This document shows positions 1 to 10,041 of a stretch of 10,041 nucleotides of DNA, piece by piece; position 1 is the stretch's first letter, and each line of letters begins with the position of its first letter. The notes below the pieces were generated by a model. The model made no database searches. It worked only from the letters and a program-made list of their open reading frames with translations, and had not been told where the DNA came from. The stretch comes from Fibrobacterota bacterium (GTDB lineage: Bacteria; Fibrobacterota; Fibrobacteria; UBA11236). Made by a program: the position numbers and the translations under genes. The stretch is from contig JAYUVP010000114.1 in the NCBI GenBank assembly GCA_043753995.1, positions 1-10,041 of the forward strand, given 5' to 3'.

Positions 1-1782
1 AGAAGGGGAAGGAGTAGCGGTCTTGGATGAAGGGGGTGCACTGCGAACCCCCGCAGCCATCAATTTGGACTGGGCCAAAGGGGCAAATTCACTTTGAGGG
101 AAATTCTCCTTTAAGTAGACATAGGCCGACTTGGCCGAATCCAAATTGCGAGAGGTAGCGAGGCCATCGGGCCAACCTTCGTAAAGCATGGCAATGACAA
201 ATTGGGCCTTGGCGGCGGCGTCGCTGTTTGGATGTTGAGCAACTACCTGGGAATAGGCGGGAATGACTTCCGCAATCAAATCGCCACCTCCGAATCGTGC
301 TTTTTCTGCCATGAGAAATAGGGCATGCGCCGAATCCTCCGTGGTTTGCACCGTGGGCTTAAGCCCGAGATTGCGTTCCGCTTGTTGGGCAAAAGGTGTC
401 CCCGGATAACGTTCCATGACGAGTCGGTAAAGCGAATCCGCCTTAACCTTATCTTGTCGATACTCTTCTTGAATATAGGCGCGGGCATAATTGGCGCGCT
501 TCGTAAAAAGGGAATCCCGCTTGGGGGAGTCGGCAATACTATCGAGGCGAATGAGAGCGCTGTCGATTTGATCGAGCTGGAAAAGGAAAAGCTCGGAAAT
601 CATGAATTCATCGCGCCAAGGTGCAGCGCTGTCGACCGGCGCCGCTTTGCCAGCTTTTCGGTATTCCGCCAAGCGAGCCAAGGCCTCGCCGCGTGCTCGG
701 GCGAGTTTGGCATAATCGAAATCCGGGCCTTGCGCGGCGGAGGAGTCATAGCTGACCTTTGCCTCGGCTTCTGCATGAAAGATTCGCAATTCATGTTCCC
801 CTCGGCGATACCAAGCTTCGGCGGATAAGGCTGTATGGGGCGCGGCGCGTGTCACCTTGCCTATCAAGGCAAAGCCTTCTTTGTCTTGCTTTAATGCCAA
901 ATGGCCTTCGGCCATTTTCAAATGAATGGGCGCCAGGGAATCGCGAAAGACCTTGATACTGGTAAAGGGTTGAAGCTCGGCAATACCTTCGGAATATTGC
1001 TTCAACTGATAAAGCGCATCTGCTGACAATACTGCCAAACGAAGACGCTGGCTCACGGGCAAGACGGCGATTTCAGGCGCGCGAGCATGCTGGCGGGCAC
1101 GGTCCCATTGTTTGAGACGATAAGCCAAGTCGGCTGCCGCAGCATGAGCACGAGCCCTATCCAACGGGGTTTTGGCCGCGTCCTTGAGGAGGCGCTCATA
1201 GGCTGCCAAGGTCGCTTCATCGCTGCCGCCAACACCTTCCAGTTTGGCTAGGCAAAGCAAGGCTTCGGTGCGTAAATCATCTTCTAACGGTGTGGCCAAC
1301 ATGCGCTCCAAACCGGAACGCGAGGCCAAATATTGGCCGGTTTGATAAAGGGCTATGGCCCGATGCACCTCGGCCTTGGGCACCTTGGTATCCAGCGGGA
1401 AATATTGCAAGAATTCATCGTATTTACCGATGCAACGCGTCCACTCCCCTTCCTGAAAATAGGCCTCGGCCATCAGGAAAACGGCTTTGTTTTGCCAGGC
1501 CTTTTCTTCGGGATAAAGCTCTAGGACCTTGGAGCATTTGGTCACACATCGCTCAAACTTCATCTTCTCTTCGGTGCTCGCCAGCACCGAATCATTGGGG
1601 TTTTTCTCTAGCCGATTTTCACGTAGGGCCATGGCCTGACGATAAGCCTTTTCGGCATTGTAATAGGTATTGAAATAGACGCAACCGCTCAGGGTCCCAA
1701 GCGAGACAATCAAAAAAAGACCTAACCTCAGGGAGGAGAGGGATAATTTGGCAGGAAAGACTCGAAAAGGCAGGAATGGCAT
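1..1782 (-). CDS. Tetratricopeptide-repeat (TPR) lipoprotein, partial (runs off the window start); possibly SprE/PorW- or BamD-like
   Basis: Manual translation of the minus frame from ATG at 1782 shows no stop codon down to base 1 (594 codons). N-terminus MPFLPFRVFPAKLSLSSLRLGLFLIVSLGTLSGC has a hydrophobic stretch and lipobox LSGC (Cys codon 1681-1683), then VYFNTYYNAEKAY. TPR-like helical repeats include KAVFLMAEAYFQEGEWTRCIGKYDEFLQYFP, AYSQVVAQHPNSDAAAKAQFVIAMLYE and AYVYLKENFPQSEFAPLAQSKL. A Pro/Ser-rich stretch lies at the window edge. The exact start is uncertain because the frame is open further upstream. Confidence 0.85.
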   Translation of the reverse strand, partial: MPFLPFRVFPAKLSLSSLRLGLFLIVSLGTLSGCVYFNTYYNAEKAYRQAMALRENRLEKNPNDSVLASTEEKMKFERCVTKCSKVLELYPEEKAWQNKAVFLMAEAYFQEGEWTRCIGKYDEFLQYFPLDTKVPKAEVHRAIALYQTGQYLASRSGLERMLATPLEDDLRTEALLCLAKLEGVGGSDEATLAAYERLLKDAAKTPLDRARAHAAAADLAYRLKQWDRARQHARAPEIAVLPVSQRLRLAVLSADALYQLKQYSEGIAELQPFTSIKVFRDSLAPIHLKMAEGHLALKQDKEGFALIGKVTRAAPHTALSAEAWYRRGEHELRIFHAEAEAKVSYDSSAAQGPDFDYAKLARARGEALARLAEYRKAGKAAPVDSAAPWRDEFMISELFLFQLDQIDSALIRLDSIADSPKRDSLFTKRANYARAYIQEEYRQDKVKADSLYRLVMERYPGTPFAQQAERNLGLKPTVQTTEDSAHALFLMAEKARFGGGDLIAEVIPAYSQVVAQHPNSDAAAKAQFVIAMLYEGWPDGLATSRNLDSAKSAYVYLKENFPQSEFAPLAQSKLMAAGVRSAPPSSKTATPSPS

Positions 1783-1863
1783 ACCCGCATAGGATACAAA
1801 ACTAGGCAGGGTCCTTGCCCGTTGCTTCCCCGCTCTATACCATTTATCCCTGGATTTGACGAG

Positions 1864-1878
1864 GACCATGGCATGGTC
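1864..1878. promoter_or_regulatory. Perfect inverted repeat GACCATG-G-CATGGTC, candidate operator in a divergent promoter region
   Basis: 7-bp arms with a 1-nt spacer, between the divergent TPR and ABC genes, 2 nt after a TTGACG hexamer (1856-1861). Function is inferred only. Confidence 0.35.
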
Positions 1879-1943
1879 TCAACCCTCCGGACAATTTCGA
1901 ATTATAAGGACACTAAAGGCTGCCATGAATTGAAATTTAGGGC

Positions 1944-2612
1944 ATGCTGAATGTCCAAAGCCTGGAATATGAACCCTCTCATGGAAGAGGCAGAACCCTA
2001 TGCCAATTGAATTTTCAACTCGGTCCGGGCGAAATACTCGGGATCCTGGGACCCAAGGGTTCTGGGAAGACCACGCTTCAGAATATCCTCATTGGAATTT
2101 ATCGCAACTATACAGGTGCCGTTTTTTTTCAAGACAAGGAATTGAAAAATTGGAGTCGGGACTTTTATGAATCCATCGGAACGATTCTACCGCCACCGGC
2201 CTCGAAACACGGGTCCAAACTCACGGCTCATGAGCACTTGGAATATTTTGGATCGCTATATCGCGGACCCCTGGAACCCATTTCAGACTTACTAGCAAGC
2301 GTGGGATTAAAACAGGTTGCTGACAATCACATCCGCGACTTTACTCCTGGCATGCTAGCGCGGTTAAGCCTGGCGCGAGCACTTTTGCATAAACCCCATT
2401 TGCTTTTATTATACGAACCACTTGCTGATATGGAAGTCGAGAATCATGAGGAAATGCTGCAACTCATTCAACTGCAAAAACGCCGTGGGCGTGCCGTAAT
2501 TCTATTTACAAATGACGAGAGACTGACCAAGAATACATGCGATCACATCGTCAAAATCGAAAAGGGTAAAATTTCCGATACCTTTCACTCTCCGTATGGG
2601 GACATGTTGTGA
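1944..2612 (+). CDS. ABC transporter ATP-binding protein (drug/fluoroquinolone-exporter-like), with degenerate motifs
   Basis: Walker A GPKGSGKTT; signature region FTPGMLARLSLARAL; Walker B region LLLLYEP. The segment YRNYTGAV...KELKNWSRDFYESIG...KLTAHEHLEYFGSLY resembles Rv2688c-type exporter ATPases. Its stop overlaps the next start (GTGA). Confidence 0.85.
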   Translation: MLNVQSLEYEPSHGRGRTLCQLNFQLGPGEILGILGPKGSGKTTLQNILIGIYRNYTGAVFFQDKELKNWSRDFYESIGTILPPPASKHGSKLTAHEHLEYFGSLYRGPLEPISDLLASVGLKQVADNHIRDFTPGMLARLSLARALLHKPHLLLLYEPLADMEVENHEEMLQLIQLQKRRGRAVILFTNDERLTKNTCDHIVKIEKGKISDTFHSPYGDML

Positions 2613-3289
2613 ATCGAATAGTCTCATCGCTCACTCATGATATTCGCATTCCATTCCGCACGGGATTCATCACCGCCTCCTGGATTGCCACCTTGATTTG
2701 GATTTTAGTTTTAGGCCGCTTGCCTAAAACCGGCATCGCTTCGCATTTTGTCCTTTTGCTGGCCTCCCCTCTTTTTTTGCAAACTTTTTTGGGAGTTCTC
2801 CATCAAATCCGTCGCGAGCAAGCCGAAGGCACCTTTACCCTGCTTCGCGCGACACCGTTAAGACCGCATGAATACTTGGCTGCCAAGGCCGGAAGCTGGA
2901 TTGTTCTAGGCTTAAGTCAATCCTTGCTTGTTTATACCCTGGTCCTAGGTTTGCACGCTGGAATCGGTTTTCTAGCCCTTGGTATTGTCACCCTGATTTC
3001 CTTAGCGACCTTGGTGGGTTTCCTAGTCGCAGTGCAATATCCTATACCACGTTTTCGAATAATTCCCGTTGGCCTCATCCTCTTTATAGTCGCTTTGACT
3101 TGGCTGCCCAATCTGGGTTTTTCATTAGGGCCATGGAAATACGCTCACCCCTTACAAGCCTCCTTGACCCTGATGGAATTGTCCGTAAATCCTGGATCAA
3201 TCGGAGATTGTCTTTATGGTTTGGGTTACGGTTTTTTTTGTTTCGCCCTGGCGCTTGTTTTTTGCAAACGCGTTTTAGCACGAAATTAG
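2609..3289 (+). CDS. ABC-2-type exporter permease (fluoroquinolone-export permease-like)
   Basis: About 6 hydrophobic segments and an ABC-2-like loop REQAEGTFTLLRATPLRPHEYLAAK. The GTG start overlaps the ATPase stop by 4 nt, suggesting translational coupling. Confidence 0.8.
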   Translation: MNRIVSSLTHDIRIPFRTGFITASWIATLIWILVLGRLPKTGIASHFVLLLASPLFLQTFLGVLHQIRREQAEGTFTLLRATPLRPHEYLAAKAGSWIVLGLSQSLLVYTLVLGLHAGIGFLALGIVTLISLATLVGFLVAVQYPIPRFRIIPVGLILFIVALTWLPNLGFSLGPWKYAHPLQASLTLMELSVNPGSIGDCLYGLGYGFFCFALALVFCKRVLARN

Positions 3290-3291
3290 AA

Positions 3292-5025
3292 CTACTCCGT
3301 TCTCGGCTTTCCCGTTTTGTCGCAGGAATAAAAAGACTTCCAACCTGCTACGGGTTTTAGACCCTTGCCCTCCACCCAATCGCTCCAGGCGCAGGTGGGC
3401 ATGCAGCAGTCTTGCATGGTGGTGGTATGGTATTGATCATTCGGACCGGTAAAGGTTCCATTGGCTCCCGCTTGGGCCGGGGTTTGCACGGCAGGCAAGG
3501 GTAATGGCAAGGTTTCCTCTTGCAAGCGGCAGCCGGTGACGCGCGTTAGGTTTTCGGGGCATTGCACGCGCTTGGCGCGGACTTTCCAGTTTTGGTGGTA
3601 GAGCGATTCCACCTGATTGGTTTGCAGACAGGATTTACGGGTATCGGTGGTCACTTCGGCCGATACACTTTGGGCTTGGTTGCATTGTTGCGTAATGGTT
3701 TCTCGGCATTGCGCGGACTTTAACCCAGCGGCCGTAGGTGGCCACGCAGTTCCGGTGCAGACAGGGTAGCGCAGAAAGGAAATGCCTCCCGACCCCGGAT
3801 TTTGCCAGGGAAAACCTTGGTATAGGAATTCATTGAACTTCGTCGTATTGCCGAAGGCGGGGTCATTATAACAGGAGTTGAAGGCGCCATATCCACCGGC
3901 GCCCATAAAGATGTCGAAGCCTTTCGGGCCGCTGGCAGCGGTATTAAAGCTTTGCACCACCATGGCTTTGGGTTGCGGCAACTCAGGGAATTGCGGGGAA
4001 CTGGGCTCGGGAGTTTCGAAGATGAGTTGATAGCATTGGCAACAGCTGCTGCTATTGTTGTCCAAGCCGCCCACATCGGCGTCATGCCCTACCACACCGT
4101 ATTGAAAAGGGGGATTGCTTCCGTCACCCCAGCCATATTGGCGGGCATCGTCCTTGGTGGCTTGCGTCATGGCGGAGCTGTACATCATGAAGCGCGGACA
4201 GATGAAGTTTTTAGGCAGATCGCCTTTGGAAGGATCTTCGGGTGGGGAGCAGGAATTAGCCACTCGGCATTCCCCGCCGCAAGCGGAATTGCGATCTCCC
4301 GCGATGCAGCCCTTGGCATAGAATTGGTTCATGCAACCATTAGGAGGATTCAGTTTATAATCCGTCACGGAAGGATCAAGTGATAGTATGAATTGGATGC
4401 CACTCACCTGTCCCGCAGTCAAGACGAGGGTAGCAGGCAAGTAGCCGGCCTTCGAGGCGATGAGGGTGTCTCCCGTAGCTCCCATTTTCGCGGCGGCGCG
4501 AGTGGAGGACAACGGGCCTGCGAATACAAGCTCTCCGGTTTTCGAATGGCTCGACACTTGAAAGGGAAGGGAGGATTCCTCGACGCCGATGTGGGCTTTA
4601 ATGAGATAAAGCCCGGGCGACAATTTGTGCTGGGCTGGGTGGACTTGGTAATTCCCGGCATTCATCCTTTTGCTGACCAAAGTTTTGAGCTTCCGTCCTT
4701 CGGTGCTGTAAAGACCTATTTCGACGAATGAATTCAGGCCGACCACCGAATAGGACAGGACGTCCTGTTGCCATCGGAGGGGGCTGGCCTTCATGGCTCT
4801 CGGTTGCAGACCCGTCGGTATCAGGGTCCAACTTCCATCGGTCCCAGTGGTGGCTGTTTTGCCCGTGGGGGCATGGGTGACAAGAGCGCCCGCGAGCCCA
4901 GCCCCGGATGGGTCCTTGACGAAACCGCTGAGAGTTTGAGCCACGGCCCCTGCCGCTAGGAAAAGGGCCAGACCGCTGGCCAAAATCATTCGGGAAGGTA
5001 TTGTAAAGAGCGAAGCAAAAACCAA
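3292..5025 (-). CDS. Secreted glycoside hydrolase family 45-like endoglucanase (circularly permuted catalytic domain) with N-terminal Ig/carboxypeptidase-regulatory-like modules
   Basis: Signal peptide MILASGLALFLAAGAVA-Q (alternative ATG at 4989; the TTG at 5025 has GGGGGA upstream). GH45 motifs are SSCCQCYQLIF, KAMVVQSFNT, GFDIFMGAGGYGAFNSC, KRVQCPENLTRVTGCR and TTTMQDCCMPTCAW. The catalytic region is Cys-rich. Confidence 0.85.
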   Translation of the reverse strand: MVFASLFTIPSRMILASGLALFLAAGAVAQTLSGFVKDPSGAGLAGALVTHAPTGKTATTGTDGSWTLIPTGLQPRAMKASPLRWQQDVLSYSVVGLNSFVEIGLYSTEGRKLKTLVSKRMNAGNYQVHPAQHKLSPGLYLIKAHIGVEESSLPFQVSSHSKTGELVFAGPLSSTRAAAKMGATGDTLIASKAGYLPATLVLTAGQVSGIQFILSLDPSVTDYKLNPPNGCMNQFYAKGCIAGDRNSACGGECRVANSCSPPEDPSKGDLPKNFICPRFMMYSSAMTQATKDDARQYGWGDGSNPPFQYGVVGHDADVGGLDNNSSSCCQCYQLIFETPEPSSPQFPELPQPKAMVVQSFNTAASGPKGFDIFMGAGGYGAFNSCYNDPAFGNTTKFNEFLYQGFPWQNPGSGGISFLRYPVCTGTAWPPTAAGLKSAQCRETITQQCNQAQSVSAEVTTDTRKSCLQTNQVESLYHQNWKVRAKRVQCPENLTRVTGCRLQEETLPLPLPAVQTPAQAGANGTFTGPNDQYHTTTMQDCCMPTCAWSDWVEGKGLKPVAGWKSFYSCDKTGKPRTE

Positions 5026-5256
5026 AAGGTCCCCCAGGAAAAACTGGATTCGAATCGACGTCTTAGTGATAATTAAGACCCTTGGGTTTAAGGCTGGGCT
5101 GTGGGAAAAGGAAAAAGAGCATATAAAATACTTGGTGTGAGCTAGGAAGCTGGCTGCCGATGGAAGAGGATATCAGCGGTTTCATTAGGGGGACAACCCA
5201 GGGTCTGAATAATTTGAATATGGCACGCCCATCTTTCCATCCTGTACAATGATGGC

Positions 5257-6873
5257 ATGAGTCTACCTAATATATTAAGGGTCTTTTCCCGCTTGGCTAT
5301 ACACCGTAAGGTCTTGGCCATGGGCGGTCTTTTCTTAATAGCTTTTGTAATATTCGTATCCTTTTCTTTGAATACTTTCAATACGGTCAAGGTGCGAGGG
5401 CCCTATTATGCTGCTATAGTGCAAAGTAAGGATTTGATTGCGGATATCCTACCGCCTCCCGAATATTTGATTGAGTCGTACCTCAATATATTGGAATTGG
5501 CATATGAAAAGGATGCGACCCAATTGCCTAGGCTCATCGAAAAGAGTCAAAGCCTGCGAAAAGATTTTACAACTCGACATGATTTCTGGTTGGTTGATTT
5601 GCCTGAAGGCGAAATCAAAAATCTTTTAATGCAAAACGCCTACTCACCCGGCATGGAAATGCTGAAATTGCGAGACGATTCCTTTATACCCCTTATTCAA
5701 AAAGGGGATACCGCCGGTGCCAGAAAACTTGCACAAGGAGAACTCAAGGCAAAATACCAGGAGCATCGGGCGGCCATTGATCGCATCGTCAGCCTTAGTA
5801 ATGAAAAATACCTGGCCGATGAAAAGGCAGCGGACATTATCATTACTCGCCGCACCTGGATGCTTGCCGGCCTCGGAGTCGGAGTGGTGCTGGCTGTCTT
5901 AGCCCTCAGCGGTTTTGTGAGCAGCCAAATCAAGGCCATAATTGAGAACAGCATTGCCGCACTGAACCGCGTGGCGGAAGGTGATTTGACGGTCAAGATG
6001 AATAATCAAAACCTCGGCGAAGCCCAAGCGATGGACGCGGCAATAGAACGCGCCACACTTTCAGTACGCAACATTTTGAATGAGATCACAGAATGCTCAA
6101 CCAAGCTTTTGGATCGACTTGTCGATCTTAAATTAGTGAACGCGGAGTTGTCGCAATCCACCGCAACCACCCATACCAAGGCTCATACCTGCAACCAATC
6201 GGCTCAGTTGGTGGACGAGAACTTGCAAACCATCGCTTCAGCCTCACAAGAACTCCAGGCGACCATCACCGAAATCGCGAAACAAACCAATCATGCCACC
6301 TCTATTACGGACAAAGCGAAGGTTATGTCCCTTCAATCGAATCAATTGGTGAAGCATCTCAATGAAAGCAGCCAAAATATTGGCGGTATTTTGCAGTTAA
6401 TCAAAAGCATTTCTGAACAGACTAATTTACTGGCATTAAATGCCACGATAGAAGCCGCACGGGCTGGGGAAATGGGTAAAGGTTTTGCCGTTGTGGCGCA
6501 TGAAGTGAAAGAATTGGCCATGCAAAGTTCAAACGCCAGCGAGCAAGTCAGCGTCACCGTGCAATCGATTCAGGCAGATAGCAGCACGGTCATGGAAAGC
6601 ATTTCTAACATCCTTCAAATTATTGGCCAGATCAATGCCGTACAAGGTGAGGTTGCAAGCGCTGTCGAAGAGCAGACGGCAACCACGGCCGAAATCTCCC
6701 GTAATATTACCGAAGCAGCGCAAGGCAGCCGAGACATCACCTTAAGCATATCCGAGGTGGCGGGCTCGGCACAGAAGGCCAATGTCAGCCTCAGCCATAC
6801 CTTGACAGGTGCCAATCACCTTGGCGACATCGCGGGCGAACTAAAAGGACTAGTGAGTCGTTTTCGTATTTGA
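5257..6873 (+). CDS. Methyl-accepting chemotaxis protein (transmembrane chemoreceptor)
   Basis: TM1 [16 protein letters not shown]; helical periplasmic domain with [21 protein letters not shown]2 [25 protein letters not shown]-like [10 protein letters not shown]; conserved hairpin tip [37 protein letters not shown]; methylation-like AVEEQTATT. The start could instead be the ATG at 5320. Confidence 0.95.
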
Positions 6874-6942
6874 GGACTAAAAGCGCGCATAAGAATGACC
6901 GGGAGCTGGCGAGGAAGGCGCTCCTTGGAGCTGGTGGGGGCA

Positions 6943-6988
6943 GGCCGAGACCACGCAAGCGCGGCTCGCCGCGTGCGGAGGCTTGGCC
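6943..6988. repeat. Long imperfect GC-rich hairpin downstream of the MCP gene
   Basis: GGCCGAG (6943-6949) pairs with CTTGGCC (6982-6988, one G-U); CGCA (6954-6957) with TGCG (6974-6977); CGCGG (6960-6964) with CCGCG (6969-6973) around a CTCG loop. Confidence 0.45.
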
Positions 6989-6990
6989 GA

Positions 6991-7008
6991 GGGGGCGGGC
7001 TCGCCCCC
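6991..7008. terminator. GC hairpin GGGGGCG-ggct-CGCCCCC, possible terminator/stabiliser for the MCP transcript
   Basis: Perfect 7-bp all-GC stem with a 4-nt loop, followed by AT-rich ATTAAAAT rather than a canonical poly-T tract. Confidence 0.4.
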
Positions 7009-7191
7009 ATTAAAATCACTACTCTTGAGATTTTTGCAGTATCTGAATCCGATTTGACTGCGCCGCAGCTTTCTGCTGGAAAGCGTCGATAATGCTTACA
7101 TACGAAACCATTTATTACGGAGGATAGCCGAAAGAAACATCCTGGCGCTAAAATCCGAGTAGTACTTTCGTGACTGAAACGGAGTGTTCAT

Positions 7192-7893
7192 TTGCAAGTC
7201 GAACGTGTTCTCGATATTTTACGAGAAGTTTTCTCGAAGCTCGCTATCGAGGAGCCGTCTTTCGCGAATCCGCCGTCAAACATTTCGTCTGAAACAAGCT
7301 TAGATGCCCTGCATGTGACCGAGGCCAATGTGGGTGATTTCGCCCGCGAATTACGTTACCGCTTGGGCGGTACGGCTCTCAATGTCGAGCTCATGTACCT
7401 CATGCAAAAGGCCGTCCAGGCCACTTCATCGAATTTGAGCCATTACCATACCCTCGGCGATGTCGCCAAGCATATTCAGGCCAGCCTGCATCACGGCATA
7501 CCCAATCCCATGGTGGTCTATGTCGATGATGAGGAGGAAAACCTTTTCGTTTTCCGCCGCAAGTACGGCAAGCGTCTCAACCTCAAGACTTTTTCCGATC
7601 CGCTTGAAGCCTTGTCCTTCATCTCCCGAAGCCCCGAAACGGTATTGGTTTTAACCGATGAGGTGATGCCGGGCATGACGGGTAACCAGCTATGCGACGA
7701 GGCACACAAGACGCGGCCATTTCTCAAGTTCATACTCATCACGGGCAACCCCGCAGGCGACGATAATTTGTTGCATCGCTCCCTGCGCCATGGCCGCTTT
7801 TACGATTTCATCAACAAGCCACTCGATTTCGACGGCAAGGGCGAAGAGTATTTCGACACCATGAGCCGCGTCTTGTCGGGGGATTATTTCTAA
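7192..7893 (+). CDS. Response regulator: N-terminal ACP-like domain + C-terminal receiver (REC) domain (paralog 1)
   Basis: TTG start with GGAG RBS at 7181-7184. REC motifs are VVYVDDE, LVLTDEVMPGMTG (phospho-acceptor D156), FILITG and FINKP. The N-terminal ~100 aa resemble an ACP (VLDILREVF...ISSETSLDALHVTEA...TLGDVAKHI). No DNA-binding domain. Confidence 0.85.
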   Translation: MQVERVLDILREVFSKLAIEEPSFANPPSNISSETSLDALHVTEANVGDFARELRYRLGGTALNVELMYLMQKAVQATSSNLSHYHTLGDVAKHIQASLHHGIPNPMVVYVDDEEENLFVFRRKYGKRLNLKTFSDPLEALSFISRSPETVLVLTDEVMPGMTGNQLCDEAHKTRPFLKFILITGNPAGDDNLLHRSLRHGRFYDFINKPLDFDGKGEEYFDTMSRVLSGDYF

Positions 7894-7954
7894 ACGCGCG
7901 GAAACCCAAATCTTAGGGTAGACAGCCGCAAACATCCATCGGGAGATCTTTAGC

Positions 7955-9172
7955 ATGCAAGACCCATACTCCACAGGTGATCGAAAGCCGTCCACTGTGA
8001 ACGGCCCGACTTGGTTCGAAACCACTATGAACGAATACCTCGTGCGGTTTCGTGCCTATGAGCCGTTTCCCTTTGATCAACCGCCCGACACCCACAATTA
8101 TTTGAGCTTGCACCAAAACGACTACCTACGCTTGAGTGGACACCCCGAAGTCAACTACGCAAAAAATCAGTCCATTTCCAGGTCTGGGGGCGGTCCCATG
8201 GCCTCCATCACCTATGGTGGCGACACGGGCGAGCACCAGCAATTTCGGTTGGCCCTACAAAAGACATTGAATGTGGGCGACGTCATGCTCACGACAGCAG
8301 GCTGGACTGCCAATGTGGGCTTGGTGGAATCCCTTGCCTCACCCAATACTCCCGTATACCTCGACTACCAGGCGCATGCCTCCTTGTGGGATGGGGCCAA
8401 ATTGGCTGGCGCTAAAATGGTACCGGTGCGCCACAACTCGCCCGCCCACCTCGAACAACGCATCAAACGCTATGGCAAAGGCTTGGTATGCATCGACGCC
8501 TTTTACAGCACCGACGGCTGCGTGCCCGACTTGAAGCGCTATGTCGAAATTTGCGAGGCCTATGATTGCATGCTCATTCTCGACGAGGCCCATTCTTTCG
8601 GCATGATAGGTCCGAATGGCGGAGGGCTCGCGGTCGAACTCGGGCTGGAAACGCGAGTGCCCATACGCACGGTGAGCATGAGCAAGGCTTTGGGCGGCAA
8701 TGGCGGCTTCATCGCCGCCACCGAAGAGGTGGTCTGGTTTCTCAAGCACCGCGCCCGCTCGGTGGTCTTCAGCTCAAGCCCGTCGCCAGCCACTTCGGCA
8801 GGCTCGCTGGCCGCCCTGCAAATCGCCATTCGCGAGCCGGAGCGGGCTCGGAATTGCCTCGAAATGGGGGCCTTGCTGCGCAAATCTCTTATTGGACGAC
8901 AAATCGATCCCGGCCTCAGCGCAAGCCAGATCATTTCCCTGTATTTCGATCAAGACCCTTTGGCGGCGAAGTTTTACGGCTTGTTGCGCCAGCGGGGAAT
9001 TTTGGCTTCGGTATTCACGGCACCGGCTGTGCCACGCGACACCAGCTTGGCGCGCTTTTCCATCCACAGCGACACGACGCCCGAGGACATGGTCAAGCTC
9101 GCCGATGCCTCAGCCGAATGCCTGGCCATAATGGGAGTCAGGGCTACTCCCCCTTACAGTCTCCTCGATTGA
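7955..9172 (+). CDS. PLP-dependent alpha-oxoamine synthase family enzyme, CqsA/LqsA-like (putative alpha-hydroxyketone autoinducer synthase)
   Basis: Family motifs are NDYLRL, DEAHSFG and SMSKALGG (PLP lysine K244). CqsA-like segments are GWTANVGL, PNTPVYLDYQAHASLWDGA, RYGKGLVCIDAFYSTDG, SQIISL and SVFTAPA. The family call is firm; the CqsA-like subfamily call is moderate. Confidence 0.8.
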   Translation: MQDPYSTGDRKPSTVNGPTWFETTMNEYLVRFRAYEPFPFDQPPDTHNYLSLHQNDYLRLSGHPEVNYAKNQSISRSGGGPMASITYGGDTGEHQQFRLALQKTLNVGDVMLTTAGWTANVGLVESLASPNTPVYLDYQAHASLWDGAKLAGAKMVPVRHNSPAHLEQRIKRYGKGLVCIDAFYSTDGCVPDLKRYVEICEAYDCMLILDEAHSFGMIGPNGGGLAVELGLETRVPIRTVSMSKALGGNGGFIAATEEVVWFLKHRARSVVFSSSPSPATSAGSLAALQIAIREPERARNCLEMGALLRKSLIGRQIDPGLSASQIISLYFDQDPLAAKFYGLLRQRGILASVFTAPAVPRDTSLARFSIHSDTTPEDMVKLADASAECLAIMGVRATPPYSLLD

Positions 9173-9226
9173 ATGGCCACCTTATCCGCCATCGGCGCCA
9201 ACCTGTAGAATGAAACGGGAAAAAAC

Positions 9227-9898
9227 ATGAACAGCCAACAAGCCTATGCCATCCTTCGCGAAATCGTGGCGGCCCTGGCCGCGCGTGGGGAAACCACCAA
9301 GTTACTCCCCGAGGCCCCGCAACTCGAAAAAACCCTGCATGAGCAAGGGGTGGATCTCACCGCCTTTTCCGAACTCATCGAAGAGCTGACCCAGCGCTTT
9401 CACGGCAAGGATTTTCGCCTGAACGGTTATCTAATACCCGAGGAATACTATTACCTCACTACAGCCAAGCTTGTCGATGCGGTGGCTTTGGCATTCAAAG
9501 CTGGCACAAAAAACCCCTTGGTCGTCTATGTCGATGACGAGGAAGAGAACCTCTTCATTTTCAATCGCAAGTTCGGCAAGAAGCTGAATCTCAAGACCTT
9601 TGGCGACCCCCGCACTGCGCTCGAATATATCCGGAGCAGCGAGGAAGTCGGTTTAGTCGTGACCGACGAGGTCATGCCGGGCATGTCAGGAAATGAATTG
9701 TGCGACGCCGTGCACGCGACCAAGCCCCTGATGAAGTTCATCCTCATTACCGGCAATCCCAATAGCGACGGCGATCTTATGTACCGGGCCCTACGCAAAA
9801 ACCGTTTCTACGAATTCATCAATAAGCCCGTCGACTTTGATGGCAAGGGCGAGGAATACCTGAACCTCATCCAGGGCATTCTCGAATTCGATTGGTGA
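9227..9898 (+). CDS. Response regulator: N-terminal ACP-like domain + C-terminal receiver (REC) domain (paralog 2)
   Basis: REC motifs are VVYVDDE, LVVTDEVMPGMSG (D147), FILITG and FINKP. The N-terminal region AYAILREIV...EKTLHEQGVDLTAFSELIEELTQRF...LTTAKLVDAV follows the ACP helical pattern. Confidence 0.88.
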   Translation: MNSQQAYAILREIVAALAARGETTKLLPEAPQLEKTLHEQGVDLTAFSELIEELTQRFHGKDFRLNGYLIPEEYYYLTTAKLVDAVALAFKAGTKNPLVVYVDDEEENLFIFNRKFGKKLNLKTFGDPRTALEYIRSSEEVGLVVTDEVMPGMSGNELCDAVHATKPLMKFILITGNPNSDGDLMYRALRKNRFYEFINKPVDFDGKGEEYLNLIQGILEFDW

Positions 9899-9907
9899 GA
9901 AGGGGGT

Positions 9908-10041
9908 TTAGAGAGGCCCCTTGCGAGGAAATCGCAAGGCGAAGGTGCTGCCGACCCCGACCCGGGATTCTACCGAAAGGGCGCTGCCGTATTTCTTCAC
10001 AATCTCGCTAGCGATGGTGAGCCCGAGGCCGGTGCCCTTGC
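9908..10041 (-). CDS. Sensor histidine kinase, C-terminal end of the HATPase domain (partial; rest lies beyond the window)
   Basis: Manual translation of the minus strand from 10039 gives KGTGLGLTIASEIVKKYGSALSVESRVGVGSTFALRFPRKGPL*. This has the G2 box GTGLGL and terminal GxGSTF strand typical of HATPase_c; TAA at 9908-9910. Confidence 0.9.
   Translation of the reverse strand, partial: KGTGLGLTIASEIVKKYGSALSVESRVGVGSTFALRFPRKGPL

Follow-up and report, generated by a model that had tools for sequence, protein, structure and literature searches.

Can a GH45 domain be built with the strand that carries its catalytic base at the end of the chain rather than at the beginning? GH45 is a well-studied and industrially used cellulase family, and to our knowledge all of its solved members begin with the Asp10 strand. 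The question is raised by a gene on the reverse strand of a stretch of Fibrobacterota DNA of 10,041 nucleotides (the window), in which a first-pass annotation had placed the first ~35 residues of a GH45 domain at the C-terminal end of the protein. We find that this GH45 (subfamily-A-like) domain is almost certainly circularly permuted.

The longest open frame (3292-5025, reverse strand) begins with a TTG at 5025 and encodes 577 amino acids; residue numbers throughout refer to this frame. The TTG had been taken as the start of the protein. The likelier start is the ATG at 4989, giving a gene at 3292-4989 (reverse strand) that encodes 565 amino acids; this is the length of the protein in the record, and a signal-peptide-like stretch begins there. 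Residues 13-29 (4939-4989, reverse strand) are a likely Sec signal peptide, recognized by eye from a hydrophobic core and an AVA end before Gln. A sigma-70-like promoter was not found at the gene, and terminators were at chance level. Among the sequencing runs listed as containing this stretch none was of RNA, and the 43% of run X1 that was covered gave no match.

Following the signal peptide, residues 31-68 (4822-4935, reverse strand) form a CarboxypepD_reg-like segment (Pfam PF13620, E 1.3e-7, at the cut-off), which is the first half of an N-terminal beta-sandwich module. In this module (4378-4935, reverse strand) the carboxypeptidase-regulatory-like sandwich is split by an Ig-like insert that is similar to T9SS type A sorting domains (about residues 88-160, 4546-4764, reverse strand, with approximate borders), and this sorting-like domain is N-terminal rather than C-terminal in the GH45 protein. 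TIGR04183 matches the insert in nine of 17 homologues, in one of them above the cut-off; it does not match the window's own protein, for which the NCBIfam search gave nothing. The whole module has four other tblastn matches in its own genome.

We note some features of the other genes in the window. The GH45 gene is convergent with 1944-3289 (forward strand), the two stops being 3 bases apart; this encodes an ABC ATPase and an FLQE3-type permease. By eye the Walker B Asp of the ATPase is changed to Tyr and the H-loop His to Asn, so that it may be degenerate. Beyond it, a TPR protein with BamD/YbgF/PorW-like matches below cut-off (1-1869, reverse strand) runs off the contig end. On the other side a methyl-accepting chemotaxis protein (5257-6873, forward strand; Pfam) is divergent from the GH45 gene. 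Two paralogous proteins with 44% identity (7192-7893 and 9227-9898, both forward strand) each comprise an N-terminal part of ~100 amino acids, acyl-carrier-like by eye, and a receiver domain. Between them lies a PLP acyltransferase (7955-9172, forward strand), for which NF005526, an alpha-hydroxyketone-type autoinducer synthase, was the best NCBIfam model, with E 9e-89 but a score below the cut-off. The three are possibly a signalling-lipid or autoinducer module.

The body of the catalytic domain is formed by residues 226-511 (3493-4350, reverse strand), corresponding to all of canonical GH45 beyond about residue 37. From the alignment it would carry barrel strands 2-6. A connector of residues 512-532 (3430-3492, reverse strand) then leads from the C-terminus of the canonical domain to its first strand, which lies in the relocated segment of residues 533-577 (3295-3429, reverse strand). 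This segment corresponds to canonical residues ~5-36, and holds strand 1, the base Asp, the equivalents of Cys11, 12, 16 and 31, and that of Trp18. The motifs follow one another in the order first described, i.e. CCQCYQLIF (328-336), KAMVVQ (353-358), GFDIF (369-373), RVQCP..TGCR (486-500), TTTMQDCCMPTCAW (534-547) and FYSCD (565-569), and both catalytic-position Asp are found at the codons assigned to them. By alignment D371 (3913-3915, reverse strand) is equivalent to the catalytic acid Asp121, and D539 (3409-3411, reverse strand) is aligned to D10 of 1OA7 and so to the catalytic base Asp10. The spacing between the last barrel Cys and the base Asp has a median of 47 residues (measured in 164 of 177 rows), and the GH45 domain closes the protein in 154 of the 164 rows measured. 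The connector had been called a Pro/Ala-rich linker, but is predicted to be ordered, with a helix (pLDDT 97-98).

Several sequence comparisons show the inverted order. A phmmer search of the PDB returned just two GH45 subfamily-A sequences (E 1.5e-5 and 1.9e-5). Residues 5-32 of 1OA7/1L8F fall on the last 45 residues of the query, while chain residues 80-140 and 182-202 match earlier parts of the query, in order; the pieces are individually weak, and the E of 1.5e-5 is the value for the whole sequence. With a profile of 124 homologues ten GH45 sequences in the PDB were found (E 1e-15 to 4e-10), and all five of the PDB chain alignments listed for these ten matches had the inverted order. Separate profiles for body and tail were run on 21 canonical GH45 frames, which had been recovered from 30 loci within the phylum. 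In 21/21 of these the match of the tail profile was upstream of the best body match, the opposite of the order seen here. In profile-profile comparison the tail matched the N-terminal segment of canonical bacterial GH45 (template 14-53, E 3.6e-11, prob 97), and the body matched the canonical bacterial GH45 template at 73-234 (E 3e-15). A language-model atlas placed GH45 clusters first (0.94).

It had been expected that the Pfam GH45 model (PF02015) would match the protein twice, in inverted order. In fact there was a single match of 27.1 bits, marginally above the cut-off of 27, covering only profile positions 65-148. Among the matches listed of the 499 homologues described below, PF02015 was annotated in 41 of 120. 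A second permuted protein in the same genome and the Polyangium protein had no PF02015 match at E 0.01, and a genome-level search of the window's own genome gave 0 matches at E 1, though the translated protein reaches the cut-off. In a short sponge protein the Pfam match begins at profile position 37, and the cut site is therefore placed between canonical residues ~33 and ~45. Because only about one in three of the closest members is recognized by Pfam, the number of glycanases in Fibrobacterota, some myxobacteria, giant viruses and sponges has probably been underestimated.

The structure of residues 221-577 was predicted with AlphaFold2 (pLDDT 96.3, pTM 0.94). The HTTTM sequence of the tail was modelled as a strand, and the pLDDT of the tail was 96-97. 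All of the top ten Foldseek matches were GH45 subfamily A, and against viral structures there was no match under E 1.5. An order-preserving aligner placed model residues 6 to 284-292 onto chain residues 25-28 to 207-214 in all ten subfamily-A structures, the same alignment being numbered 48 to 234 in two Neurospora entries. The superpositions had Z of 11.7-12.8 and rmsd of 2.9-3.1 Å over 169-177 residues, and the next structural match had Z 4.2. What is left unaligned is the first ~24 residues of the chains and the model's own tail, the very pieces that are homologous by sequence. The tail is predicted to insert as strand 1 of an ordinary GH45 double-psi barrel, stapled by four disulfides (C540-C385, C541-C259, C545-C328 and C568-C276), so that D539 would face D371 across the groove as base and acid. 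A single-sequence AlphaFold prediction of the Oopsacas protein (pLDDT 32) was set aside.

The proposed disulfides can be compared with patterns of cysteine loss. From 423 rows of the protein search, of which 321 were near full length, we took a set of 140 non-redundant near-full-length homologues, with no motif filter. In this set C540 was lost twice, and C385 was absent both times (background loss 2%); C545 was lost three times, with C328 absent in 3/3 (background 3%). Where C541 was lost, three times, C259 was absent in two cases and unaligned in the third, and where C568 was lost, twice, C276 was absent in one case and unaligned in the other. Background loss rates of the partner cysteines are 1-7%, and unpaired losses occurred once for C385, once for C328 and four times for C259. 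With 1-3 events per pair the numbers are small, and some of the losses may go back to a common ancestor. In the alignment with 3ENG, C328 and C385 correspond to Cys86 and Cys135, and the disulfides of EGV we take to be 11-135, 12-47, 16-86 and 31-56. Of three canonical proteins with Gly at Cys11, two are also without the Cys135 equivalent. The co-loss between tail and body is partner-specific, and is evidence independent of the structural model. Sequence and profile comparisons, the predicted structure and the joint loss of cysteines all support the transfer of the canonical first ~35 residues to the C-terminal end.

We observed that several canonical-order Fibrobacterota GH45s depart from the D-Cys/Gly-Cys pattern downstream of the base Asp, e.g. 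WDSC in L093. Such loci are L093, L094, L095, L096, L099, L103, L104, L106 and others, pointing to further disulfide variants.

A search for homologues with the same order, which had been suggested as a check, gave 499 proteins with E ≤ 0.001, forming 163 clusters at 50% identity. In GTDB, 231 permuted stretches were confirmed from 279 pattern matches, of which 80 were kept. One repetitive protein of 3694 amino acids (P0229) was treated as a false match. Named records come from Fibrobacterota, among them Chitinispirillaceae, and from Myxococcota, among them an Anaeromyxobacter and the cultured Polyangium fumosum DSM 14668. The permuted form is found in 28 of 296 Fibrobacterota genomes and canonical GH45 in 178; 14 have both. 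In the largest Fibrobacterota family 149/151 genomes have canonical GH45 and 0/151 the permuted form. The distribution in the phylum of Polyangium is patchy and the permuted form is not common there, being found in three of a sample of 251 genomes, with canonical GH45 in two. The window's own genome carries its second permuted GH45 on contig C110 (L001:836-2590, forward strand), 40% identical to the first. This paralogue belongs to another branch of the tree, and many Fibrobacterota genomes carry both types.

Homologues were also found among records named as viral and as sponge. In IMG/VR 11 of 71 pattern matches were confirmed, ten of them labelled GVMAG, with neighbouring genes such as those for TBP, ribonucleotide reductase, XRN and helicases. 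Most rows of a sponge-type clade are 58-81% identical to P0231. Two are sponge-named: that of Oopsacas minuta (P0335, KAI6645643.1) is on a 1.06-Mb contig and its permuted order was seen directly, and that of Geodia barretti (P0412, CAI8055960.1) is a partial sequence of 219 amino acids. Unnamed rows of the clade are on contigs of up to 3.5 Mb, with several copies per large contig. The sponge-named contigs may be of symbiont or viral origin; the clade had no close-identity match among viral contigs (0 loci) or JGI metagenome contigs (5 loci, ≤35% identity).

A tree was calculated from the body only (92 rows, 204 columns, quick IQ-TREE with SH-aLRT only), leaving out three short permuted rows and one short canonical row, with canonical sequences other than those of fungi and animals. 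A long branch parts 23 canonical from 69 permuted rows (SH-aLRT 100). The GVMAG rows cluster together (SH-aLRT 98), and the window's protein and its paralogue are placed apart among myxobacterial-type rows. The permuted form may have had a single origin, and directions of transfer between lineages are only suggested. Solved GH45s and GH75 have the base near the N-terminus (PMC9485262), so that the permuted order is most likely the derived one. Canonical GH45 genes can lie in tandem, but two GH45 domains in one frame, as expected of a duplication intermediate, were not found in 139 loci.

The two catalytic positions are nearly invariant. Asp is found at the acid position (D371) in 318 of 321 near-full-length homologues and at the base position (D539) in 320. 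The equivalents of Thr6 (315/321), Asn179 (318/321) and Trp18 (295/321) are also kept; the numbers 6, 18, 119 and 179 are in part what we take to be those of canonical GH45. Other residues have changed. By alignment the position of Tyr8 is Met in 300/321 rows (M537 in the window's protein) and that of Ala74 is Gly in 281/321 (G313), while that of Asp114 is Ser here (S365) and Asp in 141/321 rows, mainly sponge and viral. The replacement of RYW by TMQ, already reported in the first-pass annotation, is confirmed, and to it are added the family-wide change of Ala74 to Gly and that of Asp114 to Ser in the window's protein. In addition His477, two residues before the conserved Asn479, is present in 317/321 rows. 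The assignment of Asp10 as catalytic base and Asp121 as catalytic acid is given in PMC6509783, PMC9485262 and PMC10909974, and Tyr8, Ala74 and an assisting Asp114 are named as conserved GH45 residues in PMC6509783 and PMC10909974. PMC6509783 reports beetle GH45s with changes of Asp114 and of Ala74 to Gly, in several of which, though not in all, no activity was detected, and also shifts of substrate to xyloglucan and glucomannan in beetle GH45s.

CBM2 or CBM3 is fused to the domain in 12 of 120 homologues, among the matches listed of the 499, and four of these were checked. The end of one homologue (P0232) looked CBM1-like by eye; it had no Pfam match and was left uncounted. A secreted inverting endo-beta-glycanase is likely, given the near invariance of both Asp and the presence of CBM2 or CBM3 in some members. 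We think it rather probable, on sequence and model, that the permuted domain is exported and folds as an ordinary double-psi barrel that would cut beta-1,4-glucans (cellulose, mixed-linkage glucan or xyloglucan) outside the cell by an inverting two-aspartate mechanism. Its -1 subsite would be remodelled by Tyr8 to Met, Ala74 to Gly and the family-specific invariant His477. The label endoglucanase is one that we infer. There are six GH5 and eight GH9 matches in the window's own genome and no match to canonical GH45. Some homologues are adjoined by genes for GH9 and glucuronoyl esterase, though across 92 loci no conserved gene neighbourhood was found, and the largest clusters resemble opposite-frame ORFs.

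The same permuted fold and two-Asp chemistry could instead serve another glycan, such as glucomannan, xylan, chitin or chitosan, or a beta-glycan of algal or protist walls. We regard this as possible, if less probable. The replacement of Tyr8, Ala74 and Asp114 and the invariant His477 beside Asn479 would fit such a change, as would members in aquatic giant viruses and sponges. Of the 28 genomes of the phylum that have the permuted form, 14 have canonical GH45 as well, which hints at a role other than that of the canonical enzyme. The beetle enzymes that moved to xyloglucan and glucomannan provide a precedent (PMC6509783), and GH75 chitosanases use the same barrel (PMC9485262). Set against this, it is CBM2 and CBM3 that are found fused to the domain, although both families can bind chitin as well. 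Furthermore, every one of the closest folds is a subfamily-A endoglucanase, and the equivalents of Trp18 and Asn179 are kept. On a broader view, there may have been one ancient permutation, with the active site rebuilt for a non-cellulose glycan (e.g. of algal or protist walls) and the gene spread among myxobacteria, Fibrobacterota, giant viruses and sponges; we offer this tentatively, as a somewhat longer shot. If it is true then sponges hold an unrecognized animal GH45 lineage, set apart by its chain order from the GH45s found in insects, molluscs and springtails, and the enzyme of giant viruses is one that degrades host walls and is mostly missed by domain libraries.

It is improbable that the protein is a non-hydrolytic one, either wall-loosening in the manner of expansins and loosenins or glycan-binding. 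Several accessory catalytic residues have been lost, and expansin-like proteins have the same barrel and acid Asp (PMC10909974); but the base Asp, which the same paper describes as absent in non-hydrolytic relatives, is kept in all but one of 321 rows, and expansin-type folds superimpose with Z of ~2.3 compared with 12.7.

Still less probable is that there is no true permutation, i.e. that a GH45 body without its N-terminus is followed by a GH45-like tail that leaves the barrel incomplete. The aligner pairs the model from residue 6 with the chain from residue 25, and the N-terminal arm may partly overlie canonical 25-45. Yet the confidently modelled tail places a strand at the expected motif, the cysteines of tail and body are lost with their specific partners, and there is no second segment from which strand 1 and Asp10 could come. 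An artefact of assembly or a chimeric contig can be dismissed: although the window belongs to a metagenome-assembled genome, and the one contig that covers 3200-5100 without differences or joints is not independent and may share the window's source, the identical order is found in the 499 proteins, the 231 GTDB stretches, the 40%-identical paralogue on another contig and the cultured P. fumosum DSM 14668, and the agreement of hundreds of independent homologues excludes the misassembly against which a check had been advised.

With the GH45 domain taken as permuted, the displacement of a catalytic residue from one end of the chain to the other becomes a natural test of the tolerance of the double-psi barrel to rewiring. 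It also provides new termini for engineering, and the substituted subsite residues make the enzyme a candidate for a new specificity. The cultured P. fumosum strain and the sponge records KAI6645643.1 and CAI8055960.1 allow direct testing. A description of a permuted GH45 was not found in searches of PMC and bioRxiv; where GH45 and circular permutation were mentioned together, permutation occurred only in a reference on CBMs. This widespread circular permutation of GH45 is real and apparently undescribed.

Among known systems, GH45 subfamilies B and C, expansins, loosenins, cerato-platanins and MltA have the double-psi barrel and the acid Asp in common with the permuted domain, but their Z to the model is 4.2 or lower, and 2.5 or lower for PcCel45A of subfamily C. 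Subfamily C and the non-hydrolytic proteins are without the base Asp, whereas the permuted family keeps it. The GH75 chitosanase V-Csn, encoded by a soil virus, is likewise a glycanase built on a double-psi barrel, and its acid and base occupy equivalent sites; but the Asp that corresponds to the base (D36) lies close to the N-terminus in V-Csn, unlike that of permuted GH45 (PMC9485262). There was no GH75 Pfam match at E 1, and V-Csn and GH75 were not among the fold-search matches listed. The canonical bacterial GH45s of the same phylum (L093-L123) have homologous tail and body and a similar modular secreted architecture; they differ from the window's protein in chain order, and are separated by the long branch from all 69 permuted rows.

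The closest relatives are in GH45 subfamily A, where we compared Cel45A/EGV of Humicola insolens (2ENG, 3ENG, 4ENG and 1HD5), Cel45A of Thielavia terrestris (5GLX and 5GLY) and of Neurospora crassa (6MVI and 6MVJ), the Melanocarpus albomyces enzyme (1L8F and 1OA7) and CaCel of Cryptopygus antarcticus (5H4U). The permuted domain shares their fold as predicted, with 25-30% identity over the superimposed residues, both catalytic-position Asp, the equivalents of Thr6, Trp18 and Asn179, and most cysteines. Unlike them it has the first ~35 residues at the C-terminal end, an order inverted with respect to 21/21 canonical proteins, and is ~350 amino acids long compared with ~210, with insertions and extra Cys pairs. 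It differs further in the changes of Tyr8 to Met, Ala74 to Gly, Asp114 to Ser and His119 to Gly, and in the invariant His477. Since it departs from the canonical order and in three accessory residues, we classify it as a permuted GH45 variant rather than as a member of subfamily A.

Follow-up and report, generated by a model that had tools for sequence, protein, structure and literature searches.

The alpha-hydroxyketone (AHK) systems of Vibrio (CqsA/CqsS) and Legionella (LqsA/LqsR/LqsS) link an enzyme of the alpha-oxoamine synthase family to a sensor kinase that perceives its product. In the receptors CqsS and LqsS an N-terminal six-helix sensor lies directly before the kinase core, while LqsR, a response regulator whose gene adjoins that of the autoinducer synthase, has a canonical receiver followed by its output domain. 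Carrier proteins are natural partners of alpha-oxoamine synthases. Dedicated acyl carrier proteins (ACPs) encoded beside bacterial SPT have been reported (PMC9386255).

In a 10,041-nt stretch of Fibrobacterota DNA (hereinafter the window, which is the entire contig C114), the original prediction recognized a related AHK circuit comprising a synthase between two response regulators and a convergent histidine kinase. Of this, we retain the proximity of the synthase to CqsA, the conserved neighborhood and the combination of an ACP-like domain with a receiver; in contrast, the synthase falls in a sister clade and the kinase is not of the CqsS/LqsS type. We posit, with about as much reason to expect confirmation as disproof, that the locus forms the central part of a lipid-signal island specific to Fibrobacterota, a variant of AHK-type signaling with a new kind of regulator. 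A search of the literature found no publication naming both CqsA and Fibrobacter.

Organization of the locus

Three genes follow each other on the plus strand: REC1 (7192..7893), coding for a 233-aa response regulator identified by its ORF and Pfam match and with orthologs of 53–75% identity in relatives; a gene for a 405-aa PLP-dependent alpha-oxoamine synthase (7955..9172), in which Pfam detects the Aminotran_1_2 domain at 6e-30; and REC2 (9227..9898), coding for a 223-aa response regulator. The ORF coordinates bear out the predicted co-oriented arrangement, with 61 nt separating REC1 from the synthase and 54 nt separating the synthase from REC2. The convergent kinase, likewise predicted, is present as an open frame on the minus strand (9908..10039) that ends 9 nt past REC2 and comprises the 43 C-terminal codons up to the contig end; as the window is a whole contig, the truncation of the kinase stems from the assembly. 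A gene for a methyl-accepting chemotaxis protein (5257..6873, plus strand), recognized by its ORF and a family search, lies 318 nt upstream of REC1, in a slot that in relatives is occupied by a cyclase gene. Within the window, Rfam yields zero families at gathering score, no promoter-like sites are detected, and terminator-like sites show no excess over shuffles. The search of other genomes that had been suggested for the REC–synthase–REC–kinase neighborhood recovers it in related genomes and metagenome contigs, and the arrangement is thus beyond what chance would produce.

The synthase belongs to a sister clade of CqsA

Several lines of evidence place the 405-aa enzyme near CqsA. Its top NCBIfam match is the AHK synthase model NF005526 (297.9 bits, versus 232.8 for bioF) and its best PDB match is CqsA (1e-54, versus 7e-45 for SPT). 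It has an alpha-oxoamine synthase fold, and its PLP lysine (K244; 8684–8686) and His/Asp/His set (H141, D210 and H213) are conserved and align with V. cholerae CqsA, to which the enzyme is ~36% identical by our own count from the alignment. Two quick-mode, midpoint-rooted trees (71 and 51 rows) jointly split the window clade and CqsA proper from the BioF-, KBL- and SPT-like rows with SH-aLRT of 99–100. Within this assemblage, the window clade (26 rows, support 99) is sister to CqsA proper (13 rows, support 98), and the same split is seen in the second tree. The sister-group tree took in Vibrio campbellii, Cupriavidus and annotated Streptomyces cqsA, and the named CqsA and CqsS references were taken from Vibrio chromosome 2 records.

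However, the enzyme misses the curated equivalog cut-off of NF005526 (297.9 versus 428 bits). So do 19 window-clade proteins from our loci (269–323 bits), and a further member, L041, has no NF005526 match listed at E 1e-75; for comparison, L042, L044 and L045 score 575, 458 and 432 bits, respectively. On the evidence of its sequence, the enzyme is a member of a separate sister clade of 26–38 rows and lies outside the CqsA/LqsA family. The call of a CqsA/LqsA-like synthase hence holds as a statement of affinity, PDB, NCBIfam and the phylogeny that had been proposed as a check all setting the enzyme nearer to CqsA than to BioF, KBL or SPT, and fails as one of family membership. A housekeeping BioF/KBL role can be rejected, given that a separate BioF/KBL-like paralog is encoded on C64 and that the trees split the window enzyme off.

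The genomic contexts of the clade also differ from those of CqsA and LqsA: the window synthase has no adjoining CqsS-type kinase, and in Gammaproteobacteria, Myxococcota and Acidobacteriota the other clade members belong to sensor-free gene clusters with the look of lipid biosynthesis, of the form FAAL-desaturase-ALDH-synthase-sulfotransferase-SDR or synthase-SDR-ACP-aminotransferase. Consequently, a signaling role does not follow from the fold. These clusters instead favor an alternative under which the locus encodes a regulated lipid or secondary-metabolite pathway, supplying a membrane or surface aminolipid precursor and tuned to an environmental cue by carrier-mimic regulators and a kinase, rather than cell–cell signaling. 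We consider this the best-surviving of the rival explanations, albeit an unlikely one.

The Fibrobacterota island and its six-helix cyclases

The wider island provides evidence both for and against that alternative. Across 21 genomes we identified 46 genes for ACP-REC proteins, of which 20 lie at most 200 bp and 31 within 2.5 kb from an alpha-oxoamine synthase gene; for 14, the DNA retrieved contains no synthase gene. The synthase adjacent to REC2 belongs to either the CqsA-like clade or an SPT/BioF-like clade (~29% identity), and tblastn identities of 25–27% suggest a third type. Judging by these sequence relationships, the pairing of an alpha-oxoamine synthase with REC2 persists across at least two, and probably three, synthase clades. 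Such interchangeability of the synthase is consistent with an aminolipid pathway, as is the continuation of the island with two FeeM-like N-acyl amino acid synthase homologs and a haem-oxygenase-like di-iron enzyme. Arguing against it, the Fibrobacterota synthases have no SDR, sulfotransferase or aminotransferase genes beside them, and the islands are rich in signaling genes, including cyclases that share a domain with the CAI-1 receptor.

These class III nucleotide cyclases, each with a six-helix membrane anchor, are present in one or two copies in the islands of relatives. Two "unknown proteins" of 626 and 535 aa, which in L018 and L046 seem to separate REC1 from the synthase, proved to be shadow ORFs lying antisense to a second cyclase gene. 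The genome of the window encodes three six-helix cyclases, all on contigs (C283, C235 and C191) other than that of the synthase, and they were hence out of sight of the original prediction; their genes have unrelated neighbors, with no synthase, ACP-REC or kinase gene adjoining any of them.

A profile of the cyclase anchor matches the N-terminus of the hybrid kinase encoded beside cqsA in Vibrio campbellii (36.7 bits) and that of its Cupriavidus counterpart (44.4 bits), with other ORFs at these loci scoring below 0, in hmmsearch runs with --max, as default filters drop the match at the bias filter. The complementary profile–profile comparison with the CqsS receptor (hhalign) returned 99.6% with E 1.4e-23 over 171 columns, and a reciprocal phmmer search recovered 12 cyclases. 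When cyclase anchors are aligned individually to a CqsS-like kinase with BLASTP, the matches are weak (E 0.001 and 0.17); the anchor profile finds nothing among PDB sequences, and NCBIfam returns no CqsS-specific model for the kinases and cyclases tested. On the strength of the profiles, the cyclase anchor and the CqsS receptor are homologous. Islands of relatives contain the six-helix sensor domain of CqsS and LqsS, as do three proteins of this genome, but here it is joined to the catalytic domain of a class III cyclase instead of a kinase core, and the synthase-adjacent kinase has a GAF-based input. Beltz et al. (2016) engineered a fusion of this kind between receptor and cyclase, and the natural CqsS cluster in their work contained only kinases (PMC4821796).

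Response regulators with a putative carrier-mimic output domain

The Pfam Response_reg domain is confined to the C-terminal halves of the two regulators (residues 108–213 of REC1 and 99–204 of REC2), with PF00072 scores of 32.9 and 44.7 bits against a cut-off of 30.2 bits. The receiver of REC1 shows the acidic pair D112/D113, the phospho-acceptor D156 (7657–7659), T184 and K209; the equivalent residues of REC2 are D103/D104, D147 (9665–9667), T175 and K200, which all 40 family members compared share without exception. By these sequence features, both are canonical receivers, a likeness that they share with LqsR. However, the receiver of LqsR precedes its output domain, whereas those of REC1 and REC2 are C-terminal, and neither protein has the LqsR output domain. 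LqsR, at rank 7 among the structural matches, is matched over its receiver only (6sy9). Furthermore, in contrast to LqsR, there are here two paralogs with an ACP-fold output domain, which are predicted to act on the synthase itself.

This N-terminal domain spans approximately 7192–7509 in REC1, which is of a type with a 9-residue insert, and residues 1–97 (9227–9517) in REC2. Its profile matches the NodF ACP over the full length (E 0.0013), and its AF2 model (pLDDT 89.2) aligns with AcpM over 81 of 82 residues (VIA-align Z 9.9, rmsd 2.3 Å), carrier proteins making up nearly all of the best 50 matches listed. The structure and the NodF match together indicate the four-helix carrier fold (PF00550), vindicating the initial ACP-like call. 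The PF00550 PP-binding model itself scores 12.5–15.2 bits against a threshold of 20.8 in four of seven N-domains and has no match in the other three. Foldseek with the N-domain alone finds nothing at E 0.001 or better, with carrier proteins as its top rows, and with the whole REC2 model retrieves receiver domains only.

The position of the phosphopantetheine-accepting serine of the DSL motif is filled by L, I, V, Q, F, E, D, K, M or P, with S in none of 23 aligned sequences or anywhere in the 40-row alignment, and the 23-sequence alignment contains no other invariant Ser or Thr in the domain. Hence, the domain cannot carry an acyl chain, and we reject a genuine acyl carrier. It resembles the dedicated ACPs mentioned above in having a four-helix carrier fold encoded next to an alpha-oxoamine synthase and in its predicted docking via helix II, but differs in the missing serine and in being fused to a receiver (PMC9386255). 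The literature searched contains no description of the ACP-like + REC architecture, in agreement with the original prediction, which saw no counterpart to it in the Vibrio and Legionella systems.

Predicted docking of REC2 on the synthase

Models of the REC2 N-domain with the synthase dimer score 0.75, 0.75 and 0.74, as against 0.00 for the best control. Among solved complexes, 116 out of 157 pass the mark for docking, and among mismatched pairs 2 out of 215; our job, using a dimer and our own alignments, lies beyond the calibration of the tool. At least 82% of contacts recur between runs, with a partner pLDDT of at least 83. The modeled interface comprises residues 44–48 (including the serine-equivalent position) and 64–76 of REC2, and residues 138–165 and the 356–362 loop of the synthase. 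Conservation at two of these synthase positions, M155 and D362, is restricted to those Fibrobacterota enzymes that have a REC2 neighbor. These models point to the ACP-like domain probably docking at the substrate entrance of the synthase. Solved structures include many carrier-protein/enzyme complexes, and the pass may therefore partly reflect likeness to them. The 9-residue insert of REC1 lies within the predicted interface region, and REC1 may bind another partner.

One could instead regard the ACP-like domain as a mere small helical module for dimerization or partner binding, with the regulators targeting cyclases or other proteins and their adjacency to the synthase reflecting co-regulation only. 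An automated count places 6 of 15 REC1-type genes at a distance of 8–273 nt from a cyclase gene, the 14 family members without a nearby synthase fit such a view, and the middling structural scores are typical of small helical domains. Yet the sequence profile and the fold both indicate carrier proteins specifically, these being the proteins that naturally partner alpha-oxoamine synthases and, as dedicated ACPs, adjoin bacterial SPT; moreover, the synthase–REC2 pairing outlasts the exchange of synthase clades and the docking model passes its controls. We thus regard this explanation as improbable.

The convergent histidine kinase

The 43-codon tail carries the G2-box and C-terminal signature of histidine kinases and is 64–78% identical to the C-termini of ~730-aa GAF histidine kinases convergent to REC2 in relatives. 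Such a kinase ends 9–59 nt past REC2 in the window and seven other loci (L016, L017, L018, L064, L151, L154 and L159), and 69 nt past it in L065. On contig C85 of the same genome, an orthologous GAF kinase, corresponding to residues 12–642 of a 729-aa relative, runs off the contig end; this fragment and the tail on C114 are probably parts of one gene, with about 44 codons expected to be missing between them. The orthologs (L018 and C85) combine a ~190-aa cytoplasmic N-domain, two membrane helices and GAF, HisKA and HATPase domains, and have no six-helix sensor before the kinase core, contradicting the expectation of a CqsS/LqsS-like sensor. A canonical CqsA/CqsS or LqsA/LqsS/LqsR circuit, with the convergent kinase as autoinducer receptor and REC1 and REC2 as LqsR-like regulators of targets other than the synthase, would accord with CqsA being the nearest characterized family, the conserved kinase position and the rank of LqsR among receiver matches, but is rendered very improbable by this kinase architecture, by the reversed domain order relative to LqsR with a match limited to the receiver, and by the placement of the enzyme outside the CqsA clade.

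Proposed mechanism

Returning to the lipid-signal island, we propose that the synthase, as its family suggests, would condense an amino acid with a fatty acyl thioester, yielding a molecule of the alpha-aminoketone or alpha-hydroxyketone type. REC1 and REC2 would be phospho-accepting regulators whose output domain is an ACP unable to carry an acyl chain. The carrier mimic of at least REC2 is predicted to present its helix II face to the carrier/CoA entrance of the synthase dimer, and with REC2 docked there, the phosphorylation state of its receiver would gate synthesis. The conserved position of the convergent GAF kinase makes it the likely phosphodonor, and the CqsS-type six-helix cyclases are likely sensors of the lipid product. 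More speculatively, the cyclic nucleotide that they produce could be read by the GAF domain of the kinase, giving a feedback loop. The complete circuit, from synthase via signal, CqsS-receptor/cyclase fusions, cyclic nucleotide and GAF kinase to two regulators that plug the carrier entrance of the synthase, is a tentative proposal that we would not presently expect to hold in full. Counting against the island reading itself are the separation of all cyclases from the synthase in this genome and the ACP-REC genes that lack a synthase.

Significance

Whether the six-helix anchors of adenylyl cyclases are ligand receptors was an open question in the 2016 work on artificial CqsS-cyclase chimeras (PMC4821796), and a ligand-receptor role for cyclase membrane anchors is still treated as open in the relevant part of a 2025 review (PMC12414865). 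This could be tested in a native setting with the natural fusions of a CqsS-type receptor to a class III cyclase that are encoded beside a CqsA-like synthase. A response regulator with a dead ACP as output domain is a new architecture and, if the docking model is true, it would represent a new mode of two-component regulation in which an enzyme is controlled directly via mimicry of its substrate carrier. Were the full loop true, it would combine feedback by such mimicry with proof, from a natural system, that cyclases use their six-helix anchors as ligand receptors. The locus also extends the candidates for AHK-type signaling to Fibrobacterota, a phylum of fiber degraders.

The window locus and its conserved island

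The genome holding the window spans 5.2 Mb in 356 contigs, with contig C114 being the entire 10,041-bp window. All three co-oriented ORFs, and the open frame converging on them, lie exactly where the original prediction had placed them: REC1 (7192–7893, + strand; 233 aa), the synthase (7955–9172, +; 405 aa), REC2 (9227–9898, +; 223 aa) and the tail of a kinase (9908–10039, −), of which the window contains only 43 codons, separated by gaps of 61, 54 and 9 nt, respectively. Pfam detects Response_reg in the C-terminal half of both REC proteins and Aminotran_1_2 in the synthase. The named relatives of the window proteins come from Fibrobacteria or Fibrobacterota MAGs. Elsewhere in the window, a 577-aa secreted protein (3292–5025, −) combines CarboxypepD_reg with a GH45 match right at the threshold (27.1 bits, cut-off 27), consistent with a fibre-degrading host.

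We mapped the DNA around family members in 21 published genomes and in metagenome and species-genome matches, identifying neighbors by tblastn. The REC1/synthase/REC2/kinase order, put forward earlier as a neighborhood to be sought in other genomes, indeed recurs in Fibrobacterota as part of a larger island: a cyclase (−), REC1 (+), a second cyclase (−), an α-oxoamine synthase (+), REC2 (+), a GAF histidine kinase (−), and two FeeM-like proteins flanking a haem-oxygenase-like di-iron protein. In the window, a chemoreceptor gene occupies the place of a cyclase in the relatives.

A receiver fused to a carrier fold without its serine

REC1 and REC2 are paralogs (45% identical) and the only members in this genome of a family, hereinafter ACP-REC, which couples an ACP-like N-domain to a C-terminal receiver. 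The acidic pair, phospho-acceptor aspartate, threonine and lysine of the receiver are retained in all 40 aligned members. Several lines of evidence bear out the earlier description of the N-terminal 97–106 residues as ACP-like. Four of the seven N-domains searched show sub-threshold matches to Pfam PP-binding (12.5–15.2 bits versus the 20.8-bit cut-off), with no such match for both window proteins and one relative. A profile of 23 N-domains gives a full-length match to the acyl carrier protein NodF (E = 0.0013), and its remaining weak matches are mostly carrier proteins. An AlphaFold model of the REC N-domain (pLDDT 89.2, pTM 0.78) superimposes on AcpM and other carrier proteins with Z-scores of up to 9.9 (rmsd 2.3 Å over 81 of 82 residues), and carrier proteins fill nearly all of the 50 structural matches shown. 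At the phosphopantetheine-serine motif, REC2-type proteins display G-x-D-(L/I/F/V/Q/M) and REC1-type proteins H-(V/I)-(T/S/Q)-(E/D/K); none of the aligned ACP-REC sequences has a serine at the attachment position, and the alignment offers no other invariant Ser or Thr in the N-domain. Hence, the ACP-REC N-domain is a carrier protein unable to carry.

The family comprises 330 proteins with E ≤ 0.001 among 1334 candidates, with all named members being from Fibrobacteria, and occurs in 22 of 296 genomes sampled from the phylum, a tally including one unpublished genome (G021) used nowhere else. We found no paper combining the terms "acyl carrier protein-like", "response regulator" and "receiver domain".

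The synthase is a sister of CqsA

The top NCBIfam match of the 405-aa enzyme is NF005526, the α-hydroxyketone autoinducer synthase model, at 297.9 bits (below the 428-bit cut-off), followed by bioF (232.8 bits) and SPT (198.1 bits). Its closest solved relatives are Vibrio cholerae CqsA structures (E = 1e-54, versus 7e-45 for SPT), and its PLP lysine and His/Asp/His set align with those of CqsA. A word-indexed search yielded 355 homologs with E ≤ 0.001 among 5316 candidates, many of which bear the JGI name "CAI-1 autoinducer synthase". Upon scoring 37 homologs drawn from 48 genome loci with NF005526, 19 proteins of the window group obtained 269–323 bits and three proteobacterial proteins 575, 458 and 432 bits; a further window-group member, L041, gave no match within the E = 1e-75 reporting limit.

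Two quick-mode trees recovered three clean groups. The first omitted three partial sequences (L020, L028, L052); the second, with near-duplicates thinned, comprised 51 sequences, including CqsA homologs of Vibrio campbellii and Cupriavidus, an annotated Streptomyces cqsA and two annotated Kbl proteins. In the latter, the window clade (26 sequences, SH-aLRT 99) and CqsA proper (13, SH-aLRT 98) are jointly opposed to a BioF/KBL/SPT-like group (12, SH-aLRT 100), both trees being midpoint-rooted without an ALAS or proteobacterial SPT reference. Because of this three-group topology, the proposed CqsA/LqsA-like identity stands insofar as the enzyme separates from BioF/KBL/SPT, but it is a sister of CqsA rather than a member.

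The REC2–synthase pairing

Twenty of 46 ACP-REC genes lie <200 bp from a synthase gene (18 REC2-type genes and the REC1 genes of the window and locus L011) and 31 within 2.5 kb; 14 have no synthase in the fetched flanks, some of them at contig ends. A CqsA-like synthase adjoins REC2 in the window and in L011, L012, L016–L018, L020, L021, L064, L154 and L159–L161. In L145–L150, L152, L156, L065 and L069, the place beside REC2 is taken by a second synthase type from an unrelated clade, which is 29% identical to the window enzyme and scores best with the SPT and BioF models. Going by tblastn identities of 25–27% to the second, there appears to be a third type in L155, L158, L067 and L070. L011 additionally retains a C-terminal remnant (173 aa, 11838–12359) of a second-type synthase between REC2 and a third ACP-REC paralog, left over from exchange or decay of a synthase within the island. 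The pairing outlasts a change of enzyme clade, which speaks for the carrier-mimic regulator working with α-oxoamine synthases as such. In the Chitinivibrionales loci L021 and L160, genes for a fatty acyl-AMP ligase-like enzyme, a radical SAM enzyme and a six-helix cyclase precede the synthase–REC2 pair, which hints at a modified acyl substrate in this lineage.

At 41–49% identity to REC2, a third and more distant ACP-REC subgroup (L153, L157, L164–L168) lacks synthases, kinases and cyclases within ~8 kb. The records assign L016 and L017 to Pseudomonadota and Polyangia MAGs; their synthase, REC2 and kinase genes are 75–82% identical to those of the window, and they nest within the Fibrobacteria clade. 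These contigs were probably binned wrongly.

Modeling of a synthase dimer with the REC2 N-domain as partner supports binding between them: three runs scored 0.75, 0.75 and 0.74 against 0.00 for the best control. Of 157 solved complexes, 116 reach the mark applied, as do 2 of 215 mismatched pairs; the use of a dimer and self-made alignments places this job outside the tool's calibration. Contacts agreed between runs by at least 82%, and partner pLDDT was at least 83; resemblance to solved carrier–enzyme complexes may contribute to the score. On the partner, the predicted interface takes in the beginning of helix II with the serine-equivalent residue 44, and also residues 64–76; on the synthase, it comprises residues 138–165, just past the PLP-stacking His141, and the 356–362 loop. 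Within it, position 155 is M/I/L/P in 15 Fibrobacterota enzymes versus K/R in other clade members, and position 362 is D or N versus G/Y; conservation of these positions is confined to the 15 Fibrobacterota enzymes compared. REC1-type proteins have a 9-residue insert within the partner's interface segment, and their target may thus differ.

The convergent kinase and the adjoining operon

In relatives, the convergent kinase (~730 aa) shows a cytoplasmic N-domain of ~190 aa, two hydrophobic helices, GAF, a weak HisKA match and HATPase_c, and its core resembles AtoS/NtrB-type kinases. These orthologs thus have two helices and a GAF domain instead of the CqsS/LqsS-type sensor envisaged in the original prediction. 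Contig C85 of the same genome terminates within a kinase ortholog (58% identity over residues 12–642 of a 729-aa relative); the FeeM-like, di-iron and FeeM-like genes known from relatives precede it. As the 43-codon tail in the window corresponds to the last kinase residues, C85 very probably continues C114 across a gap of ~44 codons. In the C85 operon (L172, 469–4511, −), a 267-aa haem-oxygenase-like di-iron enzyme is encoded between two long FeeM-like N-acyl amino acid synthase homologs of 523 and 616 aa. The operon diverges from the GAF kinase and is conserved in the relatives' islands.

A CqsS-type receptor domain on cyclases

The island cyclases (~505–595 aa) unite an N-terminal polytopic membrane domain of ~200 aa, over which Pfam reports no family, with a Guanylate_cyc domain. 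A profile of 18 such anchors matched 419 proteins with E ≤ 0.001 in 1.84 billion representatives; by local HMMs, 72 of the best 150 are histidine kinases and 29 are cyclases, the rest being 29 short fragments and 20 others. Pfam confirmed hybrid kinases, one GGDEF fusion and two SpoIIE fusions among the matches. P0376, P0378 and P0380 are the proteins joining the six-helix domain to a SpoIIE (PP2C) phosphatase or GGDEF. Such fusions indicate that the CqsS-type six-helix domain is a modular sensor without a Pfam family.

The profile also matches, over its positions 6–145, an unannotated 690-aa hybrid kinase on Vibrio campbellii chromosome 2 (36.7 bits, E = 1.9e-13 for one sequence), which is convergent to the CqsA homolog and which, by position and architecture, we take to be CqsS. 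The Cupriavidus counterpart scores 44.4 bits, and the remaining ten ORFs of the two loci score below 0. In the reverse search, the N-terminal 185 residues of the Vibrio kinase matched 87 of these best 150 representatives, including 12 cyclases (best 7e-16). Profile–profile comparison of cyclase anchor and kinase sensor gave 99.6% probability (E = 1.4e-23, 171 columns), not fully independently, since the 18 template kinase representatives were found via the cyclase profile. The island cyclases are natural CqsS-receptor/cyclase fusions. Beltz et al. 2016 (PMC4821796), the only paper found for "CqsS-like" with "cyclase", describe an artificial fusion of this kind and a survey whose CqsS-type cluster contains only kinases, with remote local matches to cyclase anchors.

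The window's own genome encodes three six-helix cyclases (on C283, C235 and C191), all of them away from the synthase. In relatives, the second cyclase gene is overlapped on the other strand by long antisense ORFs (L018 7495–9375, +, 626 aa; L046 3154–4761, +, 535 aa), whose conservation suffices for tblastn matches in several genomes and which mislead simple ORF pickers.

Signaling or lipid biosynthesis

Computation shows a conserved gene order, the clade of the enzyme, intact receivers, a serine-less ACP fold and a CqsS-type anchor on the cyclases of the island, and it predicts docking in a model run against controls. We propose that the synthase would make an aminoketone- or hydroxyketone-type lipid, that the GAF kinase would phosphorylate REC1 and REC2, and that REC2 would gate the synthase. 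More speculatively, the cyclases might sense the synthase product and the GAF domain of the kinase might read a nucleotide made by them.

The main rival is regulated lipid biosynthesis without cell–cell signaling, favored by the FeeM-like genes and by the contexts of the window clade in other phyla. In Gammaproteobacteria (L024, L031, L039; L029, L034 and L037 by gene sizes), the synthase sits in a conserved co-oriented cluster coding for a fatty acyl-AMP ligase, fatty acid desaturase, aldehyde dehydrogenase, synthase, sulfotransferase, DUF1254/DUF1214 protein and SDR, in that order, with an APS kinase added in L031. This looks like a hitherto undescribed route to a sulfated aminolipid; a literature search for such a cluster retrieved nothing fitting. 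In Myxococcota (Citreicoccus inhibens) and Acidobacteriota (L023, L026, L043), an SDR and a ~965-aa protein with a class III aminotransferase domain come after the synthase, and the L023 cluster has a true ACP (PP-binding, 1.5e-16). These clusters look like lipid or natural-product pathways, and those examined in the three phyla contain no sensor; therefore, the fold alone is insufficient for calling the Fibrobacteria enzyme an autoinducer synthase.

The known distribution of cqsA/cqsS comprises Legionellaceae, Vibrionaceae, Burkholderiaceae, Chlorobiaceae and Oxalobacteraceae (PMC5289986; PMC8023197), and no paper with both "CqsA" and "Fibrobacter" was found outside subscription barriers. We file the locus under synthase-plus-sensor signaling of the α-hydroxyketone type as the known kind, from which it departs by a sister-clade synthase, a new regulator architecture and a receptor domain moved onto cyclases.

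Follow-up and report, generated by a model that had tools for sequence, protein, structure and literature searches.

Serine-less acyl carrier protein-like domains fused to receivers beside an alpha-oxoamine synthase gene in Fibrobacterota

What can a response regulator control when the only domain attached to its receiver resembles an acyl carrier protein (ACP) and lacks the serine that carries phosphopantetheine? The question is raised by two paralogous genes in a stretch of Fibrobacterota DNA of 10,041 nucleotides (the window), which is the whole of one contig (JAYUVP010000114.1, here C114) of a 5.2-Mb genome in 356 contigs (GCA_043753995.1, here G000); close homologues bear the names Fibrobacteria or Fibrobacterota. 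On the forward strand, paralog 1 (7192-7893; 233 amino acids, TTG start), a PLP-dependent, CqsA-like alpha-oxoamine synthase of 405 amino acids (7955-9172) and paralog 2 (9227-9898; 223 amino acids) follow one another, separated by 61 and 54 nt. In the final 134 bases of the window (9908-10041, reverse strand) lies the 3' end of a GAF histidine kinase gene, including its G2 box (KGTGLGL...), which converges on paralog 2. The first-pass annotation proposed that the two paralogs are ACP mimics that dock on the neighbouring synthase or bind an acyl ligand, placing the synthesis of a signal under phosphorylation control.

Two further genes of the window lie 5' of this row. A methyl-accepting chemotaxis protein, whose periplasmic domain has no assigned family, is encoded at 5257-6873 (forward strand), outside the conserved cassette described below. 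A secreted Cys-rich protein is encoded at 3292-5025 (reverse strand), and its weak GH45 match (27 bits) falls in a region that comes after carboxypeptidase-regulatory-like and sorting-type domains.

The claim of an ACP-like fold originally rested on short motifs: paralog 2 reads TLHEQGVDLTAFSELIEELTQRF, with Leu44 directly after Asp43, and paralog 1 reads SLDALHVTEANVGDF, with Glu44 and, at residues 87-95, the TLGDVAKHI terminal helix that had been singled out as typical of ACPs. Searches with the individual sequences returned little: Pfam at E<=1 gave Response_reg alone for both paralogs, NCBIfam likewise showed nothing of the N-terminal part, an Atlas search with residues 1-92 gave no match, and BLASTP did not align the N-terminal domain (N-domain) of paralog 1 with that of paralog 2 (19% identity in alignment A3). 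The family to which they belong comprises at least 326 proteins, the best 120 of which were used, and alignment A3 contains the N-domain only, from 58 sequences. When the A3 profile was compared with the PDB, the ACP NodF ranked first (E=3.1e-4, positions 1-91) and was the sole match below 0.001, with the Leu44 column placed on the NodF serine; carrier proteins or domains made up the top 8 rows and 12 of the 20 rows overall. Matches to PF00550 at E<=1 were obtained for 20 of the 58 family members (best 5e-5), and, in the reciprocal direction, an HMM of 82 DS-bearing ACPs ranked family members just after the true ACPs (best E 5.8e-8). Against 1.84 billion representatives, the A3 profile ranked the family first and then mostly carrier domains of the PKS type. 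Of the 42 matches, 20 are members of the family or pieces of them, and the other 22 are long proteins of several domains; among the 11 of these that were inspected, 7 have GxDS, 3 are ACP-like variants and 1 is unrelated. The all-length profile search revealed no further architecture of the family beyond fragments. A carrier domain within a 3400-aa protein (P0135, residues 1515-1548) reads GFDAAAFSEL and is Ser-less, resembling the type-A motif discussed below.

Structure prediction points the same way. The AlphaFold2 model of the paralog 2 N-domain (pLDDT 88) has helices at residues 3-19, 44-57, 66-74 and 79-92, helix II beginning at residue 44. Its best VIA-align match is the Thermotoga maritima ACP 1vku (rmsd 2.3 A, 82 residues aligned), with a Z of 9.8 that sits under the caution line of about 13 for helical bundles in that program; of the 50 rows, 42 belong to carrier proteins or to synthases that bear a carrier, and 8 to chains from organellar complexes. 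Foldseek with the same model returned no match at E<=0.001, and fold searches with the full-length model recovered receivers only. Because a Z of 9.8 is modest alone and Foldseek was empty, the fold call rests on the agreement of sequence and structure, by which the N-domain is homologous to the carrier proteins (PF00550) and has their predicted four-helix fold, much as had been surmised. The domain starts at 9227 as first annotated, but its end had been placed too early, at 9496, since it reaches about 9505; in paralog 1 it covers about 7192-7503, and the helix III region is 9 aa longer. The full-length AlphaFold2 model has a low pTM (0.59), though the domains are well predicted, so that no fixed arrangement of the N-domain relative to the receiver is predicted.

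The phosphopantetheine-serine column is occupied by Leu44 in paralog 2 (9356-9358) and by Glu44 in paralog 1 (7321-7323), as had been recognized from the letters, and a survey of homologues for a retained DS motif gave a nearly uniform answer. Of 268 distinct family sequences (2 with gaps), only 1 has a serine in the attachment column, and 265 of the 266 with a residue there have a different one. The exception, P0375, has GITS, in which the Asp is missing, and its near kin do not share the serine. In p1-type rows (the clade of paralog 1), the column holds Asp or Glu in 82 of 98. A shifted register, in which the T or S that types B and D have at position 46 would be the attachment residue, was ruled out by the GxD anchor and by the alignments with NodF and with an ACP from locus L198 (see below), and also because types A, S and p1 mostly have no hydroxyl at 46. 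With the defining serine missing, these proteins are not ACPs. D43 is kept in 114 of 122 rows and E/D49 in 121 of 122; E53 is retained as well, but R57 is invariant in the family where AcpP has an acidic residue. Types A, B, D and S have a mean net charge of about -5, but that of the p1 clade is close to neutral (mean -1.3).

The receivers of both window proteins exceed the Pfam cut-off (PF00072), and D103, D104, D147, T175 and K200 show no variation in either set of rows (122 of 122 and 61 of 61), which upholds the claim that the ACP-like domain is fused to an intact receiver. In paralog 2 the receiver occupies 9515-9898, with DD103-104, Asp147 (codon 9665-9667), Thr175, Phe197 and Lys200 all in place; the phospho-Asp of paralog 1 is Asp156 (codon 7657-7659). 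Neither paralog contains a domain besides the ACP-fold domain and the receiver, confirming the reported absence of a DNA-binding output domain.

A convergent GAF kinase gene lies within 1.3 kb downstream of 12 of 43 non-p1 genes, the window included, and the kinase is a candidate cognate kinase of paralog 2. The rest of the window kinase (its first 634 residues) terminates contig C85 (L170:4670-6571), where two FeeM-type GNAT genes and a heme-oxygenase-like gene lie beyond it; matching gene order in L004, L012 and L070 indicates that C85 probably joins C114. Over the longer interval L170:469-6571, the GAF histidine kinase gene is divergent from PilZ-GNAT, heme-oxygenase-like and PilZ-FeeM genes. 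This set is present in 20 of the 32 genomes of the family of G000 (f1) and is possibly a second lipid-signal system; the N-terminal domain of the C85 kinase has no assigned family and looks V4R/HNOB-like by eye.

A search of 296 Fibrobacterota genomes recovered the N-domain in 22, 18 of them in family f1 (G254 counted), and 63 distinct genes were mapped from 61 loci. The recurring cassette consists of a cyclase gene, a p1 gene, a convergent cyclase gene, a divergent synthase gene, a paralog-2-type gene and the convergent GAF kinase gene, beyond which lie PilZ-GNAT, heme-oxygenase-like and FeeM-type genes. In f1, each of the 16 synthase genes recovered from such cassettes (5 of type A, 9 of type B and 2 of type D) has a family gene starting no more than 70 nt past the end of the match, and leaving out G254 gives 15 of 15. 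Among the 43 distinct non-p1 genes, 27 lie behind a synthase gene on the same strand (in one case a fragment), 5 stand before a SnoaL-like gene, 2 are near a type-A synthase gene on the opposite strand, 2 have a flank too short to judge, and 7 have no synthase within an upstream flank of 4.5-8 kb. The copies coupled to a SnoaL-like gene represent a fourth subtype with the motif GLDPLLLPD (L007:9884-10938, L022:8244-11484, L025, L027, L029), in which some loci hold a fatty-acid desaturase or an epimerase-type SDR; this subtype is possibly a decoy for a lipid-tailoring enzyme. Another recurrent feature downstream of the cassette is a tandem of proteins of about 450 aa that match neither Pfam nor NCBIfam (L010:8793-11536, L013:5582-8427, L074:8869-12654).

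The synthase slot is filled by any of three enzymes that are 20-26% identical to each other: CqsA-like (type A), SPT/BioF-like (type B) and PRK07505-like (type D), none of them above an NCBIfam cut-off. The window enzyme is of type A; its best family is PRK07179/NF005526 (298 bits against a cut-off of 428, with Vibrio and Cupriavidus controls at 655 and 581 bits), it scores 189 bits for CqsA and 157 for SPT, and it is 31% identical to a Vibrio CqsA. The alpha-oxoamine synthase catalytic residues His141, Asp210, His213, the PLP lysine Lys244 (codon 8684-8686) and Arg367 are invariant. The product is probably an acyl amino-ketone or hydroxyketone, which would be read by the CqsS-like cyclases described below. 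A type-A synthase without any family gene occurs in six genomes of family f8, and this argues that the putative decoy is accessory, as expected of a regulator, and not essential for the enzyme. In f8 (L191:3391-5202, L193:291-1982, L195:1-1626) the type-A synthase gene is convergent with that of a membrane hybrid kinase, an arrangement that corresponds to the classical cqsAS layout with no pseudo-ACP gene; in 3 of the 5 f8 loci read, the synthase has next to it a hybrid kinase whose membrane part shows weak to clear similarity.

Three loci from families f13 and f17 bear on the acyl donor, each having a DS-bearing ACP gene and an AMP-ligase gene near a type-A synthase gene and a family gene (L197:5781-12789, L198:8628-19674 and L199:13223-16953). 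In L197 the order on one strand is cyclase, ACP, ligase, radical SAM enzyme, synthase and putative decoy; L198 has ACP, ligase, synthase and decoy in one cluster, again with a radical SAM enzyme; and in L199 the ACP, ligase and synthase genes share one strand, with the decoy gene divergent. The ACPs of L197 and L198 exceed the PF00550 cut-off. This gene content suggests a modified acyl chain and an acyl-ACP donor. The putative decoy resembles the dedicated ACP of L198 only weakly (hhalign E 0.021, 18% identity), and a Phe three residues past the Ser in 2 of the 3 ACPs, like F47 of the type-A decoys, is only a lead. A scan of 68 loci with an HMM of DS-bearing ACPs brought up no true ACP in the f1 loci that it covered; the 7-8 ACPs of G000, and likewise its AMP-ligases, lie outside the window. 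Characterised CqsA takes acyl-CoA (PMC3376566).

The cyclases of the f1 cassettes are PF00211 enzymes with intact cyclase motifs, fused to a sensor of six transmembrane segments (6TM). We take these motifs to be those of ATP-specific class IIIb enzymes. In Vibrio, Cupriavidus and Ralstonia, kinases encoded next to cqsA-like genes match a profile of the 6TM part at 34-45 bits (E 6e-8 to 3e-11); the best unrelated segment among 40,741 scored 10 bits. NCBIfam, the PDB and a plasmid search gave no useful match to the cyclase 6TM region, and the Atlas gave MASE-type leads only. Of the residues defined as contacting the CAI-1 headgroup (PMC13729885), the sensor has R47 in 23 of 23 and S103 in 20 of 23 sequences, and W33 is replaced (by Glu in 15 of 23). 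At E<=1e-8 the sensor occurs in 16 of the 296 genomes, all among the 22 with the pseudo-ACP family. Three such cyclases are encoded elsewhere in G000 (L167:5275-6828 on C191, L168:2801-4375 on C283 and L169:4601-6136 on C235), and further sensor-cyclases occur at L006:2095-3666 and 20 related loci.

The family proteins were also compared with the type of synthase beside them. Between synthase types the N-domains are only 22-28% identical, and within types 40-61%, whereas the corresponding values for the receiver are 64-66% and 66-84%; the N-domain evolves faster than the receiver. For the 27 synthase-linked genes, the N-domain tree requires 2 changes of synthase label, which is the minimum (shuffled mean 11.7), and the receiver tree 4. 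Distances for 24 pairs (three of the 27 were omitted for partial synthases) correlate with rho 0.79 between synthase and N-domain and 0.20 between synthase and receiver, and the partial correlation of synthase and N-domain is 0.78, a value reached in 0 of 2000 permutations. Locus L004 has a type-A N-domain, yet its receiver is nested among those of type B (support 87). No such sorting is seen for the sensor of the cyclase encoded on the opposite flank of the synthase gene (type B takes 5 changes, and 123 of 500 shuffles were as low), and the idea that each sensor is specific to its synthase type is accordingly not supported. The type-specific residues of the N-domain fall at 44-48, at the start of helix II: F47 in 11 of 11 type-A, T46 and P48 in 12 of 12 type-B and Q48 in 4 of 4 type-D sequences. 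Helix II has been called the "recognition helix" of ACPs (PMC9386255).

Several observations temper this result. Among type-B pairs alone, receiver and N-domain follow the synthase equally well (partial correlation 0.60 each); with the receiver data, monophyly of type B is not rejected by the AU test (p-AU 0.073); and in the full, careful tree of 61 rows, types A and B take 4 and 5 changes and are not single clades. Related sequences are also not independent of one another, and the N-domain adjoins the synthase gene, so that part of the co-sorting could reflect co-transfer. An attempt to link conserved basic residues in the synthase with the decoy failed because the comparison was confounded by kinship.

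The reading that best accommodates these findings is that paralog 2 is a phosphorylation-switched, Ser-less ACP decoy of its synthase, for which we would claim about an even chance of being correct. In this model the convergent GAF kinase would phosphorylate Asp147 of paralog 2, and phosphorylation might expose or dimerise the decoy. The decoy, having no acyl arm, would dock at the acyl-donor entrance of the synthase and compete with the acyl donor, two decoys fitting the two entrances of the synthase dimer, and such docking would set the rate of signal synthesis. That it is the phosphorylated form which inhibits is a weak guess as to direction, and a doubtful one. The model draws on the homology to ACPs, the loss of the serine, the intact receiver, the order of synthase and then regulator, and the co-sorting of the N-domain. 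It also has a precedent in the reported binding of CqsA to the RecL and Rec domains of CqsS (PMC13729885). Against the model stand the seven non-p1 genes that have no synthase upstream and the five paired with a SnoaL-like gene; the use of acyl-CoA by characterised CqsA and the lack of a true ACP in the f1 loci examined; and the weak similarity to the L198 ACP, the invariant R57, and the fact that most of the CqsA residues contacting CqsS are not conserved in the window synthase.

A second explanation is that the ACP-like domain binds some other protein of the circuit, such as the cyclase, the GAF kinase, a FeeM-type acyltransferase or the heme-oxygenase-like enzyme. As a general account this seems rather unlikely; for paralog 1 and the orphan copies it is the leading one. 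The p1-type genes form one clade (support 100/99), start with GTG or TTG in 17 of 20 cases, and encode proteins of near-neutral charge with a conserved NVELMYRMQK segment and a conserved helix-III insertion. Their nearest recognised neighbour is a cyclase gene in 14 of 20. Genomes G264 and G265 (100% complete) have a p1-type gene as their only family gene, along with FeeM-type and kinase genes, and no synthase of type A, B or D was found in them with the queries used. Two p1-type proteins (P0146 and P0150) have lost the phospho-Asp of the receiver but retain both the ACP-like domain and, at the C terminus, the G-[DN]-[YF]-F ending. FeeM works with a dedicated ACP. Because the p1 clade is separate and persists without a synthase, paralog 1 probably has another partner, and it is likely to use the same trick on it. 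The cyclase cannot be that partner universally, since its sensor was not found in G264 and G265 with the query used. As applied to paralog 2, binding to some other circuit protein leaves the sorting of the N-domain with synthase type unexplained, and G255 and G260 have FeeM-type genes but no family gene. The proposed pairing with the neighbouring synthase has good but indirect support for paralog 2, from the 16 of 16 gene order, the co-sorting, and the ACP and ligase genes near the synthase in other families, and it is not supported for paralog 1.

The p1-type genes are also set apart by a conserved upstream motif, GAGTAGTACTTT at 7157-7168 (forward strand) in the window. The motif is of the form GAGTAGT, often with GCCGTC next to it, and lies 20-45 nt upstream of the gene; a loose pattern matches 11 of 19 p1-type upstream regions and 3 of 43 others, and the motif is likely to be a promoter element. 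Patterns for CRP, sigma-54 and sigma-28 were looked for in front of the p1 and synthase genes and not found, and scans for promoters and terminators did no better than chance.

The direction of information flow could also be reversed, with the ACP fold serving as an input domain whose cavity binds an acyl signal or intermediate non-covalently and tunes phosphorylation of a receiver that has a CheY-type output. ACPs are able to sequester acyl chains in a central cavity, co-sorting could then reflect the chemistry of the product, and the alpha4-beta5 surface of the receiver is highly invariant (L184, L189, R193, F194), as one might expect if it had a target of its own. This explanation is unlikely, in that the residues which vary with synthase type sit where helix II begins, on the partner-binding surface. 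Strongly type-specific products are also argued against by the cyclase sensors, which are the likely receptors and are not sorted by synthase type.

The same pairing evidence that favors a decoy would be shared by a positive adaptor, which docks on the synthase and activates it, recruits it to a membrane receptor, or hands over a non-covalently held acyl chain. The CqsS-CqsA complex, proposed to localise or regulate CqsA, offers a precedent, and effects of both signs are mentioned for receptor-synthase pairs in that source (PMC13729885). A protein with no phosphopantetheine cannot deliver a thioester, though, and the six f8 genomes run a type-A synthase without a family gene, so that an adaptor of this kind appears improbable. 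It is very improbable indeed that the N-domain is a structural or dimerisation module with no specific partner that sorts by genetic hitch-hiking, since its evolving faster than the receiver and its position next to the synthase gene must be set against its type-specific, invariant surface motifs, the 16 of 16 gene order, and the failure of the equally linked cyclase to co-sort.

Returning to paralog 2 as a decoy, a broader picture can be drawn for this Fibrobacterota lineage, tentatively and with somewhat less confidence than the decoy itself: interchangeable acyl amino-ketone synthases, each gated directly by its own phosphorylation-switched, Ser-less decoy, would feed natural sensor-cyclases of the CqsS type in a new form of quorum sensing that leads to cAMP and has its synthase under post-translational control. 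No description of an ACP-receiver fusion was found in the non-subscription literature searched. If the model is true, a carrier-mimic output would be a new route to two-component control of an acyl-transfer enzyme and one of the rare cases in which an autoinducer synthase is controlled directly at the post-translational level. With a putative decoy for each of the three synthase types, the family provides a specificity matrix for ACP recognition by alpha-oxoamine synthases. The ligands of 6TM cyclase anchors, a long-open question, become directly testable at these loci, where the linked cyclases are an apparent natural counterpart of an engineered CqsS-cyclase chimera (PMC4821796), with a candidate ligand-making enzyme adjoining.

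Compared with known ACPs (PF00550; NodF 1fh1, T. maritima 1vku, AcpM), the family shares the four-helix fold, the L-x3-G-x-D before helix II, a Glu at the position of E41, the T-x-G-D start of helix IV and, in the paralog-2 types, the acidic charge; it differs in the missing serine (265 of 266), the invariant Arg57 and the fusion to a receiver. A closer analogy for the whole protein may be PhyR, in which an N-terminal, non-functional mimic domain precedes a C-terminal receiver and the protein binds another once phosphorylated. By this analogy the paralogs could work as mimic-output response regulators, except that PhyR mimics a sigma factor, and here the mimic is of a carrier protein and the likely target is an enzyme.

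The AcpR/AasR/SPT system of Rhodobacteria resembles L197-L199 in that genes for a dedicated ACP and an acyl-ACP synthetase accompany an alpha-oxoamine synthase gene; AcpR is described as a loaded substrate carrier, whereas the loci described here have an extra, unloadable copy on a receiver, and a synthase that is CqsA-like (PMC9386255). The Vibrio CqsA/CqsS and Legionella LqsA/LqsS/LqsR systems, as described, share with these loci a CqsA-like synthase, a 6TM sensor of the CqsS kind and a response regulator that has no DNA-binding domain, and they supply a precedent for contact between synthase and receiver (PMC3376566; PMC13729885). Unlike in those systems, the synthase falls under the PRK07179 cut-off and the 6TM sensor in f1 is carried by a class III cyclase, not a kinase. 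LqsR is reported to have an N-terminal receiver and an unrelated C-terminal part (PMC3376566; PMC13729885); in the present family the receiver stands at the C terminus, and an ACP-fold domain is the output. Finally, the engineered CqsS-Rv1625c chimera also has a CqsS-type 6TM domain driving a class III adenylate cyclase; that protein is artificial and the CqsS cluster described with it consists of sensory His-kinases, whereas the fusions found here are natural and stand beside a synthase gene (PMC4821796).
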